Shown: piece by piece, positions 1 to 64,000 of the stretch | Layout: every line of letters begins with the position of its first letter | Position numbering within the stretch: position 1 is the stretch's first letter | Source of the DNA: a virus | Reading direction: 5' to 3' (one strand) | IMG/VR virus record: IMGVR_UViG_3300042519_001303 | Span: 22,771 to 86,770 of that record | Length of the DNA: 64,000 nt | Notes under the pieces: model-generated | Seen by the model: only the letters and a program-made list of their open reading frames with translations | The model's database searches: none | What the model was told of the DNA's origin: nothing | Made by a program: the position numbers and the translations under genes

Positions 1-249
1 GATCCAGTATCTGGTTCTTCAATGCAACCAATGTCAATACCAAGTTCGCCCATGCTTTCATCATCTGGATCATCTGGTGGAGGTGGTTCTTACCATGAAG
101 GTAGTACTGTAACTATTTCACCAGTAATAAATATGACGTCAACAGGTAATAACGGCGCTGTAAGTGAGTATGATTTAAGGTCTATGGCCAAAAAGATTGC
201 AAAGTTAATTGAACAAGAAGCAAATATAACCAAATTTAGGAGTATGTAA
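1..249 (+). CDS. Tape measure protein C-terminus (partial, runs off the window start)
   Basis: Frame open from base 1; Ser/Gly-rich stretch then 'VTISPVINM...AKKIAKLIEQE', typical of tape-measure C-termini; directly precedes baseplate genes. Confidence 0.6.
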   Translation, partial: DPVSGSSMQPMSIPSSPMLSSSGSSGGGGSYHEGSTVTISPVINMTSTGNNGAVSEYDLRSMAKKIAKLIEQEANITKFRSM

Positions 250-2465
250 TGGCTGATTACAAGGGTGATTACGATGATCTTTTTACTTTTTTAGAAGGAA
301 CTCAACCAGGCTCTGGAAAAGACCCAGATGCATCTAAAAGCGTTACCAATGATCCGTTTGGCCTGTACCCAAATAAATCGAGAACTGTTCGTCTTAACAA
401 TGCTACTGATCAATTGGAAGCACATACCCAAGTACTGCCAAAAGGTTTTATTAGAAACTTAGTAACAAATCAAGGTGGAAACCTGGCTCAATTTCCAAAC
501 ATACGATGCAATTTTCAATTTAACCCACAAGATATTCAACATCAAATTGAAGCAAGAAAAGATATGTATTTACCAATCTTGCAAGATCCCTCACAGCTTA
601 ATCAACCAATGGCTGGTAATGCAACATTTGCTTTTGAATTAATATTTGACAGAAGTATGGAAGTCAATAGTAACCGTTCATTAACTGTTACTAATGATGA
701 GGGAACTATGCCAGACCCTAAGTCTCCAGAAACTGTTGGTGTATTCCATGACTTACGTGTACTATATTCAATAATTGGACAGGGACTTAGTTCTGAGTTA
801 ATGGAAGCGCAACTAGCTAAATTGAAACAAGACGTAAAAAATTACGCTACCGTAAACTACAAGCAGTTAAATATCCAAGCAACAGCAACGGCTGGTAATC
901 CTGTTACTACTTTTCAACCTTTAAATACAGATGGCGGGGTATACGCTGAAGATGGCGACGCTGATTACGACTTAAACTCAAAAAAGACTGCTGATTTTTT
1001 AACAAATATTGATAGTGATCCAAGTGGCGGTATTAAATTTATGAGTGATTTAAATGTTGGAAACTCTGCATTCTTGATACCTCAACCATGTCGTGTTATT
1101 TTTTCTCCAATGTTTATGGTTGATGGTTTTGTAATGAATACAAATGTTTTGTTTACAAAGTTTAGTGCAAAGATGATTCCAATACAATGTAAAGTATACT
1201 TACAGATGCAAGCAATTTATATTGGTTTTGCTAGAGCTAAGACATTTATAACTGCACAGATAGAAGAAACTCAAGAACAAAATGATGAAGAACTAACTAC
1301 ATATACAAATAACCTAACCACACTACGTAAGTTGCTCGAAACTCATCTTCAGCGTATTACGGTTGCCTACAATGCAGACCCAAGAATACTTTCTGATGGG
1401 GGCATACCTGACGCAACACTTGAATACTCACAGTCAATTACCTCAACAAAATCAGGGGCAAACAGTGAAAGTTTTGGTCTGATATATCAACCATTTTGGA
1501 TGTTTGCTACTAAAAATTTTTGGTACAACCGACCATATGCAATAACAGGAGGTACCAGCCTTATATCTGAGGCTAAACCTCAATCTACTTCAAATGATCC
1601 ATACGCCATTTATGAGCCTACCGTACTACTAAAATTTGCTAATCCAGAACTCATACCTTGTCTTACCCCATATGGAGTCCCTGGTATTACTGTAGAGCTT
1701 TCACAGACAGTTGATGATAGGAAAGCCATAAGAAAAAAAGTATTTGAAGATATGAGTAGTGACAACCCAGTTGTTGACATAAAAGTATTCTCTTACATTT
1801 ATGGACCATTTAATAGTGAAACAGATGCACGTGCATTCACAGCAACAATACCAAGTGATAGAAAATCTAAGGTCCCAACGGGGAGAGTAGGGGAATACAC
1901 TACAGGATATGCATTTAGAGATACAGATGGCTGGGATGACTTTACTAAGAAACCTAAAAACTGGACGTTAGGAACTAGCACTTTTGATCCAGTATATAAT
2001 GGTTTAAACAAAGGTTCTCAAGCCATAAATATATCAACAGCTAATAGCTCAGGTAGTAACATTAAAACTAGATTAGACCAACTATTGGAAACTTTAGATT
2101 ATCCTGAGACAGACAGTGACCAAGCCAGAAAACTCTATATAGAAACCTCTTCGGTAGATAAAGAAATTAGTGACCCTAGCTGGGATGCTAGCAAAGTAAG
2201 TAGCAATAGTGCTAATGGTTACAATGCAGTTCCATTTGACGTATATCAAAAACTACCTAACTCTTTACTAGATTTAGTTGATGATGTTCACGATCTATCT
2301 AATAAATATTTTGCTGTAGTAACAGTAGTTGCTGTATATTACAATATAGCCGCACCTGGAAATGAAGCTGGTGGTTCTGCGCTAGATAGATCAGTTATTA
2401 TAGTAAAAGGTGACAATACTAGATTTAAAGATACTCTTTCACCCATTTACAGTGTGGTAGCATGA
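249..2465 (+). CDS. Tail tube initiator / baseplate hub-associated protein
   Basis: 'FQFNPQDI' and 'FELIFDR' motifs of contractile-injection tube-like N-terminal domains; sits between tape measure and LysM gene. Confidence 0.55.
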   Translation: MADYKGDYDDLFTFLEGTQPGSGKDPDASKSVTNDPFGLYPNKSRTVRLNNATDQLEAHTQVLPKGFIRNLVTNQGGNLAQFPNIRCNFQFNPQDIQHQIEARKDMYLPILQDPSQLNQPMAGNATFAFELIFDRSMEVNSNRSLTVTNDEGTMPDPKSPETVGVFHDLRVLYSIIGQGLSSELMEAQLAKLKQDVKNYATVNYKQLNIQATATAGNPVTTFQPLNTDGGVYAEDGDADYDLNSKKTADFLTNIDSDPSGGIKFMSDLNVGNSAFLIPQPCRVIFSPMFMVDGFVMNTNVLFTKFSAKMIPIQCKVYLQMQAIYIGFARAKTFITAQIEETQEQNDEELTTYTNNLTTLRKLLETHLQRITVAYNADPRILSDGGIPDATLEYSQSITSTKSGANSESFGLIYQPFWMFATKNFWYNRPYAITGGTSLISEAKPQSTSNDPYAIYEPTVLLKFANPELIPCLTPYGVPGITVELSQTVDDRKAIRKKVFEDMSSDNPVVDIKVFSYIYGPFNSETDARAFTATIPSDRKSKVPTGRVGEYTTGYAFRDTDGWDDFTKKPKNWTLGTSTFDPVYNGLNKGSQAINISTANSSGSNIKTRLDQLLETLDYPETDSDQARKLYIETSSVDKEISDPSWDASKVSSNSANGYNAVPFDVYQKLPNSLLDLVDDVHDLSNKYFAVVTVVAVYYNIAAPGNEAGGSALDRSVIIVKGDNTRFKDTLSPIYSVVA

Positions 2466-2707
2466 AAACAACCTACTTATCAACAGATAGATATACACTT
2501 GATGCTTCTGGTCAAACTGCTTCTAGAAGTAAGTTTGTAGTTTCCACTTATGAAGTGTATGTAGCAACACATGGTGACACTTTTATGAATTTAAGTATAA
2601 GATTCTTAAATGATCAATCAAGGTACTGGGAAATTGCGGATATTAATCCGCAAGTGCAATGGCCTGATCAGATCACAGCTGGTACTTTGATACGGATACC
2701 ATTATGA
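2462..2707 (+). CDS. LysM / tail X-like baseplate protein
   Basis: 'GDTFMNLSIRFL...YWEIADINP...ITAGTLIRIP' LysM-like pattern; ATGA overlap. Confidence 0.8.
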   Translation: MKTTYLSTDRYTLDASGQTASRSKFVVSTYEVYVATHGDTFMNLSIRFLNDQSRYWEIADINPQVQWPDQITAGTLIRIPL

Positions 2708-3861
2708 TATCTAAGTCTTTAAACAATTTTGCTGGTGTAACCACACTAGTCATCAATAACATGCAAGTTTTATATAATTCTGTACTAGAGTATGATCTCT
2801 CATTATCAGAAAATAAGCATGATTTGTTAGTTATAACTATGACCGGTATTTCTCCAAGAGCTGTAACAGATTACATAGGAGCACCAGTTAAGTTTTTTCT
2901 AGGTTCTTCAAGTGGAAGAAGTCAAACTTTTAATGGATATGTTTCTTACACTGAACCTTTTTCAAATAACAGAGACGGCTTTGTAAATAAAAGCCCCATA
3001 CAGTTAACAAAGCTTTACTGTGTGGGTGCTTCATTTGTAATGAAAGAAGTAAGATCAAAGGTATGGGACTACCCAACATTGACTGATATTATTAATGATA
3101 TATCTTCTAGATATAGATTTAGTATTGATTACCCAACAGACTCATATCAGCCTATTCGTTTAGTACAGGCTACTGAGAGCGATTGGTCTTTTTTAAATAA
3201 AGTATGTAAAACATTTGGTTTATCTTTTACATTACATGGAACTCATTTGCATATATGGGATAGGTCAAAAGCAACAGGAAGATTGTCTTCTTATCATGTG
3301 GCTGTTACTTCTTCAAAAACACAAGCTAACCAACCATTTTCGGTATTAAATTTTGAAGCTACTCTTGGAAGAATATCGTCTTCAGTAAATGCAAGTAAGT
3401 CAATTGTAACTGTATTAGATAATCAAAACAATGTGCATACTGTTACTTCAGAAGATATTGACTACAATCCGGGTAGCAGTGCATCTAAAGTATTCAAAAA
3501 ACCACTGTATTACTCAGCAAATTCTTTAGAAGAAGGTTTAAAAATTGTAGATTACAATGATAAAAGTAACTATATATATAACGCTACAATAAAAGTGATG
3601 TATGGTGCTGGTGCAGTACCTGGTGGTTTAATAGACCTAAAGGGCTATTCATCAGATTTTGATGGAATATGGTATGTAACGGATGTTAAACATTTAGTAA
3701 AATCAGAAAACTATGTAACCGAACTTTCAGTAATTAAAGATTCTAAATATGAAGATACACCAACACTTACTTTAACAAAAAAGTTTTCAAACCCTCCTGA
3801 CTCATTTTTATTAAACGATAAATGGGTAGCAGAGACTTCTGAGGTGATGCAGTATGCCTAG
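2704..3861 (+). CDS. Baseplate hub (gpD / gp27-like)
   Basis: 'QATESDWSFL' and 'GIWYVTDVKH' motifs; follows LysM gene. Confidence 0.8.
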   Translation: MISKSLNNFAGVTTLVINNMQVLYNSVLEYDLSLSENKHDLLVITMTGISPRAVTDYIGAPVKFFLGSSSGRSQTFNGYVSYTEPFSNNRDGFVNKSPIQLTKLYCVGASFVMKEVRSKVWDYPTLTDIINDISSRYRFSIDYPTDSYQPIRLVQATESDWSFLNKVCKTFGLSFTLHGTHLHIWDRSKATGRLSSYHVAVTSSKTQANQPFSVLNFEATLGRISSSVNASKSIVTVLDNQNNVHTVTSEDIDYNPGSSASKVFKKPLYYSANSLEEGLKIVDYNDKSNYIYNATIKVMYGAGAVPGGLIDLKGYSSDFDGIWYVTDVKHLVKSENYVTELSVIKDSKYEDTPTLTLTKKFSNPPDSFLLNDKWVAETSEVMQYA

Positions 3862-4117
3862 TTCAGATATCAGTCTATATAGAGCTCTTGTAATTAGATC
3901 ATTAGACCAGGAAGTACACGTAAAGATACCATCAATTCTTGGTGCAAATGAAACTATAACTATGCATAGGCCCACTGAAGTTGGTTCAGAATGGCCACCA
4001 GCAGAAGGTGCTCAGTTAATTGTTGCTATTGAGGGAGAAAATTTTAACAAGGTGTATTTAATAAGCAACATTACCGATACTACAACCATTAATAGTATTA
4101 ATGGTGGAAGCGCTTAA
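3854..4117 (+). CDS. Short baseplate spike protein (gp5/gpV N-terminal OB-fold-like)
   Basis: 'VHVKIPSILG...PPAEGAQLIVAIEGENFN' resembles the spike OB fold; between hub and gp25. Confidence 0.6.
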   Translation: MPSSDISLYRALVIRSLDQEVHVKIPSILGANETITMHRPTEVGSEWPPAEGAQLIVAIEGENFNKVYLISNITDTTTINSINGGSA

Positions 4118-4130
4118 TCGAGAGGATTTT

Positions 4131-4529
4131 ATGAAAGTAATTAAAACACCATTTAGCTTTGCAGGTGGTAAAACTGAAGTAACTAAAGATACTGTTACAA
4201 TCATAAATCAAAAGATTGAAAGTATATTAAACACTCCAAAATTCTCAAGAATACTTCACCCATTATATGGTAGTAATATTGCAATGCTAATTAATGAATA
4301 CCCGAGTGAAATAATATTGCTTGATGCAAAGGTGGAAGCTTTGATGGATTTAGAAGAAAATCTATCTGGTGCTACAGTATTAGACATGCGTTTTGATGTA
4401 TCCTCAATTACCAGTTCTGACCCAATTCTTAATGTATACCTTACATACAGACTACCTATTGGGACTATACTAGGTAGTACTGTAAAAATAGCTATACCAG
4501 GTATAGTTACCGAAGACACGATTGTGTAG
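4131..4529 (+). CDS. Baseplate wedge protein gp25/gpW-like
   Basis: 'ILNTPKFSRILHPLYGS' matches the gp25 'T..GER...P.YG' pattern; RBS GAGG before ATG 4131. Confidence 0.75.
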   Translation: MKVIKTPFSFAGGKTEVTKDTVTIINQKIESILNTPKFSRILHPLYGSNIAMLINEYPSEIILLDAKVEALMDLEENLSGATVLDMRFDVSSITSSDPILNVYLTYRLPIGTILGSTVKIAIPGIVTEDTIV

Positions 4530-4537
4530 GTTGAGTA

Positions 4538-6013
4538 ATGGATCAATCATTTAATTACGCCAGTAGAACATATAGCACCATTAGACAAGACCTTCTTAAT
4601 CGTGCGGCCCTTGTTGCCCCAGAGTGGACGGATAGAGACCCATCAGATTTTGGTATGTTATTTGTCGACCTGTGGTCATATATGGGTGACATTATGAATT
4701 ACTATATTGATCGGGCAGGTAGGGAAGCTTTTATAACTACAGCAACTCAACGTGAAAGCTTAATTGCTTACGCAAACATGTTTGGGTACAAACCTAGTGG
4801 TAGAAGATCATCCACAGCTAATGTCTTTATAGCTAATGGTTCTTCTGCTTCAGCTAACATATACACAGTTAATATTGGAGACAAGTTTTCTGCTGTTTCA
4901 AACAACACTACTTATAACTTCTATGCCTCCAGTGAAGCCCTTATCACTCCTGGTCAATCTGCTGAAATATCAGTTACTGAAGGAATTAGAATAGTTGATG
5001 AAACTGTAGTGTCATCAGCAACTGGTTTGCCTAACCAAGTTTATACGTTGGCTAACTCCGATGCAGATGCAGCAACAATATCTGTTACTGTCACTGAGGA
5101 GGGTGTAGCAAATACTTGGGTTAGTTATGAAACTATTGAAGATATACCACAAAACTCTAGAGGATTTAGTGTTTTTCTATCCTCTTCTGGAAAAGTTCAG
5201 TTAAGTTTTGGTAATAGAATTAATGGGTACATACCACCTTCTGGATCTACTATTAAAGTTAGCTACACTAGAAGTTCTGGTGCTGATGGAAACATTGGAA
5301 GTAACTTAATAAAAACACTTGTTAGTACCGCACCTTCATACATAACAATTAGTAGTTCAAGTGTAGCTTCTGGTGGTACCAATGGAGAAACTGCGGAAAC
5401 ACTTAAGTCTAATATAATATCCTATATTAGAACACAAGATAGAGCTGTAACTCTAAAAGATTATGAAGACCTTACTAGGTCTGTAAGTGGTGTTTATAAA
5501 GCAGTTACTACTTATACTCCGGGATCTGGATCAGCAAGTGGTGGAGCTTCTGTAGTACTTTATGGGTTACCCTATGTAAGTGATTTTTTAACAACTACCT
5601 CGCATTCAATTACTGTCCCTGCTGATTTAAAAACAGATATTGTTAACCGAGTTACACCACGTTCAATGCTTGGTGTAACTCCCATTGCAGCAAGCACTAT
5701 TACTTTAAACAGACTAAACATAACTGCTGAGATTTTTGTTTCAGATGGTTTTGTAAGTAATGCAATAGCTAATAATGTATACAACGCCATAGATGGTTTA
5801 TTATCTTTTGACGCTACTGATTTTGGTAAACAAATAAGAAAGTCTGACGTGTATAAAGCAATTATGGCTTTAAATGGTGTTGATTACATTGAAATATCAA
5901 ATTTTCAAATCTTAAATTCAAGCAATGCAGAAGTTACTGTATTAGATCCAACACACCTAATAAGAAAAGGTTCTATTTCTTTTACCTTTTCTGGAGGGAT
6001 GGTAGCTTCATAA
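4538..6013 (+). CDS. Baseplate wedge protein J-like
   Basis: 'PEWTDRDPSDFG', 'FGNRINGYIPP', 'QDRAVTLKDYE' motifs. Confidence 0.9.
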   Translation: MDQSFNYASRTYSTIRQDLLNRAALVAPEWTDRDPSDFGMLFVDLWSYMGDIMNYYIDRAGREAFITTATQRESLIAYANMFGYKPSGRRSSTANVFIANGSSASANIYTVNIGDKFSAVSNNTTYNFYASSEALITPGQSAEISVTEGIRIVDETVVSSATGLPNQVYTLANSDADAATISVTVTEEGVANTWVSYETIEDIPQNSRGFSVFLSSSGKVQLSFGNRINGYIPPSGSTIKVSYTRSSGADGNIGSNLIKTLVSTAPSYITISSSSVASGGTNGETAETLKSNIISYIRTQDRAVTLKDYEDLTRSVSGVYKAVTTYTPGSGSASGGASVVLYGLPYVSDFLTTTSHSITVPADLKTDIVNRVTPRSMLGVTPIAASTITLNRLNITAEIFVSDGFVSNAIANNVYNAIDGLLSFDATDFGKQIRKSDVYKAIMALNGVDYIEISNFQILNSSNAEVTVLDPTHLIRKGSISFTFSGGMVAS

Positions 6014-6014
6014 G

Positions 6015-7784
6015 ATGGCACGTAGATCTTTTACAATAAGAAGAGGATCATTTGAAGGTGGTTCGTATCTCCAATACTATGCTGGTGGAATTGGTGCTTC
6101 ATTAGGAGGACCACAAAATTATACTGCTTCTGCTTCTGCTACATACATAAAAGGTGACAATGTACAAACTGCCCCGGTTCTAAGCACAGCAATTGCGGCA
6201 GGTAATACACTTTCAAATGCTGCATTTTTTGAAGCTAGGTCAACTGACTACAAACAAGTTACCCTAAAATGGGGCCTTACACTCTATGAACTTGGAGTAA
6301 CCGCAGAACCATACTCAGTACATATTGTGTACTCGCCATTTGGTTGTCCAGATACTATTGCAGAAGGTTCTGTGCTCATAGAAACACGTACAATTGAAGA
6401 GTTTGTACATGCAGGTGTAGAAGGTGAGTGGGCCTACTATACCATGTTTATTCGATATAAATCAAATAACGACGAGTATTATGAACCTGTATCAAAACTT
6501 GAAGTATTAGTCCCATCAGACTACGGCTCAACAGAAAGTCTGTATGCAAAAATACCAGCCTACTACCAATATCAAGATGAAGTTGGTACTGGGGATCTTA
6601 AAAAATACTTATCAGTATTTGGTTGGGACTTAGACAAGTTTAGAACTACTTTAGATTTTGCAATATCAATGAAAGATCCTAGGGTAGCAAATGAAGAAAC
6701 ACTAGATTATATTGCTAGTGATTTAGGAGTAGGTGTTACTGTAAGTGATCTTGGTTCTCAAAGACTTAGAGACCTACTTACTATAGTAAGTAACTCACGT
6801 AAGAAAAATGGTACAGGTGCTTCTATTGAGCAGTTTTTAGAAGCAGTAATTGGCGCAAACGTAGAAATAGATGGTAACAATAAAACTATTAAGGTTTACT
6901 CACAGAGAGTAAACCTAATTAAAGACCCTAAATTTGTTTTTGGGGTAGCAGCTGGATTAGATGGAGGTGGACCTGCTGATGAATCGGCTGTTATATATGA
7001 ATCTGGGGAAGTAGGAACAGCCCAAGCAAGCATCATTGATGGAGGTTCTCCTAGTGATGTTTTTTCTTCAGCTGCTGTATCTACAGAAAAATGGGTAAGT
7101 TTTACTAATCCTAATAATGTTATTCATGGCATTTTAGAAACAGCCAACGCTGACGTAAAAGTCATTGGCGGAGATGTTTTCTATGTTTCAATAAATATTC
7201 CCAACACCACCAGTGGTTCTAGAAACATACCTGGATCAATAGACAATATTGCAATATATAACTCATCAGGTGTAAGCGGTGGTAGTGCAAGTTTAATAGC
7301 ACTAGACTCTGAGCCACAAACTTTTGGTACTACAAAGTATTGGAGAATAGTAATTCCAGATACAGTAACCACATACACTCCAGCAAAATTAACTATTGAG
7401 TATAATACTAATTACAATAATCAAAATATTTCATATTCTGATTTCTCTTATGTTTTACTAGAACGAAATTATATTGGTAAGTATTTTGATGGAGATACTG
7501 TTGAGGGAGGGTGGTTACTAAATGGAAATACTTCTGTAGGAAGTATCTCTGATTATCGATGGCTTGGAACACCCCATAATTCTTTTTCGGTGTATACAAC
7601 TAACTGGAAAAAAACTACCCAGGTAGTTTCTAGATTATTAAAAGACTTGCTTCCAGTTAAAGAAACTATTTCTTCTGGCACTCTATACAGCAATGGATAT
7701 TACAAACCAACAGTTGGTAACATTGTAAAAACACCAAATTATATGTATACTATTACATACGATAAGATACCAGGAGATACATGA
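6015..7784 (+). CDS. Baseplate/tail protein (P2 gpI-like domain)
   Basis: 'LYAKIPAYY...LKKYLSVFG...LDYIASDLG...KKNGT' gpI-like region and 'YFDGD' motif; follows baseplate J. Confidence 0.7.
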   Translation: MARRSFTIRRGSFEGGSYLQYYAGGIGASLGGPQNYTASASATYIKGDNVQTAPVLSTAIAAGNTLSNAAFFEARSTDYKQVTLKWGLTLYELGVTAEPYSVHIVYSPFGCPDTIAEGSVLIETRTIEEFVHAGVEGEWAYYTMFIRYKSNNDEYYEPVSKLEVLVPSDYGSTESLYAKIPAYYQYQDEVGTGDLKKYLSVFGWDLDKFRTTLDFAISMKDPRVANEETLDYIASDLGVGVTVSDLGSQRLRDLLTIVSNSRKKNGTGASIEQFLEAVIGANVEIDGNNKTIKVYSQRVNLIKDPKFVFGVAAGLDGGGPADESAVIYESGEVGTAQASIIDGGSPSDVFSSAAVSTEKWVSFTNPNNVIHGILETANADVKVIGGDVFYVSINIPNTTSGSRNIPGSIDNIAIYNSSGVSGGSASLIALDSEPQTFGTTKYWRIVIPDTVTTYTPAKLTIEYNTNYNNQNISYSDFSYVLLERNYIGKYFDGDTVEGGWLLNGNTSVGSISDYRWLGTPHNSFSVYTTNWKKTTQVVSRLLKDLLPVKETISSGTLYSNGYYKPTVGNIVKTPNYMYTITYDKIPGDT

Positions 7785-8035
7785 GCTTAGTAATAGCTTC
7801 ACTAGCTGTATATAAAGTGCTACAACTTATTGACTCGTTGTTGCCAAAAGAAGCAATGCCTTGGGTCAAAATATTGGCCTCAATAGCCCTATCCTATATT
7901 TCGTGTTTTGCCATAGACACAGATAATATACTTGTAGATGGTGCTGCAATTGCAGCTTTATCTGGTACAGTGCATTCAGCACTCCGCCTATTGACTCTTA
8001 GTGGAGATGCTGCACACCGCAAGAGTCTTCGATAG
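7781..8035 (+). CDS. Small membrane protein, possible holin
   Basis: 84 aa with 2-3 hydrophobic segments and a basic C-terminus. Confidence 0.45.
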   Translation: MSLVIASLAVYKVLQLIDSLLPKEAMPWVKILASIALSYISCFAIDTDNILVDGAAIAALSGTVHSALRLLTLSGDAAHRKSLR

Positions 8036-8042
8036 GAGCGTT

Positions 8043-8816
8043 ATGGCAAAGACAAATACGTATGGAATTCTTGGTGGAGCAAGTGTCCCCAAGGAAGTAA
8101 TTAATGCTTCACTTAATGATATTGCAAAGCATGCTTTTGTAGTCCCCTGGTACGGTTCAAAAACAATTTCACCATCAATGGAATGTGTTTATGATTGGAT
8201 GTTGGATAATGAAATTGACTACGAGATAGTTGCTTCTTCAGAAGGCCGCCCACTTCCAAAAGCATTAAGTAAAAATGCTTTAAATGTAACTTTGGTAGAA
8301 GATGTAGATTCCACAGTAATTGATCTTTTGGTTGACTGTAAGCCTGGGATTGCTTTAATTATGTGGGATGAAACCAATCCTGAGCGTTCATTAAACCTTG
8401 CCAATAGTACAATTAACCGTGGCCTTGAATCATTAGAACTTACTAATGGTTTGTGCCCAATTGTAGTTGACCCTCCAGAACAAAGTGAAGTAACTCTGTC
8501 AGTTACAGAGGTATCTGAAATGGAAGACCATCTGGACAAGGTTCTTGATTTAGATGTAACTAGCTTTGATAGAGAAACTCTTGAAATTATGCCAGCTGCT
8601 TCGGTAAAAAGAATGGCAGCTAATGCTGGGTTCCTGGTAAAGAACAAAGAGGAAGCAATTGACGCTTTGACTGGTTCAACAAAAATCAAAGAAGACATTG
8701 AAATTGGATCAATACTGTTGTTGTTCAATGACGGTACTGAACTTGGCTTTGGAATGAACAAAGATCTTTTGAAAAAGATTATGAATTTAGTTGTAGATAC
8801 TCAATCGGACGAGTAA
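8043..8816 (+). CDS. Hypothetical protein
   Basis: RBS AGGAG upstream of ATG 8043; long ORF. Confidence 0.6.
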   Translation: MAKTNTYGILGGASVPKEVINASLNDIAKHAFVVPWYGSKTISPSMECVYDWMLDNEIDYEIVASSEGRPLPKALSKNALNVTLVEDVDSTVIDLLVDCKPGIALIMWDETNPERSLNLANSTINRGLESLELTNGLCPIVVDPPEQSEVTLSVTEVSEMEDHLDKVLDLDVTSFDRETLEIMPAASVKRMAANAGFLVKNKEEAIDALTGSTKIKEDIEIGSILLLFNDGTELGFGMNKDLLKKIMNLVVDTQSDE

Positions 8817-8848
8817 GATTGTCCTTCACATACGGTTCCCAAACCAAG

Positions 8849-8880
8849 CAAAAGGCCCCCGCAAGGGGGCCTTTTGTTAT
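8849..8880. terminator. Bidirectional rho-independent terminator
   Basis: CAAAAGGCCCCC-GCAA-GGGGGCCTTTTG perfect hairpin between convergent genes. Confidence 0.9.
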
Positions 8881-8910
8881 TCAATAGTAACTACTATTAA
8901 ATTAGTGAGT

Positions 8911-9024
8911 TCACTTCTTCTTAGGAGCTGCCTTCTTTGCCGGCGCTGCTTTCTTCTTTGCGGGACCCTTGCCATATCCGGGGTCCTTCTTATCTTTCAA
9001 ACCACATCCACATGCTGCACACAT
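8911..9024 (-). CDS. Small Cys/Lys-rich protein (37 aa; not in ORF track)
   Basis: Reads MCAACGCGLKDKKDPGYGKGPAKKKAAPAKKAAPKKK; GGGGG RBS-like upstream; fills the gap before the terminator. Confidence 0.6.
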   Translation of the reverse strand: MCAACGCGLKDKKDPGYGKGPAKKKAAPAKKAAPKKK

Positions 9025-9036
9025 ACTTACCCCCCT

Positions 9037-9336
9037 TCAGCAATCCCAAGCCCGCAAGGACTTGTTAATACGGGAGTCAGGATTGTTGGCTGTTTTTGAT
9101 GAAGTGTTCTTTTTTTTCATGCCTTCCATACGCGCACAGAAAGAATCACGACGCGCTGCTGACTTCTCAGACTTAGCGGCCTGTTCTTTTTTTACCGGTG
9201 GCTTAAGGTCACTACCGGGGTTTTCACGCTCGTAAGACTTACGTCCTTTTTCATTAAGACCACCCTTGGGGTCTTTGCCTTCAGCACGTGACCAAGCGGC
9301 TGTCTTTTTTGCTGGGGCTTTCTTTTTAGCTGCCAT
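9037..9336 (-). CDS. Small basic phage protein
   Basis: RBS GGAG; 'AAW.R.EGK.PKGGLN.KGR...RR.SFCARM...W.C' pattern that recurs in aquatic phages. Confidence 0.7.
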   Translation of the reverse strand: MAAKKKAPAKKTAAWSRAEGKDPKGGLNEKGRKSYERENPGSDLKPPVKKEQAAKSEKSAARRDSFCARMEGMKKKNTSSKTANNPDSRINKSLRAWDC

Positions 9337-9349
9337 ATTGGCTCCTTAT

Positions 9350-9982
9350 CTATTTGGTTTCAATGTCATAAAAGTATCTATTGTCGTCTGAGGTGCGCCA
9401 TTTATCAGCGTCTTCTACATCCCATAGACGAGTATTAATAAGTCTTTCAATAAGAGTCCCGTCTTTGGTAGTAAGCGACGGGTCAAATAGTCTTACTCTA
9501 TTGTTTGGCTGTATGGCATAATTACCATCATTTCTTAGAATGACATGGCCGCATTTATGCTGACCTGGGTTTTCACTGAAACCAGCGTTAATTTGATTTG
9601 CATCGGGGGAGTGCCAGTCAAGAGTGAATAGGTATTTGCCGTTAACAAATTCTCCTGAGCGAGCTACATAGGTCATTCGCATATGGCGCATTACTTCAAA
9701 CTCTGTAACAGTGATTTGTGAACTAAAAGAATTCCACAGTACTAGATCATGTATATCTACTTCGGGTACGCCCGGTTCTGCACAGAAAGCTGATATGGGC
9801 ATTCTCCACCAAACACCCCCATCCTCCATCAAGAAATGAAACAAGGGGGATCTGCCTTGCATTGAAGCTACTCCAAAGATCATGCAAGGAAAGTATTGGT
9901 CGTGTGAGTCCAATTGATTACGAAGGTAATTACCTCTTACGTAACACTCAATTGGTGGAATGCTTGCGTTTAATTCAGGCAT
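9350..9982 (-). CDS. Conserved phage hypothetical protein
   Basis: 210 aa; 'GKYLFTLDW...HKCGH...GNYAIQPNNR' pattern. Confidence 0.65.
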   Translation of the reverse strand: MPELNASIPPIECYVRGNYLRNQLDSHDQYFPCMIFGVASMQGRSPLFHFLMEDGGVWWRMPISAFCAEPGVPEVDIHDLVLWNSFSSQITVTEFEVMRHMRMTYVARSGEFVNGKYLFTLDWHSPDANQINAGFSENPGQHKCGHVILRNDGNYAIQPNNRVRLFDPSLTTKDGTLIERLINTRLWDVEDADKWRTSDDNRYFYDIETK

Positions 9983-9988
9983 TTTAAA

Positions 9989-10423
9989 TTACTTCATTGA
10001 GGATCGGAGTTGCCAAGCCCATTTTTGATGCATGTCAATGCGCTCTGACAAGAAGTTAGCAATACCTTGTTCATCGGCTTTCATAGCTGCTTCAAAGGTA
10101 TCTTTAAGAGATACAAGCAAAGAATCATTTGCTGTTAGCAATGACTTAGCCATTGCCTTAGGGGTAGTTTGTACATCCTTAAAATCAATAGTTCTTAGAT
10201 CAAGAAACTTCTGAAGACTAAAGGGGGCGTAATCATCTAGCTTCCGGATGTTTTCAGCAATGGGGTCAATTGCCCCATATGCATCTTCATAGATCTCAGA
10301 GAATAGGGAATGGTACTGACTGAAGTCCTGGCCCTCTACATTCCAGTGATACCCATGTGCCATAAAGTAAAATGTAACCACATCGGATACCAACACTTTG
10401 AGCGACTTAACTAAATCCTTCAT
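9989..10423 (-). CDS. dps: Dps / ferritin-like DNA protection protein
   Basis: 'HGYHWNVEG.DF.QYH.LF...Y', 'D.IAE.IR', 'H.KW.W.L' signatures; RBS AAGGAG before ATG 10423. Confidence 0.92.
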   Translation of the reverse strand: MKDLVKSLKVLVSDVVTFYFMAHGYHWNVEGQDFSQYHSLFSEIYEDAYGAIDPIAENIRKLDDYAPFSLQKFLDLRTIDFKDVQTTPKAMAKSLLTANDSLLVSLKDTFEAAMKADEQGIANFLSERIDMHQKWAWQLRSSMK

Positions 10424-10475
10424 GATAACTCCTTGTTGTTTGGCCACCCTAAATCGTATCATTTTTGAATGGGGG

Positions 10476-10504
10476 TTGCGGAGGTGACTGGAGTGGGCTA
10501 TGAT
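10476..10504 (+). promoter_or_regulatory. Sigma70/SigA-type promoter for the replication operon (near-leaderless)
   Basis: TTGCGG-17 nt-TATGAT; ATG at 10515 lies 10 nt past the -10 box with no RBS. Confidence 0.55.
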
Positions 10505-10514
10505 CACTAGTCCA

Positions 10515-11765
10515 ATGGGAACCAGTAATGTTTTTGGAGGACGCTTTATAGCAGTCCCTGAGTGGGCAGTTGCTCATATCTTTGAGCATGGCCAACCTCG
10601 TGATCTGCATGTTTTAACATGCCTGGTTTCTATGATGCACATCCACAATAAATCTGCAGAAGTGTCAACTCAAGAGATTGCTGATGCATCACGTACATCA
10701 AAAGAAACTGTAAAACGTTCACTCAAATGGCTCTCTGAGCAACAAATAATTACCACAAAAATTAGACGCAAACCAAAGAAAAACATTTACATAATCAACT
10801 ACACACAACCAGCAATAGGGTCACCCATGACCCTATCAACCTCCAATACAAACCCCCCAATAGGGTCACCCATGACCCTACCCACTACCTCCAATGGGGT
10901 CACCCATGACCCTATCAAAATGAACATAACACCAGCACAAGTAACAAAAGCGCTGATCTCTAGAGAAATAGTAATAATAGAGAGTAATAGTAATAAAACC
11001 GTAAAGAAGGCCGATGGCCCTCGTGATAAGGTAGAGGATATGATTCTTGGCGCAGACGTAAACGAAAAAGCAAAGGTTGAAGAACCAGTAAAACGTAAAC
11101 CCCGACCAGAGGTAAATGACTTAGCTAGTTACTTTGTGTACCATCCCAGATCAGTAATGGTTTGTTCGTATTCTTTTCAGGACATGAACATTCTCCGCAG
11201 AACAATCAAGCTTCTACTAGACGCTGGTGTTTCACGAACAACCGTTCGTCAGATGATTGACAAGTTCTTTAGCACCGACCGTATGCGTGGAGCAGAATCC
11301 CCAGTTCTTATGTTTTCTAGCAAAGGTGTTCAAGCATCCCTAATGGAAACACTTGACACAGTGTTAGATAACACCAGCCCAATTCTAAGTTTGATGCTCA
11401 ATGATTTTAATCGTGAGGGGCTGGACTTACCTTGGGATAAAGCTTCTGATGAAGCCTTACGTAAGGTTATCATTATCTCAGGAATGGACGTTTGCTATAG
11501 ATACCCAGAGCTAGTAGCACAAGTTATTGAGCTAGCTGACGACTTCTCATCATCGTTATTTAGAAATCAAATTAGTTCTTTAAACTCCCTGGTCAAGTGG
11601 CATATTGGAGAAGAAGAGGTAGACCTTAAAGAACTACAGGAAGATCTTGTTGGTATCACACTTCCAAAAGAACTGCTTGCAAAAACTCGCACTACCCTCC
11701 GACCTGCTGCTGATACGATTGTTTCAGCGATTTACAACTATCGGAGAGTGACCCATGGAAATTGA
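10515..11765 (+). CDS. Replication initiator-like protein with N-terminal winged HTH
   Basis: 'STQEIADASRTSKETVKRSLKWL' HTH; internal iteron-like repeats; followed by DnaC-like and DnaB genes. Confidence 0.7.
   Translation: MGTSNVFGGRFIAVPEWAVAHIFEHGQPRDLHVLTCLVSMMHIHNKSAEVSTQEIADASRTSKETVKRSLKWLSEQQIITTKIRRKPKKNIYIINYTQPAIGSPMTLSTSNTNPPIGSPMTLPTTSNGVTHDPIKMNITPAQVTKALISREIVIIESNSNKTVKKADGPRDKVEDMILGADVNEKAKVEEPVKRKPRPEVNDLASYFVYHPRSVMVCSYSFQDMNILRRTIKLLLDAGVSRTTVRQMIDKFFSTDRMRGAESPVLMFSSKGVQASLMETLDTVLDNTSPILSLMLNDFNREGLDLPWDKASDEALRKVIIISGMDVCYRYPELVAQVIELADDFSSSLFRNQISSLNSLVKWHIGEEEVDLKELQEDLVGITLPKELLAKTRTTLRPAADTIVSAIYNYRRVTHGN
10813..10916 (+). repeat. Three iteron-like repeats CAAT(A/G)GGGTCACCCATGACCCTA (putative origin)
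   Basis: Copies at about 10813, 10858 and 10892; each contains the inverted repeat GGGTCA-CCCA-TGACCC. Confidence 0.8.
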
Positions 11766-11970
11766 TGGAGTATTTGCATTTACAAGTTTTGAAGAATTAA
11801 TACGTTTTGTGAATTGGGTCACAACCTCATTTGAAACACACGAAGAGTTTGAAGAGTGGCTAGAGTTGCGCACCTCAGAAGCTTCAACTATTGACTCAGA
11901 CTTTTGGAGCATAATTGAAAATGGCTACTACACGGAGAATCATGACACAGACATTCCAGGTTCCGACTGA
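11755..11970 (+). CDS. Small acidic hypothetical protein
   Basis: Overlaps both neighbours; GGAG upstream. Confidence 0.55.
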   Translation: MEIDGVFAFTSFEELIRFVNWVTTSFETHEEFEEWLELRTSEASTIDSDFWSIIENGYYTENHDTDIPGSD

Positions 11971-12550
11971 TTGGAAATCAGAGAAGTGGTGGAGAAACCG
12001 CTCTGTTGAAGAGCGCTTATTCCATACACGAATTCCCACACGCTGGGCAGAATGGTCGTTAGAGGCACTTACGGTAAGTGATCGCTGTATCGAAGAAGTT
12101 ACCAACTGGGTTAACAACTACCAGCAAGGTGACAGTTTGTTTTTGTACGGCAAGACTGGATCAGGAAAGAGTATTGTTGGTCAAGCAGTTCTTCAAGAAC
12201 TTGTTTTGCGCAACGGTGCATCTGGCCGTTTTGTAAGCAGTGACCGCTACATAGACATGCTCAAAGATACGTTTGAACAAGATGGTGGGCTTCTTCCAGA
12301 GATGTACTCAATGCCATACTTGCTTAAGTACATCCAAGGAGTATTTGATATTGTACTACTGGATGGAGTGGGACAAGAGCGTGAAACAGAATTCTCAACT
12401 CATGAAGTTGGCAGTCTTATCCGCAGACGCTATGAAGACACCCGTTCAATTATTATTACCACAACCCTAGGAACCATGGACTTTAATCGTCGGTATGGTG
12501 ATCGGGTCAAGGTATCCACAACAGAGATGACTGAAATAAGGGTTTCCTAA
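11942..12550 (+). CDS. DnaC/IstB-like helicase-loader ATPase
   Basis: Walker A GKTGSGKS, Walker B-like VLLDGVG, 'RRRYEDTRSIIITT'. Confidence 0.8.
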   Translation: MTQTFQVPTDWKSEKWWRNRSVEERLFHTRIPTRWAEWSLEALTVSDRCIEEVTNWVNNYQQGDSLFLYGKTGSGKSIVGQAVLQELVLRNGASGRFVSSDRYIDMLKDTFEQDGGLLPEMYSMPYLLKYIQGVFDIVLLDGVGQERETEFSTHEVGSLIRRRYEDTRSIIITTTLGTMDFNRRYGDRVKVSTTEMTEIRVS

Positions 12551-12993
12551 TGGAACGTGGTGACATAGCAGAGTATTCCATTCTTGGACAATCCTGCATA
12601 TGGGAGGGTGTCCTAGCAACACCCCCCGAAGGAATTACAGCTAAGACCAAGTACAAATTTTATGAACGAGCAAATAATTGGGAAACTGCAATTCCAATGT
12701 GGAAACCAAATGATCTTGCTGTACGCTCCATAGCTGACTGCGTTAATCGGTTGGGAATTGGTACTGATGTAATTACCTTCCTGCACCCCGATGCAGTTGA
12801 TCCAATTTACGAATGGTTACTACGTAAAGGAGTCCGCACCACAGTGTTGTGGTACGACTCACCAAAAGATTACGAAATAGATTTGCGATACAACAGAGGC
12901 ATACGAACGGTGTATGTATCAACTGACGAAGAAGCGTTTACAATAGGGTTTAGAGCCCACGTTGTTAAACCAAACACTGCATGGAGAATATGA
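12550..12993 (+). CDS. Hypothetical protein (possible degenerate HAD fold)
   Basis: Translationally coupled; 'IWEGVL' resembles HAD motif I without the Asp residues. Confidence 0.5.
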   Translation: MERGDIAEYSILGQSCIWEGVLATPPEGITAKTKYKFYERANNWETAIPMWKPNDLAVRSIADCVNRLGIGTDVITFLHPDAVDPIYEWLLRKGVRTTVLWYDSPKDYEIDLRYNRGIRTVYVSTDEEAFTIGFRAHVVKPNTAWRI

Positions 12994-14246
12994 TGGCTTC
13001 CAGCGAGCTATACCTAGTTTCAAAAATCATTCAAGAAAAAGACTTAAATACTCCAATCAAGGCCGGTTTGAAAGTTGACCACTTTACTGGTTCATGGCCT
13101 GAGATATGGTCATGGCTATTGGAGTTCAACCGCGTTCATGGTGCAGTTCCTACCGAACGTGTGTTCAACCAAGAATTTGGAGATGTCACATTAGAAGATG
13201 CCTCTGGAGAAACTTTCTCTAGGTTGATTGAAGAAGTGGTAGCAGGGTTTAGAAGAAGAACCATTATGGATTCTTTGTCTCATGCAATTCCTGCGATTGA
13301 CGCAAACAACCTTGAAGAGGCAATGGCCGCTCTATCCGTAGGTTTACAAAAAGCATCTGTTGATGCTGCCCGCCTTAGAGATATTGACATTATTCAAAAC
13401 TGGGAAAACAGAATGGCCCGCTATGAGGTAATGCGGAATACCCCAAACGCTCTTCGTGGTATTCCAACTGGCTTTCATGGTCTTGACAAAATCACACACG
13501 GATTACGTCCACAGCAATTCATTGTGTTTGCTGGTGAACCAAAGCGTGGTAAGTCTTTGTTTGCTTTGATCCTTGCCAACTCTGCACACATCCACGGCAA
13601 GCGCCCACTCTTTGTTTCTTTTGAAATGAGCATTGAAGAACAAGAAGCACGGTATGACTCATTGATTTCCAAAGTACCGTATACCCGCATCTTGTCAGGT
13701 GACTTAAATAATGATGACATGGTAAAGATCCGCAAAGCCCTGAGCATTCGCAAGAACATGCACCCATTTGTTTTCAGTGAAGACACATCTTCTCTTACAA
13801 CAGTTACAGCTCTTGCTGGAAAAGTTCAGGAGTATCAGCCTGATGTGTTGTTTGTTGATGGTGTGTACTTGATGGATGATGAGGAGGGTGAAGCAAAGGG
13901 AAGCCCCCAAGCCCTAACCAACATCACAAGATCTTTGAAAAGACTTGCACAGCGTTTTGACATTCCTGTGGTTGCAACTACCCAGGTTCTTTCTTGGAAG
14001 CTAGGCAACAAAAAGACTCGTGCGGTTACAGCAGATGCAATTGGATACACCTCGTCATTTGCACAAGATGCAGACTTGATTCTTGGTGTTGAACGAAACC
14101 CAGATATGGAAGACCAAGCAATCATTAGAGTTGTACTAGCACGAACAGCACCTACTGGTGAAGTACACGTTAAGTGGGACTGGACTACTATGGAGTTTGA
14201 GGAGGTATCAGACTATGACGACCATATCAACCCCTCATTCGACTAA
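12990..14246 (+). CDS. dnaB: Replicative DnaB-like helicase
   Basis: 'GIPTGF..LD..T.G', Walker A GEPKRGKS, 'SFEMS', 'LFVDG', 'QDAD'. Confidence 0.92.
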   Translation: MMASSELYLVSKIIQEKDLNTPIKAGLKVDHFTGSWPEIWSWLLEFNRVHGAVPTERVFNQEFGDVTLEDASGETFSRLIEEVVAGFRRRTIMDSLSHAIPAIDANNLEEAMAALSVGLQKASVDAARLRDIDIIQNWENRMARYEVMRNTPNALRGIPTGFHGLDKITHGLRPQQFIVFAGEPKRGKSLFALILANSAHIHGKRPLFVSFEMSIEEQEARYDSLISKVPYTRILSGDLNNDDMVKIRKALSIRKNMHPFVFSEDTSSLTTVTALAGKVQEYQPDVLFVDGVYLMDDEEGEAKGSPQALTNITRSLKRLAQRFDIPVVATTQVLSWKLGNKKTRAVTADAIGYTSSFAQDADLILGVERNPDMEDQAIIRVVLARTAPTGEVHVKWDWTTMEFEEVSDYDDHINPSFD

Positions 14247-15132
14247 CTTGGCCCAAGTCCTAGAATCACTAGGGGTAGAGGTTAAAAGAGTTGGCGACAA
14301 AGAAATAACTGGTAAGTGCCCAGTCCACATCAGAACGGTTGGCAAACCAGATAATTCTCCATCTTGGAGCATGAATGCTACAACTGGGTTATGGATCTGC
14401 TTTTCATGTGGAGCACGTGGGTCACTCTCATCTCTCCTGTATGAGCTCTCAGGTGGTGACTCTGGGATTGAAATACAGAAGATGATTGTTGATGCAAGCT
14501 ACAAAACCTTGATAGAGGGCAAAGCCCCACAAGAAGATGTGTTTGTAGATCGCGATGCTTTCTTTGGATTTGACCGAGTTCCAGAACGGCTATGCAACTC
14601 TCGCAACTTAGACCCTGAGATAACACATCGCTATGGTGTACGTTGGAACCCAAAGAACAAAGCTTGGGCCATACCCATCATGTCTGCTACCGGACGGTTA
14701 GATGGTTGGCAAGAAAAAAGATTAGGTAGTGTATTAAACTTTCCAACTGGGGTAAAGAAGTCTAAGACTCTATTCGGAGTTGAACGTTTCCGCAGCTCAA
14801 CAGCAGTTATTGTGGAGTCACCATTAGATGTTATTAGACTTGCCAAGGTAACAGATAAGGCTCAAGCACTTGGAACTTTTGGAGCATACGTATCACAAGA
14901 GCAAATAGACCTTATACTACATTTAGCTGATAAAGTTATAGTAGCAATGGATAACGACAAAGCTGGTGTAGAATCTAGTAAGAAGCTTTACCACGCACTT
15001 GGTACACCTCGCAAAGGTTTGTACTGGTGGAACTACAAAAATACTGATGCTAAAGATATAGGAGATATGACGGACGTTGAAATTGAGGTTGGTTTAGAAA
15101 CAGCCAAGATTATGCCCCCATGGATTGCTTAG
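14215..15132 (+). CDS. DNA primase (CHC2 zinc finger + TOPRIM)
   Basis: 'CPVH...CFSCG' zinc finger; 'VESPLD' and 'MDNDKAG' TOPRIM motifs; RBS GGAGG. Confidence 0.9.
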   Translation: MTTISTPHSTNLAQVLESLGVEVKRVGDKEITGKCPVHIRTVGKPDNSPSWSMNATTGLWICFSCGARGSLSSLLYELSGGDSGIEIQKMIVDASYKTLIEGKAPQEDVFVDRDAFFGFDRVPERLCNSRNLDPEITHRYGVRWNPKNKAWAIPIMSATGRLDGWQEKRLGSVLNFPTGVKKSKTLFGVERFRSSTAVIVESPLDVIRLAKVTDKAQALGTFGAYVSQEQIDLILHLADKVIVAMDNDKAGVESSKKLYHALGTPRKGLYWWNYKNTDAKDIGDMTDVEIEVGLETAKIMPPWIA

Positions 15133-16680
15133 ATGTTTACAGGTTCCCTTTACCCCTACCAAGAAGAATCAGTTGAAAAGATGCTTGACCGTGGTCAAGT
15201 GCTTCTTGGGCTTGTCATGGGAGCAGGCAAAACCGTTACAACTATCTCTTGCATAGAAACCCTTTTAGTCAATAGAGACATTGACCGATGTTTAGTTGTT
15301 GTCCCAGCATCGCTCAAGTATCAGTGGAAACGTGAAATACAGAGGTTTACAAACTCCAGAGTAACTGTTATTGATGGCCCTGCAAAGACTAGAGAGAAAC
15401 TTTGGAAAGCAGCCATTTCATCACAGTATGTGATTGTTAATACTGAATGCCTTATTAGAGACCTAGATTTCTTTAAACGCATCCCATGTCAAGCAATTGT
15501 GGTGGACGAAGCAACCATGCTTAAATCTCGTTCAAGTAAACGATCTAAGATGGTAAAAAGGATATCCAAACCAATGGTCTATAGGTACGCCTTAACCGGC
15601 CAGCCAATTGAAAACCGACCAGAAGAGCTGTTCTCCATCATGGAGTTTGTTGACCCAACGGTACTGGGCCCATTTGATGCCTTTGACAGAACCTTTATAG
15701 TTCGTGATTACTATGGTAAACCCGTGCGCTATAGAAACTTAAACAACCTACATTCTTCAATGGAAGACTGCATGATCAGAAAAACTAGAGAAGATATTGC
15801 TGATCAGCTTCCTGAAATTATCCACCAGTTAATTCCTGTACCATTTGATACCCACGGGGCAACATTATACAGAACTATTGCAACTGACCTGCTGCACCAG
15901 CTTCAGCAAGCCATGTCCAAACACGGTGGTTCTTTCAATCTATGGAAGCATTACAATGACCCAGCCTCCAACGAAGCACAAGGGCAGATCATGTCTAGAT
16001 TAACTGTCCTTAGAATGCTATGTGACAACCCAAATCTGGTATCAAGATCCGCTGCAATATATGCAGATCCAAAACGCCCTAACGAGGGAAGCGCCTACGC
16101 ATTTGATATTGATTCAAGAGGCTACTTATCTAAAGCAATAGACACCCCAAAACTTAATGCAGTAGTTGAGTACATTGAAGAAGTCCTTAGTGCAGACCCA
16201 AAAAATAAAGTAGTGCTATTTTCTTTCTTTAAAGAAAACCTAAGATTAATTAAGGAAGCTACTTCTAAGTTAACAAAGAGTGTTTTATTCATGGGAGGGA
16301 TGTCAGCAGAAGATCGTGACAACTCTAAACAGCAGTTTGGTACCGACCCAGACACTCGTTTATTCCTATCCTCCGACGCAGGTGGTTATGGTGTTGACTT
16401 ACCTATGGCCAACTACCTAATTTCATATGACCTTCCATGGAGCAGTGGAAAGCTCGAACAAAGAGAAGCAAGAATTATTAGACTTTCCTCAGAATTTCCT
16501 CACGTTACTATTGCAACTTTTGTTATGCAGGGTAGTATTGAAGAACGCCAATACGAAATGCTTCAACAAAAACGGTCAATCAATGAAGCATTCGTGGATG
16601 GCAAACACCATGATGTTCGTGGTGGGTTTGACATAACACTAGGAAGCCTCACGCAATTCCTGCGTGAATCACACGTATAG
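15133..16680 (+). CDS. SNF2-family helicase
   Basis: 'MGAGKT', DEAT, 'LTGQPIEN', 'GGYGVDL', 'QREARI.R'. Confidence 0.9.
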   Translation: MFTGSLYPYQEESVEKMLDRGQVLLGLVMGAGKTVTTISCIETLLVNRDIDRCLVVVPASLKYQWKREIQRFTNSRVTVIDGPAKTREKLWKAAISSQYVIVNTECLIRDLDFFKRIPCQAIVVDEATMLKSRSSKRSKMVKRISKPMVYRYALTGQPIENRPEELFSIMEFVDPTVLGPFDAFDRTFIVRDYYGKPVRYRNLNNLHSSMEDCMIRKTREDIADQLPEIIHQLIPVPFDTHGATLYRTIATDLLHQLQQAMSKHGGSFNLWKHYNDPASNEAQGQIMSRLTVLRMLCDNPNLVSRSAAIYADPKRPNEGSAYAFDIDSRGYLSKAIDTPKLNAVVEYIEEVLSADPKNKVVLFSFFKENLRLIKEATSKLTKSVLFMGGMSAEDRDNSKQQFGTDPDTRLFLSSDAGGYGVDLPMANYLISYDLPWSSGKLEQREARIIRLSSEFPHVTIATFVMQGSIEERQYEMLQQKRSINEAFVDGKHHDVRGGFDITLGSLTQFLRESHV

Positions 16681-16687
16681 GAGAAAC

Positions 16688-17116
16688 ATGAGTACCAACT
16701 CAAAAATTCATGAAATTGATCTAGGACGAATAGTTACTGAGTACGTAAACTTAAAGGGTCTTATTGAGAAATACCAAGAGCGCCTGGATCAGATTAAAAA
16801 AGAACTAAGCAGCCAAGTAGACTTTTACGGAGATGTTGATGATAAAGGCCATAAGTGGCTTCCTGCAGGAGAGCACCAACTAAAGAGAGAACGTCGTGTC
16901 TCTATCAACTTGGATAACCGAACTGCAGAACAGTGGGCTAGAGCTAAAAACATGTGGGAAGACGTCTCTGAAGAAGTAAGAGTACTTAGCGAAGATAAGC
17001 TTTTAGGTAAAGTATGGGATAACCCAGAGCTAAAACTTGAGCTTGATGAGCTTTATGTCAAAAAGGAATCGTGGGCATTTAAAGTGGTAGAGGGTAAGAG
17101 CTACGGAGACGAATGA
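16688..17116 (+). CDS. Coiled-coil hypothetical protein (Gam/gp157-like)
   Basis: N-terminal coiled coil; RBS AGGAG; follows SNF2. Confidence 0.55.
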   Translation: MSTNSKIHEIDLGRIVTEYVNLKGLIEKYQERLDQIKKELSSQVDFYGDVDDKGHKWLPAGEHQLKRERRVSINLDNRTAEQWARAKNMWEDVSEEVRVLSEDKLLGKVWDNPELKLELDELYVKKESWAFKVVEGKSYGDE

Positions 17117-17553
17117 TGCCTAGAGACCCATTAGACTTCTTCAATGATCTACCTGACTATCCTGGTAAAACACCTCCTAAAAATAGGGAGAGTGTCAAGA
17201 AAAAAGATTCAAGACTTGAAGATAGACTAAATGGTGCACGTGGTAAAGTCTTTCATATGTCTGGAGAAGAACGTGTGTTCTTTTCTGTTGGAGAACTTGC
17301 TAAAGCATTAGATAGAAAGCCGGTGACCATTAGGATGTGGGAGCAACAAGGGTGGATACCTAGAGCCACCTTTAGAACTCCCACACCTCGTGGCCAACAA
17401 ATTCCTGGAAAAACTTTGAAAGGTCGTAGACTTTACAGTTTGGAGCAGGTAGAATTTCTGATTGACGCTGTTGATCAGTTTCAAATTTCCAATCCAGCAA
17501 AGGCCAACTGGGATGGATTCAGAAAATACATAAAACAAAAATGGCCCAACTAA
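17113..17553 (+). CDS. MerR-like HTH DNA-binding protein
   Basis: 'SVGELAKALDRKPVTIRMWEQQGWIP...RRLYS'. Confidence 0.8.
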   Translation: MMPRDPLDFFNDLPDYPGKTPPKNRESVKKKDSRLEDRLNGARGKVFHMSGEERVFFSVGELAKALDRKPVTIRMWEQQGWIPRATFRTPTPRGQQIPGKTLKGRRLYSLEQVEFLIDAVDQFQISNPAKANWDGFRKYIKQKWPN

Positions 17554-17573
17554 CAAACACAAAGGAAAAAATC

Positions 17574-18269
17574 ATGAGCAGATACGACGATGACGACGAA
17601 ACAGAAATCATGGAAGAAGCGGCAAAGCCAACACGTGCTAGCCGCAAAATCGATGATGATGAAGATGACAAGCCCGCTGTGGCTACCAAAGTAATCCGTA
17701 GTGGTTGGGGTGCTGTAGAGCAAGCTAAATCAGCAGATTCCCCATACGCACAGAGATTGCGCATCTCAGAAGATACAACCATTATCAAGTTTCTTGAAGA
17801 TGAGCCGTACGCTACCTACCGCCAACACTGGGTAGAACGTACTGGTCAGAAGTCCTTTACTTGCATTGCTGATCTAGACCCCAAGGGTTGTCCGCTTTGT
17901 GATGCAGGTAGCCGACCCTCAACACGCTTTGCGTTTAACGTAGTGTTGCTATCTTCAGATGCTGAACCAATGCATAAGTCCTACGAAGTTGGTCCACGAG
18001 TTATTGACCAACTTAAGAACTTCCACATTGATCCACGACAGGGACCACTTTCCAAGCACTACTGGGCGGTTAGCCGTTCAGGTAAGGGTGCAACTTCTGC
18101 AACCAATCATCAGTTGGTTAAGGAACGAGATCTTGAAGAGTGGAACATTGACGGTCTTACCGAAGATGACTTGAAGACTTTCCGCAAGGATGCCTACACC
18201 CCTGAAATTATCCAAATCCCAACCCGCAAGGACCTTACTCAGATTGCCTTAGAAGATTTGGCAGACTGA
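17574..18269 (+). CDS. Single-stranded DNA-binding protein (gp32-like)
   Basis: 'IKFL...Y.QHW...C....CPLC' Zn site; adjacent to DNA polymerase. Confidence 0.65.
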   Translation: MSRYDDDDETEIMEEAAKPTRASRKIDDDEDDKPAVATKVIRSGWGAVEQAKSADSPYAQRLRISEDTTIIKFLEDEPYATYRQHWVERTGQKSFTCIADLDPKGCPLCDAGSRPSTRFAFNVVLLSSDAEPMHKSYEVGPRVIDQLKNFHIDPRQGPLSKHYWAVSRSGKGATSATNHQLVKERDLEEWNIDGLTEDDLKTFRKDAYTPEIIQIPTRKDLTQIALEDLAD

Positions 18270-18270
18270 G

Positions 18271-20358
18271 ATGAACCAGTTGAATGGTTGCATGGGGGGC
18301 TTAACGGCCCCCCATGTTGTATCTACAATAGAAGAGTTACAGGAGATTGTAGCTACAATTACTGAGGTAGGGGCGTTTGCATTTGACGTTGAAACCCGAG
18401 GTATTGTAGAACGACATTCTGATGTTATGGCTTGGATTGACCAGGAATGGGAAACACACGCTACAACTATTAAAACAACCTCTGAAGATGTAATTGCCCG
18501 ATCAAAAGAAATCCTTGTAAACAAATGGGCAAATACTCTTGCGTTAGATCCAATGCGTAATGAAGTCTTTTGGCTTGGTCTTGCTACAGAGGGGCATTCA
18601 TGGGCAATCCCAATGGGGCACCCCAACGGTGAAATCATTATCCCCGAAGAACGTGGCGATGGTTCTACAATCCCACCAAGTGGTTACCGTAAACTCCTGG
18701 CTAATGGTAAGGAGTCAATGGCTAAGGGTAGGTATTATATCCCAGCAGTGTTTTCCCCTGCCCCGGAACAGCTGTCTCGAACTGAAGTTTTTAAGGAACT
18801 TGAACCCATATTCTTTGGTGATCTTGTTAAGGTCGGACATAACGTCAAATTTGACGCAAGATCTGTTCGTAAGTACTTTGATAATGAGTTGCCAGAAGGT
18901 CCATTTATTGACACTATGATTGCTCAGCATATTCTTAATGAGAACCTATCAGAGTACAGTCTTGACAAGCTTATAGCTCACAACTTTGGTGGGTTTAACC
19001 CTTACCATCAGGACGGTAAGCTTGGTGCAATAATCACTCAGGTTCCTTTTTCAAAAGCAACAAAGTATGTGCACCTAGATGCCAAATGGACATGGCATTT
19101 GTACAAAATTCTTTGGCAGAAGATTCAAAACAAAGAAGAGTTGTTGTCATGTCTGCGCCAAGACATGGAAGTTATCCGTGTGCTTATGGAAATGGAAGAT
19201 ACAGGTATCCCTGTTGACCATAGATCTATGAAGAAGTTAGGTGTTGAACTAGACAAAAATCTAAACAACCTGCTTCTAAATATGATGGACTACGCTCCCC
19301 CTGGATTTAACCCAGATAGCCCCAAGCATAAACAACAACTGTTGTTTACTAAGAAGCGAGAGGGGGGTCTTGGTCTAAAGCCCACCAAGTTTACAGAAAA
19401 GGGTTCAGCCTCAGTAGACGAAGAAGCTTTACACAACCTTGAGGCCAAACACCCAATTGTTCCAATGTTGATTGACTGGGCAGAAACAAAAAAGGTCAAG
19501 TCAACTTATGTTGATGGTTTGCTCACAAAGTTAAACAAAGGCTCTCTACATCCGTCCTTCCACTTACACAGAACTGCTACGGGTCGTTTGTCCTCAAGCA
19601 ACCCTAACTTACAGAACATCCCAAGAGACAGTAGCGTTCGTAGTTTGTTTGTGGCCACTCCAGGAAACGTTTTGTTAGTAGCTGACTATGACCAGATTGA
19701 ACTGCGTGTCATGTGTATGTTCTCAGGGGATAAGAAAATGAGTGAGTTCTTTCTCAATGGCGATGATATTCACTCTGGAGCAGCTGCTCTTATATTGGGT
19801 AAACCAGTTGAGGAAGTTACTTCAGAAGAACGCCAACTTGGAAAAGGCGTTAACTTCTTAACTGCTTATGGTGGAGGCCCTCAAAAACTAGCAAGAACAA
19901 CTGGCGTTGATGAAGAGCATGCACGGTTTGTTATTGACCAGTACTACAAGCAGTTCTCAGGAATAACTAAATGGAAGAAGTCCATCATTGATGAGGGTAT
20001 AAAAATGGGGTATGTAAAAACTATCTCAGGTCGTCGTCGTAGACTTCCTGATTTACGATCAGATGATTACATGTTACGTTCTAGAGCAGAGCGTCAGGCT
20101 GTAAATGCAGTAGTACAAGGATCAGCGGCTGATATCTGTAAGAAAGCAATGATTGACGTTTATGAAGTACTCAAGTACACAGACTCTAATATAATTGTTC
20201 AGGTTCATGACGAACTAGTGGCCATGGTTCCAGAAGACTCAGTTGACATAATTCAGCCATTGTTTATAAATGCCATGGGTGATGGTAACATTATTAATGG
20301 AATACCATTGAGAGTGTCCTGTCACTCAGCTTATAACTGGTCGGAGGCGAAAGGATGA
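18271..20358 (+). CDS. polA: Family A DNA polymerase (3'-5' exonuclease + polymerase, no 5'-3' exonuclease)
   Basis: ExoI 'FDVET', 'HNVKFD', 'TATGRLSSSNPNLQNIP', motif A 'DYDQIELR', motif B 'K.VNF..YG', motif C 'VHDE'. Confidence 0.95.
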   Translation: MNQLNGCMGGLTAPHVVSTIEELQEIVATITEVGAFAFDVETRGIVERHSDVMAWIDQEWETHATTIKTTSEDVIARSKEILVNKWANTLALDPMRNEVFWLGLATEGHSWAIPMGHPNGEIIIPEERGDGSTIPPSGYRKLLANGKESMAKGRYYIPAVFSPAPEQLSRTEVFKELEPIFFGDLVKVGHNVKFDARSVRKYFDNELPEGPFIDTMIAQHILNENLSEYSLDKLIAHNFGGFNPYHQDGKLGAIITQVPFSKATKYVHLDAKWTWHLYKILWQKIQNKEELLSCLRQDMEVIRVLMEMEDTGIPVDHRSMKKLGVELDKNLNNLLLNMMDYAPPGFNPDSPKHKQQLLFTKKREGGLGLKPTKFTEKGSASVDEEALHNLEAKHPIVPMLIDWAETKKVKSTYVDGLLTKLNKGSLHPSFHLHRTATGRLSSSNPNLQNIPRDSSVRSLFVATPGNVLLVADYDQIELRVMCMFSGDKKMSEFFLNGDDIHSGAAALILGKPVEEVTSEERQLGKGVNFLTAYGGGPQKLARTTGVDEEHARFVIDQYYKQFSGITKWKKSIIDEGIKMGYVKTISGRRRRLPDLRSDDYMLRSRAERQAVNAVVQGSAADICKKAMIDVYEVLKYTDSNIIVQVHDELVAMVPEDSVDIIQPLFINAMGDGNIINGIPLRVSCHSAYNWSEAKG

Positions 20359-20813
20359 TCATGGCTTCAAACCCAGTAGAAGAACGCAACTTCTATCTGA
20401 CTCTATCTATATTGGAGGGTCAAAAGTTAGCTCACGCTGCTGGTTTTTCTGTACCATCCCCTGATGTTCAACAACATGAAATTATAGATACCATGCAAAA
20501 ATGGTTTGTATTGTCTAATACCGGCGTATTACACCATTTAAAAGAGTGTGCATCATGGATGATCACTGTTCTTAGAGAAAATAATGACTTTGACGAAGCT
20601 ACATTAAAAGCAACTGAAAATATTATTACATCATTTGGTGTGGCAACCATTGCACATCTAATAGATCAAGATATAATATCCATTGATGAAACAGCAGTAG
20701 ACCCATCGTTTACCGAAAAAACTATGGAATCTTTAGTTGGATTGATGCTTGCAGCAGCATTAGATGATCTAGACTATGACGAAGACGAGGAGGAAGACGA
20801 GGACTATGAGTAG
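20355..20813 (+). CDS. Hypothetical protein with acidic tail
   Basis: Coupled ORF in replication operon. Confidence 0.55.
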   Translation: MIMASNPVEERNFYLTLSILEGQKLAHAAGFSVPSPDVQQHEIIDTMQKWFVLSNTGVLHHLKECASWMITVLRENNDFDEATLKATENIITSFGVATIAHLIDQDIISIDETAVDPSFTEKTMESLVGLMLAAALDDLDYDEDEEEDEDYE

Positions 20814-21210
20814 TGATTGGTGGTCAAAAAAACTAAGTGGAGACAAACCATCTCCGTCAACTAACCGTAGCTTTAACCCAGTTATACCTCCTACCTCTGG
20901 TGTCATTAGATTCCCACAACCAGTAATACCTCAACAAGGTCCCGACGAACCACAACGAGTTTTACGCCCAGATTTAGATTCACAAGCACAAATTACAATG
21001 GGTGAAGCGTTAAGACTATGGAAGGGTGGAGAAGCTGCCAAGAAACAAGGGGACGTTACTTGCCCTGAATGTGGTAGCCCTAACGTATTTACACGAAGTT
21101 CTAGAGCAGCAAGTACAAGTATTCAAGGTAAGTCACCAGCACCCAGATGTTTTGAATGTGGCTGGAATGGTATGTATGACCAAGCTTCCCAGAGTTCCTG
21201 GGGCGTCTAA
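20806..21210 (+). CDS. Zinc-ribbon hypothetical protein
   Basis: CPECG...CFECG; precedes recA. Confidence 0.6.
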   Translation: MSSDWWSKKLSGDKPSPSTNRSFNPVIPPTSGVIRFPQPVIPQQGPDEPQRVLRPDLDSQAQITMGEALRLWKGGEAAKKQGDVTCPECGSPNVFTRSSRAASTSIQGKSPAPRCFECGWNGMYDQASQSSWGV

Positions 21211-21224
21211 CAAAAAGGAAACAA

Positions 21225-22244
21225 ATGCGCATTGATGCAACACGCGAGAGCCTTGATTCAATCATCTCCGCAATCAATAAAAAGTACGGCGAAAACATAA
21301 TTGTCCAAGGTAATCAAGTCAAAGAAGAAGTACCTCGTATTACTACAGGCATTCTTGCATATGACCTAATGCTTGGAGGAGGCTGGCCAGCAAACCAGTG
21401 GTCTGAGATCATTGGAGATGAATCCTCAGGAAAAACTGCTCTTGCTTACAAAACTATTGCGGCTAATCAAGCAATAGATCCAGACTGGGTAGCAATGTGG
21501 ATTGCCGCTGAAGAGTTTGTACCTGACTATGCCAAAGCAATCGGTGTTGATCTTGACCGACTTTGGGTTGTTGAAACCAACGTTATGGAACAAGTCTATG
21601 ATTTGATTATTCGTGCGATGGAAAACCGTGCGGTTGACTGCATTGTTCTTGACTCTTTACCCGCACTCGTCCCAGGCGACGAAGCAGAAAAAATGATGGA
21701 TGAGTTTACAATGGGGTTAGGTGCACGTCTTACAGGTAAGTTCTTCCGTAAGAGTAGCAAGGCACAGAAACGCTCAATGGTCGTAGAAGATCGTGGTTGT
21801 ACAGGATTGATCATTAACCAATGGCGTGAAAAGATTGGCGTAATGTATGGTGACCCACGCACCACCCCAGGTGGTAAGGCCAAGAACTTCCATTACTTTG
21901 CCAGAGTAGAAGTTAAGCGTGACGAGTGGATTAAAGAAAAGGATGAGCCAGTAGGTCAAACCATCCGTGCTCGTACAATGAAAAATAAGACATACCGCCC
22001 ACAGCAGGTTGCCGTCGTAGACTTCTACTTTTCAGAGGCAAACGGTTTTAAACTTGGGGAATTTGACACTATCAAAGATATCGTAAACATCTGTATCTCG
22101 GTAGAAATCATTACACGAGGTGGGGCGTACTACAATTACAACGGGCAGAAGTGGCAAGGTAAGGAAGCATTACTTAATGCTGTTCGTGAAGATCTAGACA
22201 TGCAAGCAGAATTACGACAGAAAGCTACGGAGTATTTCCTATGA
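21225..22244 (+). CDS. recA: RecA/UvsX recombinase
   Basis: Walker A GDESSGKT, 'IVLDS', 'INQWREKIGVMYGDPRTTPGG'. Confidence 0.95.
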   Translation: MRIDATRESLDSIISAINKKYGENIIVQGNQVKEEVPRITTGILAYDLMLGGGWPANQWSEIIGDESSGKTALAYKTIAANQAIDPDWVAMWIAAEEFVPDYAKAIGVDLDRLWVVETNVMEQVYDLIIRAMENRAVDCIVLDSLPALVPGDEAEKMMDEFTMGLGARLTGKFFRKSSKAQKRSMVVEDRGCTGLIINQWREKIGVMYGDPRTTPGGKAKNFHYFARVEVKRDEWIKEKDEPVGQTIRARTMKNKTYRPQQVAVVDFYFSEANGFKLGEFDTIKDIVNICISVEIITRGGAYYNYNGQKWQGKEALLNAVREDLDMQAELRQKATEYFL

Positions 22245-22570
22245 TGTTTGGTAGAGAAGAAAAGCGTTCAATAATGAAAGCTTCTAAGAAGCAAGAGAAC
22301 CGTTCTGCAAAAATATATAAGGGTAGCCGTAATGCAGGATCAGGTTCAGGTTGGATGCGCAAGAATGACGTGCGTACCCATGAACTTCTTATTGAAAATA
22401 AACTTACAAATAATGTTAAATCATACTCAGTTAAATCCCAAGAGCTGGTAGAGTTAACACAACGTGCAGTACTAGAAGATAGATTACCGGTTTTGCAGTT
22501 TGATCTTGGTGGTCGTCATTATGTAGTACTAAACGAAGCCGACTTCCAAATGCTTATTGGAGAACAATGA
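22241..22570 (+). CDS. PD-(D/E)XK nuclease, Holliday-junction-resolvase-like
   Basis: 'E.R.A...GSGSG...K.DV....LIENK'. Confidence 0.7.
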   Translation: MMFGREEKRSIMKASKKQENRSAKIYKGSRNAGSGSGWMRKNDVRTHELLIENKLTNNVKSYSVKSQELVELTQRAVLEDRLPVLQFDLGGRHYVVLNEADFQMLIGEQ

Positions 22571-22743
22571 ATAGGTATGATCAGTCAAGCTTAATAGAAT
22601 ATGGTTTATCTAAAGAAACAGATCAACCAGATTGGCAAACTATTGCCAAGAACCTATATGAAGTTATTCAACAAGGTACCGAAATGCCTGTTCATATAGG
22701 ATTACAATACATAGAAGACTACATTAAGGCGACTCGTGGATAA
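22567..22743 (+). CDS. Small hypothetical protein (58 aa; not in track)
   Basis: ATGA overlap with the preceding gene; MNRYDQSSL...KATRG. Confidence 0.45.
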   Translation: MNRYDQSSLIEYGLSKETDQPDWQTIAKNLYEVIQQGTEMPVHIGLQYIEDYIKATRG

Positions 22744-22865
22744 TACACCAAATGTTGAAAAATTGCGTAGTGATTGTGAACACTTAGCAAGAATTATTGC
22801 ATCAATGTACAACTGGAAAAATAAGAGTGTTGAAGAAATCATCGCTGCTTTTCCAAAGGAAACAA

Positions 22866-23735
22866 ATGACTGATACCCCGTGGTACACAAAGAACTACAA
22901 AGACTTAGCCAAGGTTAAGGGAAGAATCCTCCCAGCAATTCAAACTCAAGTGGCTCTTAATAGCAAAGAGCGCAATAGCACTAGAGACACAGAACATCTA
23001 CACCCATCAGAACTTTCCAAAAAAGACTGGTGTGCCAGAGCCGCATGGTATAAAATTAAACAACACCCTGCGGCAGATGAATCACTAGCTTTTAGCCGCC
23101 TTAACATATTTGAGGAGGGCCATGCGATACATGCAAAATGGCAAAAGTGGATTCAGCAAGCTGGCATTCTTGGTGGCACCTGGGAATGTGAGGCTTGTCA
23201 TGAACGCTGGGAAGGCGTTTCTCCTGAGTGTTGTCCTGTTTGTTCTAGTGATGCCTTTCGCTATCGGGAGGTACCTGTACGTAACGATGCACACAGAATA
23301 CTCGGTCACGCGGATGGAGAAGTTGTGGATGCGGATGGTAGAGCCCTTATTGAGATAAAAAGCGTAGGGTTAGGAACTGTTAGGTGGGACCACCCAACTC
23401 TCTTTAAAGCCTACTCAAGTGGAGAACTTACTCTTGATGGACTTTGGAAGAACATTAAAAAGCCGTTTGCTTCGCACGTTCGACAAGGCCATGTGTACAT
23501 GTATTGCACAGGGCATGACAGTATTGTTTTTATTTACGAGTGGAAGCCCACACAAGAGGTAAAAGAGTTTACGGTAAATTACCAAGAAGAAATTATGCAA
23601 CCAATACTAGATAACTGCAAGACAGTTATGCATCATTTAGAGGAAGATACTCTTCCTGATACACCAGATTGGGCTTATGACAAAAACTCTAACGGATGCA
23701 AGTTTTGCCCGTATAAAAAGGAATGCTGGAAATGA
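22866..23735 (+). CDS. Cas4-like PD-(D/E)XK exonuclease
   Basis: 'HPSE...C', 'GH.DG...EIKS', 'Q..VY', C-terminal 'CKFCPYKKEC' Fe-S motif. Confidence 0.85.
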   Translation: MTDTPWYTKNYKDLAKVKGRILPAIQTQVALNSKERNSTRDTEHLHPSELSKKDWCARAAWYKIKQHPAADESLAFSRLNIFEEGHAIHAKWQKWIQQAGILGGTWECEACHERWEGVSPECCPVCSSDAFRYREVPVRNDAHRILGHADGEVVDADGRALIEIKSVGLGTVRWDHPTLFKAYSSGELTLDGLWKNIKKPFASHVRQGHVYMYCTGHDSIVFIYEWKPTQEVKEFTVNYQEEIMQPILDNCKTVMHHLEEDTLPDTPDWAYDKNSNGCKFCPYKKECWK

Positions 23736-24229
23736 GAGTAATACCCAAAGTTGAAGATGAAGGCCCAGCACTTACACGCTTTAAAACTAAATTTACGTTA
23801 CCAACACGACCATCAGACTCTCCACCAGACTTACCTAATGATCTAGATGATATGGATGATAGAGATCTCATGAATGTTTACACAGAGTTTATGGCATGGG
23901 TGTCATACCTTAAAGGCCAGTTAGTCCAAGCAGAGATTGAAGAAGATAGAGAGGGTAACCAATGTCGGGTTACAGAGGCAAGAGTTTTAATAGAGCAATG
24001 GGGAGCAGATGCCAAGGGGGATCGCGTTACTATCGCAAAAGCAAAAAGAGATGTAGATTCCCGCGTCTTGTCCCAACAAGAGAAATACCAAGTTTCTAGA
24101 GCATACAGAAAGTTATTAGAAGCACTGTTTGATTCATGTGAACGTGGAGCACAATTGCTTTCACGCGAACTTAGTCGTAGAATTGGTTTGCACAGTAAAG
24201 AACAACGTACATCAAGATTTGGAGCATGA
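23732..24229 (+). CDS. Helical hypothetical protein (possibly UvsY-like recombination mediator)
   Basis: Coiled-coil character, 'LSRELSRR' ending, recombination-gene context. Confidence 0.45.
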   Translation: MRVIPKVEDEGPALTRFKTKFTLPTRPSDSPPDLPNDLDDMDDRDLMNVYTEFMAWVSYLKGQLVQAEIEEDREGNQCRVTEARVLIEQWGADAKGDRVTIAKAKRDVDSRVLSQQEKYQVSRAYRKLLEALFDSCERGAQLLSRELSRRIGLHSKEQRTSRFGA

Positions 24230-24230
24230 T

Positions 24231-24416
24231 ATGCCAACATGGGATGAAATTGGAGCTAAAAACGCTAGAGAAGCAAATGAGCGTATGCGTCAAGATGCAA
24301 ACGCAAGAGCCTCAATTGCGCCAATTAATGAAGTAAACCATACTCTAAAAGAAATTAAAGCCCTTCTTATAGAGATTAGAAATGTAATAAAGGACACCAA
24401 GAATGTCAGCGGCTAA
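24231..24416 (+). CDS. Small coiled-coil hypothetical protein
   Basis: GGAG upstream; MPTWDEIG... Confidence 0.45.
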   Translation: MPTWDEIGAKNAREANERMRQDANARASIAPINEVNHTLKEIKALLIEIRNVIKDTKNVSG

Positions 24417-24765
24417 ACAAAAAGGTACTTCCTTTGAAACAGCTATACGTAAATACCTCAATACCAAAGGTTTTCCTAAAGCATCCCGCACAGTTCTAAA
24501 GGGCGGAGAAGACACTGGGGATATCAATGGTATCCGTAATGAGGGACAAGAACGAGAGCTCGCCATACAGTGTAAAAACCAACGTAAGTTAAGCTTAAGT
24601 GGCTGGTTAGATGCTACAGTAGAACAAGCAGCTAGGTTAGGAAAATCAATGCCTGCCTTAGTTGTTAAACGCGCTGGTAAAGGCGAAAAAGCATTGGGTG
24701 ATACATATGTTGTGATGAGGTTAGATGACTTCGTTACACTGCTACAAGAGGGTGGTTACTCGTAA
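24403..24765 (+). CDS. Holliday junction resolvase (Hjc-like PD-(D/E)XK)
   Basis: 'KQKGT.FE', 'D.GDI', 'IQCKN', 'P.LV.KR'. Confidence 0.75.
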   Translation: MSAAKQKGTSFETAIRKYLNTKGFPKASRTVLKGGEDTGDINGIRNEGQERELAIQCKNQRKLSLSGWLDATVEQAARLGKSMPALVVKRAGKGEKALGDTYVVMRLDDFVTLLQEGGYS

Positions 24766-24809
24766 AATTAAAGGGTTGATAATAACCCTTTAACCATATG
24801 GAGTAACTT

Positions 24810-25091
24810 ATGTCACAAGATAATGTAGACGATATTGTAAAAGTTTCCGGTAGCAGCAACCCACAGAGTGTTGGCTCTATCGTAGCCCGAGCGGTCATTG
24901 CTGGCCAGCATCCAAAGATGCGTGCTATTGGCGCAAGTGCCGTAAACCAGGCTGTAAAAGCATGTGCTATTGCACGTGGGTTTGTCGCACCAAGGGGTGT
25001 TGACCTGTGCTTTGTCATTGGTTTTGATGACATTGAAGGGGATAACGGAGAGACCATCTCAGCTATCGCTTTTAGACCTGTCGAACGATAA
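24810..25091 (+). CDS. spoVS: SpoVS-family (Alba-like) nucleic-acid-binding protein
   Basis: 'KVS..SNP.SV', 'AIGASAVNQAVKA.AIARGFVAP.G.DL...F.DI' closely follows the SpoVS consensus. Confidence 0.88.
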   Translation: MSQDNVDDIVKVSGSSNPQSVGSIVARAVIAGQHPKMRAIGASAVNQAVKACAIARGFVAPRGVDLCFVIGFDDIEGDNGETISAIAFRPVER

Positions 25092-25154
25092 TACCCCTGT
25101 ATAAAGTGGTATTATTGTTTATCTTGTCTTTCACTATTTAGGAGACCCCCCACC

Positions 25155-28100
25155 ATGGCAGCAAAGAAAAAAGGCGCATCTGACAAAGATCCAGCACCTA
25201 AGAAAACAACACCTAAAAAACCAGCAGCTAAAAAAGAAGATACTCCTAAAAAAGAAACAAAAAAGAAGATTGGTGAGGGAGTTTCCCTTCCAAAGAGCGA
25301 GCGAGCAGTTTCAAACAACGCTCGCGCCAATATGTTGAGGCTTAAAAAAGAAAAGGAAGATCAAGAAGCATTACTTTTAAGTAGTGGTGTTTCCGCTCAG
25401 CAAGCTTCTGATGCTGCCGAAATAGCTAGACTTGCCCAAATAGAAGCCTTGAAGGGTAGTAGTGTTGTACCTGAAAGAGCTGCACTAGATGAAGAAGACG
25501 CAGCTTTTTCTGAATTAACAGCTAAAAGAGCTTTAGAAGATAAAGCAAGAGAACTCAGTGCATCTAAGCTTTCAAAGGGAAATAAAAAGACTTATGGTGG
25601 TAGAACTGCCTTTAGAGCTCTTCCAGAAGCCAGAAAAGCCAGTATTATGGCTGCTCGTGAAAATACACGTAAGATTATTGAAGCGGTAAAGCCTGCTCGT
25701 AGAGGCAGAGAACAACAGGCAGCTGAAGACGCAGTTCTTGCAGACGTCATAGGTGATACAGACACTTCTACTCTTGTTCCCCCTGGTGAAAATAAGCGTA
25801 GACAAAGAAGCCAAGCACGAGCTGCAGCAGGAACCACTAGTAACAGGTCTCGTACAGTACGCCAACAGCGGGCTGTAAGCGCCAACGTTCCTAAGAGAGA
25901 TAATACTGCTAAACCTGTTAGCACCACACGTATAGACCCCAAAAAGTTAAAAAGAGTACCAAGGGATCAGGCTGAAATTGACAGGGAAATACAGGCACGT
26001 AAAGATAAAGCTGCAAGCAAATCTCGTGTTGCAGGAGCTGGGTTACCTTTAAATCAAGTTGAAGGTATTGATGATAACGCTATGGGTAACGTAGCCACAG
26101 CAGATACTGCATCTAGAAACTTTAATAGAGAAGGGGAGGTTACTGAAGTAACTCGCCCTTCAGCACAAGAATTGAGTGTTGCTGGAATCAGCATTAGTTC
26201 TGATAGATTAAATAGGCTTATGTATGGTGACCCACAGGGTACCAAGTCAGAACGTTTGCAATCGCAAAACTTTTGGTCACAACATCCGGTAGAAAGCTTT
26301 TTTCACCCAGACGCTGGAAATGTTGATGCATTAAAACTGGCTCATGAACGACCTGATTTGCTAAAGCCAGAAAACAGAGAAGCTGCAATAGCAGAAGGTA
26401 TTAGCCCTGAGTTACACGAAGAACTTGGCAACTTAACTCCTGAAGAACGTCATATTCGTTATGAGGACGCCGCTGCTAATGCTCCAGATAAAAACGCTTA
26501 TGATAAATTTACATCAGTAATTGCACAGACATATAAAGAAGCCCGCCAGGGAACTCGGGGATCAACAAGGGTAGCTGGTATAGAAGCAGAAAAACCAATT
26601 GAAGGGTTAAGCCATGAAAAAGCCACAGAAATGGCTTATAAAGCTGGACTTGCAGAGATACAAAAATTCCAGACAATGAATAATAGGGGAGCACTAAATA
26701 TTTCCGAATCTATTAAGCGTTTAAGAAGAATAGAAGAAGAAAATTTAGTTACTAAAAAAGATGTTGCGGGTGAGTCGGAACAAGTAATAGACCCAAAACA
26801 ATTTGAAGGCCTAGACACTGCGGACATTAGTGCCTTAATACTAGGTGGGCAAGTGCGTACTACAGCTGCTCCACTCAATACTGTTTTGAGTAGACAATTA
26901 TTTGTAAAAGGCGCAGCTCCAGGAAAAGACAAGCCTGATGAAAGACCTGTTAGTGTTAAAGGTACAGCCGCTCAGGGTCGTTCAGTACTTTCTGAAGGAA
27001 TGCCTGCAAGACTACAGCAGCAACTTAGAGATAACCCAGTTAAAGCCCAAAGACACCTTGGTAAAATTGCCAGAGAAGCAACTGGTTCTAGCCTTGTAGT
27101 TCCTCATAACCCCATAACTGGTAAAAGCTATGGTGACACCATACAAGGGGCACACTTTATAGAAGACCCATATACCGGCACTTTAGCAAAAGTTAATATG
27201 CTTGCTGGAATGCAAACAAGTGCTATGGACCAGTTTGGAGAGCTGTCTACTCTTACTGAAGACCACCCCAGCTATGATCCAAAATTGCATGCTCAACATA
27301 TTGGCGCCCATGTTCTTAAAGTAGACCCAGACAAAGCATTTTTAGCATCTCATGCTGACGACGAAGAATCTGATAACGAAACATCTGTGTCACTCCACAG
27401 AAAAGTTACTACAACTGATTCAACTAACTCTAGACATCCTAATTTGCCAACTCTTGCCGGTGCAATAGGTGACCAACACCTTGAAGGTGTTCGAAAATGG
27501 CAAGAAGCTGGTCTTCGTACAAACCCAAGTGTTAAAGAAGAAGCAGCAGCAGATCCTTACATGGATGTTTCTAGCGATGAAACTGGCGAAGCAATTAAAA
27601 GACACACAGCTGCAGCTCTTGGTTTAACTGATAGGCCCTCTCAAACAATGCGCACAGTTAATGGTGTTACTTTTAATACAAGAGGACCAGTTATACCTGG
27701 AAGAATCAGCCAGATTATTTCCGATAGAAGAGCACTTGATACTTCTGCAGCCGAATCAGCTGCTGGTGCTATCAACGATCTCTCTGAAGGTGGCACTGCT
27801 GCTAAAGCAGACACCGTTACGGATATGCCATACAAAACTGCACAACAGCAGGCATGGTCTGAAATAAATGCTAGACAAGACGAATCAGCTGCTAAAAGAA
27901 AAGCTGAAGATACTACCTATGATTCTGATATGTCTGACTATATAAAAGAAATGGAAGGTTTTGACAAAGAAAATCCAGGAGTTGTAGCACGAGAAGATCT
28001 TGAACAAAAAGCTAGTTCAATAGCTGGTCTTTCAAAAACTATTGCTAATAAGGCGGTACAGCACATTACTTCTGGGGCTTCTCCAGAAGCAGTGGGGCTT

Positions 28101-29177
28101 AATATTGATGACATGATTCAACAACACGATTTAGGTGATCACCATCATGTTGTTAAAGACCTTGTAGCAAGACACGTAGGTATCAGTTTGTCTGAAAGTC
28201 TTATTAAAGCTACCAACCCTGAAACTAAAGCCGCCTATAAACCAGCAGACTATTCTGAACACCTTGGAAAAGCAGCAAGAGCTGCAGCAGAAGGTAAAGA
28301 TATCACAGGTATTGAATCATCAGTAACAAGCCCCGGTGGTGTACGAAAAGAAGTATTAAATTACTTAAGAACAACGCTTCCAGCAGACCACCCACTATCT
28401 GCAAAACCAGTTGGAAACACCGCAAGAGAAGTTGTAGGTGAACCACTTTCACAAGAAGTGCGCCCATCTTTTGCAACTTTCCGTAAACCACGCTTAAATG
28501 CAAGAGCTACTGCTGCTGAATTGGAAAGTGTTACAGGAAGGTTTGATAATGACCCGCCACAGCCTGTAACACCTGCTCCAGTTCCTAAAGGACAACTAAC
28601 CTTACCAAGACAGTCAGAAACAAACAGGTTAAGCTCACAATTTAGTGTTCCAGAAAACGCGGATGTTTATACCAGAACAGCTTTACAAGGACTTCAAAAA
28701 GCTGAGTTTGTAAAATCTCCAATACTTAGAAATTTTGAAACTAATGAAAGAACTGGAGAAAGAAGATACACTGATAGTTTGGGAATAGCCAGTCACCCTG
28801 ATGATCAAATACTTGACGAAAAAGGTAAAGTTGCTGGCATTAACGTTACTTCACGTAATCCTCGTATGGGTAAACGCCTGTATGCTACTTCACCTGGACA
28901 AATATCCGATGCAAAACTAGAGTATGGCAATTCGGACGTATCGCCTGTTAATAGAAACATCCCTCCAACTCCATCACGTCAACAATCAGTAATGAACACT
29001 CGGCAACTTGGAACTGGAGCACAATTTGGTGAATCAGGATTGACACCGACTGATAGGCCACTCATGGCTGGTGACAGCATGCCAACTGGTCGTTTATTTA
29101 ACGCTGGACAGTACGCAAAAATTGCTCCAAAAAGAATGCGTCAACAAGAAGTACTCTCCCCTGATACAAACAACTAA
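25155..29177 (+). CDS. 1340-aa largely disordered protein, candidate internal virion protein
   Basis: Lys/Ala-rich histone-like N-terminus, low complexity, no Cys, RBS AGGAG. Confidence 0.6.
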   Translation: MAAKKKGASDKDPAPKKTTPKKPAAKKEDTPKKETKKKIGEGVSLPKSERAVSNNARANMLRLKKEKEDQEALLLSSGVSAQQASDAAEIARLAQIEALKGSSVVPERAALDEEDAAFSELTAKRALEDKARELSASKLSKGNKKTYGGRTAFRALPEARKASIMAARENTRKIIEAVKPARRGREQQAAEDAVLADVIGDTDTSTLVPPGENKRRQRSQARAAAGTTSNRSRTVRQQRAVSANVPKRDNTAKPVSTTRIDPKKLKRVPRDQAEIDREIQARKDKAASKSRVAGAGLPLNQVEGIDDNAMGNVATADTASRNFNREGEVTEVTRPSAQELSVAGISISSDRLNRLMYGDPQGTKSERLQSQNFWSQHPVESFFHPDAGNVDALKLAHERPDLLKPENREAAIAEGISPELHEELGNLTPEERHIRYEDAAANAPDKNAYDKFTSVIAQTYKEARQGTRGSTRVAGIEAEKPIEGLSHEKATEMAYKAGLAEIQKFQTMNNRGALNISESIKRLRRIEEENLVTKKDVAGESEQVIDPKQFEGLDTADISALILGGQVRTTAAPLNTVLSRQLFVKGAAPGKDKPDERPVSVKGTAAQGRSVLSEGMPARLQQQLRDNPVKAQRHLGKIAREATGSSLVVPHNPITGKSYGDTIQGAHFIEDPYTGTLAKVNMLAGMQTSAMDQFGELSTLTEDHPSYDPKLHAQHIGAHVLKVDPDKAFLASHADDEESDNETSVSLHRKVTTTDSTNSRHPNLPTLAGAIGDQHLEGVRKWQEAGLRTNPSVKEEAAADPYMDVSSDETGEAIKRHTAAALGLTDRPSQTMRTVNGVTFNTRGPVIPGRISQIISDRRALDTSAAESAAGAINDLSEGGTAAKADTVTDMPYKTAQQQAWSEINARQDESAAKRKAEDTTYDSDMSDYIKEMEGFDKENPGVVAREDLEQKASSIAGLSKTIANKAVQHITSGASPEAVGLNIDDMIQQHDLGDHHHVVKDLVARHVGISLSESLIKATNPETKAAYKPADYSEHLGKAARAAAEGKDITGIESSVTSPGGVRKEVLNYLRTTLPADHPLSAKPVGNTAREVVGEPLSQEVRPSFATFRKPRLNARATAAELESVTGRFDNDPPQPVTPAPVPKGQLTLPRQSETNRLSSQFSVPENADVYTRTALQGLQKAEFVKSPILRNFETNERTGERRYTDSLGIASHPDDQILDEKGKVAGINVTSRNPRMGKRLYATSPGQISDAKLEYGNSDVSPVNRNIPPTPSRQQSVMNTRQLGTGAQFGESGLTPTDRPLMAGDSMPTGRLFNAGQYAKIAPKRMRQQEVLSPDTNN

Positions 29178-29205
29178 ATATAAACACAAGGTGTAAACTA
29201 ACCAT

Positions 29206-29367
29206 ATGCGTAAGTACAATAATGATGATTGGCGAAAGCTAGCTAATTCACCACACTTAGATGATGAGTTTGACGATATATACGAAGAACAAGATAAGCT
29301 AGAACGCAAACAGAAACGTAAAGAAAAGGACCGTCATGGCCTCAAAGAAGACTTCTTCAACTTCTAA
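29206..29367 (+). CDS. Small charged hypothetical protein (not in track)
   Basis: MRKYNNDDWRK...KEDFFNF. Confidence 0.4.
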   Translation: MRKYNNDDWRKLANSPHLDDEFDDIYEEQDKLERKQKRKEKDRHGLKEDFFNF

Positions 29368-29485
29368 GAAAAAGATCAATAAAAAAGTAGTTAAGAAGGT
29401 AGTACCACGCCCAAAGCCAATTTCTAATGTTGGTGGAGGACAAGGTGGCATTCTTGGAGCGTTTGGTGGAGTAAATGGCCGCTAG
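29336..29485 (+). CDS. Small basic protein (not in track)
   Basis: MASKKTSSTSKKKINKKVVKK...GGVNGR; AAGGA upstream. Confidence 0.45.
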   Translation: MASKKTSSTSKKKINKKVVKKVVPRPKPISNVGGGQGGILGAFGGVNGR

Positions 29486-29978
29486 TCCAAACCAGCAGAC
29501 GTTTACCGATTGGGGTGGAGGGTATGACCCTTATACCCCCGAAAGCCAACCTCTGTTAGGACCTACCCCTGCCTTTCGTAATGCTAAAGACGCACAACTT
29601 TCAGCATGGGGTGGTTCCCCTGACACTCAGTATCCAGATGGTTACTTGGGCACCATGTCATCTAATCGACGACAAGATAAGATTCTAAATGCTGTACAAC
29701 GTACTAACACCCGCCCTTACACCCGTGGTGTCCACAAAGGTGAGAGGATCAATGCTGGTGATTATCTCTGGCCAGATGAGTTCAACCTACAGACAGGGTT
29801 AGTACTGCAGTCACAGGGCCTCAAATTTGCCCCTCCAGGGGCTGAACCGGTAAGATTAACTAATGATGGTAAAGCTGGTCCTAGAGGCATTCCTAGAGGC
29901 TTAGACCGCCCTCAAGAAGAAGTTGTAGACATGCAACGAAGAAGCCTATTAAAGTCACTTGCTCCCCCGTGGAGATGA
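29475..29978 (+). CDS. Hypothetical protein
   Basis: 'YPDGYLGT...RGVHKGE' well-formed ORF with GGAG RBS. Confidence 0.65.
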   Translation: MAASPNQQTFTDWGGGYDPYTPESQPLLGPTPAFRNAKDAQLSAWGGSPDTQYPDGYLGTMSSNRRQDKILNAVQRTNTRPYTRGVHKGERINAGDYLWPDEFNLQTGLVLQSQGLKFAPPGAEPVRLTNDGKAGPRGIPRGLDRPQEEVVDMQRRSLLKSLAPPWR

Positions 29979-30068
29979 TAAACTTGTATACAAACAGAAG
30001 AACTTGAAAAAGAAGTTGAGCGCCTAAAAGCTCTTAATGACTCACCCACTAATTTAAAGGATTAACTT

Positions 30069-30467
30069 ATGGGAATTAAAGATACTATGCGAGGCGGTTC
30101 TGGTGGCACCCATGCTGCCACAGGTCGTCAGGATTTTCCACACCCCCAAGTCGCAGCTGCTGGTGGTGGAAAAGGACCTCCCGATGATCCTAACGATCCC
30201 AATAAAGCACCCACTTCACATAATAAGCCCAATCTGGTGTATCAGGATAGATGGGATAGTAATGCACTTAATGCTAAACCTGAAAGAAACAATAAAGATC
30301 CTGAGCCAGAAGTAGATCTTAATGCTTTAAGAAAATCAGTAAAAGATGGTAATGCTCCAATGGTGGAGCATAACCAAGATGAAGCAACTATAAAAAGAGA
30401 AGCAAAAGAGAACCCTAGTCAAGGCCCAAGTATGGATGACATTAGGAATGCAATAAAAGGTCAGTAA
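30069..30467 (+). CDS. Disordered hypothetical protein (N-terminus paralogous to 56735)
   Basis: MGIKDTMRGGSGGTHA; RBS AAGGA. Confidence 0.6.
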   Translation: MGIKDTMRGGSGGTHAATGRQDFPHPQVAAAGGGKGPPDDPNDPNKAPTSHNKPNLVYQDRWDSNALNAKPERNNKDPEPEVDLNALRKSVKDGNAPMVEHNQDEATIKREAKENPSQGPSMDDIRNAIKGQ

Positions 30468-30471
30468 CAAC

Positions 30472-30699
30472 ATGGCAAATACACAACAAGGAGAACACAA
30501 TATGATTAAGCCTCACATGACAATTGCTGAAGCTTGGTACAAGATTAACGTCGAAGGACTTAACCCAGGTCCTTTTTTAGAAGAAGCCCGTAAAAGTCAT
30601 GCAAAACTTAGAGAGCAATACAAAGATGTAATTGCTGCAGCTGAAAAAATGAGAAGCAGTTTAGGTAACCGAAGAAGCTACAAAGATTACACAGGCTAA
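30472..30699 (+). CDS. Hypothetical protein
   Basis: ORF in co-oriented cluster; an internal AAGGAG may mark a later start. Confidence 0.5.
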   Translation: MANTQQGEHNMIKPHMTIAEAWYKINVEGLNPGPFLEEARKSHAKLREQYKDVIAAAEKMRSSLGNRRSYKDYTG

Positions 30700-30716
30700 A
30701 TTTTAAAGGAGTTATT

Positions 30717-31157
30717 ATGGCAAATGGACAAGATACTGGAGCACATTCAGGTAGACAAGGTGGCAGAGATTCTCATGCTACTAGAAAAGCTGGTAAGCTC
30801 GCACCTTCAGGTGACATGGGTACCCCAGAAATTAACGCTAAAGTAAAAGAAGCTAACCCAATGCCTGCTGGAGGAACAGCTCCTGAGGGTACAACTAAAA
30901 TTTACCAAACCCCCGCTAGTTTGCAGGGATATGGTAAAGCAGCACATGCTGTTCCTAATGAAAGTATGCCTGGGATTAAAGATCATTATAAAGACCTTAG
31001 AAGAGGTACTAACAACTCAGGTAAAAACCCAGAAAATCAAACAATGGGTAGACAAACCGCTCGAGATGTTTCAGTGACTACTGGTGGCGGTAAATCAACT
31101 ATGATTCAAGACGCTTATGGTAAGCCAACTACTAACAACCTTGGAGTCAGCTACTAA
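30717..31157 (+). CDS. Disordered hypothetical protein with QDTGAHSGR motif
   Basis: RBS AAGGAG; motif shared with the 54035 protein. Confidence 0.6.
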   Translation: MANGQDTGAHSGRQGGRDSHATRKAGKLAPSGDMGTPEINAKVKEANPMPAGGTAPEGTTKIYQTPASLQGYGKAAHAVPNESMPGIKDHYKDLRRGTNNSGKNPENQTMGRQTARDVSVTTGGGKSTMIQDAYGKPTTNNLGVSY

Positions 31158-31158
31158 A

Positions 31159-31365
31159 ATGGCAATTGTTGGGACCACCAGAGGTGGAGCAGACGCAGGT
31201 CGTGGGGACAACCCCCATGCTCGTCCACGTCTCAAAGCTACCCCTGCTGATGAAATCAGTGATGACTTCAAAGCAGTAGGTGAAGCAATCAAAGGTGTTG
31301 TTCACAGTAAGTTTGGTAATCAACCCACTCAACGTCCAGTTCTTAAGACACAGACGGAGGAATAG
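31159..31365 (+). CDS. Small hypothetical protein
   Basis: Starts 2 nt after the previous stop. Confidence 0.5.
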   Translation: MAIVGTTRGGADAGRGDNPHARPRLKATPADEISDDFKAVGEAIKGVVHSKFGNQPTQRPVLKTQTEE

Positions 31366-31658
31366 TGGCAAAGCCTTGGGGTACACGTCAAGAGTTTCTA
31401 GTGGATCAGGCCCTTCAGGCCGCCGTTAGCGACCCCGAAACTATACGTGCAATCCGCCCCACTGTTCCTCAACAGCTATTTCCACAAACCCGTGGGTTCA
31501 TGAAGCAGTCACCTACTCTTATGGATATCTTTAGCATGAGTCGTTATGGTGTAAAGAACCGTTCATGGGTTTCAGGTATGCCAGTTATGCCAGAAATGAA
31601 TACAGGTGAGTTTGAAGGTACTGGAAGGTACTCAATGAACTCGTTAGGAAACGTATAA
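31365..31658 (+). CDS. Hypothetical protein
   Basis: GGAGG RBS, GTG start. Confidence 0.55.
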   Translation: MAKPWGTRQEFLVDQALQAAVSDPETIRAIRPTVPQQLFPQTRGFMKQSPTLMDIFSMSRYGVKNRSWVSGMPVMPEMNTGEFEGTGRYSMNSLGNV

Positions 31659-31659
31659 C

Positions 31660-33585
31660 ATGCCCTTTAACGGAGATTTCTATACTCAAGACGAAGGTAA
31701 AGCACCTTCACACGACTTTTACACTCAAAATATGAAGCAAAAGGGTGTCCTTCCAGGCTCTTGGCAAATGCGTCAAGCGTATGCCAATGGTTCAGGTGGA
31801 GCAGAAGGTAGCAACCCAAATCAACCAGCTTTTCAAAGTAGTTATTCTAGGGATGTTGGTGATCGTTTAGGTGGTAATACATCTACTTACAACGCCCGTG
31901 GAGTAACTGGTACTACCTCTGTTCCTGGTTCAGGAGAAAGCTATAATAGTAAAAGATGGGGCGCCACCGGTTCTAATGAAGAAAACACTTTAAAAAACTT
32001 CTTTGGAGCTAAAGGAAAACTTAAAAAAAGTAAAGAATCAACTCCTGGAAAAGGTTCACCAGGCGGTCAAGGAAGTGATGAGGATATGGCAATAGCATCT
32101 AACAACAACGTAAAAGTTGGAAAAAACGCAAGGCAGTCTGGTAACCAGTCTGGTGGTGCGAACATCCAAGCAGGTGGAGACATCGATGCTGGTAGCTCAG
32201 TTGGATTTGGAGCCACTAACAGTGGTGGGGGTGTCCAACAGATTGGTGGCGAAGGCTCTCGTCAAGTTCACAACCAATTTATGTTTGACCCCAACCATCC
32301 AAGATGGAGTGGTGATCCTGGAGATAAGCCTAAAGCCGATAAGCCCAAGGCAGATACACCTAAAGAACCTGAAAAATGGGCACCCGAAGATCGGGGTGAC
32401 AGAGACATGGGTCTACCCAGAAAGGGTGAACCTGGTTCAAACACTGGTGGAATGCCCAGCCAATATGAAGGTATGGGTGGAGACTATGATGCCACAGGCA
32501 CTGGTTCAAAACCACCGACTGGTTCAACACCAGGAACATCAACACCTCCTGACCAAGGAGACAACTTTGGTGGAGGTGATCCACGTGTTGTAAAGAAAAC
32601 GCGACGTAAAGGCACCCCTGGACAAGCTGAACAACCTTATCCAAAGCCCACTAAACGTAAGGTAGGTGGGCAGGGACCTTCTTGGGAACAAGGAGATGAG
32701 GGTTCTCTTGCTAAAAAGTTTCCTAATGCAATTGAAGGTACTTCAACTGAAGGAACTCCTACGACTGGCCTTCCAACAACCCCTTCAGGGACTGACATAG
32801 AGAAGTTTCGTGGTGGTGTACCTGCAGGTACTGGGCAAACTCCTACTACTGGAGCACCTCCTACTGTGGATAACTCTACAGGTGCCCCAAAAGGCCCCGG
32901 TTTCTTTGGAAGAATGTGGAACAAAGCTGCTGACCGTGTAATGACCGCACCTGGTGGTGGGCCAATCAACTTTGGTCCAGGAGCAGAATACACACGTACT
33001 CCAGATCGTGGTTTGCCCGCAGGACCACAAGTAATGGGTGAAATAGGCACTGGAGCACCTACTCCAATGGGTGAAATTGGTCCCGGACCAAGAGCTGTTG
33101 GACCTGGTTCTAGAGTAATGGGAGCAATTGGTGCAGGAGATAGTCCTGCTAGTGCCCCTATTCAACAGGTCAACCCAAGAGGAACCTATGGTCACCCCAC
33201 GAATGGTTCTTTTGGTGGACGTGGACCAGGAAGAGGTGCCCCTAGAATCACTCGTTTTGGTGATATGGGCATGGGTGTTCCTATGCAAGGTTCTGTTCCT
33301 AATGGTGGAATGCCACCACAGTATGAGGGTATGGGCGGGGATTATGATGCGACTGGTCCACAAACTGCCCCCTCACGCCACCCTAGACCTGGTGGTCAAA
33401 GAACGCCTTATGAAGGACCCTCACGCCACCCTAGACCACCACTTCCTGCAGGTTCAAGACCTTATGTAGGACCCTCACGTCACCCTAGACCCGGAGATCC
33501 TTATCCTTCTCAAGGTGTTGAAGCAAGTCGAAGATTTGGTGTTGAGAGTGATGACTATGGTCGTCCGCAAGATTTTAACTACTGA
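31660..33585 (+). CDS. Gly/Pro-rich disordered protein with internal repeats
   Basis: GGMPxQYEGMGGDYDATG x2, PSRHPRP x3, MG(E/A)IG x3. Confidence 0.65.
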   Translation: MPFNGDFYTQDEGKAPSHDFYTQNMKQKGVLPGSWQMRQAYANGSGGAEGSNPNQPAFQSSYSRDVGDRLGGNTSTYNARGVTGTTSVPGSGESYNSKRWGATGSNEENTLKNFFGAKGKLKKSKESTPGKGSPGGQGSDEDMAIASNNNVKVGKNARQSGNQSGGANIQAGGDIDAGSSVGFGATNSGGGVQQIGGEGSRQVHNQFMFDPNHPRWSGDPGDKPKADKPKADTPKEPEKWAPEDRGDRDMGLPRKGEPGSNTGGMPSQYEGMGGDYDATGTGSKPPTGSTPGTSTPPDQGDNFGGGDPRVVKKTRRKGTPGQAEQPYPKPTKRKVGGQGPSWEQGDEGSLAKKFPNAIEGTSTEGTPTTGLPTTPSGTDIEKFRGGVPAGTGQTPTTGAPPTVDNSTGAPKGPGFFGRMWNKAADRVMTAPGGGPINFGPGAEYTRTPDRGLPAGPQVMGEIGTGAPTPMGEIGPGPRAVGPGSRVMGAIGAGDSPASAPIQQVNPRGTYGHPTNGSFGGRGPGRGAPRITRFGDMGMGVPMQGSVPNGGMPPQYEGMGGDYDATGPQTAPSRHPRPGGQRTPYEGPSRHPRPPLPAGSRPYVGPSRHPRPGDPYPSQGVEASRRFGVESDDYGRPQDFNY

Positions 33586-33603
33586 TAGGCAAGGAGCCCC
33601 CAA

Positions 33604-33825
33604 ATGGCAGTTAATACAGAAAGATCAATGAATGGTGATCGTAAGCTCGGAGAAAACGACGGTATGATGAAGAGTATTGCTCCAAGTCGAGGTGGCATTC
33701 TTGAAGAAGAACATGCACTTGAAAGAGCAAAATTGCTTCAAACTCAGTATAATGTCGTTGACAAGAAGCGTGGAGTTAATGTATCATCAGATAATGATTA
33801 CGAATACGGCTACGCAGACGACTGA
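33604..33825 (+). CDS. Hypothetical protein
   Basis: RBS AAGGAG. Confidence 0.55.
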   Translation: MAVNTERSMNGDRKLGENDGMMKSIAPSRGGILEEEHALERAKLLQTQYNVVDKKRGVNVSSDNDYEYGYADD

Positions 33826-33851
33826 GTAGTACAAACAATTAGGAGTACAAT

Positions 33852-34307
33852 ATGCCCCGTCTTTTGACGTGTCAAACCTGTGGAACCATGTACAGAATGA
33901 AGGACTATGAAGGTCCTGTTCAATATGACATGGAGCTTATAGAGCTATGCAATAGGCATCTTGGTCAGGCCGCAAACCCTGATCCAGACGCCCATAAGTC
34001 ACTTATTATTAGATGCGATCAAGCCACCTGGGAAAAACTTGGTGATGAGACTCAGATCAAAAAAGAACTTGCCAAAAATGAATGGGAAGTTCGTGAACTA
34101 AAAGATGATCTAAAAGTTGAAGCTCTTAGGTGCTTTAGTAGACATAACCGCCCAGCAGGTATGTGCATTGATTATGAGGATGAAAGCAAGACGATTGGTC
34201 GTAAGATTGGTGTTCCTAAAGAAAACCGCCAATACCTTTGTCACTATTGCCCAGCACAAGAATTTGTGACTCATAAAAATCGCATTGCCAAAGGGATGTA
34301 TGACTAG
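33852..34307 (+). CDS. Cys/His-rich metal-binding hypothetical protein
   Basis: CQTC, 'CFSRH...C', 'CHYCP'; RBS AGGAG. Confidence 0.6.
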   Translation: MPRLLTCQTCGTMYRMKDYEGPVQYDMELIELCNRHLGQAANPDPDAHKSLIIRCDQATWEKLGDETQIKKELAKNEWEVRELKDDLKVEALRCFSRHNRPAGMCIDYEDESKTIGRKIGVPKENRQYLCHYCPAQEFVTHKNRIAKGMYD

Positions 34308-34777
34308 TGATATTGTTTAACTTTTCTGTATTGGCCCGTCCAGCAGATTCAATAGCACTCCGTCAGCCAGATCCACAAGGGCTTTATATTTGGCGTATGT
34401 TGCATGAACAGTCACTTGGACGCATATGCCTAGTAGTTAATGAGGACTACAGCAAATTAGTACTTGAAGATTGGCTTAAAAAAGAAGGAATAAAACCTTC
34501 ATTTTATGAAATGCTTGATGAACCTGACCCTTATCTACAGGCAGAGAAGATAAACCGTATTGGTGCAATATTTGGCAAGCCGGAATGGTACGTAGATAAC
34601 AACCCTAGAACCTGTGCAGAGCTACTTAAACTAGGCATGGCTACCCTTTTAATTGCTTCCCCTTATCTAGTACGACCTGAATGGTCTAACATGAAGATAA
34701 TAAAAGAGTGGGATGTTTTAGTTGAGGAATTAGACAGTCAAGCCCTAAAGGCTGCTGAGAAGACCTGGAGAGAGTAA
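34307..34777 (+). CDS. HAD-like hypothetical protein
   Basis: Rossmannoid pattern 'ICLVV...WL...WYVDNNP'; lacks the canonical DxD. Confidence 0.45.
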   Translation: MILFNFSVLARPADSIALRQPDPQGLYIWRMLHEQSLGRICLVVNEDYSKLVLEDWLKKEGIKPSFYEMLDEPDPYLQAEKINRIGAIFGKPEWYVDNNPRTCAELLKLGMATLLIASPYLVRPEWSNMKIIKEWDVLVEELDSQALKAAEKTWRE

Positions 34778-36204
34778 TGCACATATTCTTTGGAGGTGCT
34801 GAAAAAGGCACCCATAGAAACCTACTTATAGCTAATGACATAACTAGAGTAGCTGTTAACGTCACTCACTTACCTATCCCAAAACGTAAAGAGTTTAATC
34901 CTCAAGAGGTATTTGCCTCCGCTGAAATACTGGTGTACACATCAGAGGGGGATGAAGACCTTAATAAGTACGAAACTTTCGTAAGAGACCACGCTGACTC
35001 CCTATCAGTTGTTATTGGGCGTCCTGATATGGATGGAGACTGGCTGGGAGACAAGTATGTCCCGGTATGGTCAGATGACGACGATTTAGAAAGATTGGCA
35101 TGGTTATGTCAACGTTATGGTAGAGCTGCCATATCAGACAAGGCTATAAACTCTAAAACACTTCCGCGTATCCGGTCCCTCTCGCAGCGTTGGGGAGCAA
35201 AGCTTTATGGTTTAACAAGTAAACCTGATGTTATCCAATCATTACCTTGGGAAGCTGTTGTAGTGGGATCATGGACCTCATCCATACGCTACGGCGAAAC
35301 CCAAATATGGGACGGTCATGGTCTCCACAGATACCCTGCGCAGCAGAAAGAATCTGCTCGTAAAAAGCATAGAGCAGACATTTTAAGATTAGGTATTGAT
35401 TACGATGCAATCTTAGAAGATAACGTAACGGCGGTTGGGTCACTTGCAATCAAGTCTTGGAAGGCCTGGGAGCAGTCCACATTTTTGGGCTATGACCCCC
35501 AAGTTATTGATGATGAGTCCGAGTTTGGAGAGGTAGAAGAGGGGGATATAGTTGCTATACCCCCTATGTCACCTAATGCGGATAAACCGGTTTCTAAGGG
35601 GGGTAATATTGCTATCTCCCACCTAGAGAAGCGGCACGAAAGTGACCGTGTATTGCTACCGGTTATGGGCATAGAACATATCTTGTCAATGGGTACACAA
35701 AGTGGCTCTGAACAGGGAGAACACATAGAAATTGCCCCTACAGAGACACCTGTTATTAGGTACCAAAGTGGTCCTCTACGACAATGCGATAGTTGCTATC
35801 TTGCATCGCGTTGTCCTGCATTCAAGGAACATTCAGATTGTGGGTTTAAGTTACCTGTAGAAATACGTTCTAAGGATCAGTTAAACGCTGTTCTACAGGC
35901 CATGATTGAGATGCAAGCTAGCCGAGTTTTGTTTGCAAGATTTGCTGAAGAACTGGAAGGCCAAGGTCTTGACCCAGCTTTGTCATCAGAGATGGATAGG
36001 TTATTCTCCCTCATTGACAAGTTCAAGAATATTTCTGACACCCGTGATCTTATGCGTATTGAAGTGGAAGCAAGAGGTAACGCAGGGGTACTTTCTAGAC
36101 TGTTTGGTAGCAAAGCTGGAGAAACAGCTAGACAACTTCCTAGTGGAGGATTGGGCCCAAATCAGACTGACCAATTTATTCAAGATGTAATTGACTTAAG
36201 CTAA
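34777..36204 (+). CDS. Hypothetical protein with C-terminal Cys cluster (CxxCx5Cx8C)
   Basis: alpha/beta N-terminal domain; 'RQCDSCYLASRCPAF...CGF'; helical tail. Confidence 0.6.
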   Translation: MHIFFGGAEKGTHRNLLIANDITRVAVNVTHLPIPKRKEFNPQEVFASAEILVYTSEGDEDLNKYETFVRDHADSLSVVIGRPDMDGDWLGDKYVPVWSDDDDLERLAWLCQRYGRAAISDKAINSKTLPRIRSLSQRWGAKLYGLTSKPDVIQSLPWEAVVVGSWTSSIRYGETQIWDGHGLHRYPAQQKESARKKHRADILRLGIDYDAILEDNVTAVGSLAIKSWKAWEQSTFLGYDPQVIDDESEFGEVEEGDIVAIPPMSPNADKPVSKGGNIAISHLEKRHESDRVLLPVMGIEHILSMGTQSGSEQGEHIEIAPTETPVIRYQSGPLRQCDSCYLASRCPAFKEHSDCGFKLPVEIRSKDQLNAVLQAMIEMQASRVLFARFAEELEGQGLDPALSSEMDRLFSLIDKFKNISDTRDLMRIEVEARGNAGVLSRLFGSKAGETARQLPSGGLGPNQTDQFIQDVIDLS

Positions 36205-36219
36205 CTTTGTCTGTAGACT
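36191..36219 (+). promoter_or_regulatory. Sigma70/SigA-type promoter
   Basis: TTGACT-17 nt-TAGACT followed by RBS AAGGAGG. Confidence 0.65.
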
Positions 36220-36244
36220 ACAAGTAACACAACAAGGAGGAACC

Positions 36245-36544
36245 ATGGAAAGAACATGGTGGAAAAACAACAAGCAGGTTACACCTAATAACAACAATGT
36301 TATTGTTGGTAAAAATGCGTACCAATCGGGAAATATCTCTGGTGGGAGCATGATAAATGGTGCAACAATTGAAGCTACTGTAATTGGCATAGAAGAGGTT
36401 ATGGGGTATCTATCAACAAAGGGTTGCACACTTTGGGGCAATTGGGATATCTCTTCAGAAGATGGTCTTCAAGATGCCGCTGAATGGTTAACCACTGAAA
36501 TATACAACGTATTACTATTTGTTTCACAAGAAGAAACAGAATGA
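36245..36544 (+). CDS. Hypothetical protein
   Basis: Strong RBS; shares the NNNVxVGKNAxQSGNxSGG segment with the 31660 protein. Confidence 0.6.
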   Translation: MERTWWKNNKQVTPNNNNVIVGKNAYQSGNISGGSMINGATIEATVIGIEEVMGYLSTKGCTLWGNWDISSEDGLQDAAEWLTTEIYNVLLFVSQEETE

Positions 36545-36924
36545 CCTCTAAACCTTGGATGGAAGAGTCACCATGCAAGGGAATACATCCAAACTTGTTT
36601 TTCCCCCCATTAGAGGAGACCAACCACAATGCCTACTACAAAGTGGGTAAGGCAGTATGCAACACTTGTCCAGTGTGGCAAAGTTGCCTCGATTATGGTA
36701 TTGAAGAACACTGGGGTTTGTGGGGTGGATTGACACCTCAAGAAAGACGTGGTACAGCAAGAATGCATCATGGATCTCTTGAAATGTATCGTTCAGGATG
36801 CAGATGTCCTAAGTGTAGAGAGGCCTCTGTAGTAGTTAGGAAACATGTCACATTAGACATATTCCCTGCTAGAGGGCAAGATTTTGACATAGAATCATTA
36901 GTTTTTAAACTTTCTAGCATGTGA
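36541..36924 (+). CDS. whiB: WhiB-family transcription factor with C-terminal Cys motif
   Basis: 'W...C......FFP...C..CPV...CL...GLWGG.T..ER' plus 'HG....Y..GCRC..C'. Confidence 0.88.
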   Translation: MTSKPWMEESPCKGIHPNLFFPPLEETNHNAYYKVGKAVCNTCPVWQSCLDYGIEEHWGLWGGLTPQERRGTARMHHGSLEMYRSGCRCPKCREASVVVRKHVTLDIFPARGQDFDIESLVFKLSSM

Positions 36925-36960
36925 TGTAGCTAGTACTCGTAACACTTTGGTAATATAGAT

Positions 36961-36993
36961 AGTGCCCAGCCAATACAGTTCAGGCTGGGCATT
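36961..36993 (+). promoter_or_regulatory. Hairpin in the leader of the transglycosylase gene
   Basis: AGTGCCCAGCC-loop-GGCTGGGCATT. Confidence 0.4.
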
Positions 36994-37022
36994 GTCATTA
37001 TCCCCTATCAAGGAGCTAGCTT

Positions 37023-37583
37023 TTGAAAATTAAATACTTTAAACCAGTACTATTTGTAGCACTAGCCATAAGCATCGCAGGGCCCATAATATTGGTCAAC
37101 AGTACAGAATCCAAAAAAGTAACAATCCAAGAAACTACAACGGCATCTACTGTAATAATCACTACACCTGAAACAACTACCGTCGCCCCAGAGACGACAA
37201 CCACTGCCCCCGAAACCACCACCACAGTGGCTATTGATTGGGAAGCTATAGCGCAAACTGCGGCAGCCCAAATAGATGAAGCTCGTTTCACTTGGGGTCC
37301 TTGTGGAGAATGGCATGACCTAGCCATATCAGTAGGTTGGCCTGAAGAAGAATGGCCAACCCTCAGTAAAGTAATTTGGAGAGAGTCGAGATGCACAATA
37401 GATGCCTGGAATGGTCATGATGCAGGACTCACTCAAGTAAACCAAATTCATAAAAAGTGGTTAGCAGAAATGGGATGGAATCACCCAAATGACATGTTTG
37501 ATCCTGAGAAAAACCTAACTTTTGCATTTCGCTTATGGTCAGGTTCCGGTTGGAAACCATGGAAAGCAACTAGTGGTAAATAA
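37023..37583 (+). CDS. Membrane-anchored lytic transglycosylase (SLT/lysozyme-like fold) with Thr-rich linker
   Basis: N-terminal signal/TM, ETTT repeats, catalytic 'WRESRC', 'GLTQVN', 'DP..N...A', 'GW.PW'; TTG start after AAGGAG. Confidence 0.8.
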   Translation: MKIKYFKPVLFVALAISIAGPIILVNSTESKKVTIQETTTASTVIITTPETTTVAPETTTTAPETTTTVAIDWEAIAQTAAAQIDEARFTWGPCGEWHDLAISVGWPEEEWPTLSKVIWRESRCTIDAWNGHDAGLTQVNQIHKKWLAEMGWNHPNDMFDPEKNLTFAFRLWSGSGWKPWKATSGK

Positions 37584-37596
37584 TATATAACGGTAG

Positions 37597-37625
37597 TTGT
37601 AATTGTTAATAATGTGTTGTAGTAT
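37597..37625 (+). promoter_or_regulatory. Putative sigma70-type promoter
   Basis: TTGTAA-17 nt-TAGTAT upstream of the HTH gene. Confidence 0.45.
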
Positions 37626-37666
37626 ATAAACAAAGCCCGATATGGGCACCTCACAAGGAGCACAAT

Positions 37667-37906
37667 ATGAATGAAAATAGCATTACAGTTCAATTAGATT
37701 CTGATATGTTGCTTATTAAAATTGACGACATTGTTGGAACTTCGGAAGTGGCAGAGATCCTTAGTTGCCCAAAGCAACAGATCCATGCTCTTCGCAAACG
37801 AGCTGACTTTCCCAAGCCAATCACAACTTTGGCCGCTACACCACTATGGAACGCAATGGATATCAAGTTCTTTGCAATCACTTGGAAGCGCCGCAAATCA
37901 GTCTGA
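37667..37906 (+). CDS. AlpA/excisionase-like HTH protein
   Basis: 'VGTSEVAEIL...Q.I..L.KR.DFP.P...L...P.W'. Confidence 0.75.
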   Translation: MNENSITVQLDSDMLLIKIDDIVGTSEVAEILSCPKQQIHALRKRADFPKPITTLAATPLWNAMDIKFFAITWKRRKSV

Positions 37907-38112
37907 TGAGTAGTACAATGTTTCTCATGTCTGATACAGAGAAAGCACAGTACCCCAAAGGGTATTATGCATGTCCAAAATGCAATGAGGGAGTGGAGGT
38001 GTTTGTTCCTTTGAACGAGCACCCCACTCACCATTGTGGCGTAGGTAAGAAAGTACACAAAATGGAATACAGAGGGAGTTCACGTGCTTCGTCTAGGCAT
38101 AGCATCGGGTGA
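37906..38112 (+). CDS. Small Zn-ribbon protein
   Basis: 'YACPKC...HHC'; start uncertain. Confidence 0.45.
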   Translation: MSSTMFLMSDTEKAQYPKGYYACPKCNEGVEVFVPLNEHPTHHCGVGKKVHKMEYRGSSRASSRHSIG

Positions 38113-39148
38113 TTGGTTACATCCAAACAGAACAGGTTTAGATACAGCCAAATGGGGAGGAAGTGGATGGGCCCGCCTGGGTCAGTATGTTTCCACACTT
38201 CCTTTTGATGTAAGTGTTGGTGTACTCACTTGGATGTACGACAGATTTGTCATTATGTCAGTTGATGGTAAGGTCAGTGAGGTTGACGTTGTATACATGC
38301 AACGTTTAATGCATGAAGGGCTTACTCAGCACGTTCCAATGGCTAGAGCAAATGGCCAGAAGATAATCAACGATCTTGACGACTGGTATTGGGGTTTAGA
38401 CACTTCAAATATGGCTTTTGAGCATAACCATCCAAAGCACAATAAGATTGAAAATACAAACTTTTATAAAACAATTTTGTCAAAGTCTGATGTTGTGACA
38501 GTAAGCACCACATACATCAGGGACAGAATATCTAAGTTTGTAAGATGCCCAATTCATGTATTAGAAAACACAGTAGATATACATAGGTTTAACCAAGTAA
38601 CCTATAGTGCTACAGACACCCCAGTAGTTGGGTGGGTAGGGTCAACGGCCCACAGAAGTAGGGATATTGAAACCTTAAAAGGAATATTATCCCCATTAGT
38701 CAATGATGGTAAGGTCAGTCTCTATCATGGCGGTGACCACTTGTCTGCACCAACGTTTGCCAGCAAACTGGGAATTGATGAATCCTTAGTAACTGTTAAG
38801 CAAATGGTAGATGCAGAGGATTACCCAAGCTTATTAACTATGGATATTGGAATTGTTCCATTAAATAAAACTCCTTTTAATATGGCAAAATCTGATATTA
38901 AAGGATTAGAGTATGCTGCTTCAGGTATTCCTTTCATTGCCCAGGATTTAGACTCCTATGTAAATTTATATAAAACGTTAGGTGTAGGTGTAATAGCTAA
39001 AAGTCCTATTGATTGGATAAAATCCATAAAAAGACTATGCGATCCAAAAGTTCGAGAAGAGCTAGGAGCACCAATGAGAGAACAGATTGCTTCAAGAGAC
39101 ATAAACATTGGTTTGGAAAGACTTGTAAATCTAATCAGTAATTTGTAG
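38084..39148 (+). CDS. Glycosyltransferase (GT-B / GT4-like)
   Basis: 'DLDDW', 'V.VST', 'GW.GS..H..D', 'DIGI.PL...FN..KS..K..EY.A.G.P'. Confidence 0.85.
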   Translation: MLRLGIASGDWLHPNRTGLDTAKWGGSGWARLGQYVSTLPFDVSVGVLTWMYDRFVIMSVDGKVSEVDVVYMQRLMHEGLTQHVPMARANGQKIINDLDDWYWGLDTSNMAFEHNHPKHNKIENTNFYKTILSKSDVVTVSTTYIRDRISKFVRCPIHVLENTVDIHRFNQVTYSATDTPVVGWVGSTAHRSRDIETLKGILSPLVNDGKVSLYHGGDHLSAPTFASKLGIDESLVTVKQMVDAEDYPSLLTMDIGIVPLNKTPFNMAKSDIKGLEYAASGIPFIAQDLDSYVNLYKTLGVGVIAKSPIDWIKSIKRLCDPKVREELGAPMREQIASRDINIGLERLVNLISNL

Positions 39149-39158
39149 TCAGAATACA

Positions 39159-39210
39159 ACAAAAAAAAAGAACCCCTAGCGGCACCAAATTGGTACCACT
39201 AGGGGTTTTT
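39159..39210. terminator. Bidirectional terminator at the convergence of + and - gene blocks
   Basis: A-tract, AACCCCTAG...CTAGGGGTT stem, then T-tract. Confidence 0.85.
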
Positions 39211-39214
39211 GCGT

Positions 39215-39252
39215 TTTGGACAAAGCCACGATTGCGACAATGCCAGGTCTAC
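39215..39252. repeat. 38-bp dispersed element, copy A
   Basis: TTTGGAC-N5-CACG-N-TTGCGAC-N8-GTCTAC. Confidence 0.65.
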
Positions 39253-39516
39253 TCAATCTTTGCCTATTCGTCGATCATAATTCTTATTTGAGTAATACGC
39301 TTTCATTTCTTCTTCAAGTCTATGATTCCTATTTTCGTAGGAATCATCAATATATTTTTCTTCTTCTAGTCTTACAGCAGCATCTATCTTTCTAATTTTT
39401 TCAGCAAAGTTACTGTTACTATAATTTACCCACAAAATAATAATGGGTGGAATTATAAATGCTGCAGGAATACATACAAACATAAGAAACTCAATGTAGT
39501 TCATAGCAATCATCAT
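39253..39516 (-). CDS. Small membrane protein
   Basis: N-terminal hydrophobic helix. Confidence 0.55.
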   Translation of the reverse strand: MMIAMNYIEFLMFVCIPAAFIIPPIIILWVNYSNSNFAEKIRKIDAAVRLEEEKYIDDSYENRNHRLEEEMKAYYSNKNYDRRIGKD

Positions 39517-39959
39517 TTAATTGGCCATTTGTAAGGAAGGTCAGGTGACACTTCAGGCCAATATTGTGAATAATGATTAGGTAACTTACGAAGTAAATTT
39601 GACTTATGTGATTCCATCACTTCAGGGTCATCCAACCATTCAGGCATATCTATTTCAGGATATTCAAAGCTGGCAATGCGCACTCCTGAAAAGGCACACT
39701 TTTGTAGTATTTTTATACCACAAGTATCTTTGTAACCTAGCGAAGTCCATACTTTACACATTTCTAAAGTGTATTGAACAAGAGCTGGTTCATATCCTTT
39801 CCACATTTTTACTGCTGGGTGATTTGCCCAACCACTGCTATAACCAAGCAGAGTATTAAGTATTTGCATACCTTCAACTCTTTGCTTACCCAATCTCTGT
39901 CGGTCAAGCACCAAGGCATTACTAGTAAAGTCACTTCCGTGTGGTACAAATGTTTGCAT
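39513..39959 (-). CDS. Pyrimidine-dimer DNA glycosylase / DenV-like (MSMEG_6728-type)
   Basis: 'MQTF.P...LD..RLGKQRVE..QI...W.NHPA..MW.G...SH.SNL.RK'. Confidence 0.8.
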   Translation of the reverse strand: MQTFVPHGSDFTSNALVLDRQRLGKQRVEGMQILNTLLGYSSGWANHPAVKMWKGYEPALVQYTLEMCKVWTSLGYKDTCGIKILQKCAFSGVRIASFEYPEIDMPEWLDDPEVMESHKSNLLRKLPNHYSQYWPEVSPDLPYKWPIK

Positions 39960-40033
39960 TATTCATCCTTTTTTATTTGATCTGCTATGTAGTAAAAAAT
40001 TACGCATAAAATAATTACCATGATTATCCACAT
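39959..40033 (-). CDS. 24-aa single-TM peptide
   Basis: MWIIMVIILCVIFYYIADQIKKDE; AAGGAG upstream; coupled to the next gene. Confidence 0.4.
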   Translation of the reverse strand: MWIIMVIILCVIFYYIADQIKKDE

Positions 40034-40034
40034 A

Positions 40035-40505
40035 TCACAACTCCTTTTGCAAAGTATCGGGATCGTAACCAATATCAGTAAGGAACTCACGCAGTCTTTT
40101 AATTTCTGCGTTAAGTGCATGATACAGGTGCTGTCTTTCAATGTTCTCAATGAGAGCAACTTTTTCTAGGTGCTCAGGATTACAACACAATGTATTTCTG
40201 CACAAGTGGTCAAGTGTTTCGGCCTTAGTCAAAGATACGTGTCTGTGTTGTTCATATGACCATCTGTGAGACTGAAATGCTTTGTTCCCGACGTACATAC
40301 GGCCATAACCTTTATCAACAGTTCCTGTCCATGTCCAGCAACCATTTTCTTCTTTTTTTATGTTCTTCCAGAACTTATCTTCAGGAAGTTGTGATTTTTC
40401 AATGATATGCAACTTACCATCACGTTTCAATTGTTTGTAATGGGCGGCGCATAACCCTTTAGCCACAGTTTTTTCACTACATAACGGGCCACGGCATAGG
40501 CTCAT
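40035..40505 (-). CDS. HNH endonuclease
   Basis: 'CW.WTG...GYG...HR.SY...DHLC....C.NP.HL' plus N-terminal 'C...C....AKGLC..HY'. Confidence 0.9.
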   Translation of the reverse strand: MSLCRGPLCSEKTVAKGLCAAHYKQLKRDGKLHIIEKSQLPEDKFWKNIKKEENGCWTWTGTVDKGYGRMYVGNKAFQSHRWSYEQHRHVSLTKAETLDHLCRNTLCCNPEHLEKVALIENIERQHLYHALNAEIKRLREFLTDIGYDPDTLQKEL

Positions 40506-40515
40506 GGTTTTCTCC

Positions 40516-40553
40516 TTTGGACGGTATCACGCTTGCGACGAGTACAAGTCTAC
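40516..40553. repeat. 38-bp dispersed element, copy B
   Basis: TTTGGAC-N5-CACG-N-TTGCGAC-N8-GTCTAC; same spacing as copy A. Confidence 0.65.
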
Positions 40554-40582
40554 CTTAGCGCGAGTGCCTGAGATGAGGCTAG

Positions 40583-40648
40583 AAATAAAAACAAAAAAAA
40601 AAGCAACCCCGAGCGGGGCCACTGGTTAAGTGACTCCGCTCGGGGTTA
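40583..40648 (-). terminator. Rho-independent terminator
   Basis: AACCCCGAGCGG...CCGCTCGGGGTT stem with a long U tract on the - strand. Confidence 0.85.
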
Positions 40649-40650
40649 TG

Positions 40651-40914
40651 CTAATGTTTATGATTTACAGGAGCAAATACAAGACCTAGTTCTTTACGTA
40701 TTTTGTTACGTTCTCTAGATGTCTTGCCACCATATATTCCGTAGGTGTCATATATGGGGTTAATGTGTACGGCCTCATCTAAGCATTCAGCTTTGACTGA
40801 ACATGTATCACATATCTTTCTTGCTTCTTTACTTGACTCACCTTTACTAAGGAAGAATCTTTCTGTTGGTATGCCAAGACAAGCAGCCATGGATCGCCAT
40901 TCTTTAGTTTCCAT
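40651..40914 (-). CDS. whiB: WhiB-family transcription factor
   Basis: 'W...AAC......FF...A..IC..C.V..ECL...GIYGG.T..ER'. Confidence 0.9.
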   Translation of the reverse strand: METKEWRSMAACLGIPTERFFLSKGESSKEARKICDTCSVKAECLDEAVHINPIYDTYGIYGGKTSRERNKIRKELGLVFAPVNHKH

Positions 40915-40920
40915 ACTTCC

Positions 40921-41130
40921 TCACAGTTGTATTTTGTAGAGCTTTTTAAAGTCTCTTTTTATTGGATGAAATGCAGACTCAGTTGCGTGAGTTGTATACG
41001 CCGGCCCATCAATATGAGCCGGCGGTACAAGCAGATACGTTCCTGATTTCTTTTGGGTTACATCGAACCCTAAGTCTTTAATTTCTTTGAGCAATTTCCT
41101 CATTGAAGTTGACTGGTGCTGTCGGGGCAT
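40921..41130 (-). CDS. Small basic protein, HicA-like fold possible
   Basis: 'RKLLKEI...GF.V..KKSG.Y'; GAAAGG RBS; canonical HicA His absent. Confidence 0.4.
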   Translation of the reverse strand: MPRQHQSTSMRKLLKEIKDLGFDVTQKKSGTYLLVPPAHIDGPAYTTHATESAFHPIKRDFKKLYKIQL

Positions 41131-41476
41131 CGCGTCTAACCTTTCTAGTAGTTGTGCACTCGGGGCATAGGGTTTTAATCCAGCACGCCTCACGATCTAA
41201 ACTACCAGGGTTACCGCATAGCTCACAAGTCACTGCACTTAATTCTTCTGCTTCTTCAACGCATTTTGCCATACTGGCCTGGTCACTATGGTTACTGTGA
41301 AAGTAGTACCTAAGCGTTCCAAACTTTTCTTTAACCTGATAGATAACATAATCAGGATCAATGGACTTTAATTTGTTATGGCAGTCAATGATAATCTTAT
41401 CCCAACCTTGGTCAGGGAAAGATGCACCAAAGCTGGGGTGCATAGTTCTTGCTAGGTCTTTAAGCTCTGGTCGCAT
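41078..41476 (-). CDS. Conserved phage hypothetical protein
   Basis: 'GW...QVKEKFG.LRYY...AE..S...CE.CG.PG...W..TLC'. Confidence 0.7.
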   Translation of the reverse strand: MRPELKDLARTMHPSFGASFPDQGWDKIIIDCHNKLKSIDPDYVIYQVKEKFGTLRYYFHSNHSDQASMAKCVEEAEELSAVTCELCGNPGSLDREACWIKTLCPECTTTRKVRRDAPTAPVNFNEEIAQRN

Positions 41477-42015
41477 TATTCACCTCCATGTCTGGAAACT
41501 AAAATACCCATTGTCTCTTGTACCAGCTTTACTGATTTGCTATAAAGCTCAGGGAAACCCTCAGCACCCACACTGCATGCTAACTGGTAAGAAAACAGCT
41601 TAAGAGCCACTAGTAGGTCACCATCATGGGAACCGTCATTTACTTCTTCTGGTTCGTGGATATACTCACCTGTTTCATAATCCCAAGCGCCATGCCATAT
41701 TCGATTAGCACGCTCAACAACAAACAGCATAAACATTTTCTTCTTCTCGCCTGTTTCAGGGTTAGTAGCGGTAGCTGGAGCAATCAATGCAAACTGAATA
41801 CATCCATTCATTATCTCCACATTGCGTGAAAGGAACCTAATTAGCTTGTAAACATCCCCATCACCAAACGGAACGCTTGAAAGTGGTACATCAAATAACT
41901 CCTTATCCATATCTTTGATAGGGAGGATGAACGGCATAAGTTCATCGTGGATATCTTTGCTTGTTTTACTTTGTAAGTCAACAAGCATATCCTTAAGTGT
42001 CATGATAGTAATCAC
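41476..42015 (-). CDS. Hypothetical protein
   Basis: Coupled ORF, GGAGG RBS. Confidence 0.55.
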   Translation of the reverse strand: MITIMTLKDMLVDLQSKTSKDIHDELMPFILPIKDMDKELFDVPLSSVPFGDGDVYKLIRFLSRNVEIMNGCIQFALIAPATATNPETGEKKKMFMLFVVERANRIWHGAWDYETGEYIHEPEEVNDGSHDGDLLVALKLFSYQLACSVGAEGFPELYSKSVKLVQETMGILVSRHGGE

Positions 42016-42608
42016 TTACCCTCCTCCTCTTTATTGATGTTCTTAAGAAGGTTCTCAAGTTCAGTGAACACTCCAGCCAACTCTTCGGCCATCATGTCTG
42101 CCTCAAGAGAAGCAAGATCTGCTTCAATTTGATTGTTTTTGGCGTGACGCTCTTCAATCATGTTGTTGAACTCCTCAGCCATACGCACAAGTTCTTCAGG
42201 CATATCCAATTCCTCAATCAATTCCTCAGCGTTGTCGGCACTTCTAATCCGATCATTTAGTTCCACGTGGTGTTGGAAACTTTCGTAAGCAGCTTGGCGA
42301 GCAGCTTCAGGATCATCTCTGTACTCACGATCATGGAAAATGTATTGTCCCAATTTTGCATACATAGCTGTGTCGTCAATAGACAACCCTGTCTGCCGTT
42401 GAAGTTCTTCCATGAACTGATCCATTTCTTTCTCGACAATCTTTGGGTCCTTGTGACCGTGAAGATAGCTGATCATCATTCTTTCAGTAAATTCGGAAGT
42501 TACATGGAACATCCAAACATAATCATGGGTTGTGTTACAAGTCTGCCACTCTTGTGGTGTAGCAGGGGACTTTCCGTATTCTTCAAACACTTCGTGATAG
42601 TTAAACAT
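42012..42608 (-). CDS. Acidic coiled-coil hypothetical protein
   Basis: AAGGAG RBS. Confidence 0.6.
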   Translation of the reverse strand: MFNYHEVFEEYGKSPATPQEWQTCNTTHDYVWMFHVTSEFTERMMISYLHGHKDPKIVEKEMDQFMEELQRQTGLSIDDTAMYAKLGQYIFHDREYRDDPEAARQAAYESFQHHVELNDRIRSADNAEELIEELDMPEELVRMAEEFNNMIEERHAKNNQIEADLASLEADMMAEELAGVFTELENLLKNINKEEEGK

Positions 42609-42628
42609 TATTGCTCCTTGTTGTTGGT

Positions 42629-42838
42629 TTAGTTGTTGTCGGTTTCATGTTCGTAATACCATTCTTTATTACATTCGGGGCAGGTTACATCCCCGCTTTC
42701 TGTACCACGGTTATATGTAACTTCTGCTTCAAAGTCGATTTGGCAGTCATCACAGTAAATCATTGCAGTTATATCTTCGTCATCCCAACCAGGTATGTCA
42801 CTCTCGTAACAACCATCAGGCATATTGTATCCAGACAT
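42629..42838 (-). CDS. Small Zn-ribbon protein
   Basis: CDDC...CPEC. Confidence 0.55.
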   Translation of the reverse strand: MSGYNMPDGCYESDIPGWDDEDITAMIYCDDCQIDFEAEVTYNRGTESGDVTCPECNKEWYYEHETDNN

Positions 42839-42840
42839 GC

Positions 42841-43113
42841 TTATACCTCACTTTCTGATAATTCTTTGACTGCATTTACCCATGCCGAGACAGATAACTC
42901 ATTCAACTTATTAGTTGCTGACTCAATGATTTGATTAAGAACCTCAATTAAGTTTGGTTCATTGTGCTCCATGAAGAACACATTTACCTCATGTTCTCCT
43001 GCGCATAGCTTTAGTGTCCTAAATGGAGCTCCGCAATCAAGATAGTCATTAAATTCAATGCTTACCTTTGGGTTGTAACAACCATTTAAATGCACGTTTG
43101 TTGATGTGCTCAT
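42841..43113 (-). CDS. Hypothetical protein
   Basis: ORF in the - operon with RBS. Confidence 0.5.
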   Translation of the reverse strand: MSTSTNVHLNGCYNPKVSIEFNDYLDCGAPFRTLKLCAGEHEVNVFFMEHNEPNLIEVLNQIIESATNKLNELSVSAWVNAVKELSESEV

Positions 43114-43120
43114 TGTTTCC

Positions 43121-43477
43121 TCACTTCACTCGTAGTTGTTTGTATTCGGTTTTCTTGGTTACTTGCTCAACCACATCAGGCTTGATTGTGCCCAACTTAA
43201 CTGCGGCGTCAATCAATGCTGTATCAACAGTTGGCTTTGTTATCTTGTTAAAGACTGAAGCACTTATCATGTCTTTCAATGCAGTTGCATCGAATGATCT
43301 GCGAGCGTTAACTTGCAACTCAATGACATTCTTATCTACTTCAATGGTCTTAAGGCCGGTTGAAAACATGAACTCTTTGAGCTTTGCATCCAACTCGTCA
43401 AACTCTGCCTGTAACTCAGCAAGAGCTTTCTTCTTTTCTAACCATTCTTTACCTAGATTGAATGAGTTAACCTTCAT
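43121..43477 (-). CDS. Coiled-coil hypothetical protein (resembles 16688 protein)
   Basis: Coiled coil then 'RRSFD'; coupled to SNF2. Confidence 0.6.
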   Translation of the reverse strand: MKVNSFNLGKEWLEKKKALAELQAEFDELDAKLKEFMFSTGLKTIEVDKNVIELQVNARRSFDATALKDMISASVFNKITKPTVDTALIDAAVKLGTIKPDVVEQVTKKTEYKQLRVK

Positions 43478-44946
43478 GGATTTACCTTCTTTCGTTTGTA
43501 GGAGTCAAGCACTCCGTTTTGGATTGTTTCAAGTAACACTTCAGCTTCCCCATCAATAAGTATTCCTGTTGAGAACGCCTTATCTTCAAGGACACCCCAC
43601 AATCTTTCATCAATTGTTTGGCGACCCTCTATATGACACAGTGGAATGGTAACGCATACATCCATTGACTGTGAAATTCTGTGTACTCTATCCTCTGCTT
43701 GTTTGAGCGAGGCAGGGTTCCACGGTAACTGCGCAATAATTGTTCGGTGGTTTACGTTAATACCATTACCAGTAAGAGTCAAGCCCGTACCAGCAGAGAT
43801 TATCTGACCTACCATAACTCTTGAAGCGCCACTGTTAAAGTCATTGACTGCTTTATGCTTAGCAGATTCTGACATACCACCACGAACCTCGCAAACTTTA
43901 TATTTGCTTAGGCCCGCAGATAAAGCGTTCATAGTGTCCACATGCTCGGCAACTATAAACACACCACCAGGTTCGTTATCTAATACTTCAGATACAAACT
44001 TGATTATTGATTCAACCTTAGCTTTACCCACATGCTTACGCAAAAAACCAAGCTGTACTAATGCATATGCTCTTTCGGCCCCAGTCGTATCTTTGTCTAA
44101 TGATTCAAGCCATGCAATCAAATCATTCTCGCAGGCTATGTAGTCATCAACAGCGGTACCTGTTCCCTCAAGAACAACAGTTGATCTTGTTTTTGTAGGT
44201 AAATCTATTACTTCATCTCTTTTACGCCTAAACATAAAAGAAGCATGCATCTTGTTTTTAAGGTCCAGATCATTAGTGGATATTCTTCCTACTTTTTTAC
44301 CATTAATGATTACCCCAGACCATGGGGCATAGTGTTGCCAAAAGTAACCAATGCCACCAACCCCTTGCCATGCATTAGGGCCAAGAGTATCTATCTGTGT
44401 TACCAACTCCATGTTTCGCCCATTAGGCGCAGGTGTTCCTGACATAAGAACACGTATTGCGTTAGTGGGCATGTATTGACTAAGACTTATCAAAGCTTTA
44501 GTACGTTTAGAGTTGTTCTTAAAGAAATGAGCTTCATCAACTATAAGAGCGTCTATCTCTCCCATAAGTACTAAAACCCATTGTGCTAAAACTGCGTTAC
44601 CAATTATGTATACATCGGCATCTGGCAAACCAGATGGAGACTTACCTCGTAAAACGGCAACGTTTATATTCTTATTGAACTTACCAAATTCTGTTACCCA
44701 ATTTAATATAAGACTTGGCGGAACTATGATAAGTACTTTTTGTTGCAGCTGCTCAACCAAAGCTGAGGCAACTGCTATTGCTACCGCTGTTTTACCTAAC
44801 CCCATATCTAACGCTAAATAAGATTGCTGTTTATCAACAGCCCATTCAAACGCTTCTACTTGATAATCAAATAGATCTAGATTGAGGCTAGGTAAATACA
44901 ACAGATTGGACGCCGGCACGTTTGCCGAACTGAGTTGTCCACTCAT
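43474..44946 (-). CDS. Second SNF2-family helicase
   Basis: 'DMGLGKT', DEAH, 'SGTP', 'GTGLTL', 'QAEDRVHR' (annealing-helicase-like). Confidence 0.9.
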   Translation of the reverse strand: MSGQLSSANVPASNLLYLPSLNLDLFDYQVEAFEWAVDKQQSYLALDMGLGKTAVAIAVASALVEQLQQKVLIIVPPSLILNWVTEFGKFNKNINVAVLRGKSPSGLPDADVYIIGNAVLAQWVLVLMGEIDALIVDEAHFFKNNSKRTKALISLSQYMPTNAIRVLMSGTPAPNGRNMELVTQIDTLGPNAWQGVGGIGYFWQHYAPWSGVIINGKKVGRISTNDLDLKNKMHASFMFRRKRDEVIDLPTKTRSTVVLEGTGTAVDDYIACENDLIAWLESLDKDTTGAERAYALVQLGFLRKHVGKAKVESIIKFVSEVLDNEPGGVFIVAEHVDTMNALSAGLSKYKVCEVRGGMSESAKHKAVNDFNSGASRVMVGQIISAGTGLTLTGNGINVNHRTIIAQLPWNPASLKQAEDRVHRISQSMDVCVTIPLCHIEGRQTIDERLWGVLEDKAFSTGILIDGEAEVLLETIQNGVLDSYKRKKVNP

Positions 44947-45218
44947 TCGTCCTCCGGAATATACAATGGATTACCTAAGTCATCCAAGTACACCAACTTT
45001 GTGGCGTCAGTGGGATGGCCCCACTGACACCCAAAGTCTTCCGATGCCCAACCAGCGACAACGCTTAACACGTCATCAATGGTTGGGTTTGGGAATTCTC
45101 CATGAACTTGCATAGCAGATAAGACACGTTCAATGTCATAACTAATTAGTTTAACTACCTGTATAACACCAGGTAGCTCTTCCTCTATTTCCGTGTCAGA
45201 AACATCTGACCATTCCAT
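44943..45218 (-). CDS. Hypothetical protein
   Basis: GGAGG RBS. Confidence 0.55.
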   Translation of the reverse strand: MEWSDVSDTEIEEELPGVIQVVKLISYDIERVLSAMQVHGEFPNPTIDDVLSVVAGWASEDFGCQWGHPTDATKLVYLDDLGNPLYIPEDE

Positions 45219-45226
45219 ATAACCTC

Positions 45227-47440
45227 CTAGGCTAGGAATCCGATAAGAGCTTTCTCAATTTCCTTAGGAAGATCCATGACGTTATCAATACCAATTGCTA
45301 CGTCACCACCCTTTTTAGCCACTAGATCTTTGGCGTAACCAGGAGTACCAAGACCTACTAACAACCAATACTGTCCGGGTTCTACGAATGGTTTAATTGA
45401 ATTAACATACGACCATTCTCCGTCAGTGAGTATAACAACCAGGTGTCGTTGTTTACCCGCATTTTGATTTTTAATTTGGCGTAATCCTTCAAGTGGATTC
45501 GTTCCACCACCATCATGAATTAGCACTGGCGTGATCGGTTCATCGTTATCCCAGATCATGTATGGTTCAGTGTCAAAGGTAGATACTGTGCATGGAACAC
45601 CTAGGCTATCGCAAGCACTACGAATACCATAAGCAGCAACGGAAAGTTGATCCATCCATCCTCCCATAGATCCTGAAGTATCTAACATAACAGATACCGC
45701 AAGACTATGGCCATGAGCGCCTTCGCCTTCGTAGTCCACCCAGTAGTCTGAGTCACCAGGTTCGTGCATCTTGTATGACGTTGGGTCAAGCACACCATGT
45801 TCCTGACGGAAACGCCATGCTGGGTCGGCAGTCAATGCTAATGGTTCAAGAGCCGATAACATTTGATTGGCTACTGCAATAGAATCAACTAACAAGTTAC
45901 TTGGCATTTCTGATACTGCACCGTTATGTGGCAAGTCTCTCATAAGTTCTGAGTTGATCTCGGAGATTAGTTGACCTATTTCTTCGTCAGTAACAACACG
46001 CTTCATTGCTTCTGCCGCTTTTTGTTTAAGATCCTCACGGATCTTGGCATAGTCAACATTTTCTTTGATTTGACCGCCAGTGCCTTTAGTACCACCAGTG
46101 TTGTTAATGAATTCTGTTGCAGTCTCATTACCATCTTTAGTGGGTGCTTCACCGTTAGCCTTACCTTCACCTTCCTTACCACCACCAGGTGACTCTTCTC
46201 CCTCCTCAGAGGATTCTTTCTTGGATTCACCTGGTTTTGTTTCCCAACCTTTTTCTTCGTTACCAAACGTTGGCTTCTTAGTTACTTGGGTTGCACCATT
46301 GTGCCCACTCTTGTGGTCACCTCCTGTAGGGTTAGGAGTACCTTTGCCTTCACGACCTCTACTATCGTCTGGTCGTGGTTCCTGACCATTGTTTGCACCA
46401 GTGATCCACTGCGTGATTAGGTTATGCAATTGCCATACAGCAATAACAACATCTGTTGCTGATCTCGACTCACGGTATACATGGACTTGGTTTTCAATTT
46501 GATCAACTAATGATATATCCATATCATTATCTAATGCAAACTTATATGCCAACTGACGAGCATTATCCATAAGCTCTTGATCTAAGTAAGATCTAGTCGT
46601 AACAAACGGCCATGAGTAACCAGGCTTAGTATCATCATTGATGTAGTTCAGCACAAGAGCAGTAAAATAGTCAATCAATGGAGGACTATTTATCACCATC
46701 TCTTCTTCCATGCGTCCATCTTCCAATAGATTCCATGATATTTGGATAGCATCAGCAAACGGTCTGTAGTGTTGCTGATGTGCATACCACTTATTAGTAA
46801 TGTTAGTTGCTGGATTAACAACTCTTTCACCAAATGGCACTCTGTCAAATACTGTAACTAATGAGCTACGAACATCCTCATAAGCTGGATACAGATTTGC
46901 AAACTCATCACCCCAACGAGTGTCGTGTGGGTTGATTGCAACAGGTAATAACCCATTGTCCATTAGTGCACAGTCAAACAGAGCTGACCACGGAAGAGTG
47001 CACAAAATGTGACCGCCTTCGTGATAAACAACTCCCTTGAGAGCAGCCAAAAGGCTACCAATCTTGTCCATGTCTGACGGATCAACCATACCCATATCGA
47101 ACGAGATGTTTATACCTTTAAAATCCGTAGCAGCATTTACTGATCTAGTTTCATTACGGTAATAGTTAACATCTAGCTTGAGTGGTGGATTGATACCCAA
47201 AGAAGTAAGAACCTTACGTGCTCGGTCGGCCAGCACATATGCAGTGGCCCTAATAGCTCGTGGATCATGCTTGCTTTTGGCAGAAAGGAAAGTCTTTTCA
47301 ACTATTTGGTCGTTTGAGTAAATTAACTCTAAGACTTCTTTGTTGTAAGACTCTCTAATCTTTGTAGCTTCACGACGGTTAAAGGAGCGGGCACTAGCAC
47401 GTCGTGCTAGTGCCTCCTCATCAAACTTTTTCTTTACCAT
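45227..47440 (-). CDS. VWA-domain protein with N-terminal HExxH domain (CobT-like)
   Basis: 'HEGGH', 'NLLEDGRME', acidic linker, MIDAS 'DTSGSM...GGT...LTDGE'. Confidence 0.85.
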   Translation of the reverse strand: MVKKKFDEEALARRASARSFNRREATKIRESYNKEVLELIYSNDQIVEKTFLSAKSKHDPRAIRATAYVLADRARKVLTSLGINPPLKLDVNYYRNETRSVNAATDFKGINISFDMGMVDPSDMDKIGSLLAALKGVVYHEGGHILCTLPWSALFDCALMDNGLLPVAINPHDTRWGDEFANLYPAYEDVRSSLVTVFDRVPFGERVVNPATNITNKWYAHQQHYRPFADAIQISWNLLEDGRMEEEMVINSPPLIDYFTALVLNYINDDTKPGYSWPFVTTRSYLDQELMDNARQLAYKFALDNDMDISLVDQIENQVHVYRESRSATDVVIAVWQLHNLITQWITGANNGQEPRPDDSRGREGKGTPNPTGGDHKSGHNGATQVTKKPTFGNEEKGWETKPGESKKESSEEGEESPGGGKEGEGKANGEAPTKDGNETATEFINNTGGTKGTGGQIKENVDYAKIREDLKQKAAEAMKRVVTDEEIGQLISEINSELMRDLPHNGAVSEMPSNLLVDSIAVANQMLSALEPLALTADPAWRFRQEHGVLDPTSYKMHEPGDSDYWVDYEGEGAHGHSLAVSVMLDTSGSMGGWMDQLSVAAYGIRSACDSLGVPCTVSTFDTEPYMIWDNDEPITPVLIHDGGGTNPLEGLRQIKNQNAGKQRHLVVILTDGEWSYVNSIKPFVEPGQYWLLVGLGTPGYAKDLVAKKGGDVAIGIDNVMDLPKEIEKALIGFLA

Positions 47441-47455
47441 GATTCCTCCTCAGGA

Positions 47456-48736
47456 TCAGTATGGTTCCTCATCAGAGATGAGGGACGTAAGGTCAACTGC
47501 TGGTGCAGTAGCGGCAGGTTCAAACTCATCACGCATCATGACCGCAATACCACGATCTTTGATGATCTCGTTCACCACAATCTTTTCTTGTGATGACACG
47601 AACTGGCCCATGAAGGCCCAGAGACTGAAGTCAACTCCAAGATGAACCAAGTCACCTTCAAGCAACTGTAATGCTCTAGTACCAACAGGGGTAGTAATGC
47701 TACGTTGTGCACGAGCATTACGTAATGCTTGACCAAGCAGACGAACTGCTGGTGACTTGATCAATTTCTTCTCAACCTCTTCGTCATATCCCCATTCAAG
47801 GAGCTTGAAGCGGTTAGCGAAGGCCTCGTTTGTCTTGGCCATTCCAGCGTAGCCTGGGTTCCATGAAGCCATGATCCACAGGTTCTTATTCGCCACTACT
47901 GTTTCTGGGCGATAAGCACCGTGGTGCGTCTCAACACCAGTCACTTCGTCAACCTCAACCGTGCCTTTCCAGACAGGCTTACGGATGTTGACAAACTGAT
48001 GACGATTGTCAAGCAGTGGGTGAATAGCCGCTGTTACTGAACCTGACATGGCGTTAACCTCGTCAAGGTACAAGATACCGCCAAGACGAGCGGCGAGAGC
48101 AACGATGCCCTCCATCCACACAAGCCGTTCTTGTCCATTCACGATGATCGGACGATACTGACCGAATAGGTCGTGGTCGGTAATCGCTGATGAACCTGCA
48201 AGCAGGAACAACGGCAATGGCTTCTGAAGGCCGAGCAACTTCGCAATACGGAACGCTTGAACTTGGATCAAGTATGTCTTACCCGACTGGGTATCGCCTA
48301 CCAAGGCAACGGATACTGGGTAACCATCGTTCTCATCACGACGATTGAAATAACCTTCCATTACTTCAAGGTCTGTCTTACCGCCTGCCAGAACACGAGA
48401 CACATAATTGCGTGGATCGATATTCGGACGGAAGTCGTCCAATGCGGGGTCGTCGAGACTGTCGATACGCATATCGCTGATGATTACGTTGCCAACTTGT
48501 GATGTTATGGTGCTGGACGGGGCGGCGTTTGCAACGCTAGCACGTCCAATCAACTCCACACCCTTAGGCAATATCTCGACAGTGCCTAACAGTGTATCGT
48601 CAAACATCACTTGAATCTTGCTACCAGGTCCCCCTGGTACAAGCGTACTGCGGGTGATTACCCCTTCAGCATCCTTGAATGGTGGGTACTTGCCCACCAC
48701 TCTCATACCTACTCGCAACTCTTTGACACTGGCCAT
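47456..48736 (-). CDS. MoxR/CbbQ/CobS-type AAA+ ATPase
   Basis: Walker A GDTQSGKT, 'LYLDEVN', 'NPGYAG...NEAFANRF'. Confidence 0.88.
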   Translation of the reverse strand: MASVKELRVGMRVVGKYPPFKDAEGVITRSTLVPGGPGSKIQVMFDDTLLGTVEILPKGVELIGRASVANAAPSSTITSQVGNVIISDMRIDSLDDPALDDFRPNIDPRNYVSRVLAGGKTDLEVMEGYFNRRDENDGYPVSVALVGDTQSGKTYLIQVQAFRIAKLLGLQKPLPLFLLAGSSAITDHDLFGQYRPIIVNGQERLVWMEGIVALAARLGGILYLDEVNAMSGSVTAAIHPLLDNRHQFVNIRKPVWKGTVEVDEVTGVETHHGAYRPETVVANKNLWIMASWNPGYAGMAKTNEAFANRFKLLEWGYDEEVEKKLIKSPAVRLLGQALRNARAQRSITTPVGTRALQLLEGDLVHLGVDFSLWAFMGQFVSSQEKIVVNEIIKDRGIAVMMRDEFEPAATAPAVDLTSLISDEEPY

Positions 48737-48769
48737 TTTGTTGTCCTCCTTGGACGTTGTTGTTGTTAA

Positions 48770-48967
48770 TTACTTGGCATTCATGAAGGATGTTTTTGCC
48801 TTCACTTCACTAGAATTGGGACCACACACAATAGGTGTACTTTTGTGTACTCCTAATATGTAGTACTCCGCTTGCTTAAAACCCTTGGCGTAACATGCCT
48901 CATTGAGACAATATTCGTAAGGGCGTTCTGGGTGCATTGTTTCTCCGCAATACACACAGGTCTTCAT
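48770..48967 (-). CDS. Small Cys-containing protein
   Basis: MKTCVYCG...YCL..AC. Confidence 0.45.
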   Translation of the reverse strand: MKTCVYCGETMHPERPYEYCLNEACYAKGFKQAEYYILGVHKSTPIVCGPNSSEVKAKTSFMNAK

Positions 48968-49203
48968 GGGGCATCCCATGATTCTGAGGTTGACCACATG
49001 CTTTTACATGTGGCACCTAGATCTTCTACAGATGATTGCAGAACCTTTTGTACAAGTATCTCTATCATGTATGGTTCGGCATCATCGGCCATCTTTGATC
49101 GGATGCTCAACACATCCTGCGGGTCAAGCTGAAAGCGTTCGGGGAAATACATATCCCCATCCAACTCAACACAAATTGAAACACAAACTTTATGCTTACG
49201 CAT
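48964..49203 (-). CDS. Hypothetical protein
   Basis: GGAGG RBS before MRKHK. Confidence 0.45.
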   Translation of the reverse strand: MRKHKVCVSICVELDGDMYFPERFQLDPQDVLSIRSKMADDAEPYMIEILVQKVLQSSVEDLGATCKSMWSTSESWDAP

Positions 49204-49450
49204 TAAATACCTCCTCGTAATAGATGACTGCTTCATCTAATATGTCAATAAGTTCTTGGGTTTTTTGGAAAACAACCCATTCACCTGTAACGTCAGATGG
49301 ACGATGAGTCCAGTTGTCTGATCGTTGCAAGATGTTATGCATAAAGAGGGCTACACATTTTGTATGCCCATCTTGTCTGATGTATGCATGGACATCAAGA
49401 CCTTCGTTAATTGGAACAATCAAAGCTCCAAATGATTCAATAAGGGCCAT
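49196..49450 (-). CDS. Hypothetical protein
   Basis: AAGGAG RBS. Confidence 0.5.
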   Translation of the reverse strand: MALIESFGALIVPINEGLDVHAYIRQDGHTKCVALFMHNILQRSDNWTHRPSDVTGEWVVFQKTQELIDILDEAVIYYEEVFNA

Positions 49451-49662
49451 TATCTCTCCTTGTTTGAGAATAGTTCGACCTTCATCGGGCCGAGTCTTGC
49501 TACTAATTGCTCTGCTGCTTGCTCCAGAAATTTGAAGGCTTGAACTGAAGAGTTAAACTCTTTAGTTCCTACCCCCTCTTTTGTGGTGATCTCTACCAAC
49601 CATTTATCTCTACCTTTAACAGGTGGATGAATCCATGCTGATACACCGATTGGCTCATTCAT
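49450..49662 (-). CDS. Hypothetical protein
   Basis: MNEPIG... overlapping the upstream stop. Confidence 0.45.
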   Translation of the reverse strand: MNEPIGVSAWIHPPVKGRDKWLVEITTKEGVGTKEFNSSVQAFKFLEQAAEQLVARLGPMKVELFSNKER

Positions 49663-49912
49663 ATGTATGTCCCCACCCCTCACACTTAGGGCACTCAACA
49701 TACTTGATTGCATTCTTCCACTTGCCACCGTGGCCTTTGCACGATCTGCACCACACTTTGTGGTCTTCTTCTTCATACATAAACGGAAGATCTTCATCGA
49801 ATTCATCAAAGTCATTGTCTAATGATCTCTGACGGATTTCCATAATTGTTTTAATTGACCAATATATAAGAGTTAAATAGAACCCCCAAATGATTATGCT
49901 GCTCATGCCCAT
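49655..49912 (-). CDS. TM protein with DnaJ-type Zn motif
   Basis: N-terminal TM; CRSCKGHG...CPKCEGWG. Confidence 0.5.
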   Translation of the reverse strand: MGMSSIIIWGFYLTLIYWSIKTIMEIRQRSLDNDFDEFDEDLPFMYEEEDHKVWCRSCKGHGGKWKNAIKYVECPKCEGWGHTYE

Positions 49913-50124
49913 TCCTCTCCGGATAAGATCCGTTTGATGTAACCCAAAGCTAATGATGTGAATTCATCATCAGCGTTATTAATCAACAAGTTACGTTGTA
50001 TCCAATATAAGTTGTTGTCATTAGACATGTCCCTACGTTCTAAAGGCAGGTCATAGTTTGCTAGGAGAAACCTTACGGTTGCTCTCAGCGATAATGGGGT
50101 GGGGATCATTGTTTCCTCCACCAT
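49903..50124 (-). CDS. Hypothetical protein
   Basis: ORF in the - operon. Confidence 0.45.
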   Translation of the reverse strand: MVEETMIPTPLSLRATVRFLLANYDLPLERRDMSNDNNLYWIQRNLLINNADDEFTSLALGYIKRILSGEEWA

Positions 50125-50383
50125 CTGAAGAGCTTTTTAAAGCCCCAAAATGGGTAGGCAAACAGAACTGCCCACCCTGCAATCGCCCAAAAACTATGCA
50201 TCCCTTTTACAGGGTGTGCTGCAATTATTTCAAGCATTTCTTTTCCTCTTTTCCGCCCCACACTTGGGGCAATAGCAGGGGTGGCGGGTTACCACGTCCC
50301 TGTTGCTTCTGCTTACTTTTGCAAGCATAAGTAACTGATGACCACACCCTAAGAAATGGGTGTAGTGGTGTTGGACTCGTGTC

Positions 50384-50728
50384 CTACTCATTAGGGTGTT
50401 CTGCTTGCCAATTGACAATACAATCATGGTTGCAGAAGCCCCACATGAACTGAATGCGTTCAACAGGGGTAAAGTAGTCAAGAGTGTCAACAAAGTTCTT
50501 GAGATTATCTATAATCTCATCGGCACGTTCGGGAAAGTTGATCGCTTCCGTACGCAACGTTATGAGCATTGTTGCGTCATCATAAGGAATAGCTATTACT
50601 TCCTGACCTCTGCATTGTGGGCACTTCAACCCAATACTCAGGGCAATGTCTTGCCCTGGGAAGTAATCAGGTGGTGCAACCCACCCATTGATCTCTTCCT
50701 TTGACTTGAATTTAACTAACTTATTCAT
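50384..50728 (-). CDS. Hypothetical protein with Cys motifs
   Basis: CPQC...FCNHDC; start overlaps the upstream stop. Confidence 0.5.
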   Translation of the reverse strand: MNKLVKFKSKEEINGWVAPPDYFPGQDIALSIGLKCPQCRGQEVIAIPYDDATMLITLRTEAINFPERADEIIDNLKNFVDTLDYFTPVERIQFMWGFCNHDCIVNWQAEHPNE

Positions 50729-51200
50729 ATGTGCTACCCCATCCGTAACACTTGGGGCATTCTGCCCCGTCATGAACTCCATGGCTCATTAAAGAACCAG
50801 TTCCATGACAATTAAGGCAATTGGTTTTACCATTGCTTGTGCTAAAGGTGTCGCTGGGTGGAGATGTAGTGAATCCCAAGTGCATGAGCAACCATTCGGG
50901 AACATCTGTACATTCCCCTTCCTCATCAGGGGGTCCTTGAATAACAATTGGACCAACTAGTACGTCACCAGCTGCTACACAGCCGTAAACGTCGAAGACC
51001 TCCCATAAATCGGTGGCAATGAGGTTGAAGTCTAACTTCAACATTTTTCCTTCCTCATTGCACCAGATTGTTATCTCTGGTGAGGCTGGCACACTTTCAA
51101 TGAGCCCACCTATAACGTCAGATAGGGGTTTATACCCCTCTAAATCAATCTTTCTAATGGTTCCTACTGTTTCTATAACCAATGAGATGGTCATATCCAC
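50721..51200 (-). CDS. DUF3846-like protein with C-terminal DnaJ-type Zn motif
   Basis: 'L...IGG.IE.V......WCNEEGK...L..N..AT...D.L.G'. Confidence 0.7.
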   Translation of the reverse strand: MDMTISLVIETVGTIRKIDLEGYKPLSDVIGGLIESVPASPEITIWCNEEGKMLKLDFNLIATDLWEVFDVYGCVAAGDVLVGPIVIQGPPDEEGECTDVPEWLLMHLGFTTSPPSDTFSTSNGKTNCLNCHGTGSLMSHGVHDGAECPKCYGWGSTYE

Positions 51201-51223
51201 TCCTCCTTTGTTGTTTTAGTGGG

Positions 51224-51296
51224 CGCACCAGGCAGGGGTCGAACCTACAACCTACAGATTAGAAGTCTGTTGCTCTATCCATTGAGCTACTGGTGC
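51224..51296 (-). tRNA. tRNA-Arg(UCU)
   Basis: GCACCAG acceptor stem, D arm GCTC/GAGC, anticodon arm ACAGA-CTTCTAA-TCTGT, GTTCGA T loop. Confidence 0.93.
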
Positions 51297-51298
51297 AG

Positions 51299-51772
51299 TG
51301 TATGTTTTTATTTATACAGTAAAAAACATACAAAAACCTGACTATGTGATCACGGGAGCAGTACCCCGAGGTAAAACCAGTCCGCCTGGTTTTCTAATCC
51401 ACGTCTTATGTATAAGCTTAAGAATGCGTTACAACAAGCAACTACCGCAAACCGCAACCCTGTTATACATAGGTAGGAGTAACACCTGTATCCCTGCAGT
51501 GTAATTTGCCCGATAGGGAATTCCGGGTTACTAGGGCTTACACATTGCCCATCAGCAACTTGATACCCAGTAGCTTATTCCTGGGGACATATTTAGGGGG
51601 TAAGACAGCGATGCTGCTAAAGGGCGTCTTTCGCCCGGCATCTAAGCCAAAACTGCCTTACCCAACGCTTTGTAGAATGACATCATTAAAGGGTATACAC
51701 CTAACAACAAGCCCTAGATATCACTCAGCAAGTGTCGTGTCCTCTACTTAGGCCAAGTATGTCAAATGGCCC
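51299..51772 (-). ncRNA. Candidate large multi-helix structured ncRNA upstream of tRNA-Arg
   Basis: About 10 nested helices, including two long-range ones; G-U pairs form on the - strand; no credible ORF. Confidence 0.7.
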
Positions 51773-51776
51773 AATC

Positions 51777-51998
51777 CTAAACTCTTTGTCTGCGGTAGTA
51801 CTCCACCGCACGATTATAAGCGGCAACGGCTGTAATTGTTTCTTCACCATCACTCCAGCCGATGTTGTCAGCTAAGCGAATAATTCGCATGCCAACCTTT
51901 TGGCCGTAAGTCTTGATGATGTACTCCTCTACCTCGACGTTCTCATTGTTAGTGAGTCGTCGGTAGAGCTTGTCGCCCAAGTTATTTAAAGGATTCAT
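51777..51998 (-). CDS. Hypothetical protein
   Basis: GGAGG RBS; ATGA overlap. Confidence 0.55.
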   Translation of the reverse strand: MNPLNNLGDKLYRRLTNNENVEVEEYIIKTYGQKVGMRIIRLADNIGWSDGEETITAVAAYNRAVEYYRRQRV

Positions 51999-52378
51999 GA
52001 CACCTCCTTGTGTGCATAAGAGTTGCCGAGCATCCTCGGATGTCGTGTGGGCAGATTATGCCCGCTACGGCGGAGTAAGAATATCCGCTGATTTACCGAG
52101 GCAACAGTTCGCCCCAATCTTTTAGCCATATCTTTGGGGAGATAACCTTCCCCATACATACTCACTATCTGCTCGTCGTCCCAATCGGTCCATCTGGCCT
52201 TGCCAGTTCTGTCTTTGAAGAACTGGTCTATTTTGCTGATGAACGCTTCTGACTCTTCATCATTTAACCCCATTGCTGAAGCGAGCATCTTCAAAGCCTG
52301 GTCAGGCTCGAGGATACCATCAACACAAAGGTCAACGATGAGTCTTTCCTTAGTCATAATGTCTCCTTTCGTTGTCAT
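51995..52378 (-). CDS. HTH / GcrA-Myb-like DNA-binding protein
   Basis: 'RWT...D..I..MY..G....MA..LGRT..SV..R'; true start may be 52357. Confidence 0.6.
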   Translation of the reverse strand: MTTKGDIMTKERLIVDLCVDGILEPDQALKMLASAMGLNDEESEAFISKIDQFFKDRTGKARWTDWDDEQIVSMYGEGYLPKDMAKRLGRTVASVNQRIFLLRRSGHNLPTRHPRMLGNSYAHKEVS

Positions 52379-52385
52379 AACATTA

Positions 52386-52462
52386 TGGTGCCACCAGCAG
52401 GACTTGAACCTGCGACCCAGGCATTATGAGTGCCTTGCTCTAACCAACTGAGCTATGGTGGC
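52386..52462 (-). tRNA. tRNA with CAU anticodon (Ile2/lysidine or elongator Met)
   Basis: GCCACCA acceptor stem, AGGCA-CTCATAA-TGCCT, GTTCAAG, encoded CCA; paired G1-C72 excludes initiator. Confidence 0.93.
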
Positions 52463-52503
52463 TTTTTTCGCCCAAACCTATAATCATCCCCTTTTATATA
52501 AGA

Positions 52504-52587
52504 GATGGTAGAGTCACTGCTCTAGTCAATGATGGTAGAGTCAGTGATGCTAGAGTCAGTGGGATTTAGACACTGGTCTAGTCAATG
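52504..52587. repeat. Interleaved short direct repeats
   Basis: GATG(G/C)TAGAGTCA x3 and CACTG(C/G)TCTAGTCAATG x2. Confidence 0.75.
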
Positions 52588-52783
52588 GTCTTGCCAGTGA
52601 AGGTGCAGGCAGTTGATATGCGCACTCAACACTGGCTCACCTATACAGTGGCTATGGATCGCTATAAAATGGAGAATACAGCGATAGCAACTACTGGAAA
52701 GGGGTAGTAGTAGCTTTAGCAGGGCTTGCACCGCAATTTTGGTGCTCACCCCACCCATAGGCCCACTTATAGGCCAAATCTTA

Positions 52784-52836
52784 GTGACATTTGTCACGTA
52801 GCGAGGCATAAGTCACTCAATATGACATATGTCACA
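52784..52836. promoter_or_regulatory. Two palindromic operator-like sites (TGA-N6-TCAC, CRP/GlxR-like)
   Basis: GTGACATTTGTCAC at 52784 and TGACATATGTCACA at 52823. Confidence 0.45.
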
Positions 52837-52854
52837 CGCCTATTAGGACGTCAC

Positions 52855-52891
52855 CCTTGACGCAATCACAATTGCGACGGGCTCTGTCCAC
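52855..52891. repeat. 37-bp dispersed element, copy C
   Basis: CCTTGAC-N5-CACA-A-TTGCGAC-N7-GTCCAC. Confidence 0.5.
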
Positions 52892-52921
52892 ACGGCAACA
52901 CACACCTCTCAGTTTTTGGGT

Positions 52922-53015
52922 ACAAAAAAAACCAACCGATAGGTGCGTAACCTATCGGTTTTTAGATACAAAAAAAGAGAGGGGGTAGTGAGGGCATTAC
53001 ACCCTCACCACCCCG
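52922..53015 (-). terminator. Tandem rho-independent terminators
   Basis: GGGGTAGTGAGGG/CCCTCACCACCCC hairpin + U tract, then AACCGATAGG/CCTATCGGTT hairpin + U tract. Confidence 0.8.
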
Positions 53016-53032
53016 TAGTGGCTAACCGCTGG

Positions 53033-53755
53033 TCAGTCCAGACTGAACTCAGGCTCAAGTTGATTGATCGTTACGAACAACGCATCAACCTTATCCCTAA
53101 GTTCTTTGACTAACTCCTTTTCCTCAAGCGTGATGTGACCACCAGTGCCACGAGGTAGCAGTTGCTTGTCGGCGGTCTCAATTGCCGTGATGGCTTTCGC
53201 CAATTCACTAGCAGGTGTGACCACTTTCTTCGCTCGTACTGCGGGAGCATTGCCATTAGCAGTTTGGACTGCTTTCTTGATCTCTCGTGCCACCTCAAGG
53301 TCACTTCCCTTGAGTTTGATACGAGTCGCCTCATTGCCCTTGACCCAACGCCAAGTATCAACATCGGTCAAGCCATTGTTCACACGCTTCAGCGTAGCGA
53401 AACGAGACTGAACAGAACCAATCTCACCGTTCTTTCGACATTTGTTGACGAAGTCTAGGACTTCTTTTGCCAACTCTGAGTCGGTGATCTCGGTGTTCTT
53501 GACCACGATCGCTGTCCAACGGAGACCGCTAAGCATATTCTCGCTGATGGCGAGTCGCTTCGCTTCCTCTTTCGCTGTCTTACGGTCGTGGATTAGATCG
53601 CTAAGAACGACGGGGAGAAGTAAAACATCTTTCCCGTAATTACTACCGTTCTCGCAATACTCTGCGAGCCTGGCAACGATCTGCTTCTGCTGATCAAGAG
53701 TCAGCGGTTCGTTTGTAGACGGCACCACTCCTCCCTCAACTGTTGAGTTTGTCAT
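53033..53755 (-). CDS. Hypothetical protein, first gene of the - block
   Basis: 240-aa ORF, visibly more GC-rich codons, followed by a double terminator. Confidence 0.65.
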   Translation of the reverse strand: MTNSTVEGGVVPSTNEPLTLDQQKQIVARLAEYCENGSNYGKDVLLLPVVLSDLIHDRKTAKEEAKRLAISENMLSGLRWTAIVVKNTEITDSELAKEVLDFVNKCRKNGEIGSVQSRFATLKRVNNGLTDVDTWRWVKGNEATRIKLKGSDLEVAREIKKAVQTANGNAPAVRAKKVVTPASELAKAITAIETADKQLLPRGTGGHITLEEKELVKELRDKVDALFVTINQLEPEFSLD

Positions 53756-53772
53756 GATTGTTTTCCCATCTC

Positions 53773-53948
53773 CAATGTCACCGTGACATTGACTATGCCT
53801 AGAACCACAACGGCACTAGGGCTTAGGGTGGTGGGAGGTCTAGGTGTCCCTAGGGGGTCTCCCACCCCCATACTTCACCCTACCCCCCAGATTAGGGGGT
53901 GAGTAGGGGCCAGATGTTAAGGACCACCCACCCCCCATATAGCCCTAT
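53773..53948. other. Divergent intergenic region with palindrome and G/C-tract inverted repeats
   Basis: CAATGTCAC-C-GTGACATTG; TAGGGCT...AGCCCTA; multiple G4-5/C4-6 tracts. Confidence 0.55.
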
Positions 53949-54034
53949 TCCGAAACTTAACCGGTTATAACGTAAAGCGGCCCAACCGTCAAATAGGTTA
54001 TAATAGACCTATTCCATAACTAAGGAGCTACACC

Positions 54035-54556
54035 ATGGCCAATGAAGAACGCCCAACTATTACATGGAAACGTGATGAGCCCCAGCGTCCAACGATCCAA
54101 CGTCCTAACGTAGATCCCCCTCGACCAACCATTGAACGTCCTACCATAGACATTCAACGACCAACTATTCAGCGTCCAGCTCCTGAACGCCCAACCATAT
54201 CACTTGGTGATACTCCAGCTGCATCCCCGGCCCAACGGCCAGCTCCTACGCCAACCCAAGGACGTCAAGACACTGGTAGTCACCCAGGTCGTAAAACTGA
54301 TCGATCAGCTCATACTAGCCGATTCGCTAATGTCGTGACTACCCATGCTAATAACCTTATGAGAGAAGATGATGGTACTATTCCAAGTGATGATCTTCTA
54401 AGTGTTGAACGAACTCAAGAACTCATCGACCATCACCGTACTACTAGACACAGACTTGGTTATGACGAGGATATACAGTCTAGAAAGGAAATGCTAGAAG
54501 CTTCTTTTAAGAATAGACATAATAAAGACTATGGTTACGAAGATCTCTACGAATAA
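54035..54556 (+). CDS. Disordered protein with RPTI repeats and QDTGSHPGR motif
   Basis: RPTI x6; AAGGAG RBS. Confidence 0.65.
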   Translation: MANEERPTITWKRDEPQRPTIQRPNVDPPRPTIERPTIDIQRPTIQRPAPERPTISLGDTPAASPAQRPAPTPTQGRQDTGSHPGRKTDRSAHTSRFANVVTTHANNLMREDDGTIPSDDLLSVERTQELIDHHRTTRHRLGYDEDIQSRKEMLEASFKNRHNKDYGYEDLYE

Positions 54557-54558
54557 CA

Positions 54559-55443
54559 ATGACGTTAAACCCTAAACAGTTTGGCCCAACCGGCCAGTTA
54601 CAACTACCAGGTGCTGATAAGTGGGAAACTGATGCTCGGAAAGAAGCAGTTAAAAGTATTACTGTATCTTCTCATGATCCAGACTTGTCTGAGGACAAAG
54701 CAAGGTCATTCGCCCATACCTCCCTGTTGAGCACCAAATTACCATCTACAACACTTAATAAAATGGCAGGCACCCATATTGCCTATACTCCCGCATCAGA
54801 CTACCCTGAGTGGTCTGGTGAGCATTTTCCAGAGAGTAACACTATCGCGTTCAATACTAAAGCTCATGCTGACGTTATGGATGAAGAAGCTCCTGTGTGG
54901 ATGACTCATGAGCTAGGCCACGCTGCAGATGCTAAGGAACTACCTAATTCTAATAATAGAGACTTCTTACAGAAGAACTCACCAGAACGTAGATCAGAAA
55001 ACTTCCCCACTCCAGATCCAAGGCTAGAGGGTGTGGCAGATGGTTTCATGGATAAACATACCGGAACTACAAAAGGGTATGAACACCAAACACAGACCTC
55101 CTACGGTAAGGGTGTTAAAGCATGGTCTCCGGTAGATACTGCTGTCTACCATGCCACCAGAGCACACTCAGCGGCTACTGGAGAGAACCTAGCAGTAGAT
55201 TACTCTGGTGACCATCCTGAGGGGGAATTCCTCCATAAACTAACTAGCCGTGGGCCACATGCTATGGAAGCGTTAAAAATTGCCGGGCTAGGCGACGTTG
55301 CTCAAGAGCACATCGATAAGTGGAAGGCAACAAGAAAGAGTGGCACCCAACTGTCTTTCTTTGGAGATGCTGATTACGATACTCACAATATACCTGCTAG
55401 CCATATGAGTAGTCAGTTTGACGACGACGCACCTAAAGATTAA
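54559..55443 (+). CDS. HExxH metallopeptidase-like protein
   Basis: 'THELGHAAD' with downstream 'EGVADG'. Confidence 0.5.
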   Translation: MTLNPKQFGPTGQLQLPGADKWETDARKEAVKSITVSSHDPDLSEDKARSFAHTSLLSTKLPSTTLNKMAGTHIAYTPASDYPEWSGEHFPESNTIAFNTKAHADVMDEEAPVWMTHELGHAADAKELPNSNNRDFLQKNSPERRSENFPTPDPRLEGVADGFMDKHTGTTKGYEHQTQTSYGKGVKAWSPVDTAVYHATRAHSAATGENLAVDYSGDHPEGEFLHKLTSRGPHAMEALKIAGLGDVAQEHIDKWKATRKSGTQLSFFGDADYDTHNIPASHMSSQFDDDAPKD

Positions 55444-55527
55444 CTTAAGTAACATTAAAATTGATGTAAAATAGATCTACTGCTGATTTCGTATAGTGAC
55501 GGAAGTCACATAACAAAGGATTAAATT

Positions 55528-56271
55528 ATGGGGCTGTTACGTAACGCAAGTGGATTGCTGATCCCTGATGCATTTGGTGGTAAACCAGGTAGAGCTGACG
55601 ATCCAGAATTCCATATACGTAGACTTCACCATTTTGGTCAAGGTATGGGTGTTGATTTAACTTCTACACACCCTAATTTTAGTAGGAAACATATTGCCAG
55701 AAGTCCTGTTAGTGCTATTCCAACAGACCTACTTCAAATGGATAGTCATGGTGAGGGGATACACTTACCTCAAGGACATATTAATGCTGGTAGTGACGCT
55801 ATTCAACTTGAAATGGGGTCTGAATGGAGAAAGTCCGATAAAGCACTATCTGAGTTACACCACCGTGCACCTTTTCATAACTATGCGAGAACTGCTCCTC
55901 GAGGAAGTATGTATGGAAACATATCCAAAGAAATATCTGATGGTGACCGTTTTGCAACTATATCAGAGCCTTGGGACCAACAAGGTTCACAATCTTTTAA
56001 AGATGCTGATAAGCTAATAAGAAGTGAGTTTGGAAATCAAAACCGTAATAGAAGTGTACCAAGTACTGACACTCTTGCAATAGTTAATCGGGCTATTCAA
56101 CATCCAGCTGAAGAAAGTATGAGGGTTAGTCGTAGGCAACTGCCAAGTGAACTTAGTCCTCAGTTTTTAAGCGTTAGACATTTTGAAAATGACAACATAG
56201 ATAGTGACCACATTGACCTTGAGACAGGAAATTGGGCTAAAATAGATCCTGAAGGTTACTTCCCAGATTAA
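55528..56271 (+). CDS. His-rich hypothetical protein
   Basis: AAGGA RBS; LSPQF motif. Confidence 0.6.
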   Translation: MGLLRNASGLLIPDAFGGKPGRADDPEFHIRRLHHFGQGMGVDLTSTHPNFSRKHIARSPVSAIPTDLLQMDSHGEGIHLPQGHINAGSDAIQLEMGSEWRKSDKALSELHHRAPFHNYARTAPRGSMYGNISKEISDGDRFATISEPWDQQGSQSFKDADKLIRSEFGNQNRNRSVPSTDTLAIVNRAIQHPAEESMRVSRRQLPSELSPQFLSVRHFENDNIDSDHIDLETGNWAKIDPEGYFPD

Positions 56272-56281
56272 AGAGCTGAAC

Positions 56282-56695
56282 ATGCCACACGGACACCCAG
56301 ATAACTACCCAGATAGAAGTAACGAACCAAATAGAAGGGCATTTGGTCGTCCTACCCCAAGAATTGACGCGTTAATTAACAACACTCTTGCCTTAGGGCC
56401 TGGTCGGGGTACGCTCAATATTGTTCCCAATGCTGGATCTCGTGTAACTGCTGCGCACAGGAAAAACAGAGCTGAAATGCTTGGTATGGGAGATCTACTA
56501 CCAGCAGTTGCAAATATGCCAAATGATGAGTATTCAAATGAACTAAGAGAAACCTATGCTGAAAGCTTATCAAAGGCAACCGATAGATTTGAGGGCACTT
56601 CAACTAGTATTAAGGGCGCTTTAGCTAAAAGACACGAAATACGTGCAGATGCTAAAAATATGGCAGAAGAGAAATTTGAGTGGCCAGATGAGTAA
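56282..56695 (+). CDS. Hypothetical protein
   Basis: ORF in co-oriented cluster. Confidence 0.55.
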   Translation: MPHGHPDNYPDRSNEPNRRAFGRPTPRIDALINNTLALGPGRGTLNIVPNAGSRVTAAHRKNRAEMLGMGDLLPAVANMPNDEYSNELRETYAESLSKATDRFEGTSTSIKGALAKRHEIRADAKNMAEEKFEWPDE

Positions 56696-56734
56696 ACTTA
56701 GTCTATAATAATATAAACAACTTAAGGAGTTTCC

Positions 56735-57160
56735 ATGGCAATTAAAGACATGTTTAGAGGCGGATCTGATGGAGAGCATGCACATAGTAGTGCAAGGACT
56801 TCATACTCTATGAAAAATGGCAGAACGCCAATAGACAATAGTAGAGCTGATGAGGCTCGGGCCAACGAGATAATGGGTTATGAAACTGGAAGTGTTCCCC
56901 CATTGATGACTATGGATGGAATTAAGCAAACAGCCATTAATGCTGCAAATAATGGGCACGCACAAGCATCAGCAGCAGGAGCTGCCATTGGAGCAGGGCT
57001 ACTTGGAGGCGTTGTTTCTATAGGAGCAGGTGACCAAACTTACTATGATGGCATTACTTCGGCACCAAAGGCAGCAATGCTCGGTGCAGCTGTTGGAGCA
57101 GCCGGAAAATTCATTAGTGACACCGTTAAAATGCCCAAAGGTTCACGTAAAGGCAATTAA
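56735..57160 (+). CDS. Glycine-zipper protein with N-terminus paralogous to 30069
   Basis: MAIKDMFRGGSDGEHA; 'AAGAAIGAGLLGG', 'LGAAVGAAG'. Confidence 0.6.
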   Translation: MAIKDMFRGGSDGEHAHSSARTSYSMKNGRTPIDNSRADEARANEIMGYETGSVPPLMTMDGIKQTAINAANNGHAQASAAGAAIGAGLLGGVVSIGAGDQTYYDGITSAPKAAMLGAAVGAAGKFISDTVKMPKGSRKGN

Positions 57161-57162
57161 AA

Positions 57163-57489
57163 ATGGGTTATATTGACAAAAATGGGGATTATCAACCTAA
57201 TCCTAATGATCGATATGGCAGATCTGATGCTGCTTCAGTAAAAAAGTACAAAAAACCGTCTACTGGCATCTCTGCAAAAGAAAAAAAGCAGAGAAAAGTT
57301 GCTACAGCTGCAATGATTGCGGATGCATCTAAGTCTGATCAGAACATAATGGACGATCAAGGTGATGTAATGGTCCCTTCATCCAGTATTTCTGGTACTT
57401 TTCCAAGTAAAAAGGCCACTTTTCTTCATGCAATAGGCTCATGTAGCTGTGATAGCGCCGGTTGTTGCGATGTGAGTGGCCCAATGTAA
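57163..57489 (+). CDS. Hypothetical protein with Cys-rich C-terminus
   Basis: 'HAIGSCSCDSAGCCD'. Confidence 0.5.
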   Translation: MGYIDKNGDYQPNPNDRYGRSDAASVKKYKKPSTGISAKEKKQRKVATAAMIADASKSDQNIMDDQGDVMVPSSSISGTFPSKKATFLHAIGSCSCDSAGCCDVSGPM

Positions 57490-58302
57490 ATGAAATACGG
57501 AATAGGTATCACAACACGAAATAGACCAGAATGTCTTGAAGTTTGCCTCCGACATTTCGCAAAATTTGGCTACGGTGACAAAATTGTTGTTATAGATGAC
57601 AATAGTGAGATGTGGCAAGTTAACAAAATTGTTGCTGAATCATTCGGTATTAACGTTATATACAAATATAGCAATTCACGCCTTGGTGTATCAAAAGCAA
57701 AAAATGCATGTCTATGGGAATTGCGTGATTGCGAACATGTATTCTTATTTGATGATGATGCTTGGCCTCAATGTGATAACTGGGCTGAAACATGGGTCAA
57801 TATAAATGAAGTAAACAATGTTGGACACTCTATGTTTAATGTCACTGCTTCAGACCTACTGGAATTAAATCCAGCATTTAAAGCAGTTGTTCAACCAATC
57901 TCTTCAATTGGTACTGATGAAACAAAAATGGTTTCATTTTCTAACTGTTTTGGCGTAATGCTCTACTTTAATAGAAAGTGCCTAGATACCTTAGGTGGCT
58001 ATCTCAATGATACCCCGCATCCGTATGGATATGAGCATGCTCAGATTAGTATGAGGGCAAATATGGCAGGATTTACACAAGGCCACCAATATCTTACGCC
58101 AGCAATTGCAAGCGAACTAATTTACAGTATTGATATTACCTATTGCATGTTAAAAATTACTCCACCTTTAGATGCTCGCTGGATAGGGAACTTTCACTCA
58201 TCAGTAACATTGGAAGAATCATCTCAAGCAGGAAAAAACTCTGCCATAATGGGTATCCAAGAAGTATACTCTCCACTAGTAGCCCAATTAGATCAAGGAT
58301 AA
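57490..58302 (+). CDS. Glycosyltransferase family 2
   Basis: 'ITTRNR', 'VIDDNS', 'G...AKN', 'LFDDD', 'YGYEH'. Confidence 0.85.
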   Translation: MKYGIGITTRNRPECLEVCLRHFAKFGYGDKIVVIDDNSEMWQVNKIVAESFGINVIYKYSNSRLGVSKAKNACLWELRDCEHVFLFDDDAWPQCDNWAETWVNINEVNNVGHSMFNVTASDLLELNPAFKAVVQPISSIGTDETKMVSFSNCFGVMLYFNRKCLDTLGGYLNDTPHPYGYEHAQISMRANMAGFTQGHQYLTPAIASELIYSIDITYCMLKITPPLDARWIGNFHSSVTLEESSQAGKNSAIMGIQEVYSPLVAQLDQG

Positions 58303-58304
58303 AA

Positions 58305-58976
58305 ATGTCTGAAATGACCATACTCGTTCCATCCCGTGGACGACCCCAAAATATAATGCGTCTAATGAACGCTTGGAGTATGACAACTACACGCGATACA
58401 CGTCTGCTTGTACTTGTTGACAATGATGATCCCAAACTGGACGAATACCTTGCTATTCCTGATATTGACATGCAGGTTGGACCACGCCTCCGAATTGGTG
58501 GTACTCTCAATGCTGTGGCCCCAATTGAAGCAACAAAGTGTTTTGCTATTGGCTTTTTAGGAGACGATCACCTGCCCCGTACTAAGGGATGGGATGACCG
58601 ATTCCTTACTACACTGGAAAAGGCTAAAGTTGGAGTCACATGGGGTAATGATCTTTATCACGGCGCAAACCTGCCAACTGCAGTAGCCATGACCTCAAAT
58701 ATTGTTAATACTTTGGGATACTTTGTGATGCCTGGAGGTATCCACTTATTTTTAGACAACTTCTGGTTAGCAATAGGTCGAGGACTAGATAGCGCGCACT
58801 ACCTGGATGATGTCATTATTGAGCATATACACCCATTTTTTGGAAAAGCAGAACATGATGAAACTTATACTGAAGCAAATGATGCAAAAGTATCAAGTGC
58901 GGATGAACTAACATTCAATAATTATGTTGCTACCCAACTACAATCTGACCTACAGAAACTGAGAACCATAAAATGA
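58305..58976 (+). CDS. Glycosyltransferase family 2-like
   Basis: 'VPSRGRP', 'VD.DDP', 'FLGDDH', 'IEH.H'. Confidence 0.8.
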   Translation: MSEMTILVPSRGRPQNIMRLMNAWSMTTTRDTRLLVLVDNDDPKLDEYLAIPDIDMQVGPRLRIGGTLNAVAPIEATKCFAIGFLGDDHLPRTKGWDDRFLTTLEKAKVGVTWGNDLYHGANLPTAVAMTSNIVNTLGYFVMPGGIHLFLDNFWLAIGRGLDSAHYLDDVIIEHIHPFFGKAEHDETYTEANDAKVSSADELTFNNYVATQLQSDLQKLRTIK

Positions 58977-59560
58977 GAGAAGATAGATTTTTCCCATTAG
59001 GTACCATCCCAGAGTATTGCACTGCTGAATGGTATTTGGACCGCGAAATTGCACCCCATGTTGACCAAGAAATGCACCGACCTCGGTTAGACGCCGCAGC
59101 ACGACTTGCTATGTCTGTATGGTCTCCAGAATTGACAGTTGTTGACCTAGGTTCTGGTGACGGTGGTCTTCTATCACTACTAACAGAAATCCCTAAATCC
59201 CAAAAATGGGGGTATGATTTGCAACCATCAAATGTCGCTGGAGCAGTAAATAGAAATCAGGATGTTCGTTACGGCAGCGTGTTTGACCCAATTGACTGGG
59301 CGGATATTGCTATCGCTACAGAAATGATTGAGCATCTAGCAGGACCACACCAGTTTGTCAATATGATTAGTCAAAAAAGCAAGTATCTGATTGCTAGCTC
59401 TCCATGGACAGAAAGTGTGCATAACCACTACGAATACCATGCTTGGGCATGGGACGTAGAAGGGTATGCTCATATGCTTGAATCAAATGGATGGAAAGTC
59501 ATCAGTCATGAAACGCCTGGTAATTTTCAAGTAGCACTATGCGAATCGTTAAACGTATGA
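58973..59560 (+). CDS. Class I SAM-dependent methyltransferase
   Basis: 'VVDLGSGDG', 'GYD', 'E.IEHL..P'. Confidence 0.85.
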   Translation: MREDRFFPLGTIPEYCTAEWYLDREIAPHVDQEMHRPRLDAAARLAMSVWSPELTVVDLGSGDGGLLSLLTEIPKSQKWGYDLQPSNVAGAVNRNQDVRYGSVFDPIDWADIAIATEMIEHLAGPHQFVNMISQKSKYLIASSPWTESVHNHYEYHAWAWDVEGYAHMLESNGWKVISHETPGNFQVALCESLNV

Positions 59561-60417
59561 AAATTCTAATAACTGGAAATGCTGGCTTTGTTGGCAGAGA
59601 ATTCATGAAGCAGTTAGATGGTCATGATATAACTGGAATTGATATAGTAAATGGCATTGATGCAAGAGATTTCTTTGCAAAAGACAACACTAAATTTGAC
59701 CTAGTTATCCACCTAGCCGCAATTGTAGGTGGAAGAGCCACAATTGAAGGCAACCCACTAAAGGTAGCTACTGACCTTGCTATTGACTCCGACATGTTTC
59801 AATGGGCCTTGCGTACACGACCAGGTAGAACTGTGTATTACTCCTCCTCGGCAGCATATCCAACGGCATATCAAACTCATACTATGAAGTATGTTCTTAA
59901 TGAAAACCATATTGACCTAGACTCCATAATGTCTCCTGATCTAACTTACGGGTGGGCGAAACTTACAGGAGAAACTTTGGCTAAGTACGCCAGCAATGAG
60001 GGTCTCCGTGTCCATGTTTTCCGTCCATTTTCTGGGTACGGAGAAGATCAAGACTTAGATTATCCATTCCCCTCATTTATTGCAAGAGGAAAAAGAAAAG
60101 ATAATCCATTTGAAATTTGGGGTACTGGAGAACAAGTACGCGATTTCATACATATTGAAGACGTAGTTAGCGCAACTCTAGAAGCAGTTAACCAGGATAT
60201 TCAAGGCCCTGTTAATTTAGGATGTGGAAGAGCTACAAGCTTTAATGAACTGGCTAAATTGGTATCAACAGAAGTTGGGTACACACCAGAGATTAAGCAC
60301 ATCTTGGGGGCACCTGAAGGGGTTTCCTACCGTGTATGTGACCCTTCAAAACTTCTTACGTTCTATACTCCTAAAATATCCTTAGAAGAGGGCATACGTC
60401 GAGCTATTCGTTCCTGA
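59557..60417 (+). CDS. NAD-dependent nucleotide-sugar epimerase/dehydratase
   Basis: 'ITGNAGFVG', 'HLAA', 'SSSA.Y', 'YGWAK' (YxxxK), 'G.G.Q.RDFIH'. Confidence 0.92.
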   Translation: MKILITGNAGFVGREFMKQLDGHDITGIDIVNGIDARDFFAKDNTKFDLVIHLAAIVGGRATIEGNPLKVATDLAIDSDMFQWALRTRPGRTVYYSSSAAYPTAYQTHTMKYVLNENHIDLDSIMSPDLTYGWAKLTGETLAKYASNEGLRVHVFRPFSGYGEDQDLDYPFPSFIARGKRKDNPFEIWGTGEQVRDFIHIEDVVSATLEAVNQDIQGPVNLGCGRATSFNELAKLVSTEVGYTPEIKHILGAPEGVSYRVCDPSKLLTFYTPKISLEEGIRRAIRS

Positions 60418-60431
60418 AAGCTGAAGCTTCA

Positions 60432-60505
60432 GCCGGATGATGCGTCCGGTTGACGCAAGGTGTCTTATAAACACCCGTAGACGGGTTCAACTCCCGTATC
60501 CGGCA
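60432..60505 (+). tRNA. Atypical tRNA-Ile(UAU)
   Basis: GCCGGAT/ATCCGGC acceptor stem, GGTGT-CTTATAA-ACACC anticodon arm, ACGGG-TTCAACT-CCCGT T arm; unusual D arm. Confidence 0.8.
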
Positions 60506-60557
60506 CTGCTATACTTGTAAAGATCGTGTGTAATTAACCACTTTTAAAAGGAGTATA

Positions 60558-61853
60558 TTGATAAGAAAAGCTTTTCGGAATATCATAAGTATCTCAAGAT
60601 GGTCCCTTATAGCTTTATCAATATTTCCAATAAGTTCAGCGAAAGCTGACACCAACCCAATAATTACTGAACCCACTGACTTTTGGTTTTCATATGCAGA
60701 ACCAACTCAGTTTTTGGCACAAACATATCAATCTGATGGATTTGAGTCAGATCCACAACTTTGGTTATACAATGCTGATACAGGCCAAGAAATTGCATCA
60801 AATGATGACTATTTTGGTCTTCAATCTAAAATTGATTTAGCAGTTCCTGCAGGTAATTATCGTTTAAGAGCAGCAACATGCTGTGGTGACCCCAATGCTT
60901 GGCGTGATGGAGTTGTTTGGAACATCAAGTATGAGCTATCCTTTAACGGTAATCCAGTAAATACAACGACTACAACTGAGGTGACAACATCGCTACCACC
61001 AGAAGTGCCTACGACGACGACCCTTCCAGAATTGCCTACAACAACTTCCTCAACTACAACGGAGACACCAACAACATGGCCGGAAAATACAACATCCACG
61101 GAACCGACGACGACAACTACTACTATTGCCCCAACGACGACTGCCCCTGTAATGGAGGTAACTACAACAACTACTGTTGTGGACACTGTGGCGCCTTCTA
61201 CAACGCCTACGACGAGCCCATCTGTAACGATTGTGGAGCCCCCGCAGACTTCTCTAGCTCCTTCAACTACTTTAAGTCCCTTTTTCCCGACACCGTTGAC
61301 GACATTGCCAGAAACTACGACAACAACTCCGGAAACTCCAACGGAAACTACAGAGACACCTACAACGACCGTACCTGAAGAAGAAACCATACCTGAGGAA
61401 GAAATAGTAATCCCTGATAGCCCTACTTCAGAAGAAATTAATGAATTAGCAGATGAATTAGTATCATCAATTACCGAATTATCTGACGAAGAGATCACCA
61501 ACCTAGTAGAATCTATAGATGTAAGTGAATTAACCGAGGAATCAATCTCCGCTGTCTTTAGCGAAGAAGTACTTAACGAACTATCTGATGACCAGGTTAC
61601 AGAACTTATTGACGCAATCGTTCCAAGCGAATTGTCTGATGATCAGGCTTTGGCGCTTTCAGAAGCACTAACAGATGCCCCAGACAACGTAAAACAAGAG
61701 TTTGAGCAGCAGATTGATGTATTTGGTGGTCAATTTGACACTTATGTAGCAACTGGTTCTGCAGTATCAGTGGGGGCACGACGCGTACTCGTAGCTGCAG
61801 CAGTAGCTGCTTTTGCTATGCCCATCCCTACTAGCTCTTCAAGGAAGCAATAA
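60558..61853 (+). CDS. Secreted/membrane protein: PPC-like beta domain, Thr/Pro mucin-like stalk, acidic repeats, C-terminal hydrophobic segment
   Basis: Signal peptide; 'DPQLWLY...NDD..G..S.I....AG.Y'; TTT tracts; (E/D)LS(D/E)(D/E) repeats. Confidence 0.7.
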   Translation: MIRKAFRNIISISRWSLIALSIFPISSAKADTNPIITEPTDFWFSYAEPTQFLAQTYQSDGFESDPQLWLYNADTGQEIASNDDYFGLQSKIDLAVPAGNYRLRAATCCGDPNAWRDGVVWNIKYELSFNGNPVNTTTTTEVTTSLPPEVPTTTTLPELPTTTSSTTTETPTTWPENTTSTEPTTTTTTIAPTTTAPVMEVTTTTTVVDTVAPSTTPTTSPSVTIVEPPQTSLAPSTTLSPFFPTPLTTLPETTTTTPETPTETTETPTTTVPEEETIPEEEIVIPDSPTSEEINELADELVSSITELSDEEITNLVESIDVSELTEESISAVFSEEVLNELSDDQVTELIDAIVPSELSDDQALALSEALTDAPDNVKQEFEQQIDVFGGQFDTYVATGSAVSVGARRVLVAAAVAAFAMPIPTSSSRKQ

Positions 61854-62032
61854 TGATCGGTAAATTTTTAAAAGAAACATCAGCACTATCTTGGACCCTT
61901 GGTGGTACCGGATTGGTACTTATTACATTAAGTGGCCCAACTAAAGTATTGGGTATATGGATTTCAGTAATTTCGTTAGTTGTACACCTTATTGGTGTTG
62001 CATTTTCAAAAGATGAGGAGGAATCAGAGTGA
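61853..62032 (+). CDS. Two-TM small protein (not in track)
   Basis: MIGKFLKETSALSWTLGGTGLVLITLSG...; TAATG coupling. Confidence 0.6.
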   Translation: MIGKFLKETSALSWTLGGTGLVLITLSGPTKVLGIWISVISLVVHLIGVAFSKDEEESE

Positions 62033-62184
62033 AAATATCTAGTAGACTATTTAGTGTAGTTGCCATTACAATGATATCCGCAACGCTGCTTTCAGCTTGC
62101 TCTGATAGATACAGGAACCCAGAAGATGACCCAAGAAACCAGGCCACAACGGTCAATCCCGTCACGCAAACGCCTCTCCCCTGA
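62029..62184 (+). CDS. Small lipoprotein (not in track)
   Basis: GTG start after GAGGAG; signal peptide ending LLSA-C lipobox. Confidence 0.6.
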   Translation: MKISSRLFSVVAITMISATLLSACSDRYRNPEDDPRNQATTVNPVTQTPLP

Positions 62185-62422
62185 GGAAATTGAAGCCAGA
62201 ACACGAGCAGTTGTTATTATATGTTTAGTAAGTGTTCTTCTAGGAAGTGTTGGAGCTCTGCTCTATTCTTTAATTTTTGTTTACCAACCATCGGAGCAAT
62301 CACCAAATGACGCAGCGTTTCTTAAAATCCTTGAGCCTCTTATGTTTAGCATTGGCGGCGCCCTTACCGGTTTGGCTGCTGGTCGTGCTATGTCTTCTGG
62401 TAAAAAAGATGAGGACGAATAA
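62126..62422 (+). CDS. Two-TM membrane protein
   Basis: Two hydrophobic helices, GxxxG. Confidence 0.65.
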   Translation: MTQETRPQRSIPSRKRLSPEEIEARTRAVVIICLVSVLLGSVGALLYSLIFVYQPSEQSPNDAAFLKILEPLMFSIGGALTGLAAGRAMSSGKKDEDE

Positions 62423-62695
62423 ATGGAACCGATCTACATCCCCGTCGTAGTTGCATTAATTGGAGGACCAGTTATGTGGTTCCTCAGTCGCTTTGATAAG
62501 CGCAACACAGAACAGCATGACAGAAATATGCATGTACTTGATAAACTAGATATCAAGGTTGACCAGATGAACTGGAAAATAGACAAAATAGACGGAAAAG
62601 TAGATCGAATAGACTCTCGAGTTACTAACATTGAGAATACTAAAGCACTTCCTGAATTAAAAGTTACTAAACCACGCTCTAAGCGCAGTGTATAA
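62423..62695 (+). CDS. TM + coiled-coil protein (holin/lysis-associated type)
   Basis: N-terminal TM then heptad 'LDKLDIKVD..KIDKIDGKVD'. Confidence 0.55.
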   Translation: MEPIYIPVVVALIGGPVMWFLSRFDKRNTEQHDRNMHVLDKLDIKVDQMNWKIDKIDGKVDRIDSRVTNIENTKALPELKVTKPRSKRSV

Positions 62696-62772
62696 TTATT
62701 AGAACGGAATCCGGTTAAGGGTGGGCTATCTGAGGGTGGCCCACCCTATACTCCACGAGGTAGAATGGTCTT

Positions 62773-63510
62773 ATGATAAACAAAGTTAACTATTCTATGT
62801 ATAAGGGTCTACCGTGGGAAAGACTCATTATTGTGAAGGATAAACGCACACATCGCGTTATCCGACCAATTAGTGCACGTGCTAGTGTGCAAACAAGTAC
62901 AACTGGTCGTAAGGAAATGACTACCTTTATTACTTCAGAAGGTGGCATTATGCTAGCCCTTACTGAAGAAGATACTGCAGATTTGCCAGTAGGGGATTTA
63001 AGCTATGATGTTTTAGCTACCTACGCTAGAGCAGCACCATACACTGGTGCAAGTGACCAAGTAACACGCCCCGTTGCAGCAGGTACAATTACTGTTACCG
63101 CATTAGATAACATTACACCAATGGAGGATACACAAGCTATGGAAATCAGATTTAAACAGCGTGTTGATTTCCGTCGTAATTTTACTTGGCGCGATGCAGA
63201 AGACAATATATTAACTGTTCAAGATGCCTTTATGCAGGCAAAAGATAGCGCCGGAGCTAACGTTCTTGATCTTCGTTGGTATGCTACCAAGCCCTCAGAA
63301 GAGACTGTAATAGCCCTAACCGGTAGTCGTCGTGGTTATATAGCCCCAATATCTGGTGCAACACTAGAATTGCATGTATCAGATAAAAACACCGTTCCAG
63401 CTGGTATTTACCCATTTGACCTGTTTGTTAAAGATTCAGCAGGAGATTGGGATTGCTTAGCTTCTGGAACGGTAGTAGTTGAAGCATCAGTATCGGTTCC
63501 CCCAACATGA
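62773..63510 (+). CDS. Virion protein with two BppU-like repeats
   Basis: 'G.I.L.LT...TA.L..G...YDV' pattern occurs twice. Confidence 0.55.
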   Translation: MINKVNYSMYKGLPWERLIIVKDKRTHRVIRPISARASVQTSTTGRKEMTTFITSEGGIMLALTEEDTADLPVGDLSYDVLATYARAAPYTGASDQVTRPVAAGTITVTALDNITPMEDTQAMEIRFKQRVDFRRNFTWRDAEDNILTVQDAFMQAKDSAGANVLDLRWYATKPSEETVIALTGSRRGYIAPISGATLELHVSDKNTVPAGIYPFDLFVKDSAGDWDCLASGTVVVEASVSVPPT

Positions 63511-63932
63511 CCACCGTAGAGGTTTCAAAACCAGCAAGTAAGTACACTACAGTAACTAAAACCAATACAGTATCTACTGTTGATAAAAGTACTGGTTCTA
63601 ATGTGCTTGAAATACATGATCCTGGTGTAGCTGGGCCTCCTAATGTGTTAGCAGTAGGAACGGTTACTACTGGTGAAGCAGCGGTAAATATCACTGGTAT
63701 TGCACCTTCTCAAGTTCTTAATTTTGTACTACCTCTCTCAGGTAGCTATTCTCATACACAAAGCGTGTCATCAGCAACTTGGACAATAACTCATAATTTA
63801 GGTTACAGACCAGCAGTATCCGTCGTGGATAGCGGGGGTAACCATGTCATAGGTGATGTAAACTATATATCAACTAACTCTTTAACCATTTCATTTTCAT
63901 CCCCATTTGGGGGTTCGGCTTACTTATCGTGA
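63507..63932 (+). CDS. Tail-associated structural protein
   Basis: 'VGTVTTG..A.V....LNF.LP', 'W.ITHNLG..P.V.V.D'. Confidence 0.6.
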   Translation: MTTVEVSKPASKYTTVTKTNTVSTVDKSTGSNVLEIHDPGVAGPPNVLAVGTVTTGEAAVNITGIAPSQVLNFVLPLSGSYSHTQSVSSATWTITHNLGYRPAVSVVDSGGNHVIGDVNYISTNSLTISFSSPFGGSAYLS

Positions 63933-63938
63933 GGTATC

Positions 63939-64000
63939 ATGTCTAAGTTTTTAAATAATATTGATCTTAATGGCAATGAGTTGCGCAACGTCAAGTTGCA
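63939..64000 (+). CDS. Tail-fibre-like protein N-terminus (partial)
   Basis: GAGG RBS; MSKFLNNIDLNGNELRNVKL. Confidence 0.45.
   Translation, partial: MSKFLNNIDLNGNELRNVKL

What the first reader, a model, noticed from the sequence alone, without database searches (positions are those of the whole stretch)
51299..51772. Large, densely structured non-coding RNA candidate directly upstream of tRNA-Arg
Seen: about 470 nt with no credible ORF in a gene-dense genome. Helices (+ coordinates): 51751-55/51767-71; long-range 51709-17/51531-39 enclosing 51653-63/51598-608, 51622-26/51632-36 and 51566-70/51581-85; 51509-13/51523-27, whose loop (51515-19) is complementary to 51491-95 (possible pseudoknot); 51463-71/51407-15; 51373-80/51386-93; 51353-57/51364-68; 51299-309/51322-32. 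Several A-C mismatches on + become G-U pairs on - (e.g. GGGUAAGGCAG/CUGUCUUACCC), fixing the strand as -, the same as the tRNA. Known: GOLLD and ROOL giant RNAs occur in phages beside tRNAs but are usually longer. I do not recognise tmRNA, RNase P or intron signatures. Inference: a compact relative or a new class of large phage RNA, released from the transcript by RNase P cleavage at the tRNA 5' end.
Basis: partly seen in the sequence, partly recalled or inferred. Interest (0 to 1): 0.85.

Follow-up and report, generated by a model that had tools for sequence, protein, structure and literature searches.

The report
New four-pseudoknot RNA of lake phages
The gene-free stretch in front of this uncultured lake phage's arginine tRNA gene encodes a real, intricately folded non-coding RNA of roughly 430-480 bases that fits no catalogued RNA family and whose job is still unknown.

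Summary
Confirmed. Window 51298-51776 (minus strand) lies between a 73-aa ORF and tRNA-Arg(UCU) in a 86.8-kb uncultured lake phage that carries WhiB. The same stretch, in the same tRNA-Met ... tRNA-Arg synteny, occurs in 5 IMG/VR and 4 JGI metagenome contigs, giving 8 distinct sequences.

A 106-nt core has 76 invariant positions, while the flanking proteins fall to 47-71% identity. On a hand-drawn structure of 85 pairs, 97.2% of cells pair and 17 pairs show compensatory changes. No shuffle of 500 reaches this, and slid controls give 1-6 such pairs.

G-U pairs fix the strand as minus: 42 cells against 2. No reading frame is open through the core in all sequences.

Contigs from four metatranscriptome studies cover only this stretch, not the flanking genes.

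There is no Rfam, ARAGORN, cultured-phage or prokaryote-genome match.

It is a new, narrowly distributed RNA family of the GOLLD/ROOL/T4 RNAC-RNAD kind. Function and RNase P release are inferred, not shown. This sequence was not seen before in the scan; other unrelated lake-phage RNAs were.

The parts
51298..51776 (-). Whole non-coding RNA region (RNA numbering n = 51777 - window position; 479 nt in the window, 403-423 nt in relatives)
   Evidence: Gap between the 73-aa ORF and tRNA-Arg; conserved in 9 other contigs; alignments A1-A3
51751..51771 (-). H1: 5' hairpin starting just after the stop codon of the upstream ORF. Its loop (51758-51763) forms pseudoknot PK3 with 51586-51591.
   Evidence: A hairpin is predicted in all 8 sequences with different stem sequences. 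PK3: 6 pairs, 100% of cells paired, 2 pairs compensatory in 4 of 8 sequences
51739..51744 (-). P1 5' strand: closing helix with 51348-51353
   Evidence: 6 pairs, 91.7% of cells paired, 4 pairs vary on one side only. The window itself has 2 mismatched cells
51676..51735 (-). Variable insertion domain (P2), shared only with L020. It contains 51709-51717, which is complementary to core 51531-51539.
51596..51665 (-). P3 multi-stem domain (outer stem 51653-65/51596-608; inner hairpin P3b 51634-36/51622-24)
   Evidence: 13 pairs, 3 of them compensatory (G-C to A-U or U-A in 3 of 8 sequences), 89.8% of cells paired
51489..51594 (-). Invariant core. Helices: Pa 51581-85/51566-70, Pb 51547-56/51530-37, Pc 51524-27/51509-12. 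Pseudoknots: PK1 51538-43/51499-504, PK2 51515-18/51492-95.
   Evidence: 76 of 106 positions invariant in 8 sequences. PK1 has 1 and PK2 has 2 compensatory pairs; Pa, Pb and Pc never vary. Model R1 finds one copy per contig. 1-nt indels inside the core
51394..51488 (-). Variable domain (P6/P7); the window's version differs from all relatives
   Evidence: Alignment A3; different local hairpins in each sub-group
51373..51393 (-). P8 hairpin
   Evidence: 6 pairs, 1 compensatory (A-U to G-C in 3 sequences), 97.9% of cells paired
51340..51367 (-). P9 hairpin (51364-67/51354-57). Its loop 51359-63 pairs with 51340-44 (PK4), and the P1 3' strand (51348-53) lies between them.
   Evidence: P9: 3 of 4 pairs compensatory. 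PK4: 2 of 5 pairs compensatory (L005, L020)
51299..51332 (-). P10: A/U-rich 3' hairpin preceded by a U run; it ends 2 nt before tRNA position +1
   Evidence: 11 pairs, 100% of cells paired, 3 compensatory
51220..51297 (-). tRNA-Arg(UCU) immediately downstream of the RNA
   Evidence: ARAGORN; Rfam tRNA 71.4 bits at 51224-51296. Adjacent in every homologous contig that reaches it
52386..52462 (-). tRNA-Met(CAU), first gene of the conserved block tRNA-Met / HTH protein / small ORF / RNA / tRNA-Arg / DUF3846
51777..51998 (-). Upstream 73-aa ORF. It is 89-92% identical in 3 relatives and 46% in L005, and is replaced by an unrelated small ORF in L013, so it is not an obligate partner of the RNA.
   Evidence: no Pfam or PHROG family
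50721..51200 (-). Downstream DUF3846 protein with a C-terminal zinc-ribbon-like tail
   Evidence: Pfam PF12957, E = 2e-14. Relatives in L007 and L008 lack the RNA

Best explanation
The stretch is a gene for a stable, intricately folded non-coding RNA of a family not yet catalogued.

Anatomy:
- The RNA is transcribed from the minus strand inside a small phage tRNA block, in the order tRNA-Met, HTH protein, small ORF, RNA, tRNA-Arg.
- A 5' hairpin (H1) docks by its loop onto the strand just before the core (PK3).
- A closing helix (P1) brackets a variable domain, a multi-stem domain (P3), and a nearly invariant 106-nt core.
- The core holds three hairpins tied by two interleaved pseudoknots (PK1, PK2).
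- After the core come a second variable domain and two hairpins, one of which forms a fourth pseudoknot (PK4).
- An A/U hairpin (P10) abuts tRNA-Arg.

Shown here: conservation, base-pair covariation, the strand, absence of coding potential, single copy per phage, and presence in RNA libraries without the flanking genes.

Inferred:
- The RNA is made as part of a tRNA-containing precursor that starts after the two terminator-like hairpins at 52934-53014.
- Its 3' end is set by host RNase P cutting at tRNA-Arg position +1, and P10 then protects the new end.
- The RNA acts in trans during infection. Its invariant double-pseudoknot core would be a binding or catalytic surface for a conserved partner from the host or phage translation/tRNA apparatus. 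The variable domains would serve only as scaffolds.
For: Homology and synteny:
- 9 further contigs carry the RNA: 5 from IMG/VR and 4 from JGI metagenomes. They give 8 distinct sequences, all in the same gene order.
- The core has 76 of 106 invariant positions and 91% mean column identity. The flanking proteins are 47-71% (HTH) and 34-87% (DUF3846) identical.

Structure:
- 85 pairs in 15 helices, with 97.2% of 668 cells paired (shuffled mean 92.9%, 0 of 500 shuffles as high).
- 17 pairs carry changes on both sides (shuffled mean 8.5, 0 of 500 as high).
- Controls slid by -3 to +3 columns give 39.5-47.1% paired and 1-6 such pairs.
- Each of the four pseudoknots has 1-2 compensatory pairs.

Strand and coding:
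- 42 G-U cells on the minus-strand reading against 2 on the opposite strand.
- All six frames have stops in the core in 3 of 8 sequences, and the invariant core holds 1-nt indels.
- One copy per genome or contig.

Expression: in 4 of 4 laid metatranscriptome runs, from 4 studies, all 6 non-tRNA contigs fall inside 51346-51761. Two are identical to the window across its variable domain. Depth is 0 over 50700-51187 and 51798-52346.

Context: no promoter-like or terminator-like site lies on the minus strand between 52934 and 50600. Large structured RNAs of unknown function beside phage tRNA genes have precedents: ROOL and GOLLD (passages read) and T4 RNAC/RNAD (passage read).
Against: - There are only 8 distinct sequences from about 4 lineages, so each compensatory change may reflect one or two events.
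- The structure was drawn by eye from these same sequences, which inflates its score against the slid controls (a caveat stated in the output).
- Core helices Pa, Pb and Pc never vary, so covariation gives them no support.
- P1 has 2 mismatched cells in the window itself.
- The MFE z-score is only -2.46 and is the same on both strands.
- The expression data are low-depth contigs (depth 2-5) without strand or end information, and DNA carry-over into RNA libraries cannot be excluded.
- No transcript ends, no RNase P cleavage and no partner were observed; the function is entirely inferred.
- The family is rare. Five different core and 3'-domain patterns recovered only the same 5 IMG/VR contigs.
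Confidence: 0.6

Rival explanations
1. Self-assembling RNA-only particle of the ROOL/GOLLD kind. Copies of the RNA would associate through loops into a multimer, perhaps a cage that holds tRNAs or ribosomal parts.
For: It shares the genomic habit of ROOL and GOLLD: phage-borne, next to tRNA genes, large, with several pseudoknots (passages).
Against: No Rfam similarity to GOLLD or ROOL. At about 430-480 nt it is shorter than ROOL (average 581 nt) and GOLLD (>800 nt). I found no loop that stays palindromic across the 8 sequences (by-eye reading of A3). The conserved loops are used in intramolecular pseudoknots.
Confidence: 0.1
2. Ribozyme. The invariant double-pseudoknot core would catalyse a reaction, for example self-cleavage that helps release tRNA-Arg or the RNA itself.
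For: Near-total invariance of paired and unpaired core nucleotides with freely varying peripheral domains is the conservation pattern seen in catalytic RNAs (general knowledge).
Against: No match to any ribozyme family in Rfam at E <= 10. The helix order (Pb, loop strand, Pc, loop strand, then the two tail strands) is not the HDV-like, hammerhead or twister topology (my reading, recalled topologies). No cleavage data exist.
Confidence: 0.1
3. Cis-acting leader. The structure would exist to control maturation, stability or amount of the downstream tRNA-Arg (or expression of the DUF3846 gene behind it), not to act as a free RNA.
For: It is always fused directly to tRNA-Arg, with hairpin P10 ending 2 nt before position +1. 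A conserved UAGA just before P8 is complementary to the tRNA-Arg anticodon loop.
Against: A 400-nt, four-pseudoknot fold is far larger than any known tRNA leader. The UAGA complementarity is only 4-6 nt, which is chance level. RNA-library contigs cover the RNA body, and no piece laid there continues into the tRNA (low depth). DUF3846 relatives occur without the RNA (L007, L008).
Confidence: 0.12
4. A very divergent member of a known family (tmRNA, RNase P RNA, GOLLD 3' domain, group I intron, 6S/Ms1).
For: It has a closing helix, several pseudoknots and a variable region that begins with a GCN codon after a conserved CUGGC, which superficially recalls tmRNA.
Against: ARAGORN finds no tmRNA. 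Rfam 15 gives only tRNA and noise (best 13-25 bits against gathering scores of 55-100) on the window and on two homologues. There is no tRNA-like domain. The short GCN-started frames differ in length and sequence in every sub-group (by-eye reading).
Confidence: 0.03
5. Not an RNA gene at all: a DNA-level element (origin, packaging or regulatory region) or an unrecognised small protein gene.
For: The plus strand carries ORFs of 68 and 81 aa. The MFE z-score is the same on both strands.
Against: The G-U asymmetry is 42 against 2. Compensatory changes occur in 17 pairs. All frames have stops in the core in 3 of 8 sequences, and the core holds 1-nt indels. RNA-library contigs are confined to the stretch.
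Confidence: 0.02

Closest known systems
ROOL and GOLLD RNAs (Rfam RF03087 and RF01998; accessions recalled and also named in earlier scan notes)
   Same: Large, multi-pseudoknotted non-coding RNAs of unknown function carried by phages and prophages, often next to tRNA genes. One GOLLD lies downstream of a tRNA-Met (passages of bioRxiv 10.1101/2024.12.08.627333, passages of PMC5737381).
   Different: No sequence or structure match to either Rfam model, even at E <= 10. It is smaller (about 430-480 nt against an average of 581 and >800). The helix layout is different. Known distribution is tiny (10 contigs including the window's record, all from lake water). Multimer formation is untested.
Phage T4 RNAC and RNAD (species 1 and 2 stable RNAs of the T4 tRNA region)
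   Same: Phage non-coding RNAs transcribed from within the tRNA gene cluster, with biological roles unknown (PMC3014915, one passage read).
   Different: The T4 RNAs are much smaller (about 120-140 nt, recalled and also stated in earlier scan notes). blastn against 50,697 GenBank phage records matched only the tRNA part of the query.
MALAT1 / mascRNA arrangement of vertebrates (recalled, no call)
   Same: A long non-coding RNA whose 3' end is created by RNase P cutting at a downstream tRNA-like structure, with a terminal structure protecting the new end. This is the processing logic proposed here.
   Different: It belongs to another domain of life. The downstream element here is a genuine tRNA. 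P10 is a plain A/U hairpin, not a triple helix. Cleavage has not been shown here.
tmRNA
   Same: Several pseudoknots, a closing helix, presence in some actinophages (recalled), and a neighbourhood of tRNA genes.
   Different: No tRNA-like domain, no conserved tag frame, ARAGORN negative and Rfam negative.

Membership tests
GOLLD (Rfam) | Match to the family covariance model at or above its gathering score | tested here: not met
   cmscan of the window at gathering threshold gave only 2 tRNA hits. At E <= 10, on 901 nt around the RNA and on two homologous loci, there was no GOLLD hit.
GOLLD (Rfam) | Phage or prophage location, often near tRNA genes; length often >800 nt | tested here: inconclusive
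   The location criterion is met. The length criterion is not (403-479 nt). Family description.
ROOL (Rfam) | Match to the family covariance model | tested here: not met
   No ROOL hit at gathering threshold or at E <= 10.
ROOL (Rfam) | Homo-oligomeric nanocage | not testable with these tools
   Needs native gels or cryo-EM. No conserved palindromic loop was seen by eye in A3.
tmRNA | tRNA-Ala-like domain formed by the 5' and 3' ends, plus a tag reading frame | tested here: not met
   ARAGORN reports 3 tRNAs and no tmRNA in 64 kb. No tmRNA family appears in Rfam results. The short GCN-started frames are not conserved (reading).
Bacterial RNase P RNA | Match to RNase P covariance models (conserved P4 region) | tested here: not met
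   No RNase P family hit at E <= 10.
Group I / group II introns, known self-cleaving ribozymes, riboswitches, 6S | Match to the respective Rfam models | tested here: not met
   Only noise: the best non-tRNA hits on the RNA score 13.3 bits (LINC00901, gathering 55) and 24.8 bits (a Tetrahymena snoRNA, gathering 100).
T4 RNAC/RNAD | Sequence similarity to the T4 tRNA-region stable RNAs | tested here: not met
   blastn (word 11) against 50,697 phage records gave 775 records, all matching the tRNA part only, and 0 covering >= 80% of the query.
Candidate structured RNAs of IMG/VR (Fremin et al. 2023, PMC10690425) | Listed among the 8,495 IMG/VR motifs (29-151 nt) | not testable with these tools
The main text (passages) describes no motif longer than 151 nt and none like this one.

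The most novel reading that the evidence does not exclude
The invariant 106-nt double-pseudoknot core is a new functional RNA fold. It would be either a catalytic centre or a specific docking site for tRNA or the translation machinery, carried by lake actinophages. On this reading, the many uncatalogued RNAs now turning up inside lake-phage tRNA clusters form a hidden class of phage tools that act on host translation or on tRNA-directed defence.
Probability: 0.15. Interest if true: 0.85.

Novelty: new variant of a known kind. Interest (0 to 1): 0.62.

Why it matters
Large RNAs with several pseudoknots and a nearly invariant core are rare in bacteria and phages. Past examples turned out to be ribozymes, ribonucleoprotein cores or, recently, self-assembling RNA cages. 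This one adds a well-defined family with a testable four-pseudoknot model and first signs of expression in nature.

It sits in the same genomic niche (phage tRNA clusters) as GOLLD, ROOL and the T4 RNAC/RNAD species, none of which has a known function. That niche therefore looks like a recurrent home for functional RNAs, so a shared biological theme such as tRNA supply, translation takeover or counter-defence becomes worth testing.

At about 430 nt, with a 106-nt core, the RNA is small enough for probing, crystallography or cryo-EM.

Its value is limited by the narrow known distribution, an uncultured host and the absence of any functional clue.

Tried and rejected
Searches that found nothing new:
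- Rfam at gathering threshold and at E <= 10 on the window region and on two homologous loci gave only tRNA and noise. An antisense 'Plastid-ycf2' hit is the mirror image of the tRNA.
- ARAGORN found no tmRNA.
- blastn against GenBank phages matched the tRNA part only.
- Exact-pattern scans for more members used five different core or 3'-domain patterns in IMG/VR. They always returned a subset of the same 5 contigs (5, 5, 5, 4, 4).
- One pattern in JGI metagenomes returned 4 contigs.
- Two patterns in 185,579 prokaryote genomes returned 0.
- The pattern was badly designed: it demanded T where the window, L002 and L021 have C, so it could not find those.

Model searches:
- Covariance model R1 of the core found one copy in the phage and one in each known homologous contig. 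It found none in L003, L007 or L008.
- It could not be run on a large collection.

Protein route:
- The HTH neighbour has 21 homologous clusters.

Ideas tested and dropped:
- Coding potential.
- A DNA-level element.
- tmRNA-like mini-ORFs after the conserved CUGGC (not conserved, no tRNA-like domain).
- A MALAT1-like triple helix at P10. The upstream U run is on the wrong side of the G/C-containing base of the stem (by eye).
- Palindromic kissing loops (none conserved, by eye).
- A T-box-like contact between the conserved UAGA and the tRNA-Arg anticodon loop (4-6 nt, chance level).

Other checks:
- A blind scan of A3 for further covarying helices found nothing convincing beyond those already drawn.
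- A sigma-70 type promoter scan found none on the minus strand near the RNA. The consensus may not apply to the presumed actinobacterial host.
- Pfam and PHROGs on ten neighbours gave no RNA-related function.
- The part without cover (flanking genes) is low-depth contig data and is only a weak hint.

Supplementary files of Fremin et al. 2023 and Weinberg et al. 2017 could not be opened. A fragment of this RNA might be listed there.
Full report
WHAT IS THERE

The window is part of an 86,770-bp IMG/VR virus record, estimated 95% complete. The flagged stretch, 51298-51776, lies on the minus strand. It sits between the stop codon of a 73-aa ORF (51777-51998) and tRNA-Arg(UCU) (ARAGORN 51220-51297; Rfam tRNA 51224-51296, 71.4 bits).

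The local gene order on the minus strand is:
- tRNA-Met(CAU), 52386-52462
- a 127-aa helix-turn-helix protein (weak Sigma70_r4_2, PHROG 'transcriptional regulator')
- the 73-aa ORF
- the gap
- tRNA-Arg
- a DUF3846 protein

The phage has baseplate genes, DnaB, a family-A DNA polymerase, RecA and a WhiB regulator. WhiB is an actinobacterial family by established knowledge. The polymerase's best cultured relatives are Streptomyces phages, at only 33% identity. Eighteen lake-water DNA runs hold most of the stretch.

CHECK OF THE OBSERVATION

Folding energy is unimpressive. The MFE is -152.8 kcal/mol, z = -2.46, with 1 of 100 shuffles as good. The opposite strand scores the same, z = -2.48. The case therefore rests on comparison, not thermodynamics.

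The plus strand does carry ORFs of 68 and 81 aa, so 'no credible ORF' had to be tested.

RELATIVES

Searches with the two flanking proteins found 7 and 5 IMG/VR loci.
- BLAST of the RNA found it in all 5 HTH loci and in 4 of the 7 DUF3846 loci.
- Of the other three DUF3846 loci, one is cut at the contig end, and two distant ones (L007, L008) lack the RNA.

A core pattern found 4 more contigs in JGI metagenomes. After removing identical copies (L022 = L013, L019 = L021), there are 8 distinct sequences. They are 63-98% identical overall and fall into about four lineages. All contigs that reach far enough show the same tRNA-Met ... RNA-tRNA-Arg order.

Four further patterns returned only subsets of the same five IMG/VR contigs. 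Two patterns found nothing in 185,579 prokaryote genomes. blastn against 50,697 GenBank phage records matched only the tRNA. The family is real but, with the tools at hand, narrow.

CONSERVATION

A 106-nt core (window 51489-51594) has 76 invariant positions and 91% mean column identity. The neighbouring proteins of the same contigs are 47-71% and 34-87% identical.

Around the core, whole domains differ.
- The window and L020 share an insertion of about 45-60 nt.
- The domain after the core is unalignable between the window and the rest.

Single-base indels lie inside the invariant core (A3 columns 222, 230, 242, 265). In L005, L013 and L020 all six reading frames have a stop in the core. It is not a protein gene.

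STRUCTURE

I drew a structure by eye on alignment A3 and counted it. The final model has 85 pairs in 15 helices.
- 97.2% of 668 cells form standard pairs (shuffled mean 92.9%, 0 of 500 shuffles as high).
- 17 pairs show changes on both sides (shuffled mean 8.5, 0 of 500 as high).
- Sliding the 3' partners by 1-3 columns gives 39.5-47.1% paired and 1-6 such pairs.

Helices with compensatory pairs (compensatory pairs of total pairs):
- P3: 3 of 13
- P8: 1 of 6
- P9: 3 of 4
- P10: 3 of 11
- PK1: 1 of 6 (loop of Pb with 51499-504)
- PK3: 2 of 6 (loop of the 5' hairpin H1 with the strand just before Pa)
- PK4: 2 of 5 (loop of P9 with 51340-44)

Other helices:
- The closing helix P1 varies only by wobble changes and is imperfect in the window.
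- Pa, Pb and Pc never vary and so are untested.
- H1 is a hairpin in all 8 sequences, with different stems.
- A blind scan for other covarying helices added nothing.

Caveats. There are eight sequences and few independent events. The model was derived from the same data it is scored on.

The strand is settled: the pairs include 42 G-U cells on the minus-strand reading and 2 on the other.

It may be an alternative pairing, but it cannot be tested.

EXPRESSION

Six metatranscriptome runs share 6-10% of the sampled words of an 1,801-nt query that included both flanking genes. I laid four of them, from four studies.

Apart from partial, unlike matches on the two tRNAs (other organisms' tRNAs), all 6 contigs fall within 51346-51761:
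- X19: three contigs covering 51346-51761, from a close relative.
- X20: 51354-51537, no differences.
- X21: 51394-51594, two differences.
- X23: 51414-51556, no differences.

Depth is zero over the DUF3846 gene and over the 73-aa and HTH genes. X20 spans the window-specific variable domain without a difference, so it comes from this phage type rather than from a conserved core of some other phage.

These are low-depth contigs without strand or ends, and DNA carry-over is possible. The evidence is suggestive, not proof, of a stable RNA that outlasts its neighbouring mRNAs.

WHAT IT IS NOT

Rfam 15 (4,227 families) gives only tRNA at gathering threshold. At E <= 10, on the window region and on two homologues, it gives only noise. 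There is no GOLLD, ROOL, tmRNA, RNase P, intron, ribozyme, riboswitch or 6S hit. ARAGORN finds no tmRNA.

The short GCN-started frames in the variable domain differ in every lineage, and there is no tRNA-like domain. The upstream 73-aa protein is replaced by an unrelated ORF in L013, and DUF3846 relatives occur without the RNA, so neither is an obligate partner.

HOW IT PROBABLY WORKS

Shown: a conserved, covarying, non-coding, single-copy, minus-strand RNA fold that is present in RNA libraries.

Inferred steps:
1. No promoter-like or terminator-like site lies on the minus strand between two terminator-like hairpins at 52934-53014 and the end of the scanned region. The RNA is therefore probably made on one precursor with the tRNAs and small ORFs.
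2. Hairpin P10 ends 2 nt before tRNA-Arg position +1 in all copies. Host RNase P would therefore create the RNA's 3' end, leaving a terminal hairpin.
3. H1 and PK4 lie outside P1 yet pair into the body. The mature RNA must therefore span at least 51340-51771 (about 430 nt).
4. The core's invariance in paired and unpaired positions points to a precise three-dimensional surface that binds a conserved partner or catalyses a reaction. The recurrent placement among tRNA genes points to translation or tRNA biology. I cannot choose between partner binding, catalysis and self-assembly, and I give each reading a low individual probability.

COMPARISON AND NOVELTY

The nearest known things share habit, not homology.
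- ROOL and GOLLD are large pseudoknotted phage or prophage RNAs, often near tRNA islands. One GOLLD lies downstream of tRNA-Met, and both are now known to form cages (passages of bioRxiv 10.1101/2024.12.08.627333; PMC5737381).

Membership in any of them was tested and not met.

A large IMG/VR survey of structured RNAs reports motifs of 29-151 nt (passages of PMC10690425). Its lists are in supplements I could not open, so a fragment of this RNA may already be listed there. My two literature searches turned up no description of an RNA like this.

Within this scan, the sequence was not seen before. Several other unrelated, uncatalogued RNAs in lake-phage tRNA clusters have been noted, which makes the phenomenon look general and this case one more family of it.

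VERDICT

A genuine new RNA family with an unusually rich, testable structure and first expression evidence. Its distribution is narrow and its function unknown. Interest 0.62.

Noticed in passing
window 51676-51735 (and L020): The window and L020, which otherwise belong to different sub-groups, share an insertion of about 45-60 nt. It holds 9 nt perfectly complementary to the invariant 3' strand of core helix Pb (51531-51539). This could be an alternative pairing or switch. It shows no variation, so it is untestable here.
   Followed up: partly
window 51346-51761, run X19: The metatranscriptome contigs of X19 represent a ninth variant. Its 5' domain is window-like and includes the insertion, but its Pa loop and following junction match the L004 sub-group. 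This hints at recombination between RNA sub-types.
   Followed up: no
window 51393-51396 (RNA 381-384): An invariant UAGA just before P8 is complementary to the anticodon loop of the adjacent tRNA-Arg(UCU) (up to 6 nt in most copies). This is chance level for this length.
   Followed up: no
window 52934-53014, minus strand: Two strong terminator-like hairpins in tandem (15 and 11 pairs, each followed by a T run) close the preceding operon. They probably mark the start of the transcription unit that holds the tRNAs and the RNA.
   Followed up: no
window 51223-51296 and 52386-52462, opposite strand: Rfam 'Plastid-ycf2 5'UTR' matches (37-49 bits, below the gathering score of 65.7) lie exactly antisense to the tRNA genes. 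They are an artefact of that model resembling a reversed tRNA.
   Followed up: yes
window 1-8000: G+C is 34-37% in the first 8 kb against 41-49% elsewhere, although this part encodes baseplate proteins (GPD hub, Baseplate_J).
   Followed up: no
window 45227-48736, minus strand: An AAA_5 ATPase (PHROG 'porphyrin biosynthesis', CobS-like) is followed by a 737-aa protein with no family. This may be a CobS/CobT-like pair, as seen in aquatic phages.
   Followed up: no
window 51777-51998 and L013:2994-3179: The small ORF just upstream of the RNA is 89-92% identical in three relatives, more conserved than its neighbours. In L013 it is replaced by an unrelated 61-aa ORF.
   Followed up: partly
window 60432-60506: The phage has a third tRNA, tRNA-Ile(UAU), on the plus strand.
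   Followed up: no
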